A stretch of DNA of 64,000 nucleotides from Candidatus Hydrogenedentota bacterium (GTDB taxonomy: Bacteria; Hydrogenedentota; Hydrogenedentia; Hydrogenedentales; SLHB01), in the NCBI GenBank assembly GCA_045863295.1, contig BTWA01000024.1, forward strand, positions 1 to 64,000. The letters are read 5' to 3'. How positions within the stretch are numbered: the stretch's first letter is position 1; each line of letters begins with the position of its first letter. The notes below the pieces were generated by a model that was not told the origin of the DNA, did no database searches, and saw only the letters and a program-made list of their open reading frames with translations. A program made the translations under genes and the position numbers. Shown here piece by piece: positions 1 through 64,000 of the stretch.

Positions 1-165
1 CGACTGGGTACAGTCGTTGAGGTCAGGAGACCCTGACACAACAACCGGGCACGACTGGGTACAGTCGTTGAGGTCGGGAGACCCTGACACAACAAGGCTT
101 TAGGTTGTAGGGTTGGAAGGCGAGTTGGGTCGCAGTCTCAGTGGTCGGGAGATCCTGATACAACA
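1..165. repeat. REP-like palindromic tandem repeat (51-bp unit; two near-identical copies plus one degenerate copy)
   Basis: CGACTGGGTACAGTCGTTGAGGTC(A/G)GGAGACCCTGACACAACAA at 1-44 and 52-95, with a degenerate copy at 121-165. Internal hairpins are CGACTG-ggta-CAGTCG and GTCAGG-agac-CCTGAC. Probably truncated by the window edge. Confidence 0.8.
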
Positions 166-250
166 GTTTTTTGTTTGGAATGAATAGAATGTTTGTGCGG
201 TTCGTCGTGGTTGGTGTGCTGTTTTTGGACTCTCTTCGAGGTGGTTTTTG

Positions 251-2095
251 ATGCGGATTGTTTTTTCCTGCCTGTTTTTTCTTGCTGCCGTGCCTGCCTT
301 TGCGGATTCCCCATTTAGCAAGGCGGGGTATTCCGGGCCTTTGTATGATGGGCACACGGTGATTTCGCAGTACATTCCCATGGCGGACGGCGTGCGGTTG
401 GCGGCGGATGTTTGGGTGCCGGAGGGGTTGCCCAATGGGGCGAAGGCGCCGGCGGTTTTGATCCCCACGCGGTATTGGCGGGATGTGGCGATTCGGTGGC
501 CGTTCAATCATCTGCACGAGTCGCCGGAGCCGCGCGATGTGATCCGGCGGTATTTGGTGGCCCATGGGTATGCGGTGGTGTCGCTGGATGCGCGCGGGTC
601 GGGCGCTTCGTTTGGCCATGTGTTGTATCCGCGGAGTGCGCAGGAGATTGACGATTACCGGCAGGTGATCGATTGGATGGTGGCGCAGCCGTGGTGCGAT
701 GGCAACGTGGGCGCGGTGGGGCAGGCGTACGAAGGCGTGGCGGCGGAGATGATTGCGGCGCTTGATCACCCGGCGGTGAAGGCAGTGGCGTCGCAGTATG
801 GCGAATTCGATTTGTATACCGAGATTGCCTTTCCCGGCGGCATCCGGCATGAGACGTTGATCGCGGACTGGTCGCGCATCACGGGCGGCATGGCGCGCAA
901 CGAGATTCCCGAGGAAATAGGCTGGCTGGGCCAGGCCTTTGCCCTGGGCGTGAAGCCCGTGGACGGGGATGAGGACGCGTTGAAGCAGGCCGTGGCGGAT
1001 CACGCAAAGAACGGGGATCTCTACACCTTCGCAAAACAAATCACCTACCGCGACGACGTGGTGTCGTCGCCCGAGGGATCGGGATCCATCGACACCATGA
1101 GCACGCACACGATGCTGGATCGGTTGTCGGCGTCGGGCGTGCCCATTCTTTACACGACGAGCTGGTACGACGCGGGCACGGCGCAAGGCATGGCGGTGCG
1201 CTTGTTGAATCTCAAGAATCCGATCCGCGTGATCATTGGACCATGGAACAAGGGCGGCACCGAGAATTGCAGTCCTTACAAGGCGTCGGCGAAGGCCGAC
1301 GTGTCCATGGACACGCAGTTGATCGAGCTGGTGCGGTTTTTCGATTGCCACCTCAAAGGTGTGGCGAATGGAGCCATGGACGCGCCGCGGTTGATCTACT
1401 ACGTCGTGGGCGAAGAGGCGTGGGCTACTTCCAACTCATGGCCCGAAGGAACGACCGGGAGTCAGTTGTTGTATTTGGGCGAAGATCAATCGCTGTTGGG
1501 CGGGGAGCCAACGGGCAACGGAGCGGATACGTTTCATGTGAATTTTGATGCGACCACCGGCACCCATAACCGCTGGCATACCCATCTGCTGGGCGCGCCT
1601 ATCGAGTGGCCCTCCGCCGCGCAAACAGCCACCGGACGCATCGTTTACACATCGCCGCCAATGGATGCGAGCGAAGTGATCACGGGTTCGCCGGTATTGA
1701 CGGTGAATCTCGCATCCACCGTGAGTGATTTTGCAATCTTCGCGTATCTTGAGGATGTTGCGCCCGATGGCACCGCATACTACCTGACCGAAGGGCAATT
1801 ACGCACGGTACATGTAAAGACGGTTTCACCCCCGATGGAATGGCCATTTCCGTACTATCGGTCGTATTTGAGGGCCGACGGCACTGAACCGGCGGTGGGG
1901 GAGGTGACCGAGTATACGTTTGCGCTTCATCCGATTGCCGCCCGTATTGCCAAAGGCCATCGTATCCGGATTAGTCTAGCCGGCCATGATGCGGGTACGT
2001 TTGCGCGAGTGCCAGAAAGCGGCGATGTACGATGGACGGTGATGCGAAGCCCAGGACAGGCGTCGTCAATCCATTTGCCGCTCGGGTCAAGCTGA
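251..2095 (+). CDS. Secreted CocE/NonD (peptidase S15-like) alpha/beta-hydrolase homologue, catalytic Ser/His apparently substituted
   Basis: Signal peptide; YIPMADGVRLAADVWVP, TRYWR, DARGSGASFG, W.DGNVG, C-terminal PepX_C-like YLEDVAPDG..YLTEG; GAGGTGG RBS upstream. Confidence 0.85.
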   Translation: MRIVFSCLFFLAAVPAFADSPFSKAGYSGPLYDGHTVISQYIPMADGVRLAADVWVPEGLPNGAKAPAVLIPTRYWRDVAIRWPFNHLHESPEPRDVIRRYLVAHGYAVVSLDARGSGASFGHVLYPRSAQEIDDYRQVIDWMVAQPWCDGNVGAVGQAYEGVAAEMIAALDHPAVKAVASQYGEFDLYTEIAFPGGIRHETLIADWSRITGGMARNEIPEEIGWLGQAFALGVKPVDGDEDALKQAVADHAKNGDLYTFAKQITYRDDVVSSPEGSGSIDTMSTHTMLDRLSASGVPILYTTSWYDAGTAQGMAVRLLNLKNPIRVIIGPWNKGGTENCSPYKASAKADVSMDTQLIELVRFFDCHLKGVANGAMDAPRLIYYVVGEEAWATSNSWPEGTTGSQLLYLGEDQSLLGGEPTGNGADTFHVNFDATTGTHNRWHTHLLGAPIEWPSAAQTATGRIVYTSPPMDASEVITGSPVLTVNLASTVSDFAIFAYLEDVAPDGTAYYLTEGQLRTVHVKTVSPPMEWPFPYYRSYLRADGTEPAVGEVTEYTFALHPIAARIAKGHRIRISLAGHDAGTFARVPESGDVRWTVMRSPGQASSIHLPLGSS

Positions 2096-2107
2096 TTCGA
2101 ATCGCAA

Positions 2108-3622
2108 TCAGACTTTCGACCCCTTGATGGCCACATACTTGTTCACCGCGTTCAAGAATGCATGCGCGGCGGCTTCCACAATATCCGTACTGGCGCCGTG
2201 GCCATAATACAGCTTGCCTTCAAAGTCCACCGTTACGTTGCACGTGCCCAGGGCGTCTTTGCCGGGGCTCGCTGAACGAATTGAGAAATCCGCCAGCCGG
2301 CCGTGCACGTTCACCGCGCGTTCAATGGCTTGAAACGCCGCGTCCACGGGACCATCGCCGGCCGCAGTCTCGACAATCGTCTCCGACCCCTTGCGGAGTT
2401 GCACAAGAGCCATGGACAATTCGCCCCCCGATGTCCGGACGCTCTCCAGCACAAACGTTTCGAAGCTCTCATCACGAATGGAGGCGATGAGTACGCGCAG
2501 ATCGTCCTCAAAGATTTCCTTCTTCTTATCGGCAAGCGCGATGAATTTCTCATACAACTTCGTAATATCATCCGGTGAAAGCGTGAAGCCGAGGTTTTCG
2601 CACCGCTTAGACAGGCCGTGTTTGCCCGAATGCTTGCCCAGAACCAACTCGTTGCTGGTGCGGCCGATGGATTCCGGGGTCATGATTTCATACGTGATGC
2701 GGCTGGCAATGACTCCGTGCTGGTGAATACCGGATTCATGAGCAAAGGCGTTCCTGCCCACGATGGGCTTATTATAGGGGATGGCCAGCCCGGTGATGTT
2801 GCCCAGCAATTGGCTCGTGTTCAGGATTTCCGCCGCCACAATGCCTGTCTCAAACGGATACACGTTCTGCCGGACACGCATGGCCATCACCACTTCTTCG
2901 ATGGATGTGTTGCCCGCGCGTTCACCGATCCCGTTGACGCAACATTCAATCTGACGCGCACCGCCCTTCACCGCGGCGAGCGCGTTAGCAACGGCCAACC
3001 CAAGATCGTTGTGATTGTGGCAAGAGAATACAACATGCTTCGCCGCGGCATTCTTGGAAATGACATACCGGAACATTTCCTCGATTTCGCCGGGCGTGGT
3101 ATATCCGACCGTGTCCGGAAGATTGATAACGTCTGCTCCGGCTTCAATGGCGACTCGTGTCACTTCCGCGAGATAATCGAGATCACTTCGGGAGGCGTCC
3201 TCGGCGGAGAACTCCACCCGGCCTATCAGACTCTTCGCCAGACGGACCGACTCGCCAGCGCGGTCTAACACCTGCTGCCGTGTCATCTTGAGTTTGTGTT
3301 CGAGGTGGATATCCGACGTGGCAATAAAAGTGTGGAGTACAGGTTGCTTCGCCTGGTCTATCGCCTTGGCCGCGCGTTCTATGTCCAGCGGCAGTGTCCT
3401 GGCAAGGGCCGCCACTCGCGGTTTGGAAACGGCCTTGGCGACCTTGCTGACGCCTTCGAATTCCTGGTCGGAGGCGACCGGAAATCCGGCCTCGATCGTA
3501 TCGACGCCCAATTTCTCCAGCTGAAGCGCCATTTGGATCTTCTCTTGGACGTTCATGCTGGACCCGGGAGACTGTTCGCCATCCCGGAGGGTAGTGTCGA
3601 AAATTTCTACGCGATCGGCCAT
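2108..3622 (-). CDS. leuA: 2-isopropylmalate synthase
   Basis: DTTLRDGEQSPG, HNHNDLGLAVAN, NGIGERAGN, AFAHESGIHQHG, LGKHSGKH, and C-terminal regulatory domain GDGPVDA. Confidence 0.97.
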   Translation of the reverse strand: MADRVEIFDTTLRDGEQSPGSSMNVQEKIQMALQLEKLGVDTIEAGFPVASDQEFEGVSKVAKAVSKPRVAALARTLPLDIERAAKAIDQAKQPVLHTFIATSDIHLEHKLKMTRQQVLDRAGESVRLAKSLIGRVEFSAEDASRSDLDYLAEVTRVAIEAGADVINLPDTVGYTTPGEIEEMFRYVISKNAAAKHVVFSCHNHNDLGLAVANALAAVKGGARQIECCVNGIGERAGNTSIEEVVMAMRVRQNVYPFETGIVAAEILNTSQLLGNITGLAIPYNKPIVGRNAFAHESGIHQHGVIASRITYEIMTPESIGRTSNELVLGKHSGKHGLSKRCENLGFTLSPDDITKLYEKFIALADKKKEIFEDDLRVLIASIRDESFETFVLESVRTSGGELSMALVQLRKGSETIVETAAGDGPVDAAFQAIERAVNVHGRLADFSIRSASPGKDALGTCNVTVDFEGKLYYGHGASTDIVEAAAHAFLNAVNKYVAIKGSKV

Positions 3623-3869
3623 GACAAATCCCTTTGTGCTGCGAGAGCGTGCGCAAACCATTTGGGCCAAAGATTATCAAACGCCGCAAACCGATTCAAA
3701 GCCGGTGCCTGGTCTGGCCGCACCCCCCTAATAAACACCATTGCATGCATGCAATCACGGGAGCGGCTGGATACGCCACCTAGGGCGTGTTTTGTAAACC
3801 CTTGAACACTCATCGGTTAGCAGGCGCGTGAATTATCGAAATTTGCTGCTTTCCTTGCTTTGCCGCGTT

Positions 3870-3878
3870 TGCTATAAT
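3870..3878 (+). promoter_or_regulatory. Extended -10 promoter element (TGcTATAAT)
   Basis: Consensus TATAAT with TGn extension 46 bp upstream of the ATG at 3925; AGAGG RBS follows. Confidence 0.5.
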
Positions 3879-3924
3879 CCCGCGTTCGCAAGGGTATTGG
3901 ATAACGAAAGAGGTTAGTTCGAAC

Positions 3925-4407
3925 ATGCCTGCCAAGTATATTTGCCCCAAGTGCGGCCGACGGTTTACGGCTTGGGGTGCAGAAAAAGTCGGATTCAAGT
4001 GTCCTAACGACGAGTGGACGGCGCAGGAACACTCCGGCGATGTCGAACTTGTGCCGGTCGGATCGTCCGACGAGAAATCTTCCAAGAAGGCATCGTTGAA
4101 ACGAACGCCACGGCGACTCGCCGCGATCGGCACCTCAACTTTTGCGGACGAGGAGCTTGCCGAGAGCACGCTCGACTCAGACGAGTCTTACCGCAAAGTC
4201 GACACCGACTTTGAAGCCGAAGAAGACGAAGAGACGGAAGAGGAAGAAGAGGTTACCGAACCGGCGTTCGAGGGTGAAATCGCCGTCGAGGTGGTCGAAC
4301 CTGAAGCTGAATCGACCGATGCCGTTGGCGACGAAGAATTCGATGTAGGGGAAGTCGACGAAGGTGAAATCGGCGAAGTAGAAGAAACGGACGAATGGAG
4401 CGAGTAA
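3925..4407 (+). CDS. Zinc-ribbon protein with very acidic tail (FYDLN-acid/TIGR02300-like architecture)
   Basis: N-terminal CPKCGRRF...KCP followed by a long Glu/Asp-rich region. Confidence 0.65.
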   Translation: MPAKYICPKCGRRFTAWGAEKVGFKCPNDEWTAQEHSGDVELVPVGSSDEKSSKKASLKRTPRRLAAIGTSTFADEELAESTLDSDESYRKVDTDFEAEEDEETEEEEEVTEPAFEGEIAVEVVEPEAESTDAVGDEEFDVGEVDEGEIGEVEETDEWSE

Positions 4408-4427
4408 TCCCCGCTCCCGTGATTATT

Positions 4428-5207
4428 TCATGAATCGGTGCCTGGGACGGGGGTCGCTCCGCCCTCAACGGGTGTGTCTGGGGTGGGTTCCGTGGTAGTT
4501 TCGGATCTTGGCTTCGTCTTCAGTATCACATGATCGGACTCGTAACGCAGTTCGAGATTGTCAAAATCCTTCAGAAGTGCGTCCTTCAAGAAAGCCGATA
4601 GCGTCATCCCTGGTTCGGACTTAAATGTCCACATCCGCGATTCCGAATCCAGCGATTCAACACTTGGGTCAATAAGAACGGCGTTGCCCACTCTCGGATT
4701 AATGTCACTGAGAATGGTCAATAGGTCGGTTGGCGCTTCATAGGCAATGGGTGGAGTCGATATATCCAACGCCATCCTGCGCTGCATTTCCGCCGATAAG
4801 CGCTGCGCTTCCACGAACACAGGCTCGTCGTTCGATTCGGTGCCATCCCCTTTGGGCGCGGGGTTGTTGGGGTCGATGTCGTCGTATTCAATTTTTGAAA
4901 TTTGACGGCGGGGAATCTCGATCGTCACTACTTTGTCCATCACGTCCAGGACGATCGACATGCTGGTTTCGCGAATCACTTGAAGTCCCGAAATAGTTTG
5001 TCCGTTCTTCAAGTAGACAAGGTCTCCCGAAGGCTTCCCCTGCTCAACTTCAGTCGTTGCCGGTTCAGCTTCGTCAGATTGGGAGCCACGCTCGGTTTCG
5101 GAAGTCGATACCGTTTCCTCAGATGTTGCTTCCTGATCGGGTTCTTGCGCGCTGACTGCCGTGCTGGCCAGCACAAGCCATAGTCCCATTGTTAGGCGCA
5201 TCAGCAT
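4428..5207 (-). CDS. Secreted hypothetical protein
   Basis: GAGGAG RBS, signal peptide (..ASTAVSA|QE), D.VYLKNG.TISG motif seen in exported proteins. Confidence 0.7.
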   Translation of the reverse strand: MLMRLTMGLWLVLASTAVSAQEPDQEATSEETVSTSETERGSQSDEAEPATTEVEQGKPSGDLVYLKNGQTISGLQVIRETSMSIVLDVMDKVVTIEIPRRQISKIEYDDIDPNNPAPKGDGTESNDEPVFVEAQRLSAEMQRRMALDISTPPIAYEAPTDLLTILSDINPRVGNAVLIDPSVESLDSESRMWTFKSEPGMTLSAFLKDALLKDFDNLELRYESDHVILKTKPRSETTTEPTPDTPVEGGATPVPGTDS

Positions 5208-5621
5208 GGATGACGGCTCCTCATATATCCGAGAACCGGACCTAGTTGCATTTCGGACACCTGCTGCCCCCGAACCCCGCAAAGCCACAAGAACTTGCAG
5301 GACAATACCTTGCCCAGCCTGTAGCGCGCCGGACAACTTTACTTTGATGCAAATCCAAGGTGGCCCCGCCCGGATATCCATCCGTAGTCATTCTAGAACC
5401 GCGAAAATCGCCGAATCAAGCCCGATAGGCATTTAAACATTCGAGTGCCCGCGAAATAAACCAGGCAATTCCCATTACCTTGTAACGTGTATTGGCCGGA
5501 CATGTTATCGTTGGCGAGATTGATTGGACCGATCGATGCGCTGGGCCGCTCCAGCAAGTCTGGTATACTGCCCATGTATTGAGGCTGCTCCGTGGATGAA
5601 AATAGAGGGGATGTGATTGCT

Positions 5622-6011
5622 ATGGCCCGTATTCTTGTTGCCGATGATGACACCTCGTCGCTGGACGTTTTGACGGTTGCGTTGAGTGCGGAAGGCCACG
5701 ATGTGCTGTGCGCATCCAATGGTCAGGAAGCCTACGAAATGACTGCAAGCGAGAAACCAGATTTGGTATTTCTGGATGTAATGATGCCCGTGTATGACGG
5801 CTATGAGACCTGCCAATTGATTCGCAATGACCGCACCATTCCGGTTACCTTGCCCGTCATTTTTCTGACGTCCATGGACAAGGATACCAACAAGATGAGT
5901 AGCGTGGGTGCGTCAGGGCATCTGCCCAAACGACACGTCGTGTCGGAGTTGCGCGATTGCCTTCTGGAACACCTTGGGCCGGACGCCATAGGTGACAGTG
6001 CGAGAGGATAA
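5622..6011 (+). CDS. Single-domain response regulator (CheY-like receiver)
   Basis: ILVADDD, PDLVFLDVMMP..DG, PVIFLT, conserved Lys (LPK); GAGGGG RBS. Confidence 0.93.
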   Translation: MARILVADDDTSSLDVLTVALSAEGHDVLCASNGQEAYEMTASEKPDLVFLDVMMPVYDGYETCQLIRNDRTIPVTLPVIFLTSMDKDTNKMSSVGASGHLPKRHVVSELRDCLLEHLGPDAIGDSARG

Positions 6012-6025
6012 ACCCTCATCAACCG

Positions 6026-6071
6026 ACGCGACCCAAGACCCGCCCGTGAGGCGGCAGGTCTTGGGTCGTGT
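6026..6071. terminator. Stem-loop between convergent genes
   Basis: ACGCGACCCAAGACC...GGTCTTGGGTCGTGT inverted repeat after the stop at 6011. Confidence 0.6.
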
Positions 6072-6099
6072 ATTGCCGAAATCCATGGGCACGATCCGT

Positions 6100-7161
6100 T
6101 TATCGGATTACAATTTCCCGATTCGACTTGGACGACGTGTAAATGGCGTCAATGACCTTTTGCACCATTAACGACTCTTCCGGTTGCACTCGTACCGGCA
6201 GATTCCTTTCGATGCATTCTGTAAAATGCCGGATTTCCATTCGGTGACCTTCCTGGTCAGGCAACCAATCGTACGTCTTGCAGGTTAGCGCACCTTTTTC
6301 ATAGCCATAGACACCCAGCGGGTCCGTGGAAACTCCAGCCTTGTCACCAAGGATTGAAATACCGCTTACAGTCTTTGGGATGTTGGCGGCCCAGGAAACA
6401 TCCACCTGCAGCGTGGCTCCATTGGCAAACCGAATTAGAGCAAGGGCATAGTCCTCTACGTCAAACTCCTTGGGCGGATACGGTTCCCCCCAATCCGCGT
6501 TGCACAAATCGGCACGGTCACCAAACTTTCGATACACCTTGCCACTTGCGGCCACCGGTTTGGGAAACCCCATAATCCACATAGCCAGATCGATCACGTG
6601 TACGCCGACATCAATCAATGGTCCGCCGAGCGATTCTTTCTTCAGGTGGAACACACCCCAGCCAGGAATTTCGCGCCGGCGCAGGAAATAGGCCCTTCCA
6701 GTGTATATGTCGCCCAGTTCTCCCCGTTGTGCCGCTTCCTTGAGCTTTTCGTGCGGCGCCTCGAAGCGCATGTGCTGCGCCGTCATCAACTTGCGCTTGG
6801 CGGACTTTGCCGCGGCGATCATCTTCTTCGACTCGGCCACACTCATCGCCATGGGCTTTTCAACCAGTACGTGTGCACCGTGGCGGAGCGCGGCAATCGT
6901 AATAGGCGCGTGAAAGCGATTGTGCGTGCAAACATCGATAACATCGAATTCGCGTTCCTTGAGCATGGTCTGGTAGTCAGTGTAGACAATGTCCACACCG
7001 AACTTGGCCGCCATGGCTCGCGCGCGGGCTTCCTTGATGTCGCAAACCGCTGTCAGCTCGATGCGATTCTCTGCCTGCAATTGCAACCAGTAAGGCAGAT
7101 GTCTCATTTCGGCGATGGCGCCGACGCCAATGACACCCACCCGCAACGGACGTTTCCCCAT
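6100..7161 (-). CDS. Gfo/Idh/MocA family oxidoreductase
   Basis: VGVIGVGAIA, HVLVEKPMA, GGPLIDVGVHVID. Confidence 0.95.
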   Translation of the reverse strand: MGKRPLRVGVIGVGAIAEMRHLPYWLQLQAENRIELTAVCDIKEARARAMAAKFGVDIVYTDYQTMLKEREFDVIDVCTHNRFHAPITIAALRHGAHVLVEKPMAMSVAESKKMIAAAKSAKRKLMTAQHMRFEAPHEKLKEAAQRGELGDIYTGRAYFLRRREIPGWGVFHLKKESLGGPLIDVGVHVIDLAMWIMGFPKPVAASGKVYRKFGDRADLCNADWGEPYPPKEFDVEDYALALIRFANGATLQVDVSWAANIPKTVSGISILGDKAGVSTDPLGVYGYEKGALTCKTYDWLPDQEGHRMEIRHFTECIERNLPVRVQPEESLMVQKVIDAIYTSSKSNREIVIR

Positions 7162-7162
7162 T

Positions 7163-8008
7163 TCATTCTCCTTCCGAAACTGCTTCTTCAATTCGTTCAT
7201 CCGCCAGATCATGCACTCCGCGTTCCGCGGCATTCGATGGGCGAGCCGGGAGGCCAACAACCGCCAGCACGGGAAAATGATCGGACGCCACCGTGGCCTC
7301 GTCCGATTTCACGACAACCGAGGAGACCGCGTGCAAATCCTGCGACAGCAACACAAAATCGATGCGGCGTGCTTTGTTACCCACGCCAATGGATCCTTCT
7401 TCAGGTTTGCCGGCTATCGCCCCGGAATCCTGCATGCGAGCGATGAGACTTTGCAACGCAGGTTTGTCCGCGGTCTCATTCAGATCGCCGGCCACGATGC
7501 ACAGCGTGCCGGCGGTCTGATCCAAGAGGGAAGCCGCTTGCAACATCCGGGCCTTGGGCGTTAAGTCGAAGTGAGTGTTCCAGACGTCCACCGATCTACC
7601 TTCTACATCCAACCGCACCATTAGTGCGCCGCGTTGTTCGCCGCCTGGCACATTGGGCAGGCGCAAATTGTCATAATTCAGGATGGTAAAGCGGCTCAAG
7701 GTTGCGTTGCCGTACTGGCCCCCGTCGATTTCCAAATTGGGTCCGTAGGCGACCTGCATGCTCAGTCGTTTGGATAGCTCCGCCGGCATATCAAGGCCGC
7801 CAGTACGGTTCATCTTGCGGTCGACTTCCTGGAGGCAGACTACGTCCGGCTGTTGTGACTGGATTACCCGTGCGATCCGGTCAAGATCCACGGCGCCGTC
7901 ACGGCCTTCGCCGTGGTGGATGTTGTAGGTGAGTACCCGCAACCCATCCCCCCACAATGGTTGAGACAAACAGATAATTCCCAGAAGCACGACTAACGAT
8001 ATTCTCAC
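7163..8008 (-). CDS. Secreted endonuclease/exonuclease/phosphatase family protein
   Basis: Signal peptide; TYNIHHG, LQEVD, YGNA.LSR, NTH, GDLN, RIDF, SDH. Confidence 0.92.
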   Translation of the reverse strand: MRISLVVLLGIICLSQPLWGDGLRVLTYNIHHGEGRDGAVDLDRIARVIQSQQPDVVCLQEVDRKMNRTGGLDMPAELSKRLSMQVAYGPNLEIDGGQYGNATLSRFTILNYDNLRLPNVPGGEQRGALMVRLDVEGRSVDVWNTHFDLTPKARMLQAASLLDQTAGTLCIVAGDLNETADKPALQSLIARMQDSGAIAGKPEEGSIGVGNKARRIDFVLLSQDLHAVSSVVVKSDEATVASDHFPVLAVVGLPARPSNAAERGVHDLADERIEEAVSEGE

Positions 8009-8193
8009 AATGCCATCTCCGTTCGTCTGGCCCTTATCTTATTCATTGGCGAAGCTCAGCACAAAACCGTATGATAAAAGCGGGACTGGCTTGCATCGGC
8101 AATGGAATGCAACCACAGGTTGCAACGGAAGGTTCGTGTGCGATACGTGGCTGAAGAACGCCTGTCCGAAACGCTGAGGCGGCCGTTTCGGAC

Positions 8194-9204
8194 ATGACAC
8201 CGCCATTGGTACATGTTCTTGTGATCAACTGGAACGGCATGGAACACGTCGAGGAGTGTTTCTCGTCGTTGCTGGCGACTACGTACTCCAATGTGCGGTT
8301 CGTGTTGGTCGACAATGCCAGCACGGATGGATCGCCGGAATTCGTTCAGGAACACTTTGGACACGATTCCCGGGTCGAATTTTTGCGTCTGCCGGAAAAC
8401 AGGGGGTGGTCCGGCGGGAACAATGCCGGCATTGAACGTGCACTTGAGGCTGGAGCCGACTATGTGCTTCTATTGAATAACGACACGTGGGTTGCACCCT
8501 CTGCCGTGGAAATGCTCGTGCGGGCAGGAGAGGCCTATCCGGGCACAGGTGCGTTTGCACCGAAAATGCTGCTTTACGACAATCCGCGACTCATTAATTC
8601 GATGGGTATCGAGTGCTCGATCATCGGCGTGGGGTGGGATCTCGGTCTGGGCCAGCCGGACGGTCCGAAGTGGGATGTACCCAGACAGGTTTTGGGCGTG
8701 TGTGGTGGGGCAGCGTTTTTCCGTACCTCCATCTTGCGCAAAACCGGCCTGCTGCCAACGGATTTCGAGATCTATCTGGATGATTTGGATCTTTGCCTGC
8801 GCATTTGGGATTTGGGCAGCGAAGTATGGACGTGTCCCGGCGCGGTTGTACGGCACAAGTTCAGCGCAACCATGGGCAAAGGCAAGCGCGCCCGGCGCAA
8901 GTACTACCTGAATACCCGTAACCGGATGCGTTTGATGTTGAGGCACTTTCCCCGCAGGCGGGCTGCCGCGATTCTCGCGGCTTTTGCCCATGGTGAAGCT
9001 AAAGCCTTGGGCCGCGCCATGCTGGATCGGCAACTCTGGAAGATTTTGGCGCACCTGCGCGCCTGGATCTCTTCACTATTGTACATTCCGGCCGCGCGCC
9101 GTATGCGCCGGATCTGGCGCGATAAGGGTATGGGCAATTGCCGGTTCTGGCCGCTGGTGCGAACGGACTGCCTGTTTCCCCAAAACATACGGATGCCCAA
9201 ATAA
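8194..9204 (+). CDS. Glycosyltransferase family 2
   Basis: VLVINWNG, VDNASTDGS, NRGWSGGNN, LLNNDT, YLDDLDLC. Confidence 0.93.
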   Translation: MTPPLVHVLVINWNGMEHVEECFSSLLATTYSNVRFVLVDNASTDGSPEFVQEHFGHDSRVEFLRLPENRGWSGGNNAGIERALEAGADYVLLLNNDTWVAPSAVEMLVRAGEAYPGTGAFAPKMLLYDNPRLINSMGIECSIIGVGWDLGLGQPDGPKWDVPRQVLGVCGGAAFFRTSILRKTGLLPTDFEIYLDDLDLCLRIWDLGSEVWTCPGAVVRHKFSATMGKGKRARRKYYLNTRNRMRLMLRHFPRRRAAAILAAFAHGEAKALGRAMLDRQLWKILAHLRAWISSLLYIPAARRMRRIWRDKGMGNCRFWPLVRTDCLFPQNIRMPK

Positions 9205-9286
9205 CGCTGCGCGCGCGATTGGGTTTTATGGCCTCGAATTGGTATCGTTTCTGGCTGGGATTCTCCGATAAATTGGCACTACTGTT

Positions 9287-11518
9287 TTGAAATCAGATTC
9301 CTTTTCCCAAAAACTTTATATTCGAATTGCGGGTGCGGTTGCAGCCATGGCGGTTGCCGCGGCACTCGGATGGGTTATAGGGGCGCCCGTCGGATCCTGG
9401 TTGAGCCGCACACCCGCCGACCCCGGATCGGATTCGGAATCCGGTGAATTGGACGAAGTCGGTTCGTCGTACATTCCACCGCTCTACCTGATGGCGTCTG
9501 GAGCAGACGCCGATATCGAGCAAACCATCCGTTTGGCGCACGATCATGGCATTCGACGGTTTCACGTTCCCGTACCTCTGTTCTGGGCCGACGATGTCGC
9601 GCTGAATTTCGAGAAAGTGTTCGGTTCGTTGGCCTCCGAATCGGAAGATGCCTCCTTATTGCTTTCCGTTTCGCTCAATCCCCCGGCAAGTTGGTTTCTG
9701 AATAACGCCGACGCAGCAGCGGTGGTAGATGGCAAGGCGGAAGAATCGCCATCCGCCGCATCCGAAGTGTGGCTGGCCGCAGCAGAGTCGGAGTTGCAGA
9801 AACTGTTTGCGGCGATTCAATCGACACCGATTCAGCAACGTGTGGAAGGTATTGTTCTGGGTGCACTGGAGAATAATCAGTGGTATCGCCGGAACGGCTA
9901 TGAGACATCGGCAGCAAATACGGCAGGATTTCGAGACTGGCTTGAAGCCCGGTATCAGGATGACGCCCTTTTGCAGGCGGCATGGGCGGACTCGGCCGTC
10001 TCCTTCGAGAACGCTGCCATACCGAAGCCTCCAGATAATGCGAATACGAGTCGAGTCTTCTTTGATCCTCAAAAGGATCGCCGTAACGTTGATTATCTTC
10101 AGTATCTTTCCGAGAGCATTGCAGGTGCAGTGAACCGCGTTGCGGAATCAGCCAAGCGATTCGCACCGGAAGGGTGCGCCGTCTATGCAAAGTACGGATA
10201 CACAGTAGAGGCGGCGGCAAATGACCTCGGACATTTGGCATTGGCCAAGGTCCTGGATGGCCCCATTGACGGTATCGTCAGCCCTGTTTCGTACAAGACG
10301 CGTAATCCCGAAGGAGCGGGTATTCTGACCGGGCCGGCGGCATCGGCCATTCTGCGTGGCAAACGCTGGATCGTATTCGACGACACGGTGGCCGGTGGAG
10401 CGGAATCGGCCTCGGCTCAAGAGATAGATATGTTGCGTGCCGTTCAGAAGCGTAACAATGCATTGGCGCTGGCCAACGGATTCGGCTACATCTGGTCGAG
10501 CCGCGGATTGACGGACGGTGATACCTGGGCCACCTACGGCCTCATGCGCGATGCCTACGCCACCGTCTGGGAACCAAAGCCCGAAAATAGTCAAGCCACG
10601 GCGGTTACCTATCTTGCTTCCGGAGAGCGAACGGTGCTGAACGTGGTCGTCGACGAAGGAAGCCGCACGTATCAACAGTGCGACGCAAAGCTCAACAATC
10701 TACTGTTGTCTGAAGTCGCGGAATCGGTGATGCGATCCGGCGTAGCGGCGGAATTTGTCTTATTGCGCGATGTGTTGGGAGGCAAAGCCAAACCGGCTTC
10801 AGTCTATCTATTCTGCAACGCTTTCAGGCTCGATGCGGACGAGCGTATTTCGCTCCATGCTCTGCTGCAACGGGAAAATGCCTGGGCCATCTGGTTATAC
10901 GCTCCGGGGTTCATCAGCGATACGGCTGCATCCGAGGAGAATGTCAGCGCTACGGTTCGCATGAATGTAAAGGCGTTTGCAGAACCGTCGCAGGGAGGTT
11001 CTGTCTGCAAGCTGGAAGGCGGCCGTTGGATGAGCGCGGGGTTCGAATTCGGCGACGACGACCGTTGGCAACCGTTGTTCTACATTGAAGATCCCGACGC
11101 GGACCTGCTCGCATCGTATCGAGCAAACGAGAAAGCAAGCGTCGCCGTCAAATTCTTTGATGAAGGCCGAGGGTCGGTATTCGTGGCCGATCCGGCCCTT
11201 CCCCCGGACCTTTTGCGCGAGATCCTCAGCATCTTCGGCCAGAACCTCCTGCTTCGCAGCAGCGTGGGACCGGTCGCCGACGTGGTGTGTGTAGGGCCAA
11301 ATCTGATGACCCTATACTCCGATACGCCCGGCGAACGAGTTGTCGATTTCGGCACTTATTTCAACGTCCGAGACTTGCTGGAGCCGACAGTGGGATGGGC
11401 AGGGCGGCAATTCCTTACGATTAACATGCGTGAATACGCAACACGCATGTTGTATGTCACCCCCATTCCCGAAGACGAAATGCCCCCCATCCCCGAGGAG
11501 GCGCCGCCCAATGAGTGA
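9287..11518 (+). CDS. Membrane-anchored beta-galactosidase-like (GH42-related TIM barrel plus trimerisation-like domain) protein
   Basis: N-terminal TM helix; PPASWF, S.ASEVW, FRDWL..RY...L.AAW, YGY...GHLAL..VL, SPVSY. Confidence 0.6.
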   Translation: MKSDSFSQKLYIRIAGAVAAMAVAAALGWVIGAPVGSWLSRTPADPGSDSESGELDEVGSSYIPPLYLMASGADADIEQTIRLAHDHGIRRFHVPVPLFWADDVALNFEKVFGSLASESEDASLLLSVSLNPPASWFLNNADAAAVVDGKAEESPSAASEVWLAAAESELQKLFAAIQSTPIQQRVEGIVLGALENNQWYRRNGYETSAANTAGFRDWLEARYQDDALLQAAWADSAVSFENAAIPKPPDNANTSRVFFDPQKDRRNVDYLQYLSESIAGAVNRVAESAKRFAPEGCAVYAKYGYTVEAAANDLGHLALAKVLDGPIDGIVSPVSYKTRNPEGAGILTGPAASAILRGKRWIVFDDTVAGGAESASAQEIDMLRAVQKRNNALALANGFGYIWSSRGLTDGDTWATYGLMRDAYATVWEPKPENSQATAVTYLASGERTVLNVVVDEGSRTYQQCDAKLNNLLLSEVAESVMRSGVAAEFVLLRDVLGGKAKPASVYLFCNAFRLDADERISLHALLQRENAWAIWLYAPGFISDTAASEENVSATVRMNVKAFAEPSQGGSVCKLEGGRWMSAGFEFGDDDRWQPLFYIEDPDADLLASYRANEKASVAVKFFDEGRGSVFVADPALPPDLLREILSIFGQNLLLRSSVGPVADVVCVGPNLMTLYSDTPGERVVDFGTYFNVRDLLEPTVGWAGRQFLTINMREYATRMLYVTPIPEDEMPPIPEEAPPNE

Positions 11519-13034
11519 ATCTTTGCTAGCCATCGACATTGGAGCTACTGGCATTAAGGCCGGAGTCTTCGACACGAACGGCCACGTGCACGCCGTGGCG
11601 GGTCGCCGCAACGGCCCCGTTCCCGATACGCTGGGTCAACCCGGCTGGCTCGTATGGGATCCGGAGGCCGTATGGAACAGCGTTTGCGAGTGCATTCGAG
11701 AATGTGTGGCGGCTTCAGATTGCGATGTCCGGTCGATTCGTGCTGTTGCCACCACCGGTTTTGGAGCGGACGGACTCCCGATGGATGCCGGCGGAAATCC
11801 CCTCTATCCGTTCATCAGCTGGCATTGCGGTCGAACCGCGCTGCAATGTGAACAAATTGCCAGGAGTCTCGGCAACGAGAATATCTTTCAGATAACCGGG
11901 TACCACAATTATCCGATCAATACGGCGAACCGCCTTTTGTGGTTTCGCCAAAAGCACCCCGAGATCCTTGACAAGGCCTCAACTTGGCTACAGGTGCAGG
12001 ACTACATTGCCTTCCGCCTTTCAGGAGAATGCGCCACCGATTGCACGATCGCTTCGACTACCATGTTGTTGGACGGCAGTCGGCGCGATTGGTCCGATAC
12101 CATGCTCCACGCCGCGGGTGTCGACCGGGATCTATTGCCGCCTCTACGCGAATCGGGCACGTCCATCGGGCGTATTACCGCCGAGGCGGCGGCGCAGACC
12201 GGGCTGTCGCGCAATACCCAGGTCATTACCGGTGGTCACGATTGCGAAATTGGCGTTCTGGGCGCCGGAGTAAGCGATCCTCAGACATTTATCGATATTT
12301 CCGGTACATGGGAAATTCTTATCGCGTTAAGCAACAATTTTGACCCGAAGCCTGACCACTACATCCAGGGTCTCGACTTTGAATGCCACGCTGTGCCCGG
12401 GCAATGGATTTGCCAAAGCTTGATGATTGCAGGCGGTGTCATGGAATGGATTCGCGACAAGTTCTATGCCCACCTCCCCGAGGGTGAAGTGTATGCCGCC
12501 ATGATTGCGGAGGCCAATGTACCATCGAGAGATATCTATGTGCTCCCCAGTTTCATGCGAGGCATGGGACCCGATGCGAGTCGCCACGCCACCGGTACCA
12601 TCCTCGGATTGACCACGGCCACCACACGTGGCCAGATCGTGCGCGCCGCGTTCGAAGGTCTTTGCTTCCAGCTTCGGCAACAAACGCAGGCGCTGTCGGC
12701 GGCTACGGGAAAAGTGGCCCGGAAACTGCGGGTTATCGGAGGCGGTCAGAAGAATCCCCTGTGGATGCAAATGAAAGCCGATACCACCGGGCTTCCCGTG
12801 GAAATAACGCAGCATCCGGAAGTTACTCTTCTGGGTGCGGCCATTCTAGCCGGTGTAGGAGCGGGTCTCTATTCCAGTGCGCACGATGCCATGCGGCAGA
12901 TTCCGTGCCATTGCACTTTGTTCGAACCGGAAGCGACCGCCGCGGCGCAGTATGCGGATCGTTTCACGGACGTGTACGCTCGCTTGGCGACAGATCTGCA
13001 ACACGCCAATGAAGCCATTGCCCGTCATGCTTAA
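11511..13034 (+). CDS. FGGY family carbohydrate kinase (fuculokinase/xylulokinase-like)
   Basis: IDIGATGIKA, YPFISW, GGHD, GTWE, RAAFEG, GGGQKN.LWMQMKAD, LGAAILAG; start overlaps the upstream gene's end. Confidence 0.93.
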   Translation: MSESLLAIDIGATGIKAGVFDTNGHVHAVAGRRNGPVPDTLGQPGWLVWDPEAVWNSVCECIRECVAASDCDVRSIRAVATTGFGADGLPMDAGGNPLYPFISWHCGRTALQCEQIARSLGNENIFQITGYHNYPINTANRLLWFRQKHPEILDKASTWLQVQDYIAFRLSGECATDCTIASTTMLLDGSRRDWSDTMLHAAGVDRDLLPPLRESGTSIGRITAEAAAQTGLSRNTQVITGGHDCEIGVLGAGVSDPQTFIDISGTWEILIALSNNFDPKPDHYIQGLDFECHAVPGQWICQSLMIAGGVMEWIRDKFYAHLPEGEVYAAMIAEANVPSRDIYVLPSFMRGMGPDASRHATGTILGLTTATTRGQIVRAAFEGLCFQLRQQTQALSAATGKVARKLRVIGGGQKNPLWMQMKADTTGLPVEITQHPEVTLLGAAILAGVGAGLYSSAHDAMRQIPCHCTLFEPEATAAAQYADRFTDVYARLATDLQHANEAIARHA

Positions 13035-13287
13035 CACACGAAGTCTCTGACGAACCCGCTCTCCTGGGGATGCATGACTTGGCCTTATGTCTAAAAGGTT
13101 CCGCTGGATACATCCTGACCTGCATGGTGTACACTGAAAGTGTGGGGTGTAATTCACATTCCCACGGTCCCAGTGCCGGCCAAGTCAGTGGGCGATCGAG
13201 ACTTCGGTTATACAGATATTGGGAAATCTATAGACATTTCCGGGCGAATTCAGTTTTCCCGTGGCGAGGCCTCTTATTAACACTTAA

Positions 13288-13322
13288 ATGCCCGCACCCT
13301 GCGCAATACAGGGTGCGGGCAT
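13288..13322. terminator. Intrinsic terminator-like hairpin
   Basis: Perfect 14-bp inverted repeat ATGCCCGCACCCTG-cgcaata-CAGGGTGCGGGCAT downstream of the stop at 13364. Confidence 0.7.
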
Positions 13323-13363
13323 AATCGAGTTCGGAGTTGTTGCTTGCTCTAATCGAGCACAAT

Positions 13364-15043
13364 TCACTCCGCGGTAAATACAGAAAGTTCAACCGGGACA
13401 ACCGTTCCCAGCTTTGCTATCCAGGTTCCCCATGCCGCATCGTCGCCTGAAGAGCGTGCCACACTGCAGTACTCATTGGCGATCCAGAAGGTTGTGTCGT
13501 CATCGGGATCAACCACACAGGCCGAGTAGTCGCCCCAGCGTTCGGGGTTGGTCGAATTAAAGTCATCGTATTCGCCGACGCTGGTCTTATACACGACGGA
13601 TGTCTGCATTGTTCCGGCCGTTTCGCCGCTTGTGCGTGTGGCGACGCGAATATCGACAAACTGATCGCTGAACGATTGCGAGAAACAGACCGCGACATCG
13701 TCATTGGTATTGACGTTGATCGACGGCATAAATGTCCATTCGTCTGAATCACTTCCATTGATAGAACCGCTTTGCGCAACGGACGGCGCCGTGGGATTGC
13801 CGCCGTTGGTATTGATCTCAAACCACACCACTTCCGTCTTGGAGTCGGAATCTGTATCGGCGCTGAGTGTGCACCAGACACTGCCGCCGCGGTACACGGC
13901 ATTCATGACGCGCGACGACAGGGTGCTGATCGTGATGCCCGTGACGCCCGACTGAGGAGCGCCCGCGGCGATTTGAGTACCCGCCGTCCAACTCCGGGTG
14001 GTCGTGTGTGTCCCGGCAACCAAGGTGGGAGACGCGGCAGTACCGCCGATTTCCCAAAGCCGGTACAATGTCGAGCCGAACCGGTTGATCATGTAGAAAT
14101 TGCCGTTGTCCGTGGTTCCGTAGGTGTGGGCCGGTTGAACCGTAGATATGCCAGTCGTGGCGACGGCGTCCACATCGAAGTCAGTGAAGGTGTTTGTCGT
14201 TCCAATTGTGCTCTTGTCGTAAACGCGAATCTTTGTGCCTCGGCCCGTTCCACCCGAGTCGAACATATTTCCTGTGATTACAAGGCGAGTGGAGTCCGCA
14301 CCGATACCGGGGTAGTCGAACCAGGATTCATACCCGCTGGAGGGGCCAGGCCCAGCTCCGTCACCGGGGAATTCCACCAGCGTGTCCGCCACGTGGAAAT
14401 TCCAGTCCGCCCCAGTAAATCCACCGGGCGTGGCCGTTTTCGACTGGGCAATGTGCAGCCTGCTTTCGCCGCCCGAACCGCCGGAGTTCGGGAGGTTCCC
14501 GTCGAGCACCACCACAAAGAACCGGCTCGAGTGCTGGTCGAAAATAACCTTGGGATCGAACGCCCCCTTCGTCGTGGTCGTCGGTACAAACGCATCCAGA
14601 TCGATCGAACTCGCTACAGTGCTGCCTGTCTTGTCAAATATGGTGATGCCGTTATTTGTGACCTCGACGATGCGTCCGGCGGAACCGGCGCCCGTACCAA
14701 CCGCACAGTGCGTATCTGGCGGCTTTTCTTCAGAGCCATCCAGTACAGGAGTCTGGGCCTGGCCGTCGAAGCCAAGGGCGGCTGCGGGTGTAAGAGGCCC
14801 GGGAGCCGGATCGGGAAGCTCCGACGGTACTTGCGGCGCGGGCATGTCATCCATTGTCACCGTGACCGTTGCTGGCTCTGGGATGGGCCCGGTATAGCCC
14901 GAACCGCCAGATGGATATACGATATCCATGTCAACCACGACTTCTTCTGCGTCAACGGCGAGAAAGATACCCGCGCACAAAAAGAGACAAAGAATCAAGA
15001 CGGTACTTCGAGAAGATGCGGTGTGGTGTAGGAATATCTGCAT
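13364..15043 (-). CDS. Secreted beta-rich protein with C-terminal VPVELSVFTAE tail (putative sorting cargo 1)
   Basis: GAGGGG RBS; signal peptide; PPD...AVG, FDPKVIFD, DYPGIG, RWGDYS..VDP...FW..NEY motifs of an uncharacterised extracellular domain; terminal PVELS tail. Confidence 0.85.
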   Translation of the reverse strand: MQIFLHHTASSRSTVLILCLFLCAGIFLAVDAEEVVVDMDIVYPSGGSGYTGPIPEPATVTVTMDDMPAPQVPSELPDPAPGPLTPAAALGFDGQAQTPVLDGSEEKPPDTHCAVGTGAGSAGRIVEVTNNGITIFDKTGSTVASSIDLDAFVPTTTTKGAFDPKVIFDQHSSRFFVVVLDGNLPNSGGSGGESRLHIAQSKTATPGGFTGADWNFHVADTLVEFPGDGAGPGPSSGYESWFDYPGIGADSTRLVITGNMFDSGGTGRGTKIRVYDKSTIGTTNTFTDFDVDAVATTGISTVQPAHTYGTTDNGNFYMINRFGSTLYRLWEIGGTAASPTLVAGTHTTTRSWTAGTQIAAGAPQSGVTGITISTLSSRVMNAVYRGGSVWCTLSADTDSDSKTEVVWFEINTNGGNPTAPSVAQSGSINGSDSDEWTFMPSINVNTNDDVAVCFSQSFSDQFVDIRVATRTSGETAGTMQTSVVYKTSVGEYDDFNSTNPERWGDYSACVVDPDDDTTFWIANEYCSVARSSGDDAAWGTWIAKLGTVVPVELSVFTAE

Positions 15044-15114
15044 AGATAGATCCCCTCGGTTTGCGCCCAATGCCGGCGATTGACAGGTACAGCCCCGGAA
15101 TACCCCAAGCCACC

Positions 15115-15143
15115 AACCTACACCTGAGGCGACATTCTGTCAA
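15115..15143 (-). promoter_or_regulatory. Sigma70-type promoter for cargo 1
   Basis: TTGACA-17 bp-TAGGTT on the minus strand, about 70 bp upstream of the ATG at 15043. Confidence 0.55.
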
Positions 15144-15187
15144 CCCCAAACCTACAGGTGTGCTGTTTTGCAGCGTCCGCATCAATC

Positions 15188-16549
15188 TCAGAGCTTCCAG
15201 CCATCCCGATAAGGTGGATTGATGAGTTGGTTCGCCTCGGGAACATTTGTGACGGTCATGTTTGGTCCATCCCAAAGCAGTCTTTTCCCTGTGCGAATGG
15301 CGACGTTGCCGAGCAGGATAACCTCAGTTAACAGTCCAGCGAAATCGAAATTGGACCCCGCCGGCTCGCCGCCCTTGCAGGCGTTGACCCACTCAGCACC
15401 GTGCCCCGGCGATCTTGGGAGTTTTTTGGGAGGAACACCATATTCGATTTTTCGGGACTCAGGGATGAGGTCATGGTTCAGGATCTTTCCTTTGTCGCCT
15501 ATGTAGAGCATGCCATCGCCCCCGCCAAACTTGCGGTCCGGTTCGAGTTCCTCAGGACGGCGCGGCATCAATCCACCATCCCACCACGTCAAGGTGACCC
15601 CGGGACGGTCGCCTACGGCCGGAAACTCGTAGTGGACGATCGATGCAATGGGAGCGCTTTCAGCATTGACTTCCGGAGGAGACTGCGCGGCCGTTGACGT
15701 TGCTTCGACACTTGTGGGATGGCCCAACTTCAGCGCTTTAAAAATGGCGGAGCAATTGTGACACCCAATGTCGCCCAATACACCCGTTCCGAAATCCCAC
15801 CAGCCCCGCCAGACAAACGGGAGATAGGCCCCCTCCACATACGGACGGAACGGCGCGGGTCCAAGCCAGAGATCCCAGTCCAGCGTGGAAGGCACCGGCG
15901 AAGAGCCTCCGGGGCGGGCCATGCCCCGCGGTGAAATCGATGGATTCCGGTTGCACCATCCATGTATCTCCCGCACGTTCCCGATGGCCCCATCCCAGAT
16001 CAGCTCCGCCAATACGCGCGCATCTTCGGAGGCCTGGCCCTGGTTGCCCATTTGCGTCGCCACTTTTGCATTGCGGGCGGCTTCGGCCAGTACCCTGGCT
16101 TCGTGAATCGAGTGCGTCAACGGTTTTTCGCAATACACGTGCTTGCCCAGTTGGATCGCCGTCATCGCGACGAATGCATGCAGGTGATCAGGAGTACCTA
16201 CAACGACCGCGTCAATGTCTTTTTGCTTTTCCAGCATGACGCGAAAATCGCGATAGGTCTTCGCGGCGGGGTAGCGCTCGAATGTCTTTGCCGCGTACGC
16301 ATCGTCCACATCGCACAGGGCGACAATGTTCTCACCCAGGGTAGCGAAGTGGTCCACATCGCGTCCGCCCTGACCTCCAATGCCGATGCCGGCAATATTG
16401 AGTTTGTCGTTGGCCGAAATTCGGCGGCGCCTGGGCGCGCGCACACGATCCGAACCGCGGGCGGGTCCCGTAGCTGCGCCGGCGATAGCGCCCACGGTCG
16501 CGGAAGCACCCATCAGAAAATAGCGTCGTGACATCCCCCTATCACTCAT
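15188..16549 (-). CDS. Tat-exported Gfo/Idh/MocA family oxidoreductase
   Basis: SRRYFL twin-arginine signal; GIGIGGQG, TPDHLH, YCEKPLTH, TQMGNQG, LDWDLWLGPAP, WRGWWDFGTG.LGD. Confidence 0.95.
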   Translation of the reverse strand: MSDRGMSRRYFLMGASATVGAIAGAATGPARGSDRVRAPRRRRISANDKLNIAGIGIGGQGGRDVDHFATLGENIVALCDVDDAYAAKTFERYPAAKTYRDFRVMLEKQKDIDAVVVGTPDHLHAFVAMTAIQLGKHVYCEKPLTHSIHEARVLAEAARNAKVATQMGNQGQASEDARVLAELIWDGAIGNVREIHGWCNRNPSISPRGMARPGGSSPVPSTLDWDLWLGPAPFRPYVEGAYLPFVWRGWWDFGTGVLGDIGCHNCSAIFKALKLGHPTSVEATSTAAQSPPEVNAESAPIASIVHYEFPAVGDRPGVTLTWWDGGLMPRRPEELEPDRKFGGGDGMLYIGDKGKILNHDLIPESRKIEYGVPPKKLPRSPGHGAEWVNACKGGEPAGSNFDFAGLLTEVILLGNVAIRTGKRLLWDGPNMTVTNVPEANQLINPPYRDGWKL

Positions 16550-16756
16550 GACTTCACCTCTCTTTCCGAAAGTTGCTGGCGATCGCAGTGTAAACGCATT
16601 GGCAATTGGCATCAATAGAGAGGGTATTCATGGGTTCAGTTGAATTGTACGGCGCCATTCCGCGTTTCATCTTGGACGATTCACAAACACGGTCCGGCAG
16701 GAAACCATTCGACTGACGTCTGATTAGCCCGCATTTTGCACCACGCTTAAATCATG

Positions 16757-16833
16757 CGTGGAAGACTGAAGTACAGTCTCCGTGGAAGACTGAAGTACAG
16801 TCTCCGTGGAAGACTGAAGTACAGTCTCCGTGG
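16757..16833. repeat. 24-bp perfect tandem repeat x3.2 with internal hairpin
   Basis: CGTGGAAGACTGAAGTACAGTCTC at 16757, 16781 and 16805, then CGTGG; hairpin AGACTG-aagta-CAGTCT. Confidence 0.95.
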
Positions 16834-16974
16834 TGCAAAATGCTCACACAGAATTCCTTAAGCTTGAAACGCTGAGGATATTTCACGTGCATACTGTAAG
16901 TGCGCCAGTTCTGGTAACAGGCCAGTTGAATTGTTGGTACACAGTTAATTGGACAAAGTCGTGAAATATCCGGG

Positions 16975-17478
16975 TTACGGTTGGTGCGGTGTTTCAAACG
17001 TGCTTCGCCGAAACGAAGTGCCATGGCGAGCGATTTCAGCGGCCTCATCGTTAGTGAGAGGCTTGGTCCGACCCACGACCATTTCGGGATGCCCTGCGAT
17101 CCAAAACTGGGCGCCGTCAAGATCGACCTGCTGAAGCCGGTAGTAGTAGACGCGATTCTGTTCCACGTGGAGATCGTAGAACACGTACTCCTGAGGCGTG
17201 GTCGAATTTCCCGCGGCGGGAAGAGGGTGATCGGCATTAATGCAGACTTCGTCGGCGCCAGGTTCGTCAGCGCGATAAACAAAAAAGGCATAGGCGTTGT
17301 CTTCCGTTTCTGTGCGCCAGAACAGGCGGATACGGGGGGCGCCGGTTGCCACGGAGTTCGATCCGTCTTTCAAGGCTGGATTCACTGAACTGGTTTCTCC
17401 ACGATGAACGCAGGACGTCGCAAGAACCACGGCCATGGTTAGCACGAAGCATGGAAGTGGACGTACGCGGTAGATCAT
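16975..17478 (-). CDS. Putative lipoprotein with incomplete FN3/Ig-like beta-sandwich (lacks the first PVEL strand)
   Basis: Hydrophobic stretch plus ATS|C23 lipobox-like site; IRLFWRTETEDNAYAFFVYR, AGNSTTPQEYVFYD, YYYRLQQVDLDG; ATG overlaps the C25 stop (ATGA, 17475-17478). Confidence 0.8.
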   Translation of the reverse strand: MIYRVRPLPCFVLTMAVVLATSCVHRGETSSVNPALKDGSNSVATGAPRIRLFWRTETEDNAYAFFVYRADEPGADEVCINADHPLPAAGNSTTPQEYVFYDLHVEQNRVYYYRLQQVDLDGAQFWIAGHPEMVVGRTKPLTNDEAAEIARHGTSFRRSTFETPHQP

Positions 17479-26442: not shown

Positions 26443-27279
26443 ATGAGGAAGGCACATCAAACCGGATTTACGTTAATTGAATTGCTCGTCGTCATTGCCA
26501 TTATTGGCATATTGGCTGCGCTGCTCCTGCCCGCACTCTCGCTCGCGCGGCAAAAGGCGCAATCTTCGGCCTGTGTGAACAATCTGCGCCAGCTTTACTT
26601 GGCGAACACCATGTATGCATCCGAGCACCACGGCTTCTATGTCGTCGCCGCGCCGGATATCAACACCGGGTTTGGCGGCCGGACCCGCTGGCACGGAGCA
26701 CGCGATACCGTTGACCCGTCCACGCCGTTCGACCCCGCAAAAGGACCACTGGCGGAATATCTGCCCGATGGCGGACGGGTGAAGGAGTGTCCGGTTTTCA
26801 CGGAATACCGGCAACACGAAGCGGGCGCGAATACCTTTGAAGGGGGCACAGGCGGCTACGGATACAATCAGGCCTATATCGGAGGCACTTCGTACTCAAA
26901 AGACTGGATGAACGCACCGCTGTACTCGACTCAGGATACGCGTATCCACAGCCCGGCGGAAACCATCATGTTTGCCGATGCGGCGCTACCGATGCCCGGG
27001 TATCTCATCGAGTACAGCTTTTTGGAACCGCCGCATTTCGCGACTCCGGAAAGCCCAACCGGAAACCCGGCGTGGGGATTTGCCTCACCCAGCATGCATT
27101 TCCGGCACAACGGCCGAGTCAACGTCGTGTGGGCGGATGGGCATGTGACGAGCGAGGAGTACGAGTGGACCCCGTCCCAGACAAACGTCTATGGCGGCGA
27201 CAACTACCGGTGGGGTGTTGGCTTTTTTGGTCCCAAGGATAACCGGCTGTTTGACGTAGGGCCGAAAATTCGGTATTAG
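26443..27279 (+). CDS. Prepilin-type N-terminal cleavage/methylation protein with H-X9-DG motif (DUF1559-like)
   Basis: [56 protein letters not shown]. Confidence 0.95.
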
Positions 27280-27348
27280 GGGTTTTTGGAGCCGCCTGTG
27301 TCCAGGTGGCTCCACCTTTAACGCCTTGTAAATGAATAACTTGTATTA

Positions 27349-27416
27349 GAACGCAAATTCTCCTTGACAGATCGCCAAGTCGTATGGCACATTGAGCATC
27401 ACTTGAACAAACTTTC
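27349..27416. promoter_or_regulatory. Two candidate LexA (SOS) boxes upstream of recA
   Basis: GAAC-gcaa-ATTC (27349-27360) and GAAC-aaac-TTTC (27405-27416), each one mismatch from GAAC-N4-GTTC. Confidence 0.4.
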
Positions 27417-27443
27417 AGTATATTTTGAGGGGAGATGAAGATT

Positions 27444-28505
27444 ATGGCCGCCAAGAAAGAAGACGTTCGCTCCAAAGCGCTCGACATCGCCGTAGGACAA
27501 CTGGAAAAGCAGTTTGGCCGGGGCACCCTTGTGCGTTTGGGCGACCATCACAGCGCCAATCCTGCCCAGTCTATCTCCACGGGCAGCTTATCCCTCGATC
27601 TCGCTACAGGCATTGGCGGTCTGCCCCGGGGGCGCGTCATTGAGGTATTCGGGCCGGAATCGTCGGGTAAGACCACCCTGGCTCTCCACGTGGTGGGAAA
27701 TGCCCAAAAAGCAGGTGGGATTGCATGCTTTATCGACGCGGAGCATGCGTTGGATCCGACCTTCGCCACGAAACTGGGCGTCGATATCGACAATTTGCTG
27801 GTTTCCCAGCCCGACACGGCCGAACAGGCCCTCGAAATCTGCGAAACCCTCGTGCGGAGTAATGCCGTGGACGTAATCGTCATTGACTCCGTGGCGGCGT
27901 TGGTTCCAAAGGCCGAAGTGGAAGGCGACATGGGCGACTCACACATGGGTCTCCAAGCACGCCTGATGTCGCAGGCCTTGCGTAAACTGACCGCATCCAT
28001 CAGCCGGTCGCATACGCTGGTTATTTTTATCAACCAGATCCGCGACAAAATCGGCGTCATGTTCGGTAGTCCCGAAACCACGACAGGCGGCCGAGCCCTG
28101 AAGTTCTATGCCAGCATGCGAATCGATGTGCGCCGAATTGGTTCCATTAAAGAACGTGAAATGGATGTCGGTAACCGCGTCCGGGCCAAAGTGGTCAAGA
28201 ATAAGCTGAGTCCGCCCTTTCGCACCGCCGAATTTGATATCCTGTTCAACGAGGGCATTTCCCTCGAAGGCGACGTGCTCGACCTCGCCATCAAGGAAAA
28301 GCTCATTAACAAGAGCGGTGCCTGGTTTTCCATGGACGGGGAGAACCTCGGACAAGGCAGGGAAACCACGCGCATGTACCTCAAGGAACACCCGGAGGTG
28401 GTCGCGCGGCTTCGCGAACAGATCATGAAAGCGCAAAATTTCGCATGGTCGGCATCGGATGCCGATGAAAGGGCAGAGGACGACGAACCCATTGATGAAG
28501 GCTGA
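27444..28505 (+). CDS. recA: Recombinase RecA
   Basis: [57 protein letters not shown]; alternative start at 27435. Confidence 0.99.
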
Positions 28506-31500
28506 ACCGCCACGCGCGTCAAGACGGCATACCGTAAGCCGATCGGATCTCTCGGCGCGGTATGCACGCCTCTGGCTGGTTGCCCTATTGCTGTTTACAG
28601 GTCTGCTCTCCGCGGGAGCCTTGTTCATTAAGCATGAATTGGAGTCCGTCAGGGAGACGTTTCTCTCGGTGGTCAAAGGGCAGGTTGGCGCGGAGTTCAA
28701 CATCTCGTCCATATCCGTCTCCGGACTGCGTGGGTTCAAAGTTGCCAATCTGGAAACTGTCTTGGCACTTCCAGGCGGGCCGAATGTGGAAGTCTCCGTA
28801 CCGGAGGCGGTTTTGCATCTGAACCTGTTCGACCTGCTGTCCCGAACCATATCGATTGAGTCCGTGGAATTGCGCGGCGCTACGTTGGTTGTCGACAAAT
28901 TCCCCGAGTGGCTGGAATCCCAAGCGAGCCCAGTCCGGGCATCCTTTCTTGCCAATCCGCTGATGCCCGCGCGTTTCACCGGGCGCGAATGCAGACTTAT
29001 GTTGCGTTCCGACGGGGACGATTCACTAGTTTCGCTCACAGACATGTCGTTGGATATCGTCCGGCGCCCACAAACCGGCTGGATTCAGGCCGAGGTATCC
29101 GGCGCGTTTAACGGTTCTCCTGATTTGCCTTTCGATCTGACCTATCAATCCAACGGCGACGATCAATTCCACTTAAGAGCAAATACCAGCGTCATTACAC
29201 CCGCCGAAATTGCTCTCTTCTGGCCGGACGTTGGAAAGTACGTGGACACGGCACAGATGAAGCAGCCCGTGGTAACCGTCGATCGAATCGGAGATACGCT
29301 GGCGGCGGGCCTTGAGGCAGGCTTTGCGGATTTCAAAGCGATCAATCAGCCGGACTACCTGGATGCCCTTAACGGAACGCTGCGTGCTCAGGGGACCTTC
29401 GATGTGCGCTCCAAATCACTCAATGTGACATTTGCCAAAGTTTCGTCGAATGCGTTGGAGGCCGTGATATCCGGTGATATTCGTCTTGACGGCGAGGCGC
29501 CGGTGTTCGACTTGCACGTGGACGGACAGAGCGCGTCGGTTCAGCCTGCTCTCGAATATTATTTGAAGGATCCCACGGCGGGTTATGGGCAAGTATCACT
29601 CGATTTGGACGATCCGTGCCTCGTGTCCGGGTCGATCGCCGGCACTGCTTCCGAATTGTCCGGGAACTTTTCCGCTACTGTTTCCGGCGGAACGGCTGAA
29701 TACAAACCCGCGAAAGAAGAGTGGCCCTCGGCAACCGTACAACTAGGCCGTATCGAAGTGGAATGGGATGTGGCCGAGAAGTCGCCGAGAGTCTTCATGC
29801 GCGTACAAGATGGAACCATTCAACACGCGAAGACAAAGACGCAGGCGGAAAGTCTCGCAGGAATGGTAACCCTCCAGAACAGCGAAATTCGGATCGATCC
29901 AATGACCGCGGAATACCGGAATCAGTCGCTCATGATTGAAGGTCACTACGACATTGAAACCCGCAAAGGGGAAGCCGCCTTTTACGGCACGGTCGCGGGT
30001 ATTGAAGATACGTTCATAGCAGAAACGTTCAAGAATGTCTCTGTAAAAGGAACAGCCGGACTCCGCGGGACGGCCAAAGCGGACGGCGACCGGTACACGT
30101 TACAGGCGGATGTCGATGTGACTGGCGTCCAGATTGATCATCGTTGGTGGTTCAGCAAGCCCGCCGGTTTGGGATTGCTCGGCAAAGTAAACGTCGACAT
30201 TCAATCCAAGAAGAGCATGGACATCACGGCGGATGTGATCGCCGCTGAATCCGACATACAGGCGGAGGCGCACTTCGTTCCTTCCGGCAAGCAATGGAAC
30301 ATGATCCACTGCCTTTGCACTTCCAAGAATCTGGATGTGATGACCGCCGGCATGTGTCTGCCCATTGGATACCGGATTACGGGAGGGTCCGTAAATAACT
30401 CGTCCTATAAATGGGAACGGGAACCCGGAAGCGAAAACCCAAAAGCATGGCGTTCTTCGTTTGCTGGAATCATCGATGAAATTCAACTGCGCGCCACGGG
30501 TGCCGACCAGCCAATTCAAATCAAGGACGTGACCGTCAGCGGTTCGATGAGCGAAGGCGACAATCCCACAGGAAGCTTGGTGGTTGCTGCAAAGGAAGGC
30601 ATCATGCCCCCGTTCGGTGGCGTTTGGTTCTCTCGCTTCGAACGCGATTTGAATCTGTATCCGCCGGTGGACCGCTATTGGACATACGATTTATCCGCCG
30701 AAACGTTGGATGCAAAGCCTTGGCACGGTACCGGCTTTAAAGGCAATGCCTTCAGCACGCTCAATGAATTCGGATTGACGTCGTATTCCGCCGTTGTCGA
30801 CGGTGGCCGGATTGAAGGCATGTATCGAAAAGACCAGCGGGAAAATTCATATACCGCCAAGAATTCATGGCAGGATGTGCCTGCCAAATACTTCTTTGAC
30901 CATTTGAAATTGCCGTACGTGTTTTCTGGGCCCATGACAGGAGAGGTCTCGTATTCGCAAGACCGCGACGACCCCAGCACGTTGGAAGGGTCCGGGGAAT
31001 TCACCATGCAAAATGGCGAGTTCAGCGCCGATTTCCTGCTGAAACAGCTTCAGGAACAATTTGAAGGCGCATCCGCGCTTCCTCCGTCCTTGAAATTCGC
31101 CAGCCTGGATGTAGACTTGGCCTTCCAGGGCGATGTCGTTATGACCCCATCCATACTCCTGGAGTCTGACGCCTTGAAGCTGAAAAGCGAAGGCCAATTT
31201 GTCGTAGGGGGGGACATGGATTACGAAGTCACCATGGCCATTGCACCCGAAGCAGCGGAGCGAATTCCCGCGCTCCGCGAAAGTTTTAACATTGCGGGCC
31301 ACAAAATCTCCCAGAACGACATTGAGCTGGCATTTAAAGTAAACGGACCCACGTTGAGTCCGCGAAGCCAAATCGCGGGTATTCCCCCTGTACGGGTAAC
31401 ACTTGTCAGTGGAGCCCTGGAAGCAGCCAACGAAGCATTGCGCGTAATTGATGCACCTCGCAAGATATTGGTAGACTTGCTTAAGATAGGTGGCGGTATT

Positions 31501-31536
31501 GTGGGATCCCGCCGGGCCAACGAGGGGAATTCGTAA
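28495..31536 (+). CDS. AsmA-like large membrane-anchored beta-rich protein
   Basis: N-terminal TM anchor, long beta-strand-rich body, AsmA_2-like C-terminus (LEGSGEF....G, F.V.GPTLSP). Confidence 0.65.
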
Positions 31537-31545
31537 CACGTATTT

Positions 31546-32115
31546 ATGGAAATTCGTATCGCAAAGCCGGGCAAGGAATGTTCCGGATCCAGCAAGCCAT
31601 TCGAACACGGTGAAGATGTAGTTTCCGTTATACGGATGAACGAAAACCGGTTTGAGCGGCAAGACTATGCCAGTGTAGCGTGGACCGAGCAATGGGCCGA
31701 AGGGGCTATTGCCGTCTGGAGCACAAAGTATATCGACCCGGCCGTTGCCGATCAGCAGCCCCCCGAGGTCTTTTCCCCGTTGCGCCAGTCCTTCTATGAA
31801 GCCGTTGAAGGGGATACACGCATTCACATGGCCACCGCATTCCTCGCTGCGGAATTGCTCCGCCGGCAAAAGGTATTCAGGCTCATTAAGCATGCGGATG
31901 GAGACGATGGAGAATCCAAAGTCGCGCTGTATACCGATCGCATTGGAAACAGGATTATTGAAGTGCGTGATCCATTTCTCACATTGGGAGAATTGGAAAA
32001 GGGGCGGATCGCGCTAATGGAACGCCTCTCCCAATTGGAACAACCCGCAAATGCAACGGACGAAGTGAACACAGACCATGGCAAGCCAGCGCAAAACCAA
32101 CCATCCGCCAACTGA
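31546..32115 (+). CDS. Conserved hypothetical protein
   Basis: C..S.KPF..GE.V.S, R.DY, LA..L.R.KV.RL, V.DP.L pattern; in operon context. Confidence 0.75.
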   Translation: MEIRIAKPGKECSGSSKPFEHGEDVVSVIRMNENRFERQDYASVAWTEQWAEGAIAVWSTKYIDPAVADQQPPEVFSPLRQSFYEAVEGDTRIHMATAFLAAELLRRQKVFRLIKHADGDDGESKVALYTDRIGNRIIEVRDPFLTLGELEKGRIALMERLSQLEQPANATDEVNTDHGKPAQNQPSAN

Positions 32116-32917
32116 AGACGGGCCGGTATTACAGTTGTCATCCCACCAGTTGACCTTGGCGATTTCCGCTCTGTTGGTGGTGGCATGTCTGCTTTTTCTG
32201 TTGGGCGGATTTGCCTTCAGCTACGACAGGGCCTTTTTTGGCGAAAAGGCGGAGAGCTTTCCGGAGCCCGGCGAAGTGCAACGGCCCGCACCCAACCCGG
32301 TAACCAATGCAAAAGCTCCGGTACAAGGGGTGCAACAGTCGCCCCGCCGTGTGGAGCCCATCGCAAAGAAGGAATCGCCGGCCAGCAAACCCGCCGCGCC
32401 AGGAAACAGTTCCAAGTCGATCGTGGACATTCCCGCTCCCACAGGTGGCAACAATGCGGTACCGGCCAACAAGCCTCAAGATCCCGTGAAGCCAGCCCCA
32501 GTGATTACCGAGCCGGTTCCTGAGATGCCCGAAATACCGGAAGACAAGCCAGAATTGCCCAAAGAGGTCGCGATGGCGGATCCCAAACCTACCGATCCTG
32601 TTCCAGCGGATCCCGCACCTGTTGCCGACACGAAACCGGAAGACGCAGCCGACAGCAAACCGGAGTCCAGTGCGGGCAACTTTGTGATTCAGTTGGCCGC
32701 ATTCGCAAGCAACAATCAAAAGGGAGCCGATAAGTTTCAGCGCGACGTGCTGGAGAAGTACGGGCTGATAGTAAAACTGGCTCCTTCGCCGGATGGAAAG
32801 CACTTGCGCGCACACCTGGGACCATATGGTTCCCGAGCCGAGGCTGAGACCGCACTTGCGGGGGTCAAGGATCACCCCGAGTTTAAGGGGTGTTTTGTCA
32901 AAGCGGGAGACAAGTAA
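32078..32917 (+). CDS. SPOR domain cell-division/peptidoglycan-binding protein
   Basis: TM helix, Pro-rich linker, C-terminal FVIQLAAF...R..LGPYGSRAEA. Confidence 0.88.
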   Translation: MASQRKTNHPPTEDGPVLQLSSHQLTLAISALLVVACLLFLLGGFAFSYDRAFFGEKAESFPEPGEVQRPAPNPVTNAKAPVQGVQQSPRRVEPIAKKESPASKPAAPGNSSKSIVDIPAPTGGNNAVPANKPQDPVKPAPVITEPVPEMPEIPEDKPELPKEVAMADPKPTDPVPADPAPVADTKPEDAADSKPESSAGNFVIQLAAFASNNQKGADKFQRDVLEKYGLIVKLAPSPDGKHLRAHLGPYGSRAEAETALAGVKDHPEFKGCFVKAGDK

Positions 32918-32944
32918 TGATTACATTTAGCCTGAGGGCATGAC

Positions 32945-33816
32945 ATGAAAGTCGCAATCATAGGACCAGGGGCACTCGGGTGTTATCTGGCGGCTCGCCT
33001 CACGAAGGCACACGTCGAGACGGTATTGGTGGACCATCGCCCCGACCGCATTGATCGTCTGAACCGCCAGGGAATCACCTTGGATTACGCTGGTGAGACC
33101 ATTCACGTTCGACCCAAAGTCGTCCCGAGTGTTCCAAGTGGTTCCAAGCTCACTATTATATGTGTCAAGTCTAATTTTTCAAATGCATTACAAATAGACG
33201 GATCGAGTGAAGTTTTGACTTTTCAAGGTGGCTTGGGGAATGTTGAAACACTATGTTCCAAGGTTGGAAGCGCCAACATCCTAGCCGGTGTGATATCCGA
33301 CGCGGCTGTTTTGCGCTCCGAAGGTAATGCATATTGTACTTATCCGGGTTCAATTCGGCTCGGATCATGGACCTCGTGTCCCACGGCAACTGCCGAAGAG
33401 GTTTTGGGGGCAGCGGGATTCCCCATAGAAATAACGGATGCCCCCGGACAGGTAATTTGGGAAAATGTCGCAGTCCAGTCAGGTATAGAACCGTTGACAG
33501 CGATCTTGAATGTCTCGAATGGCAAGATAATCGAGATTCCGGCTGTACGGCAATTGATGCGCGATCTGGTGGTTGAGGCGGTGAAGGTTGCGTCCAAGGA
33601 TATCGTTTCAATCGAAGCCTCGTTGAGGTGGCCGAAGAACGGTGCATCCAAACGTATGACCACATCTCCGCCATGCTGCAAGACGTCAGGCAGGGCAAAG
33701 TGACGGAGATAGAATCCGTCAGCGGCGAAATTCTTCGCCGGGCACAACATGCCGCCCTTCCATGTCCTCGCACCCGCGTGGTATGGCAGATGATGAAGGG
33801 CCTTGAACAGCGGTGA
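32945..33816 (+). pseudogene. panE: Ketopantoate reductase-like gene, frameshifted near 33596
   Basis: IIGPGALG Rossmann motif and CVKS in the frame from 32945. The C-terminus (GYRF...SAMLQDVRQGKVTEIE..SG) continues in the -1 frame to 33816. Confidence 0.8.
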
Positions 33817-34517
33817 GGCACCCTGGCCTCGTTTACTCCAGTCCGGTAACGTTTACGGCCAAACAGCGGCTCAGCCTCGCTGTAATTCCTCGTGCGATTG
33901 CGGGTGTCTTGCACGCTTCCTGTTCTACCTGCCGCGTCGAAAAGCGTGGACTCGATCACTGGAATACAGCCATGGCACGTACAGGCCATGCTGTTTTGTG
34001 TTTTTGGCACGAAACCTTGCCGTTGGCCATCTATACCTACCGAAATACGGGGTTTCACACCCTGACCAGCTATAGCTACGACGGCGAAATCGCTGCACGG
34101 CTCATTGAACCGTTTGGGTTGCATGCGCTGCGAGGGTCCTCGTCCCGTGGAGGGGCTGAAGCGTTGCGCGAGTTGGAGAAGGCCATTCAACTGGTGCCCA
34201 TCGTGGGTATCACCAACGATGGCCCCAAGGGCCCCCGGCGGGAATCCAAGCCTGGTCCGGCGATCCTCGCGGCCCGAACCCAGAATCCCATAATTCCCAA
34301 TGCGTTCGCGATTACGCGGTGCAAGCGCATGAAGTCCTGGGACCGCCTAATATTTCCCGCGCCTTTTTCACGGATTGTATGCGCGTACGGACCTGCCATC
34401 GATCCTCCGTCCGACACCAGCGAAGAGGCAATCGAGTCCACGCGTCTGGAGTTGGAGCTGGCCATGAACCGGTTGCAGGAATCTCTGGAATCCGAACTCA
34501 ACGTCTCAAAAGGGTGA
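33813..34517 (+). CDS. DUF374 lysophospholipid acyltransferase family protein
   Basis: FWH, S.S.DGE, RGSSSRGG, DGPKGP, SWDR..P.PFS. Confidence 0.92.
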   Translation: MRHPGLVYSSPVTFTAKQRLSLAVIPRAIAGVLHASCSTCRVEKRGLDHWNTAMARTGHAVLCFWHETLPLAIYTYRNTGFHTLTSYSYDGEIAARLIEPFGLHALRGSSSRGGAEALRELEKAIQLVPIVGITNDGPKGPRRESKPGPAILAARTQNPIIPNAFAITRCKRMKSWDRLIFPAPFSRIVCAYGPAIDPPSDTSEEAIESTRLELELAMNRLQESLESELNVSKG

Positions 34518-34605
34518 CTGGCAGCGCGGGTTCGCAAACACAGATCGACTTCAACTAATCTGAATCGCCCCCCCTCTCGAAAAGCCCGGCCCCGATGCCG
34601 CATAT

Positions 34606-37275
34606 ATGAAGGGCTCTACCATGAACCGGTTGCGTCTCCGCATTTGCTTGATTGCATTATTAACCAGCGTGGCCCAAGCAGACACCATTATCGCGTGGGA
34701 GTTTGATTCGCCTCAGGACATAAACTACTGGGTACCCAACGCTCATTTAGCCAATGTAGAACAAATCGACGGAAAACTGGTTGCCGATGCGGTGGACAGC
34801 GATCCCTACTTTTCATGCCTTGACCTCGCCCTGGATGCGACACCTTGGCAATACGTGATTGTACGCATTCGCGCAAGCGAATCCGGCCAGGGAGAACTCT
34901 TCTGGTCCGGCACCCGGGAAGGGCCTCACGGAGGCTTGTCGCAGGAAAAATCCACACCTTTCACCGTGACCAAAGGCAACTGGAATGACGTTGTCATCTA
35001 TCCGTTCTGGCATACGGAAGGTTCGATTGATCAGTTGCGGCTCGACTTGTACAACGGCGCACACTATGAAATCGACTCCATCACAATAGGGGGTTGGAAT
35101 CAGGAATCCGATCCTTCCCTGGGCGAACCACAAACAGATCCTTGGCGGGATTGGCATTCCGTGCCGGGATCGGACGTGCATTTTTTCCGAGGCACCGGCG
35201 ATTACTCTCTCATTCCATTCGCGATAATTCAGGCACGAGCGGAAATCGAGACTTCCTGTGCCTTTGTCTGGGCCACGCGCGGTCGTCCCGGAATGCATGA
35301 AGAGCCGTTTACGGTCAAGAAGGGTGACTGGCAGTACTTCAACCTGGAGATGGCCGGAAACCCGAATTGGCGCGACACGGTTGCGGTCGGTCTAAGAATG
35401 CCCGCCGGCGCATTTGTAGGGGAGTTTGGCTTCTCACAAACGCCGCAAGGGCCCCCCGTAATCCAGTCGATTTACTTTGGCATGGAGAATGGCGCCCCCC
35501 GAGCGGGACGCCCCGCGTCGCTTATGCTACAAGTAGAGAATACAGGTGGAAAGCCCTCGATCTTGAACGACGTGGAATTATTTCCGGTGGAAGGGGCGAT
35601 GTTGCAAAGCGACGTAGTTCAATCCATGGAACCCATCGAAATGGGTGATCGCACTTCCGTTCGATGGACTGTCGCGTTTTCGAATCCGGGTACGTACCAA
35701 TTCTCCGCGGGCCGGGGTGGCGCGACCTATGTATCGTCTCCCATTCACGTGCTTCCGGCGCGGCGCATTGAACCGTTGGCGTATGTACCGCCGCCGCTAC
35801 CGGTTCATACCGATGCAGACATACTTGCGTATTACTTCCCGGGTTGGGACGCGGATGCGAAATGGGATCCGGTTCGCGGCACGGCCCCGCAACGCAAACC
35901 CATACTCGGCTACTACGACGAATCCAGTCCAGAAATCGTCGATTGGCAAATCAAATGGTCTGTCGAAAACGGCATAGACGGGTTTCTGGTCGATTGGTAC
36001 TGGGTCAAAGGCTCGCAACATCTCACCCATTGGTTCGACGCGTACCGAAAAGCTAGGTACCGCGACCAGCTCAAAGTGGCGATCATGTGGGCGAATCACA
36101 ACCCCCCGAACACACACAGCCGCGAGGACTGGCGCAATGTCACTCGGGAATGGATAGACAACTATTTCAGCCTTCCGGCCTACTACCGAATCGGCAATCG
36201 ACCCGCCATTTACCTCTGGGATCCGCGCAATCTGTTCAATGACCTTGGTGGGACGGAAGAGGTGAAGGCGGCGTTGGACGAATCGCAGGCCATGGCGCGC
36301 GCAGCGGGGTATGAAGGCATCGTCTTTATTGCCATGGGATATGGATTCGCGGCAAGCGATCTTGCGCGCATGCGCGCTGAAGGATTCGAAGGCGTTACCA
36401 CCTACCATGAATGGGGCGATGCCAACACCCCCGGCACGGGGGTTACAAAACCGTTTCAAATCGTTGCCGATACCGTGGAGACTTCCTGGAAAGCCCGCCA
36501 CGATGCTGCGTTCCAAGCCGGACTGGCGTACTATCCCGTGGCCGATACCGGGTGGGACAGCCGCCCTTGGCATGGTGGAAAGAGCTATGTGCTCGACGGC
36601 CGTACACCAGAACATTTTCGTACCATACTGGGCAAAGCCAAAGACTTTCTCGGGCGCACCGGAGGAAATACCATCGTGCTGGGGCCGATGAATGAATGGG
36701 GCGAAGGAAGCTATATCGAGCCGAATACCGAATACGGATTCGCCATGATGAACGCAATACGCGAAGTATTTGCATCGCAACCGGCGGATGGCTGGCCCGA
36801 AAATATTACGCCGGAGGACGTCGCTCTCGGACCCTATGATTATCCGAAACTCGATCCGGTAACCTCGTGGGAGTTTGATAAGGGTCTCGACGGTTGGCGC
36901 GCCATGATGGGTCTGGGCGACGTTCGCGTTCAAGATGGAGCCATGATGGCGACAACGTCATCGGCGGATCCCGCGTTCGTGGTGGAGCTTCGGAGCGTGC
37001 GTGCCAAAGATTTCAGCTCCCTGACCATCAATATGCAACTCGAAGGACCCTTGGAGACTGGCGAAACACTTCAAGTATTCTGGTCGAACAGCGGCGGTCC
37101 CACGAATGAATCCGCAAGCGTTCATGTACCCCTCGCACAGGATGGAAAAATGCACACCTACTCCATACCCGTCGTCGAGAATCCCCGCTGGAGGGGAAGG
37201 ATTTCGTTGCTGCGACTGGATCCCTGCAACCGCGCCGATGTGAAAGTGACCGTCGAAAACGTGAGACTGGAGTAG
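34606..37275 (+). CDS. Secreted GH99-like/WbsX-like glycoside hydrolase domain protein with flanking beta-sandwich domains
   Basis: AYYFPGW, P.LGYYDE..PE..DWQI, DWYW, MWANH, GWDSRPW, NEWGEGSYIEP; N- and C-terminal LRLD modules. Confidence 0.85.
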   Translation: MKGSTMNRLRLRICLIALLTSVAQADTIIAWEFDSPQDINYWVPNAHLANVEQIDGKLVADAVDSDPYFSCLDLALDATPWQYVIVRIRASESGQGELFWSGTREGPHGGLSQEKSTPFTVTKGNWNDVVIYPFWHTEGSIDQLRLDLYNGAHYEIDSITIGGWNQESDPSLGEPQTDPWRDWHSVPGSDVHFFRGTGDYSLIPFAIIQARAEIETSCAFVWATRGRPGMHEEPFTVKKGDWQYFNLEMAGNPNWRDTVAVGLRMPAGAFVGEFGFSQTPQGPPVIQSIYFGMENGAPRAGRPASLMLQVENTGGKPSILNDVELFPVEGAMLQSDVVQSMEPIEMGDRTSVRWTVAFSNPGTYQFSAGRGGATYVSSPIHVLPARRIEPLAYVPPPLPVHTDADILAYYFPGWDADAKWDPVRGTAPQRKPILGYYDESSPEIVDWQIKWSVENGIDGFLVDWYWVKGSQHLTHWFDAYRKARYRDQLKVAIMWANHNPPNTHSREDWRNVTREWIDNYFSLPAYYRIGNRPAIYLWDPRNLFNDLGGTEEVKAALDESQAMARAAGYEGIVFIAMGYGFAASDLARMRAEGFEGVTTYHEWGDANTPGTGVTKPFQIVADTVETSWKARHDAAFQAGLAYYPVADTGWDSRPWHGGKSYVLDGRTPEHFRTILGKAKDFLGRTGGNTIVLGPMNEWGEGSYIEPNTEYGFAMMNAIREVFASQPADGWPENITPEDVALGPYDYPKLDPVTSWEFDKGLDGWRAMMGLGDVRVQDGAMMATTSSADPAFVVELRSVRAKDFSSLTINMQLEGPLETGETLQVFWSNSGGPTNESASVHVPLAQDGKMHTYSIPVVENPRWRGRISLLRLDPCNRADVKVTVENVRLE

Positions 37276-37334
37276 GCGTGCGGGATAAACCCCCTCTGTT
37301 CCTATCAAAACGCGAGCGTGTGGCTCATGACGAG

Positions 37335-37374
37335 ACTTGGGCAGGCGGCAGTTTCCGCTTCCGCCTGCCCAAGT
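37335..37374. terminator. Stem-loop between convergent genes
   Basis: Perfect 14-bp inverted repeat ACTTGGGCAGGCGG...CCGCCTGCCCAAGT. Confidence 0.65.
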
Positions 37375-37391
37375 GACGCACCGCATTTCCG

Positions 37392-38840
37392 CTATGCGGT
37401 AAAGCCGGTTGCAGTTCCTTCTTCGATTACGCGAAATCCCACCAAAGCCCCGAGGTCGCGCATGCTTTGCAGGTGATCGCCGTAAAACACGACGCGATGT
37501 AACAGCGTCATCGTGTCCGTGCCCAATTGGCCCTCACCCCAGTTCTCGAATAGGCCGCGCGCATTCGCTACTTCAGTGACAAATTGCGTGCGGCAACCCA
37601 GCGAATCGTGTGTCACGTCGGTGATTTTGCCGGTAGATACCAGCATCGAGTCAAGGTTGGCAAGCTTCGCGCAGGTCACGGATTGCCCCACACGGTGTTC
37701 CACGTCCAGGGCCACGCCCCGGCCGCTGTCCGTCTGCGTGCGTATCGTGAACGGACGACGCTTGCTCGCGGCACCATCCATGCGCGTGGCCGACGTGCAG
37801 TGGAAATGGATAAGCGCATTGCGCGCCACATCAATCACAGGATCGCTGATAAAGCCCGGTACACCAAACGCATAGGTAAACAGGAGCATGGTCAGCGTCG
37901 AATCCATGTCGCCTTCACAAGCGCCCACATAGCCCTGATCATTCAACTTACTGAAGGCAAGGCATCCCTTCGCGGGTCCACCCATGCAGTTGGAACTGGT
38001 CACCGCACAGGCATCGTTGGCCATCATGAGATTCTTCAGGGCCAGATAAAACCGTGCAGAGGCAACAATTTCTGGTTCTGTGGGTTCGACCACGTCTCTT
38101 GCGGGCCGTATCCAATATTTCTCCGCTTCCGCTTCCGCCTCCGGCAACGGCACGGACTCGAACGCAGCCTCGGTCTCTTCGACGGTGATGGGAATGAGTT
38201 CCACCCCCAGCTTAGCCTTGACAGCAGCCGCCTCGCAGGCGGCAGGCGTTCCCAGTGGTCCTTTTATCACAAGGATTCGGGATTGGCGAAGCCGTGCGGG
38301 AACTCGGAGCAGCGAGGCCGCGCGGTCGAGTTCACCCCAGTCGCTGGTGGGCATCAGCACCACCTTCTTGCCTTCTTTTTGCCAACGCGGAAAATACATC
38401 CAGCCATGGCCGCTGAACGGCTGTGTGAAAACAACGGTGGGCAATCCCGAGTTTACGATGTGCTCCATGGCTTCCGCAGGCGCGCCACCGCCATGTCCCG
38501 AGAGGTGAAACATGATCACGGCATCCGCCTCGCCCAGCTGGCCGACCACCCGCGCCGGATCCTCCGGCGGTATGGTCTCGCCGCCGGTAAACGTGACATC
38601 CCCCAGTTTGGATTCGATGCCGGCAAGATAGGTTTTGAATTGATCGATTTCCTCGGTGGGCCGGGATAAGTAGATATCGCCTGTACGGCCGATGAAGACG
38701 GTATGAATCTTGACAGGAGGCCGGTTCAGCCACTTTTCATCCTGTAGTGATAAGGCGACAGAAGCCATGGGTATGGCCAACAACGCGCCACTTGCTGCAC
38801 TGCACCCCAGAAACTGACGGCGGGAAACGTGTGGACACAT
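37392..38840 (-). CDS. Tat-exported L-fucose/L-arabinose isomerase-like protein
   Basis: SRRQFL signal; CLAFSKLND.G..GACEGD, PGFISDP, HCT, GCRTQ, HRVVFYGD. Confidence 0.8.
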   Translation of the reverse strand: MCPHVSRRQFLGCSAASGALLAIPMASVALSLQDEKWLNRPPVKIHTVFIGRTGDIYLSRPTEEIDQFKTYLAGIESKLGDVTFTGGETIPPEDPARVVGQLGEADAVIMFHLSGHGGGAPAEAMEHIVNSGLPTVVFTQPFSGHGWMYFPRWQKEGKKVVLMPTSDWGELDRAASLLRVPARLRQSRILVIKGPLGTPAACEAAAVKAKLGVELIPITVEETEAAFESVPLPEAEAEAEKYWIRPARDVVEPTEPEIVASARFYLALKNLMMANDACAVTSSNCMGGPAKGCLAFSKLNDQGYVGACEGDMDSTLTMLLFTYAFGVPGFISDPVIDVARNALIHFHCTSATRMDGAASKRRPFTIRTQTDSGRGVALDVEHRVGQSVTCAKLANLDSMLVSTGKITDVTHDSLGCRTQFVTEVANARGLFENWGEGQLGTDTMTLLHRVVFYGDHLQSMRDLGALVGFRVIEEGTATGFTA

Positions 38841-39085
38841 GACTCACCCTCCCGGAAATCCGGGTGCAGGTGCGCCGGCACGAACCAAAGCAAGCGCTGG
38901 GGGTCGATTACTCTGTCAATGTCGCCTGGACAGGTTGCGCGCGAGCAGCCCTGATCCCCGACGTTGTTGTCGCGGCAATGCGACGCTGAGTTCTACCGTT
39001 GATTATTCTACACTGCACGCGCAGCTTCGTAAAGAGATCGTACCGGTAATCTATGCTATGATCTCCCGCTTTGGCAGGAGGCGGC

Positions 39086-41424
<2,339 letters not shown>

Positions 41425-41454
41425 TCACCCTGTCCCTGTCCACCGCGAAGGAGC

Positions 41455-41868
41455 ATGATCGTGTGGAGTTCTGGTCTGTTTCATTTGGCGCACGATATAT
41501 TGGTTGCGCAGGCGGAAGCCCAAGGCGGAGCGGCAACCGGCACGGGCGCAGCGGCGCCGGCGCAAGCGCCCAATCCCTATTCCATGTGGATTATGCTCGC
41601 CGGCGTTATTGCCATTATGTACTTCTTCATGATACGCCCGCAGCAGAAACGCGAAAAAGAACGGCAACAAATGCTGTCGTCGCTTTCCAAGGGAGATCGT
41701 GTAGTGACCAACGGGGGCATCTTTGGCACGATCATCGGGCTGCATGAAAAAACGGTCGTAATTCGGATAAGCGATGATCCCGTCGTGAAAGTGGAAGTGC
41801 TGCGTCCGGCCGTTTCGAAGGTGCTGGGCGACAGCGGTAAAGACAAAGAATCGGAAAAGGGCAAATAA
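41455..41868 (+). CDS. yajC: Preprotein translocase subunit YajC
   Basis: YFFMIRPQQKR, L.KGDRVVTNGGIFG; lies between tgt and secDF. Confidence 0.96.
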   Translation: MIVWSSGLFHLAHDILVAQAEAQGGAATGTGAAAPAQAPNPYSMWIMLAGVIAIMYFFMIRPQQKREKERQQMLSSLSKGDRVVTNGGIFGTIIGLHEKTVVIRISDDPVVKVEVLRPAVSKVLGDSGKDKESEKGK

Positions 41869-41962
41869 ACGGATTACCTCGGGCGCGCGTCGCACAGCGC
41901 ATTGCTCGTGAGATAACGCCCAAGGGCCAATGCGCCCGGGCTTTTCAAAGGTGGAGTGGCAC

Positions 41963-44653
41963 ATGTCTTCCAAGTTAATGCGGACCTTGCTGATTTACTT
42001 CGTGCTGTTGGTAGCCGTCGTACAGGTATATCCAACGATAGGCTGGATGACGTTGTCCGACAGTGAACGTCAGACACGGCTGGCCCAGTGGGAGGAAGAG
42101 GACCGTAACACCCCTCCTCAAGGATTTATCGCCGAGACGTTGTCCGGGTTGAAGCGCTGGGCAAAGTTCGACCGGGATCGCGTCATTGACTTGGGACTGG
42201 ATCTCCAGGGCGGCGTGAACATGATCGTCGGCATTGAAATGGATAAAGTGGATCCCAAGCGCCGGCAGGAAATGCTGGACATGGGCTACACCGAAGACAT
42301 GATCACCAGCGAAATGCAGGAAACCGTCGTTCAGACCATCCGCAGGCGCGTATTCGAGTTTGAAACCAAAGAGCCCCGCATTCAGCCGCTGGGCGACACG
42401 CAGGTGTTGGTTCAACTCCCCGGCGAAAAAGATGTTCAGCGCGCCGTAGATTTGATTAAGAAAACGGCCGTGTTGGAGTTTCAGATAGTCTCGCCCATCG
42501 ACGATATGGTCGCCTTGTTCAGCGATTTGGATGCGCACTTCAACGGCGATTTCGTCAAGCGCCTGACGCGCCCCATTCCATCCCCCTCTATGGGCGTGCT
42601 GGAAGTAGCGGAAGAGCAACTCCAGTACGTCCGGGAGATGGTAGCCAAGGCCGAAGCCGAGAATCTGATTCCCGCCGACAAGGAAATCGCATTTTCCAGT
42701 CCCCCCTCCAGTTGGGAAACGAACATGCCGTATCTAATCTACGTGCTCGAAAAAGAGCCGTTGATGACCGGCGACATGCTCACCGACGCCCTCGCACGCC
42801 CCGATGACCAGACGGGCGGCGCAAGCTGGATGATTTACTTCAGCCTGTCGCCCTCGGCAGGCCGCGATTTTCAAGAAAAGACGAGCCAGAATATCGATAG
42901 GCACATGGCCATTGTGGTCGACAACCTGGTTGAATCCGCGCCGGTTATCCGCGATGCGATCGGTACGGACGGCACCATCACAGGCAGTTTCACGGCCGAC
43001 GAGGCCAAGGATCTGGCTATCGCGCTGAAGTCGGGGTCGTTGCCTGTGCCGATCAAGGAAGATATGGCCGGATACATCGGACCCACCCTGGGCGAAGATT
43101 CGATTCGCAAAGGCGTGTCTTCATCGTTGATAGGCTTGGCGGTGGTCATGGTGTTCATGATCATCTATTACCGGCTTACCGGTATTGTCGCCAATGTCGG
43201 CCTTGCCGTAAATGCGCTGCTGATTATTGGACTCATGGCATACACCGACACGACCCTGACGTTGCCCGGAATCGCGGGTCTGATTCTTACGATCGGTATG
43301 GCCGTGGACGCAAACGTGCTGATCTTCGAACGAATACGCGAAGAACTTAGTAACGGAAAATCGTTGCGAGCATCCGTTGACAGCGGCTTTGAACGGGCGC
43401 AATCCGCCATCTTGGACTCGAACATCACCACGCTCATTGCCGCGGCGGTTTTGATGCAGTTTGGCAGCGGACCTATTGAAGGTTTTGCCATTACATTAAG
43501 CATCGGTGTGGTCACCAGCGTGTTCGCCGCATTGGTTGTATCCCGCGCCATGTTCGACTTCATGCTTGATCGCGGCATCATGAAGAGCATCTCCATGATG
43601 AGCGCCTTTAAGCCCAATGCACAAATCCCGTTTCTTAATTATGGCAAGCAATGTGTGGCCGTCAGCATTGCGGTCATTGTAATCTCCATGGGGTATTTTG
43701 TGTTTCGCGGCGAAGCCAACTTTGGCGTCGAATTCAAAACCGGCACGAATATGATCGTGAATCTGAAGACTGCCGACGCCGTGGACGTCGCGAAAGTCCG
43801 CTCGACGCTGACGGACGCGGGCTTCAAACAGCCCGACGTCACCAGTTTCGAGCAGGATGACGCGGAAAGTGCGAATCGATTCCTGGTCCAGATCGGCCAG
43901 TCAGCCGAGGAGTTTGAGAGCGGCGGAGCCGGCCAAGGCATGGCCCAGAAAGTGCAGTCCGCTTTGCAGTCGCTGGGCGGAGAAGTGGCACTGGAAAAAG
44001 TGGACACCGTCGGTCCTGCGGTGGGACAGCGCCTGAAGCTGGATGCGCTCGAAGCCATCGCTTATTCGTTCTTCTTTATCATCATTTACCTGTGGGTCCG
44101 CTTCGAGTGGCGCTTCGCCACGGCGGCCGTCGTGGCCGTATTCCACGACGTGCTGGTCACGCTTGGCTTCCTGGCGCTGTTTCAGCGGGAGATATCCCTG
44201 ACGGTCGTCGCCGCCATCTTGACCATTATCGGGTATTCGCTCAACGACACAATCATCATCTTCGACCGCGTGCGCGAAGACTTGAAACTGTATCGCGGAC
44301 GCGGATACAGCTACCCGCATATTTTTAACATTAGTATCAACCAGACCCTGAGCCGCACAATTCTGACATCCGTCACAACGCTGTTTGTGGTGGTTGTGTT
44401 GTTCGTTTTCGGGGGCGATGTCATCAACGATTTCGCCTTCGCACTCATGGTCGGTATGGCCGCCGGTATCTACTCGACCGTGTTCGTGGCCAGTCCTGTG
44501 GTCATGGCCCTGGAAAAATTCTTCCCCAGCCGGACCGGCCCGTCCCTTAACGAGGACGATGCCAAAACCGGCGGCAAGCGGCGCAATACCAAGGGCGGGT
44601 CCGAGGGCGATCTTAAGAAGTCCAAGAGTGGTCCCGAGGAAGCACACGCCTGA
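41963..44653 (+). CDS. secDF: Fused protein translocase subunit SecDF
   Basis: LGLDLQGG, LKSGSLP, TLPGIAGLILTIGMAVDANVLIFERIREE, DSNITT, then SecF motifs GYSLNDTIIIFDRVRE and TLSRTILTS. Confidence 0.97.
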   Translation: MSSKLMRTLLIYFVLLVAVVQVYPTIGWMTLSDSERQTRLAQWEEEDRNTPPQGFIAETLSGLKRWAKFDRDRVIDLGLDLQGGVNMIVGIEMDKVDPKRRQEMLDMGYTEDMITSEMQETVVQTIRRRVFEFETKEPRIQPLGDTQVLVQLPGEKDVQRAVDLIKKTAVLEFQIVSPIDDMVALFSDLDAHFNGDFVKRLTRPIPSPSMGVLEVAEEQLQYVREMVAKAEAENLIPADKEIAFSSPPSSWETNMPYLIYVLEKEPLMTGDMLTDALARPDDQTGGASWMIYFSLSPSAGRDFQEKTSQNIDRHMAIVVDNLVESAPVIRDAIGTDGTITGSFTADEAKDLAIALKSGSLPVPIKEDMAGYIGPTLGEDSIRKGVSSSLIGLAVVMVFMIIYYRLTGIVANVGLAVNALLIIGLMAYTDTTLTLPGIAGLILTIGMAVDANVLIFERIREELSNGKSLRASVDSGFERAQSAILDSNITTLIAAAVLMQFGSGPIEGFAITLSIGVVTSVFAALVVSRAMFDFMLDRGIMKSISMMSAFKPNAQIPFLNYGKQCVAVSIAVIVISMGYFVFRGEANFGVEFKTGTNMIVNLKTADAVDVAKVRSTLTDAGFKQPDVTSFEQDDAESANRFLVQIGQSAEEFESGGAGQGMAQKVQSALQSLGGEVALEKVDTVGPAVGQRLKLDALEAIAYSFFFIIIYLWVRFEWRFATAAVVAVFHDVLVTLGFLALFQREISLTVVAAILTIIGYSLNDTIIIFDRVREDLKLYRGRGYSYPHIFNISINQTLSRTILTSVTTLFVVVVLFVFGGDVINDFAFALMVGMAAGIYSTVFVASPVVMALEKFFPSRTGPSLNEDDAKTGGKRRNTKGGSEGDLKKSKSGPEEAHA

Positions 44654-44804
44654 TTCCACTAATTCTTGGTTCGTAAAGTATCGCCGGATTTCCTTGCGAA
44701 ATCCGGCGTTTCATTTTCAACATTGCCGGACATTGAATGAAGCGGCTATGCTTTGTCCGGTTAGTGGATGAAAATGGGCTTTCAACACGGGAATTGGATC
44801 ACGC

Positions 44805-46310
44805 GTGAACGAAGACGAGCGCAGCGCCGATTCCGGCGGGACCTCGCTCCGGCTGGGGTTCAATATGGCCGCATTGCTGATCTCGCGAATCGGCGGCCTC
44901 GCAGTCACGCTGATTCAGCTTGCCGTGGTCTTTCGCGCACTGGATTTAGAGGCGCGCGGCCAGTTTGGATTTGCCCTCTCGTACACTTCGCTGTTCACCA
45001 TGTTTTCCACGTTCGGCATCCAGCGGCTTCTGGTTCGTGACATCGCACGCGACCGTTCCATCACCTGGGTATACGTCTGGACCTCCACGGCTGTGGTCAC
45101 CCTATTGTCTGTCCTGGTTATGGTGGGTATGGCAACGATTTTGGCGGCACTCGGCACGGATTCGCAAACGCAATACTCGGTGTTCTTCGCAGGTCTGTCG
45201 ATTATCCTGCTATGGGCCGTTCAGCGGCCCTTTGAATCCGTGCTGACCGCCTACGAGCGAATGGGCGGGATTGCGGTCGTCAACATCGCTTCCTCCATCC
45301 TCAAGCTGATTGCGGTCTATCTCGTAATACCCGTCAGCCCTACCAGCGCGTCCGCACATGCCGCGATTGCCGCCGCCAATCTGATTTCTCTCCTCTTGTG
45401 TATGGGATTTGCGATTCGTGTGGCCGGATTGGAACGGCCTCGCGTTCGCATGTCGCTGGCGATACACCAAATGAAGGAGTGCTTGCCGTTCCTTGTGGCT
45501 ATGATATTTTCTCAGATCTATTTCAAATCCGACATGACCTTGCTGAAATTCCTTCCCGAAGAATCGGTCGCCAATGCCCTTACCGGCATCTATACCCCGG
45601 TGCAACGATTAACCGAACCGTTGCTCATGATATCGGCACTATGGGGGACAGTCGTGTTTCCCGCGTTGTGCCGTTTCTCTCTGAGTCCGGGCGCACAGTT
45701 TGGACAGCTGAAACGGTCGTCCGCGCGTCTTGCGCTCATCGTTTCCATTCCCATGGCGTTTGGGTTGGCAGTATTGGGCGAGCCAGTCATGGGCTTGCTG
45801 ATCGGATTCGGAGCGGAAGGATTCCAAGCCTCGGTCGTCTGTCTTCAAATCAGTTGCGCAGTCATTCCTTTCTTCTATTTAAACAGCGTGGGCCAGGAAT
45901 TCTTGTATGCTTCGCATCGGAACTGGTACGTGACGCTCGCCTATGGGTCTGCGGCCTTGCTAAGTGTCGGGGCTAATGCTGTCGCCATTCCCCGGTACGG
46001 GGTGAACGGTGTGGCGATGGTCGCCGTGCTGGTCAACGCGCTCATCAGCTGTTTTTTTGTCGCGGGCATGCGGCACGACTATGGGGCCATGAACCTGGGA
46101 TGGATGATTCTGAAATCGATTCCGGCAAGCGCCGGAATGATCGTCGTTGCATTTTGGCTGTCCCCCTATTCGTTGGTGGGCGCCGTACTGGCGGGGGCGC
46201 TCCTCTATATTGTGTTAATTCTTGTTACAAAAACACTTACACGAGAAGAAGAAGTGATATTCTTTGGGGTTCTGCGAATTCTGGCATTGAGACGATTCAG
46301 GAATACTTGA
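44805..46310 (+). CDS. Wzx-like polysaccharide flippase (MOP superfamily)
   Basis: Many TM helices; FGI...LVRDIAR, IYFKSD..LL, FPAL, IPRYGVNG.A. Confidence 0.88.
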   Translation: MNEDERSADSGGTSLRLGFNMAALLISRIGGLAVTLIQLAVVFRALDLEARGQFGFALSYTSLFTMFSTFGIQRLLVRDIARDRSITWVYVWTSTAVVTLLSVLVMVGMATILAALGTDSQTQYSVFFAGLSIILLWAVQRPFESVLTAYERMGGIAVVNIASSILKLIAVYLVIPVSPTSASAHAAIAAANLISLLLCMGFAIRVAGLERPRVRMSLAIHQMKECLPFLVAMIFSQIYFKSDMTLLKFLPEESVANALTGIYTPVQRLTEPLLMISALWGTVVFPALCRFSLSPGAQFGQLKRSSARLALIVSIPMAFGLAVLGEPVMGLLIGFGAEGFQASVVCLQISCAVIPFFYLNSVGQEFLYASHRNWYVTLAYGSAALLSVGANAVAIPRYGVNGVAMVAVLVNALISCFFVAGMRHDYGAMNLGWMILKSIPASAGMIVVAFWLSPYSLVGAVLAGALLYIVLILVTKTLTREEEVIFFGVLRILALRRFRNT

Positions 46311-46347
46311 AACAAACTTGCCGAATTCGTGGTTTAACGTCACAATT

Positions 46348-47166
46348 ATGGTATGTGGGCTTTGCCCAAGTGGATCGGAGAATAAACCCTTGCGGTTTCG
46401 AATAGTTTCGTTGAACATGCACAAAGGCTTTTCGCAGTTGAACAGCCGCTTTGTGCTGCATGAATTGCGCGAAGCCGTGCGCAGTGTCAAGGCTGACCTC
46501 GTCTTTTTGCAGGAAGTCCAAGGAGAGCACTCCGCAAAGGCACGGAAGTACGAGGATTGGCCCGACCAGACGCAGTATGAATTCCTGGCCGACGACATCT
46601 GGAGCCACTACGCCTACGGAAAAAACGCGATCTACCCTGACGGACACCACGGCAATTCCATTTTGTCCCGGTTTCCGATCCGCCATTCCGAAAAGGTGAA
46701 TATTTCAACCAATCGCGTGGAACAACGCGGCTTGTTGTGCTGCGAGTTGGATATGCCCGATGGGGAGCCCATGTTTGCCCTGTGCGTGCATCTTAGCTTG
46801 TTTGCGTTGTCACGGCGCAAGCAATTGACCATGATTCAGGATTATATCAAGTCCACGATTCCGGACCACGCCCCCCTTGTACTTGCAGGAGATTTTAACG
46901 ACTGGACCGGACTACCCACCCAGGGGTTTTCACGGGAATTGGGCTTGGGCGAAGCGTTTGTAACGACCCAGGGCCGCAACCCACGCACGTTTCCGTCCAA
47001 CTGGCCGCTGCTTCGATTGGACCGGATCTTTTACCGCGCGTTGACGGCCGAGGCGTCCGCCATTCACTCGCGGGGCATCTGGGGAAAGTTGTCAGACCAT
47101 GCCGCATTGGTAGCGGATATGTCGTTGAAGTCCCGGAATGTGGCGCACCGCGCCGCGGGTGCCTGA
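46348..47166 (+). CDS. Endonuclease/exonuclease/phosphatase (YbhP-like)
   Basis: N.HKGF, ADLVFLQEV.G, QYEFLAD.IW...AYGKNA.Y..GHHGN, AGDFNDW, LDRI, LSDH; start uncertain. Confidence 0.9.
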   Translation: MVCGLCPSGSENKPLRFRIVSLNMHKGFSQLNSRFVLHELREAVRSVKADLVFLQEVQGEHSAKARKYEDWPDQTQYEFLADDIWSHYAYGKNAIYPDGHHGNSILSRFPIRHSEKVNISTNRVEQRGLLCCELDMPDGEPMFALCVHLSLFALSRRKQLTMIQDYIKSTIPDHAPLVLAGDFNDWTGLPTQGFSRELGLGEAFVTTQGRNPRTFPSNWPLLRLDRIFYRALTAEASAIHSRGIWGKLSDHAALVADMSLKSRNVAHRAAGA

Positions 47167-47184
47167 TTCAGACCCCTTTTTAGC

Positions 47185-48336
47185 CTACCTGTAGCCGCCT
47201 TCGCGAATTAGACGTGCAGGCCGGAAGATTTCCTTGCCATACCGGTCCGAGAGGCCGTTCAGACGGTTGCAGAGTTCTTCCGGTTCAATACTGCGGATTA
47301 ACGTCATCGGGCCCACGGTATTGCCGCTTCCGTTTACGATCGCAAGGTCGACATCTTCGGCCGAGCAAACATCCATTTCGATCAGTTTTGCGGCCTCGTT
47401 GGCGTTCACCGCCAACAAATCAAGCGGATCAAAACCAGCGGCGGACTTTCCTAGATCGATCGCCGGCCTGCCTTGGGTCCAATCAAAGAAACCTCGGCCG
47501 GTCTTCTTTCCGAGATGTCCCTCGTCAACCATGCGGGACAATACGGTTCCCGGCGAAAAATCGGGATGAACCGCTTCGGCGAAATACTTCATCGCATTGA
47601 CGTTGATGTCCAGACCCGTGTAGTCGAAGAGTTCAAAAGGGCCCATGGGCATGCCGAGATTCCGCATCACGGAATCGATTCCCTCAGGCTCAATCCGACC
47701 CTCGTCGGCAAGGCAACTCAACAGAACACCGCTTGGCGCTTGCACACGGTTCACAATGAAGCCGGGAACGTCTTTCCGCACTACAACCGGGATTTTGCCG
47801 CACGCCTGGCAAAAGGCATAGGCCGAATCAATCGCCTCCGGACCCGTTGAATCGCCGCGAATGACTTCCACAAGGCGCATCAGAACCGCCGGATTAAAGA
47901 AGTGGAGGCCAAGCACCTGCTCCGGCCGCCTTGTGGCTGAGGCAATCTCCGTAATGCGCATCGTCGACGTATTGGATGCCAATAACGCATGGGAAGGGGT
48001 GTATTGATCGATTTGCTCGAAACACTGCCGCTTTAATGACATCACCTCGGGAATCGCCTCGATCACCAGGTCCGCATCGGCTACCGCCGTTTTCAATTCA
48101 GTCGTCGTATGAATAAGCTCTCGCTGGATTCGCTCGAACAATTCGGGCGTGACTTTGCCTTTTTCCCTCAATTTCAGCAAACTCTGATCAATGCGTGATT
48201 TGCCCCGGTCAACGGCATCTTGATTCATGTCCTGTACATGGACGCGAAAACCCGCGATTAACGCAACTTCGGCAATGCCGTGGCCCATGTCGCCGGCGCC
48301 GATGACCGCAACGGTTCGAATGGGGTGTGACGCCAT
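47185..48336 (-). CDS. 3-hydroxyacyl-CoA dehydrogenase
   Basis: AGGAGG RBS; VIGAGDMGHGIA, IEAIPE, ASNTST, GLHFFNP, PGFIVNR, PMGPFEL.D..GLD, LGKKTGRGF. Confidence 0.95.
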   Translation of the reverse strand: MASHPIRTVAVIGAGDMGHGIAEVALIAGFRVHVQDMNQDAVDRGKSRIDQSLLKLREKGKVTPELFERIQRELIHTTTELKTAVADADLVIEAIPEVMSLKRQCFEQIDQYTPSHALLASNTSTMRITEIASATRRPEQVLGLHFFNPAVLMRLVEVIRGDSTGPEAIDSAYAFCQACGKIPVVVRKDVPGFIVNRVQAPSGVLLSCLADEGRIEPEGIDSVMRNLGMPMGPFELFDYTGLDINVNAMKYFAEAVHPDFSPGTVLSRMVDEGHLGKKTGRGFFDWTQGRPAIDLGKSAAGFDPLDLLAVNANEAAKLIEMDVCSAEDVDLAIVNGSGNTVGPMTLIRSIEPEELCNRLNGLSDRYGKEIFRPARLIREGGYR

Positions 48337-48447
48337 GGCGCCTCCTTTTTGTTGGCGGTGGAAAGCGCGAGTATAGGGGCAGAAGCCGTCATATTGCCAG
48401 TCCCGACCAAGGACTGGAGAAATTCGGATCAATGGAGATTTCGCGAA

Positions 48448-49608
48448 ATGACCGATGTTTCGTCGCGATTGGATCTGGGTCGACTCGACGCGGATTGGAC
48501 GCCGGCACAAACGGATGTGATCCGGAGAGTGCGCGCGTTTGTGGATTCGGAAGTATTGCCATCGGTTGCCGAACATCACGAGGCGGGGACCTTTCCCCAA
48601 TCCTGGTTGACGGGTATCGCCCGATTGGACATCCTGCGATACTTCATGGAACCCGACGGCGATCCGGTGGCTTACGGGCTGGCCATGCGTGAACTGGAGC
48701 GGGGGGGATCCACCTTGCGAAGCGTAGTCAGTGTGCAGGGTGCGTTGACCATGACCGCAATTTCCCGCTACGGGTCCGAGGAGCAAAAGTCCCGGTGGCT
48801 GGGGCCGCTTTCGAGACTGGAGTCCATCGGCTGTTTTGCCCTGACAGAACCGGGTTTTGGAAGTAATCCATCGGCCATGGAGACGTCCGTGCATCGCCAC
48901 GCGGGCGGTTGGATGTTGAACGGCCATAAGCGGTGGGCCACGAACGGAACCCTCGCCGATGTCGCGGTGGTGTGGGCTAAACACGACGATGCAGTAATGG
49001 GATTCCTCGTCGAGTTGGACGCTCCCGGCGTGACGGCGACGCCCATCACCGGTAAATGGAGCTTTCGAGCAAGTGAAAGCGCCGAACTTCGATTCAATCG
49101 GGTTGTGCTGCCGGATTCCGCGGCGCTTCCCGGAGCTACGACAATTGGCAAAGCCCTGGCATGTCTAGGTGAAGCTCGTTACGGAATCGCGTGGGGCGTC
49201 CTTGGCGCGGCGAGAGCCTGCCTGCAAGAGACGCTGGAGTATCTATTGAACCGGGTGCAGTTCGGCGACAAGCCCATTGCTTCGCATCAACTTGTACAGG
49301 AAAAATTCGCGTGGATGGCTACCGAACTCGCCGGCATGGAGTTGATTGCGTTGCGCATGGGCGAATTGAAACGGCGAGGGGAACTGGATCCCGTCTATGT
49401 GTCCTTGGCCAAAATGAACAACTGCCGCAAGGCCTTGAATATCGCTCGTACATGCCGTGAATTGCTGGGAGCCAACGGCATCTTGACCGCCTTTCATGTG
49501 GGACGCAGAATGGTGGACTTGGAAACGGTTGTGACCTACGAAGGCACGGAACACATTCACGCGCTGGCTATCGGCCGTCACCTCACCGGCATCAACGCTT
49601 TTTCTTAA
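48448..49608 (+). CDS. Acyl-CoA dehydrogenase (glutaryl-CoA dehydrogenase-like)
   Basis: RS.VSVQ, GCFALTEP.FGSNP, LNG.KRW.TN, ARYGIAWG, LGANGI, TYEGT. Confidence 0.93.
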   Translation: MTDVSSRLDLGRLDADWTPAQTDVIRRVRAFVDSEVLPSVAEHHEAGTFPQSWLTGIARLDILRYFMEPDGDPVAYGLAMRELERGGSTLRSVVSVQGALTMTAISRYGSEEQKSRWLGPLSRLESIGCFALTEPGFGSNPSAMETSVHRHAGGWMLNGHKRWATNGTLADVAVVWAKHDDAVMGFLVELDAPGVTATPITGKWSFRASESAELRFNRVVLPDSAALPGATTIGKALACLGEARYGIAWGVLGAARACLQETLEYLLNRVQFGDKPIASHQLVQEKFAWMATELAGMELIALRMGELKRRGELDPVYVSLAKMNNCRKALNIARTCRELLGANGILTAFHVGRRMVDLETVVTYEGTEHIHALAIGRHLTGINAFS

Positions 49609-49626
49609 ACCTGGGAGATTGTATTC

Positions 49627-50493
49627 TTGCCGTTGAAAAACGTCAGCCAGTTCCGTGTACGTCACTACGAGTGCGATGCGTACGAACACGCCAATTACGC
49701 CAGCTATCTGCGGTATATGCAGGAAGCCGCGTTCGAAGCCACCGAGGCCGCTGGCTGGACCGTGGAACGCATGCGCAAGGTGAACTACCACTGGATTGCG
49801 CGCGAGTCCCGCATAGTATTTCATGGATGGCTTCAGTACGGCGACACCGTTGAAGTGACAACATACCTTGCGTACTTCAGGAAAATCGGCACGCGCCGCT
49901 TGTACGAATTTCGAAAGACGGACGATCCTCAAGCGTTCGCCGAGGGCTATACCGATTGGATTTTGGTCGATTCCCAGACGGAAAAACCCTCGCGAATTCC
50001 CCAAGACGTTATGGATGCGTTCATTCCCGAGGGAGCGGCGGAACCACCCGCCGGAAGGGATCGTTTTCCCGCTGTAGATCCGCCCGGCAACGGCGTGTAC
50101 GCCGCATCGTATCGGGTGCGCTGGCCGGATATTGATCCGGTCCGGCATTTGAACAATTCCGAATACCTTGCCTACGCGGAAGATTGCAGCGTAATGGAAC
50201 TGCGTGACGCAGGCTGGCCGGCTGACCGGATCCGCGACTCCGGTTTCGCCATCGTGGCGAAGAGCCATCGTATGGAATACCTTCAACCCGCCGTTTACGG
50301 AGATACCGTGGAAATATCGACGTGGAAGTACGATTCGAATGCGGGGTCCTACCGGCAGTATTACCTGTTTCGACGGCCATCAGACGGCGCACTGCTCGCG
50401 CGCATAGACAGTCAGTGGGCCGCAGTCGCGCTCACAGACTGGACTCCGTGCAGCCTGCCACCCGCATTCCCGGCAGGAGTCCGTTGCGACTGA
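49627..50493 (+). CDS. Double hot-dog acyl-CoA/acyl-ACP thioesterase
   Basis: Two 4HBT-like repeats: VRHYECD...H.N...YLRYMQEA and VRWPDID...HLNN..YL. Confidence 0.85.
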   Translation: MPLKNVSQFRVRHYECDAYEHANYASYLRYMQEAAFEATEAAGWTVERMRKVNYHWIARESRIVFHGWLQYGDTVEVTTYLAYFRKIGTRRLYEFRKTDDPQAFAEGYTDWILVDSQTEKPSRIPQDVMDAFIPEGAAEPPAGRDRFPAVDPPGNGVYAASYRVRWPDIDPVRHLNNSEYLAYAEDCSVMELRDAGWPADRIRDSGFAIVAKSHRMEYLQPAVYGDTVEISTWKYDSNAGSYRQYYLFRRPSDGALLARIDSQWAAVALTDWTPCSLPPAFPAGVRCD

Positions 50494-50571
50494 CTTCCAC
50501 GCGGTACAGACCCATTCCGATGCCACGCGGCAAAAGATTTGTGATGCGTCATTGTGATACACTCCCGGGTT

Positions 50572-52248
50572 ATGAGTGCCAACAATGAAAAACCCATTAT
50601 TGTGCAGTCCGACCGGTCCATTTTGCTGGAAACGGACGGCCCCTGTTTCGAAGAAGCGCGCGACGCGATTGCGGCGTTCGCCGAACTGATCAAGTCACCT
50701 GAACACATCCACACCTACCGGATTACTCCGTTGTCCCTATGGAATGCGGCGGCTGCCGGCATGAGTGCCGCCGAGATGGTGGATAGTCTCCGGCGGTATA
50801 GCCGCTATGAAGTGCCGGAGAACGTCATCAGGGACATCCAGGACAATGTGTCGCGGTATGGGCGTTTGAAGCTGTACAGACAGAACGATCAGCTGGTTCT
50901 GGAATCCGAAGACACACTTCTCATCACCGAATTGCTTAGCCACAAATCCATTCAGCCGTTTGTCAGTGGCTCGCCGGACAATAAGCGCATCTTTGTCAAG
51001 GCCGCGGATCGGGGCAACGTCAAAAGCGCGCTCATCAAAATCGGCTTTCCGGTGGAGGATCTCGCCGGCTACGTCGAAGGCGCTCCACTTCCAATTGAAT
51101 TAAGGCAGACAACCTTGGGGGGCAAGCCATTCGGCTTGCGTCAGTATCAACAGGAGGCCGTCGAAGCGTTCTACATGCGCGGGTCAAATCATGGCGGCAG
51201 CGGCGTCGTTGTGCTGCCGTGCGGCGCAGGCAAGACCGTTGTCGGCATCGGTGCCATACACCGCCTGCAAACCCAAACGCTGGTACTCACCACCAATACC
51301 GTGGCCCTGCGCCAATGGCGCAACGAATTGCTCGACAAGACCACCATCACCGAGGATCTCCTTGGCGAATACAGCGGCGAAACAAAAGAAATCCGGCCGG
51401 TGACCTTTGCCACCTATCAGGTGCTTACCTATCGGCGTGTTAAAGACGGACCGTTCGTACACTTCAGCCTCTTTGACGATGGAAACTGGGGCCTGATTCT
51501 GTATGACGAGGTACACCTCCTGCCTGCACCCGTATTCCGCGCGACAGCAGCCCTGCAAGCGCGCCGCCGCTTGGGCTTGACGGCGACACTCGTGCGTGAA
51601 GACGCGCGAGAAGACGATGTGTTCAGTCTGATCGGTCCAAAGAAATACGACATGCCATGGAAGGTGTTGGAAAAACAAGGCTGGATTGCCCAAGCCGTAT
51701 GCAGCGAGGTGCGTGTTCCACTACCCGAAGACGAACGGTACCGGTATGCCGTTAGCGACAAGCGAGGGAAGTTCCGCATCGCGTCGACCAACCCCGTCAA
51801 AGTCAGCATCTGCGAGCAATTGGCCAAGAAACACAAAGATGACAACGTTTTGATTATCGGACAGTATCTCGACCAGTTGCGGGTATTGTCGAAACACTTC
51901 AAAGCACCGATTATCACGGGACAAACCGCCAATAAGCGGCGCGAAGAGTTGTTTCGCGATTTCAGAACGGGCAAATCAAAATTGTTGATTGTCTCGAAAG
52001 TGGCCAACTTCGCCATTGATCTGCCCGATGCCAATGTTGCCATCCAAGTGAGCGGGACCTTCGGCTCCCGCCAGGAGGAAGCCCAGAGGCTCGGACGTAT
52101 CTTGCGCCCGAAAAGTGAGAACACCACCGCGCGTTTCTACAGTCTGGTCTCACGTGATACGTGCGACCAGGATTACAGCGTAAAACGGCAACTGTTCTTG
52201 ACCGAGCAGGGATATCGATACGAGATCAAGAACGCCGAGGAACTTTAA
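50572..52248 (+). CDS. XPB/Rad25-like DNA repair helicase
   Basis: P.IVQSD.SILLE, KSPEHIHTYRITPLSLWNA, LPCGAGKT, DEVH, LGLTATLVRED, GSRQEEAQRLGRILRPK. Confidence 0.95.
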   Translation: MSANNEKPIIVQSDRSILLETDGPCFEEARDAIAAFAELIKSPEHIHTYRITPLSLWNAAAAGMSAAEMVDSLRRYSRYEVPENVIRDIQDNVSRYGRLKLYRQNDQLVLESEDTLLITELLSHKSIQPFVSGSPDNKRIFVKAADRGNVKSALIKIGFPVEDLAGYVEGAPLPIELRQTTLGGKPFGLRQYQQEAVEAFYMRGSNHGGSGVVVLPCGAGKTVVGIGAIHRLQTQTLVLTTNTVALRQWRNELLDKTTITEDLLGEYSGETKEIRPVTFATYQVLTYRRVKDGPFVHFSLFDDGNWGLILYDEVHLLPAPVFRATAALQARRRLGLTATLVREDAREDDVFSLIGPKKYDMPWKVLEKQGWIAQAVCSEVRVPLPEDERYRYAVSDKRGKFRIASTNPVKVSICEQLAKKHKDDNVLIIGQYLDQLRVLSKHFKAPIITGQTANKRREELFRDFRTGKSKLLIVSKVANFAIDLPDANVAIQVSGTFGSRQEEAQRLGRILRPKSENTTARFYSLVSRDTCDQDYSVKRQLFLTEQGYRYEIKNAEEL

Positions 52249-52260
52249 CCGGAGCCGGGC

Positions 52261-55200
52261 ATGGCCGACGCGCTGATCCTCACGGGACCGCATCGATCCG
52301 ATCGTTCCAATGCCGTTGACCGGCTCGTAGCGAATTCCTGGGGCCGTGTCCAATTCGTGTTGCCTACGCGCCAGGCGGCAAATCGGCGCTTGGACCGAAT
52401 CCTCGTGAATCATGCATTACCCGGGGCTTGGGGCCGGCCCGTGCTGTCTTTGGAAGATTTTGCCCGGTCCATCGTAACTACGCAGACCCCCACAATTGAT
52501 GTAATGGACGAACTGGACCGGCGGCTTATCCTCGAAGACACCTTGGCGCAACTACCCGAAAGCATAACCGGGAATCTGCCGGAAGGCGTCATCGACACGC
52601 CGGGATTTGTCGCCCATGTGCTTCGGATTATCACGCAACTGAAACAAGCGGCCGTAGACCCTGACGAATTTGCACTCAAAGTGGCAGCACGCTCAAAACC
52701 GTCCTGGATCGATCCCGTGGTTTCCGGCGTGTATGACGCCTATCAAAAGGCGCTCGAAAATACGACTTTGTTTGACCGCGTCGGCGTCTATTGGGTTGCC
52801 GCCAATATTTGCAGAACTGGATCACCTGACTGCCTGAAAGAAATAGACCTCATCGCGTTCGACGAGTTCGACGACTTCACTCCGTCGGAATTCCGGTTGA
52901 TTCAAGCACTGACTGCGGCAAGACCGGATGTGAGTCTGGTATTTGGCTTGTTGCTGGACACGCTTCAGCCGTCCATGGCCGAAGTGTATGCAATTCCCAA
53001 CCACACGTTCCAAAGTCTTCGAGTCGCGTTTCCCGAAGCAACACACAACGCGTTCGAAGAGTCTCATGCGGCCACTTTCACCGAATTCGCCGCTTCGAGT
53101 CTCTTCACGAGGGATCCAGCCCTCGTTCCGAGTGGCTTGCGGCCAAACCTGACACTGGCGCCAAAAGCCGATGGCCTGCAGGAAATCGAACACATCGCGC
53201 GGCAAACAAAAAAACTTGTGCTCGATGAAGGCGTTTCGCCCGACCACATCGTGGTGGCATTTCGTAATATTGGTGATGTAGCCGACACGCTACGCGGCGT
53301 CTTTCATGAGTTTGGCGTACCCGCAATCGTCGCGCACGATCCCTCACTCACGCAAAGCGCCATCGTAAGTTTCGTTTTAAATCTTCTTGCTGCAACTACC
53401 GCGTGGCCGCGGGACGCAGTGGCCGATGCGCTCATGTCGCCCTGGTATCAGCCCGATAATGGACTCACGCAGGATCAACGGCAGTGGGTGGCACGTTTAG
53501 CGTTGGAAGCAGGTATTGTCTCGGGTCGCGCGGAATGGATTTCGAAATTGTCTGCTTTGCAGGACCGTCTGCAAAAGCAACACGAGTACACCGATCATCT
53601 TCGCCGTAGGCTGCCGGACTCACACTCGCTGCTTCAAAAAGTCATCGATGAAGTGAAACGCTTGAGCAACTGGTCGGATTCAATGCCGCGGGAAGGTCGC
53701 TTACAGCATCACGCCGCCGCACTGCTGGCTTCGTTGAACCTCCTGGGATTGGACCGGGGTTTAGCGCAATACCCGGTCCAGGAAATCGCGGAGCCCGAAG
53801 CGCGTGCCTTGAAAGCCTTTACACGAATCCTCATCCGGCTGGCGGAATGGACAGGAGTTGGGCGGGGCGACCTGGATCGCAACGCATTCGCACTCCAATT
53901 GCGCCAGGCATTGCGACTTGCCACCTATGCACTGCCCCGCCCGGATTCCGGCGTGCGATGCATCGATCTCGAGTCACTCCGCCACACGCCAGCAAAGTAT
54001 GTCTTCATAGGAGGCGCCAATGAGGGAAGTATTCCTAGGCCGCCATCCCTCAACGCCGTCTATTCGGATGCCGACTGCGTTGACCTGCATCAGGCGGGAA
54101 TCGCCATCGATAGCAAAGGTGAACACATCTCACGCGAAATGCTGCAGTTTCACCACGCCTTGTCCTCTGCCGTCGAGGCCCTGGAGATTACCTGGCGGTT
54201 GAGCACACGGCAGGGCAAAGTAACGGCAGAAAGTCCCTTTGTCAGCGATCTCAAATCGTTGCTGGGAGAACACCTGGCGCTCAAACGTGGAAGCACGTCC
54301 GATTTTGTACCCCCCGCGAATAGCATTGGCTCAAACCGGGATTGGTGCAATGTCAACGTGGTCGCCGGGCAATTTGCAACCGTAACCGGTTGTTTTCCAA
54401 TGGTCATGCATGCTCTTCGGATTGAACGCGAGCGTCAATCCACCATGCCGTTCGGTATCTACGACGGAGTCATTCAGGCTTCCGAGTTAAAAGCCCGACT
54501 GAAAGAATCGTACGGTCCCGGCCACGTATTCAGTGTTAGTCAATTGGAGACATTTGCGGAATGTCCGTTCGCATTTTTTCTCGAAAGGGTTCTCGATGTC
54601 GTTTCATTGGAAGCGCCCGAATCCGATTTCGATCCCCGCGTTCGCGGGATGATTCTGCATCGCGTACTGGAATTGTTTCACAAGGAATATGCGGGTATCG
54701 GTGTCGCTTACATGAACAAGGACGACGCTTGGCGAAGCATGAAAGCTCATTTGCATACGCAATTTGATCGGTACGCGGAAATGGGAGGCACGTCTGAGGG
54801 CGTTCGAACCATGGAGCGGCTGCATGCCGAAAAGATTCTGCAGCGCTATCTGGCCGATCAAGTGAGTCAACGGCATGAAGTGTGGATGCCCACGCACTTC
54901 GAAGTGGGGTTTGGCCGTTTGCGTGGCGCAGCCGCCACGCCGCCGGGCCGCGTGGATCCTTACGTATTTCACACCGCCGGTGACAAACTGCTCTTTTCTG
55001 GCCGAATCGACCGCGTGGACTCGTGCCAGGATGGCCTGCGTATAGTCGATTACAAGACGAAACTGCGGGTAACAGGTGCAAAACTGAGAGACGGCGTGAA
55101 CCTTCAGCTTGGCGTCTATGCCGATGCCATGGATCAGTACCTGTTTCCGGAAGAGAAGTGCACCGAAGCGATATATCTGGAAATTGGAAGCGATGAGATC

Positions 55201-55407
55201 GTGGGCGCGCACGCCAAGAGCAAGATTAACGTGGATAGACTGCGAACAATCGCGCAGGAAAAGTGCGGTGTATACGTGGGCTTGATTCGAACGGGGAGCT
55301 TTCCTCCCACGAGTTACGATCACAAACTGCCTTATGCCCATCGTGCACACAGGCCGTGCAGATTCGATCGTACACGCATTGAACGGAAGGAATCGGCGTC
55401 CTCGTGA
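52261..55407 (+). CDS. addB: AddB/RexB-like helicase-nuclease subunit B (inactive helicase plus PD-(D/E)xK nuclease)
   Basis: Degenerate Walker A, DEFDDFT..E, FSVSQLE.F.ECPF.FF, RG..LH, E..FG, GRIDRVD, IVDYK, QL.VY. Confidence 0.85.
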   Translation: MADALILTGPHRSDRSNAVDRLVANSWGRVQFVLPTRQAANRRLDRILVNHALPGAWGRPVLSLEDFARSIVTTQTPTIDVMDELDRRLILEDTLAQLPESITGNLPEGVIDTPGFVAHVLRIITQLKQAAVDPDEFALKVAARSKPSWIDPVVSGVYDAYQKALENTTLFDRVGVYWVAANICRTGSPDCLKEIDLIAFDEFDDFTPSEFRLIQALTAARPDVSLVFGLLLDTLQPSMAEVYAIPNHTFQSLRVAFPEATHNAFEESHAATFTEFAASSLFTRDPALVPSGLRPNLTLAPKADGLQEIEHIARQTKKLVLDEGVSPDHIVVAFRNIGDVADTLRGVFHEFGVPAIVAHDPSLTQSAIVSFVLNLLAATTAWPRDAVADALMSPWYQPDNGLTQDQRQWVARLALEAGIVSGRAEWISKLSALQDRLQKQHEYTDHLRRRLPDSHSLLQKVIDEVKRLSNWSDSMPREGRLQHHAAALLASLNLLGLDRGLAQYPVQEIAEPEARALKAFTRILIRLAEWTGVGRGDLDRNAFALQLRQALRLATYALPRPDSGVRCIDLESLRHTPAKYVFIGGANEGSIPRPPSLNAVYSDADCVDLHQAGIAIDSKGEHISREMLQFHHALSSAVEALEITWRLSTRQGKVTAESPFVSDLKSLLGEHLALKRGSTSDFVPPANSIGSNRDWCNVNVVAGQFATVTGCFPMVMHALRIERERQSTMPFGIYDGVIQASELKARLKESYGPGHVFSVSQLETFAECPFAFFLERVLDVVSLEAPESDFDPRVRGMILHRVLELFHKEYAGIGVAYMNKDDAWRSMKAHLHTQFDRYAEMGGTSEGVRTMERLHAEKILQRYLADQVSQRHEVWMPTHFEVGFGRLRGAAATPPGRVDPYVFHTAGDKLLFSGRIDRVDSCQDGLRIVDYKTKLRVTGAKLRDGVNLQLGVYADAMDQYLFPEEKCTEAIYLEIGSDEIVGAHAKSKINVDRLRTIAQEKCGVYVGLIRTGSFPPTSYDHKLPYAHRAHRPCRFDRTRIERKESASS

Positions 55408-58400
55408 AACCGACTCCAAGCCAAACTCGCGCAGTAAAAACCGACGCCCGATACGTATGCGTCGATGCCGGCGCGGGGTCGGGAAAGACCCGTGTGCTTA
55501 TCGAGCGAATAGTGGATCGTCTCGCCCGGAGGGAATGCGGCTTAGAGCAGATGGTCGCTATCACATTCACGGAAAAGGCGGCTCTGGAAATGAAGGAACG
55601 CCTGCGGATCGCATGCCGCATGCGCGCCAAGGCAGCCGAGCAGAATCCGAACGAGCAATCGTATTGGCGCACCTTGGAGCGCGGAGCGGATACAGCGCGA
55701 ATCACCACTATTCACAGCTTTTGCATGGCCATCGTGAAAGAGCACGCCCTACGGCTCGGCATGGATCCGGATTTCGCGATTTTGGAGGAGACGGACGCAT
55801 ACCTCCTGCTACGAGATACCGTGGAATCGAGCCTGCGCGAATTATACGACAAAGGGTTTGAGCCTGCGCTACGTTTGGCGGTCGAGTTTGGCGGCGCCGC
55901 GTTGGCAGCCATTGCCATGGATTTGATGGGACGGCATGGCTTGGCGGCGAGGTTGTGGGCCGAGGAACACGGCGATACCACGCCTGAAGCATTGGCTGAA
56001 GTTTGGAAAGCACGGATCGAGAAACAGAATCAGGATCAGGCAGACGCACTTCGAGAATGTCCGGAACTGGCAAGGTTGTATTCCGAGGTCATGGAACTCA
56101 AAGCCGAGTGCCACAATACAAAGGATAAACGCGAAGTGTCTCGCGCGCTCCTTGAATGGGCAATTCGGGAAATACAAAGTGGTAGTCCAAACAGAGTGAC
56201 GGCATCTTTGGGGCGATTGAGGGAGGTAGACGGACGTACCGGCTCAAAGTCCAATTGGAGTTCCATGGAAGCGTTTAAACGTCCCATAGAAATACGGGAC
56301 CGCGTTAAGGAAATTGGTGACGAATACACTATCATTGAATTCCTGCCGGAGCGCGAACTAACGGCAGCGCAAGCAACGCTTGATCTCGCGGCCGTGCTGA
56401 CTGCCATCGACAATGACTTTGTCAAAGCCAAACAACGGATGAATGTTGCGGATTTCGACGATTTGCTGTCCGAAGCGCATCGCATACTGTCGGCTCACGA
56501 AGCAATTCGTGCCGACGTGGCCGAGGGTATTCGGCATTTGTTTGTCGATGAATTCCAGGACACCGACAGCCTTCAGTACTCCATTGTGTCATTACTAGCA
56601 AGTGGCTCACAGGGCGTGTCCCGGTTTATCGTCGGGGATGCCAAGCAGTCCATATATCTTTTTCGCGGCGCCGAAGTAGATGTGTTCCAGCGCGCTCGCT
56701 TGGAAGCGGATGAACGCATTCGCCTTGGCGTCAATTTCCGGTCGTTGCCCAATGTGTTCGCTTTCATTGACGATTTCTACAGGCACACCAATTTGTTGGC
56801 TTCGGTCGAACCGGAATACTCCGAAACTGAAACAAGTCGATCTCCGGTTGGCGATGCCCGCATTGAGTTTTTGATTCCCGATCCTATTCCAGATGATGAA
56901 CATGAAGAAGCGAACGCGGAGGCCTACCGGCGTCTCGACGCAGCCATGATCGCATCCCGCATCAAGTCCCTGTGCGCTCCTTCAACCGGAATCGATATCG
57001 CAGACCCGGCAACGGGCTCAATACGCAAAGCAGCCTATGGAGACATTGCCCTGTTGTTCCGTTCGTTTTCAAACGTGCCGTTGTATGAACGCACCCTGCG
57101 TGAAGCAGGAATCCCTTTCACGGTCGTTGCTGGCACGGGTTATTACGAACGTCAGGAAGTATTGGACTTGCGAAATCTGCTCTCCGTGGTCGCCGATCCC
57201 TGGAACGAAATGGCCTTGCTCGCCGTATTGCGCGGACCTTTTGTCGGCATTTCTGATGAAACCTTATTGCGCTTGCGGCTAACCCCTTCCGGCAACATCG
57301 CTCGGGCATTCTACGGTGAAATTGTAACCGGTGTGGACACGGAAGATGATTTGCTCGCGGCTGGACGCCTCCTGCTGGCCGATTTGCGCGCACGCGCGGA
57401 ATGGCCCCCGACCGCTTTGCTTCGGTATATCCTCGAGCGCACCCAATTTGAAGCCATGCAACTGGGGCAATTTCTCGGCGTTCAAAAGGCCAGTAACGTG
57501 CGAAAAGTCTTGGATCTGGCGGAAGGATATGTCCGGTCGCATTCACCGTCATTGCCGGCATTTCTGCGTTTCCTGGCCGAGGCGGCGGCCGAGGAGATTC
57601 GCGAAGGCGAAGTATCTCTCCAAGTCGAAGACAACCAGTCTGTCATCGTAATGACCGTGCACAAATCAAAAGGGCTCGAATTCCCCATTGTCTTCATTCC
57701 AGACATGTCGCGTAAATCGGAACCGGCCGCTACAGCGCATGCCCTGTCGGAGCGATCGCTTGGCTTGGCCGTGCGCGTGCCGGATACGCGTGGCAAGACG
57801 GATTCCTCCGCCATGTTTACCCTTATCAATCAAAAGCGCAAGCAAGCCGAACGCCAGGAGAGTGCCCGTGTGCTGTATGTGGCCATGACTCGCGCACGGG
57901 ATTACCTCGTGCTCAGTGGCTCGCCAAAGCCGACAGCAAATTCCTGGTTTGAGCCAATGAAAGCGCGCTGGGATCTGGCCAATGTGCAGGATGGGACCGT
58001 CATTGAAGGCATGGGGTGGAAGGGCAGGGTGGTTCGGCGCGTCAACCCGACGACTGCCGAATTCGAACCGCAAGAAACCTCTACGCCGGTGGATCAAGCA
58101 AGTGCTTCACGCGTTGCCCCCATTGCCGCGCCAAGGGCGAATGACGCAGTGTGGCGTGCAACTGCGATTGCGGCGATACTGGCGGAAACATCGGAGATCG
58201 ACGAACCGTGTTCAGTGTCCGGTTCAAAGGACTACTCGCTGGATTCCACTGTGCGCGGTGATTTGGTACATCGATTTTTTGATCGCCTCCACCACGGAAA
58301 CACGCCGGAATCGGCCTCGGCCAGCATCGCGCGGGAGGCAGGCCTCCACGGTCCCGCCCGGCAAGCATTTGAAGAAGATTTGTTGTCCATGAATTGCCGT

Positions 58401-58778
58401 TTCTCCCGGTATATCGCCGACCAAGGCTGGCTCGGCCGGGCGATGCAGGGAGTCGAGGTGCCGTTTACGTTGCAGGTAAACGGGCACATCATCCGTGGGG
58501 CGGTCGATCTGGTATTGCCCGACGGTTCCATTCTCGATTACAAAACAGGCGCACACCGGAAGGCAACGCACGCCAAGTACGAATGGCAACTGCGCATCTA
58601 TGCCATAGCCATGAAAACAATTCGTGGCGTTGCGCCGCCACGCGCGTTCGTGTTCTACGTGGATGAACGAGAGAAGGGCGAACTGGTTTCCGTGGATGTG
58701 TCGCCGGCTTGCCTTACCGGCGGTTTCGATCAAGTTGCGGCCGTATTGAATTCATCGCACCCGGGCCCAAACGGATGA
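55404..58778 (+). CDS. addA: AddA/RexA-like UvrD helicase-nuclease subunit A
   Basis: AGAGSGKT, AITFTEKAA.EM, TIHSFC, VDEFQDT, VGDAKQSIY.FRGA, MTVHKSKGLEF, LYVAMTRARD, G.VD...DYKTG..QL.IY; GTGA overlap with addB. Confidence 0.9.
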   Translation: MKPTPSQTRAVKTDARYVCVDAGAGSGKTRVLIERIVDRLARRECGLEQMVAITFTEKAALEMKERLRIACRMRAKAAEQNPNEQSYWRTLERGADTARITTIHSFCMAIVKEHALRLGMDPDFAILEETDAYLLLRDTVESSLRELYDKGFEPALRLAVEFGGAALAAIAMDLMGRHGLAARLWAEEHGDTTPEALAEVWKARIEKQNQDQADALRECPELARLYSEVMELKAECHNTKDKREVSRALLEWAIREIQSGSPNRVTASLGRLREVDGRTGSKSNWSSMEAFKRPIEIRDRVKEIGDEYTIIEFLPERELTAAQATLDLAAVLTAIDNDFVKAKQRMNVADFDDLLSEAHRILSAHEAIRADVAEGIRHLFVDEFQDTDSLQYSIVSLLASGSQGVSRFIVGDAKQSIYLFRGAEVDVFQRARLEADERIRLGVNFRSLPNVFAFIDDFYRHTNLLASVEPEYSETETSRSPVGDARIEFLIPDPIPDDEHEEANAEAYRRLDAAMIASRIKSLCAPSTGIDIADPATGSIRKAAYGDIALLFRSFSNVPLYERTLREAGIPFTVVAGTGYYERQEVLDLRNLLSVVADPWNEMALLAVLRGPFVGISDETLLRLRLTPSGNIARAFYGEIVTGVDTEDDLLAAGRLLLADLRARAEWPPTALLRYILERTQFEAMQLGQFLGVQKASNVRKVLDLAEGYVRSHSPSLPAFLRFLAEAAAEEIREGEVSLQVEDNQSVIVMTVHKSKGLEFPIVFIPDMSRKSEPAATAHALSERSLGLAVRVPDTRGKTDSSAMFTLINQKRKQAERQESARVLYVAMTRARDYLVLSGSPKPTANSWFEPMKARWDLANVQDGTVIEGMGWKGRVVRRVNPTTAEFEPQETSTPVDQASASRVAPIAAPRANDAVWRATAIAAILAETSEIDEPCSVSGSKDYSLDSTVRGDLVHRFFDRLHHGNTPESASASIAREAGLHGPARQAFEEDLLSMNCRFSRYIADQGWLGRAMQGVEVPFTLQVNGHIIRGAVDLVLPDGSILDYKTGAHRKATHAKYEWQLRIYAIAMKTIRGVAPPRAFVFYVDEREKGELVSVDVSPACLTGGFDQVAAVLNSSHPGPNG

Positions 58779-59743
58779 ACCCCTTGGTACATCGTATGGT
58801 CTGGTTCGTTGCCATGACCTTGTGTGTCTTTCCAGTTGCCCTCGCGGATACCCTTCGTCAAGGAAAGTTTGAGATTACGTATGAGTCAAGAGACGCGGCT
58901 TATGCCACGGAGGCCCTGACACTTCTGGCCGAAGCCGCGGACGAGTTTGCCATGCGTCTGCCCATGGGAAATGCACCGGTGTTCGTCCACATCTGCTCCA
59001 CGCATGCCGCCTTCAGCAAGTTTGCCGGGCCGTTCGCGGAACCGGCTGTCGCGGCCGTGGCGTTGCCCGAAGCAAGCATCATTGCTGTCAAGACACGCGA
59101 CCTCATAGGCGGCCCGTCCGATTTTGACGGCACGTTGCGGCATGAATTTGTGCACGTACTTATCCATCGGAACTTCGCACCAGGTTCCATACCCCGATGG
59201 TTGAACGAGGGCATCTGTATGATGCTGGCAAGGGAACAACGGTGGAATGCCGCATACCAACTCGGGATGATGTACTGGTACAACCGGTTGCTTCCGTTAA
59301 ATTCCCTGGAGTTGGCATTCCTGGAACCAGGCAAGGAAATGGCCTTTGGAGACGCATACGCCCAAGCTCTATCCATGACCGAGTTTCTGCACAATCAACT
59401 GGGGGATGACACATTCTGGGCAATGGTAAAGGACCTGGAGACCACACCATTCGATATGTCTCTGCTACGGCACGGTAATCTTACTCTTGCTCAGTTTTAC
59501 GAGGATTGGCGTGCAACGCTTCGCGGATTTGCCGTTTTACTTTCCATTGTGTCAGGATTCAGCGTGTTTCATCTCATGGTAATCCTCGCCGTGTTTGCGT
59601 ACATTCGCAAGCGCCGAAAAGGACGGCGGCTCCTTGCCGCCTGGCGCGAAGAGGAAGCGGAACCTGAGGCGATCCGATTGCCATGGGATTACGAAACAGC
59701 GTCCGAAGACGAACCCTGGCGCGCGGACGACGATGATCGATAG
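58775..59743 (+). CDS. Peptidase MA-like zinc metallohydrolase with C-terminal TM helix
   Basis: Signal peptide; HEFVH, PRWLNEG, AY; ATGA overlap with addA. Confidence 0.85.
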   Translation: MNPLVHRMVWFVAMTLCVFPVALADTLRQGKFEITYESRDAAYATEALTLLAEAADEFAMRLPMGNAPVFVHICSTHAAFSKFAGPFAEPAVAAVALPEASIIAVKTRDLIGGPSDFDGTLRHEFVHVLIHRNFAPGSIPRWLNEGICMMLAREQRWNAAYQLGMMYWYNRLLPLNSLELAFLEPGKEMAFGDAYAQALSMTEFLHNQLGDDTFWAMVKDLETTPFDMSLLRHGNLTLAQFYEDWRATLRGFAVLLSIVSGFSVFHLMVILAVFAYIRKRRKGRRLLAAWREEEAEPEAIRLPWDYETASEDEPWRADDDDR

Positions 59744-59793
59744 CCCGCACCAGCACGGATGAACGGTGAATCGGCGTAGAGGTTTCAGTTGTT

Positions 59794-64000: not shown

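Follow-up and report, generated by a model that had tools for sequence, protein, structure and literature searches.

A three-part system of strand-like C-terminal tags, a strand-A-less lipoprotein and a PorU-like C25 peptidase that likely sorts secreted proteins by strand complementation

Secreted proteins that end in a short tag, a small lipoprotein and a C25-family cysteine peptidase constitute a three-part sorting system in Hydrogenedentota and Sumerlaeota. The system is real and probably new, and strand complementation is its likely mode of action. Judged from sequence comparison, the tag is strand A of the lipoprotein's own domain family in detached form. All three parts are encoded on the reverse strand of the window, by which is meant the whole stretch of 64,000 nucleotides that was analysed (positions 1 to 64,000 of contig BTWA01000024.1, assembly GCA_045863295.1, from a Candidatus Hydrogenedentota bacterium). 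The lipoprotein is called the catcher in what follows, and the tagged proteins the cargo.

The lipoprotein and its missing strand

The catcher (16975..17478) is a protein of 167 residues that belongs to a conserved family of small lipoproteins. The strings quoted in the original prediction, IRLFWRTETEDNAYAFFVYR, LPAAGNSTTPQEYVFYD and YYYRLQQVDLDG, together with the linker ETSSVNPALKDGSNSVATGAPR, are all present in its open reading frame. The signal peptide and lipobox occupy residues 1–23 (17410..17478), with a helix at residues 11–20 in the AlphaFold2 model. Cys23, in LATSC, closes the hydrophobic segment ..VVLATSC and satisfies the PROSITE-type lipobox pattern; a lipobox cysteine placed after a hydrophobic segment is the sequence pattern of a bacterial lipoprotein (Sec/SPII). 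The description of this cysteine as lipobox-like is borne out by the family, since the residue is nearly invariant (conserved at 90% or more) in alignment A2 of 19 homologues. Among the strand-less family members, 18 of 23 carry a lipobox that is recognized by a regular expression. Behind the cysteine lie a variable polar linker (residues 24–46, 17341..17409), an Fn3-like core comprising strands B to G (residues 47–137, 17068..17340), and a family-specific C-terminal extension (residues 138–167, 16978..17067).

No Pfam or NCBIfam family matches the lipoprotein above its cut-off, and Pfam fn3 is unmatched. A phmmer (HMMER) search of 1.84 billion representative sequences nevertheless yields 2072 relatives at E ≤ 1e-3, of which 45 reach E ≤ 1e-10 and 4 reach E ≤ 1e-30. 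In their source databases these relatives are named only 'hypothetical protein', and a search for proteins of nearly the same length gave the same result. The nearest relatives are small proteins of 146–230 residues that follow a common plan: a lipobox cysteine, an unconserved linker, the sequence R-[IV]-[RK]-L-x-W-x-T-E-T-E, and then the remainder of the domain. The remoter relatives are long proteins that contain a complete version of the domain, often in tandem repeats and often just ahead of a T9SS type A sorting domain (for example in P0064, P0047 and P0014).

An intact form of the domain, with a PVEL strand shortly before the L.W.T..E strand, had been described in the original prediction, and it is real. 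In 32 intact instances drawn from the search matches, the motif P-V-E-L-x-x-F lies 13–15 residues N-terminal of the tryptophan of L.W.T..E; the domain of P0064, ..EVPVELSLFTAEAKESSIILKWRTETE.., is an example. The intact domain is modelled in neither Pfam nor NCBIfam, and no complete domain that combines PVEL with LxWxTxxE occurs in the 6.3-Mb genome (96% complete) from which the window derives. The lipoprotein carries strands B to G with the motifs of the intact domain (L.W.T..E, G[FY].[VI].R and YYY..Q.D). Strand A, that is P-V-E-L-x-x-F-x-A at 13–15 residues before the tryptophan, is absent from its linker, and the structural model contains no strand before residue 48.

A profile of 101 positions was built from the 32 intact domains. 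All 21 strand-less proteins match it from positions 2–17 to positions 87–93, the window's lipoprotein at positions 15–92 (E 2e-25). Six of seven cargo proteins match solely through their C-terminal residues, from position 1 or 2 to positions 9–12. The individual matches of tails to the profile are not significant (E 0.15–2); at the sequence level it is where they fall, and that they recur, that gives them weight. The alignment to intact PVEL domains that had been proposed as a check thus places the lipoprotein at 15–92 of 101 positions and the tails at 1–12, in complementary parts of one domain.

The structural models tell the same story. In the AlphaFold2 model, computed with an alignment of 19 sequences, residues 45–160 of the lipoprotein are confidently predicted (pLDDT about 95 or more, and above 95 in the core), with strands at 48–56, 62–70, 96–102, 110–119, 124–128 and 134–137. 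The first 44 residues form the signal helix and a disordered linker, with pLDDT of about 48–53 over residues 21–40 and below 50 over residues 29–39. The linker had been described as free of any PVEL-like strand, and indeed the profile does not align there, the segment is unconserved in alignments A1 and A2, and its pLDDT is low. The protein's own N-terminal segment does not complete the sandwich in the model, where the linker is not folded back.

A Foldseek search of the PDB with this model finds nothing at E ≤ 0.001, the best match having E 7.9e-3. With VIA, residues 44–141 superimpose on Fn3 domains with middling Z scores of 7.2–7.7, and the alignments start at strand B of the templates. Fn3 domains are the sole type of structural match among the 48,161 PDB representatives compared, although absence from such a list does not rule another family out. 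Read on the seven-strand Fn3 scheme, A-B-E / C'-C-F-G, the model at this middling Z has six of the seven strands and lacks strand A.

In the AlphaFold2 model of an intact domain (P0052), by comparison, ELASFTAAA forms a strand at residues 23–31 that a five-residue hairpin joins to strand B. Superposition on common templates locates the difference. On the Fn3 domain of Ihog (2ibb), residues 20..124 of the intact model align with 464..574 (Z 11.5), whereas the lipoprotein aligns from its residue 46 and template residue 477 onward (Z 7.4). The alignments start at template residues 515 and 524, respectively, in 6tpu, and at 1448 and 1461 in 6xay. With these three templates the intact model begins 9–13 residues before the lipoprotein model. 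The central observation of the original prediction, a domain without exactly the strand that the neighbouring tails resemble, is therefore right at both levels, that of the sequence profile and that of the model offsets.

The C-terminal extension is a second peculiarity of the family. Its motif, K-P-L-T..E..E-I...G..[YF]-R.E, occurs in 23 of the 154 proteins retrieved, all of them small strand-less proteins except for one fusion to a C25 domain. None of the intact-domain proteins retrieved contains the motif, and it is absent from the P0052 model. In the lipoprotein model the extension forms a helix (143–152) and a short strand (155–159), with pLDDT of about 95–98 up to residue 160. Among the 48,161 PDB representatives no match covers the extension, the matches being confined to residues 44–141. 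This conserved element was not mentioned in the original prediction, and it bears on the outcome named there as refuting, a C-terminal segment that completes its own sandwich. On simple topological grounds, a helix that doubles back once strand G has ended could bring the last strand alongside G in parallel orientation, next to the vacant A/A' position, and so the extension might cap or occupy the slot of strand A; a lid or clamp is possible. If strand 155–159 fills the position of strand A, the open hydrophobic groove expected in the original prediction would be closed, in the free state at any rate.

An arginine marks the point at which the chain breaks. At position −5 from the tryptophan, just before strand B, it is present in 19 of 19 catchers as compared with 1 of 32 intact domains, and in the window's lipoprotein it is Arg49. 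Position −3 is arginine or lysine in 17 of 19 catchers and in 7 of 32 intact domains. A contact between the arginine and the carboxylate of a docked tail is possible. The last residue of the tails in Sumerlaeota, compared by eye, may be E, D, N, Q, H, K or R, so that a salt bridge, if there is any, would involve the terminal carboxylate rather than a side chain.

Cargo, peptidase and their distribution

Two secreted proteins of the window carry the tag. Cargo 1 (13364..15070) has 568 residues, belongs to no known family and ends in ..VVPVELSVFTAE; its tag, VPVELSVFTAE (13367..13399), matches profile positions 2–12. Cargo 2 (20690..21634) has 314 residues, shows weak NHL or β-propeller-like matches below the Pfam cut-offs, and ends in ..PVPVELSIFSVE; its tag, VPVELSIFSVE (20693..20725), matches positions 2–11. 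Both open reading frames end in the tails that the original prediction ascribed to them. Read from the sequence, both N-termini are hydrophobic and resemble signal peptides; NCBIfam has no match on either protein. These two tails are the only such tails in the 6.3-Mb genome.

The tag has 10–11 residues and the consensus [VL]-P-V-E-[LIVM]-S-x-[FY]-x-x-(mostly E/D)-COOH. Its likeness to strand A is close: the tag of cargo 1 and the sequence VPVELSLFTAE in the intact domain of P0064 are identical at 10 of 11 positions. The tailed proteins end exactly three residues past the aromatic residue, where the A–B hairpin of the intact domain would start, and a hydrophobic helix and basic tail of the LPXTG or PEP-CTERM type are absent behind the motif. 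The last residue is E or D in 14 of the 15 cases from Hydrogenedentota. In other respects the tailed proteins are mutually unrelated, with matches to S8, M6, Laminin_G_3, LTD, EEP, FG-GAP and NHL-like families, and 10 of 21 scanned segments of tailed proteins match no family at E ≤ 0.001. The orthologue of cargo 2 in genome G106 ends in VPVELSAFSTK. The orthologue of cargo 1 in genome G111, which is 66% identical, carries a long C-terminal part of several other domains where the tag would be, and no catcher, tail or C25 peptidase of the types found in this system was detected in that genome. The tag is thus a portable module, in the manner of a sorting signal.

The third part is a PorU-like C25 cysteine peptidase of 988 residues (17475..20441; PF01364, E 5e-73). 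The forward strand reads TCAT at 17475–17478; the ATG of the lipoprotein therefore overlaps the TGA of the peptidase as ATGA, and the translational coupling claimed for the two genes holds. The best NCBIfam matches, NF033707 (PorU, 179.2 bits against a cut-off of 420) and NF052324 (PorU2, 120.7 against 450), remain below their cut-offs, so that the enzyme is PorU-like rather than a member of either family by score. In an alignment with gingipain R, His829 and Cys871 stand at the positions of the catalytic residues His211 and Cys244, and the dyad is intact.

This enzyme works outside T9SS, as follows from the lack of SprA and CTD matches in the tail-bearing genomes tested. Neither SprA/Sov (TIGR04189) nor the type A CTD (TIGR04183) has a match in the window's genome (G000, 96% complete). 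G087, G135 and G136 also gave no match to SprA, and G087, G105, G135 and G136 gave none to the type A CTD. The same models detect SprA and at least 150 CTDs in the positive control, a genome of Melioribacteraceae (G137).

Several observations tie the lipoprotein to the peptidase, among them adjacency in several lineages. The lipoprotein gene follows the peptidase gene both in the window and on L098 and L101, a pair of short contigs from metagenomes; the order in G087 is peptidase, tailed S8 protease, lipoprotein; and on a contig from Sumerlaeia the genes for a tailed S8 protease, lipoprotein and peptidase adjoin one another. A metagenomic protein of 888 residues without a lipobox (P0009) joins the two in one chain, a C25 domain followed by a strand-less domain and the extension. 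A word-indexed search for longer proteins recovered no C25 fusion, and the known P0009 was likewise missed by it. Together with the co-occurrence described below, these arrangements make a strong case for the functional link that the original prediction drew between lipoprotein and peptidase. Two roles had been suggested there for the lipoprotein, and the fusion without a lipobox favours substrate recognition for the peptidase over a pure membrane tether.

Distribution was surveyed in 135 species genomes of Hydrogenedentota. Strong matches to the lipoprotein (E ≤ 1e-54, open reading frames of 159–175 residues) occur in six of them, G000, G087 and G104–G107. C25 peptidases are more widespread, being present in 59 of 135 genomes, and the eight best matches all come from the six lipoprotein genomes. 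All 15 real tails are confined to the same six, so that lipoprotein, this C25 subtype and tails share one set of 6 out of 135 genomes. In genus g17, four genomes contain all three parts and two contain none; the three genes are unlinked there.

The tails outside G000 were sought with one fixed tail length. A strict DNA pattern, PVEL..F..E followed by a stop codon, has seven matches in the 135 genomes (two in G000, four in G087 and one, probably by chance, in G089) as compared with none for the reversed control. A relaxed pattern adds tails that end real open reading frames, of the forms PVE[IV]SGF..[DE] and PVELSAFSTK before the stop (three in G104, two in G105, one in G106 and three in G107). 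By the counts for the strict and relaxed patterns against their reversed controls, chance is excluded as the source of the tails. Relaxed-pattern matches elsewhere were set aside; many of them have TGG at the end or are interrupted by a stop codon. PVELTRFGIS, conserved in G015–G017, and matches in G062, G038 and G000:C33 are not the ends of open reading frames of at least 100 residues. The match G089:C527 (PVELGQFIEE before the stop) is taken as chance; the rejected matches that were inspected exclude G089:C279 and G089:C527.

The system extends to Sumerlaeota. In two genomes of this phylum the relaxed pattern has 7 and 16 matches, as compared with none for the controls. Across 75 Sumerlaeota genomes, 13 have at least two real tails, with a maximum of 17 per genome and 0–1 matches for the reversed patterns. 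A catcher match at E ≤ 1e-15 is present in 10 of these 13. Of the remainder, G139 has only a divergent catcher that is secreted, is not a lipoprotein and begins R-I-T-L-R-W; in the assemblies of G140 (17 tails) and G154 (3 tails), which may be incomplete, no catcher was found. The other 62 genomes include 19 with a catcher-like match, many of them partial, and have at most one tail of the form searched for. The link between tail and catcher in Sumerlaeota is real, though not perfect. Further members may occur in Acidobacteriota and Pseudomonadota, to which a lead from the Atlas directs attention.

Docking of the tag and alternative explanations

On balance it is probable that the tag, as a detached strand A, takes its place alongside strand B of the catcher, and that the cargo is in this way presented to the C25 peptidase or held near it. 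The cargo would be a secreted protein ending in the tag of 10–11 residues. The catcher would contribute its sole folded part, the Fn3-like domain from strand B onward together with the helix–strand extension, and the third partner would be the peptidase with its intact His/Cys dyad, whose gene in the window is linked to that of the lipoprotein by translational coupling. Pairing of the tag with strand B would amount to β-strand complementation in trans, and would bring the free C-terminus of the docked tag next to Arg49, which is invariant in catchers and specific to them. Docking could present the C-terminal linker of the cargo to the peptidase for cleavage or transfer; in addition or instead, the lipid anchor of the catcher could keep the cargo at the membrane.

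A more elaborate version may be entertained tentatively. The pair could be a natural, non-covalent tag and catcher in which completion of a fold by the C-terminal strand of the cargo is itself the sorting signal. The acceptor would be either the lipoprotein or a catcher fused to C25, the PorU-like protease would read the assembled domain, and the helix–strand extension would be a lid that the tag displaces. The whole would then be a T9SS-independent offshoot of a stalk domain of T9SS cargo, present across several candidate phyla.

Among the alternatives, the one that survives best, itself unlikely, is that the C25 peptidase alone reads the tail as a signal for sorting or cleavage, in the way that T9SS cargo is processed by PorU. 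The lipoprotein would be a self-complete Fn3 variant in which the extension replaces strand A; it would not bind tails and would serve only as anchor, partner or regulator of the peptidase. The confident prediction of the extension and its conservation throughout the family are consistent with such a role, as are the intact dyad, the linkage or fusion of lipoprotein and peptidase, and the two Sumerlaeota genomes with 17 and 3 tails in which no catcher was found. This account leaves unexplained, however, why the tag should copy the very strand that the partner's domain lacks, with 10 of 11 residues identical to P0064 and with tag and window catcher mapping to profile positions 1–12 and 15–92. 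Nor does it explain why an invariant arginine was gained exactly at the chain break.

A strand exchange like that of type V pili has still less to recommend it and is quite improbable. The peptidase would cut the catcher, for instance after Arg49, or would cut away its extension, which would expose the slot for the C-terminal strand of the cargo to insert and give rise to stable, perhaps polymeric, assemblies at the surface. Type V pilus assembly offers an analogy in that it, too, combines a C25-family protease with a lipoprotein precursor and a donor strand at the C-terminus; the invariant arginine lies just ahead of strand B, and the extension could be the removable lid. But the catcher appears to be a single Fn3-like domain rather than a pilin fold, it has no N-terminal strand to be removed, and the cargo consists of enzymes and binding proteins rather than pilins. 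Both this explanation and the preceding one differ from the docking of a detached strand A mainly in the role assigned to the extension.

The notion that the tails are functionless remnants of decayed intact domains, or chance, might draw on the shortness of the tag and the insignificance of single profile matches, but it is rejected on the tail counts as very improbable indeed, since 15 tails in six Hydrogenedentota genomes and up to 17 in a single Sumerlaeota genome all end three residues past the aromatic residue on unrelated proteins, co-occur with catcher and peptidase, and have reversed-pattern controls of 0–1.

Relation to known systems and significance

Among the closest known systems is the attachment step of T9SS, in which PorU, a C25 sortase, acts on the C-terminal domains (CTDs) of cargo. 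Both systems use a C25-family peptidase with a His/Cys dyad, PorU being the best NCBIfam match here, and both mark many unrelated secreted enzymes with a C-terminal signal; moreover, the intact form of the catcher's domain directly precedes T9SS CTDs. The signal in the present system is a strand of 10–11 residues, in contrast to the Ig-like CTD of about 80 residues in T9SS. The genomes tested yielded neither SprA nor type A CTDs, and the PorU score is 179 bits against a cut-off of 420. We know of no T9SS counterpart to a lipoprotein partner of this dedicated, strand-less kind.

Type V pili (FimA/Mfa1) of Bacteroidota also have a lipoprotein component and a C25-family protease, and the C-terminal β-strand of one subunit fills the groove of its partner after an Arg-specific C25 protease has removed the N-terminal strand of the pilin. 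Lipoprotein, C25-family protease and C-terminal donor strand recur here, the filling of a groove being proposed. The differences are that the catcher appears to be a single Fn3-like domain and not a pilin, that the vacant strand is not encoded by its gene at all, instead of being cleaved off, and that the donors are diverse enzymes. In chaperone–usher pili, an incomplete Ig-like sandwich is completed by a strand of another polypeptide, as is proposed for the catcher. There, however, it is the last strand (G) that is missing, supplied either by the chaperone or by an N-terminal extension, whereas here it is the first strand (A) and the donor would be the extreme C-terminus of the cargo, with neither usher nor chaperone involved.

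A short peptide that represents one strand of an Ig- or Fn3-like domain, with a catcher that represents the remainder, is also the principle of SpyTag/SpyCatcher and of a strand-swapped Fn3 scaffold. The strand-swapped Tencon Fn3 domain (PDB 4m6a) is among the structural matches of the lipoprotein (Z 7.1). Unlike these engineered pairs, the present pair is natural and coupled to a protease, and it shows no sign of the triad that forms an isopeptide bond. Finally, the LPXTG/sortase, PEP-CTERM/exosortase and GlyGly-CTERM/rhombosortase systems share with this one a short conserved C-terminal motif on unrelated secreted proteins and a dedicated enzyme. Their signals include a transmembrane helix and a basic tail, both of which the present tag lacks; the enzyme family is also a different one, and the catcher is a third component.

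A literature search whose coverage excludes most subscription journals found nothing on the tag or the lipoprotein, and the tails are likewise without a Pfam or NCBIfam model. The system belongs with the C-terminal sorting signals that have dedicated enzymes, a class in which sortase, exosortase and T9SS each opened a field. Should the completion of a fold turn out to be the signal, its mechanism would be new. The class would gain a physically novel type of signal, namely a detached strand by which a partner's domain is completed. The natural pair of a peptide of about 11 residues and a domain of about 115 is also a candidate tool for protein engineering. For the organisms themselves, the tag is a simple genomic marker of the secreted and surface proteome of uncultured Hydrogenedentota and Sumerlaeota. 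If the proposed mechanism is true, it would reveal a role for the 'PorU-like' C25 peptidases of phyla that lack T9SS, of which 59 of the 135 Hydrogenedentota genomes have one.

C25 peptidases: N-terminus and gene number

The C25 open reading frame of the window begins with a hydrophobic segment (window 20320-20441) that ends ..VILLVAC-LSYADD. This sequence could be read either as a lipobox (LVAC) or as a cleavage site for signal peptidase I; given the first reading, the C25 enzyme may carry a lipid anchor of its own.

Two genomes without a detectable T9SS contain surprisingly many C25 peptidases. The Sumerlaeia genome of locus L052 (G136) has nine full-length C25 genes, and G107, a member of genus g17, carries three paralogues of the system-type C25 as against a single catcher. 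Elsewhere in the window's own genome, a second, partial C25-like match (G000:C5:28520-28831; 31.7 bits, profile positions 268-372) lies within an open frame of 550 residues.

Surroundings of the cargo and lipoprotein genes

The tailed cargo genes of genus g17 are clustered in tandem, two or three to a cluster, apart from the C25 and lipoprotein genes (G107:C36:3635-7358, G104:C61:2724-4247, and G105:C35:11248-13516).

In the window, the gap separating the lipoprotein gene from the downstream Gfo/Idh/MocA-like oxidoreductase gene contains a perfect tandem repeat of 3.2 copies (16757-16833). Its 24-bp unit, CGTGGAAGACTGAAGTACAGTCTC, includes in every copy a 6-bp inverted repeat (AGACTG..CAGTCT).

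C-terminal endings and modules

In four relatives from the HMMER search (P0131, P0093, P0058, and P0089), the intact PVEL-type domain is placed at the extreme C-terminus and is followed by a short ending, P-[WRQ]-x-[IF]-[FY]-x-[FIL]-x-[KR], as in ..TPWAIFGFRK and ..TPRLIYAIK. This ending may be a separate and different C-terminal signal that is joined to the same kind of domain.

Locus L159 of another genome (G111:C601:11252-15889) encodes an orthologue of cargo 1 with 66% identity. At the place of the 11-residue tag of the window's protein, the orthologue has Ig-like repeats and a region that resembles, by eye, a proprotein-convertase P-domain. This difference shows that presumed anchoring modules at the C-terminus have been exchanged on a single enzyme.
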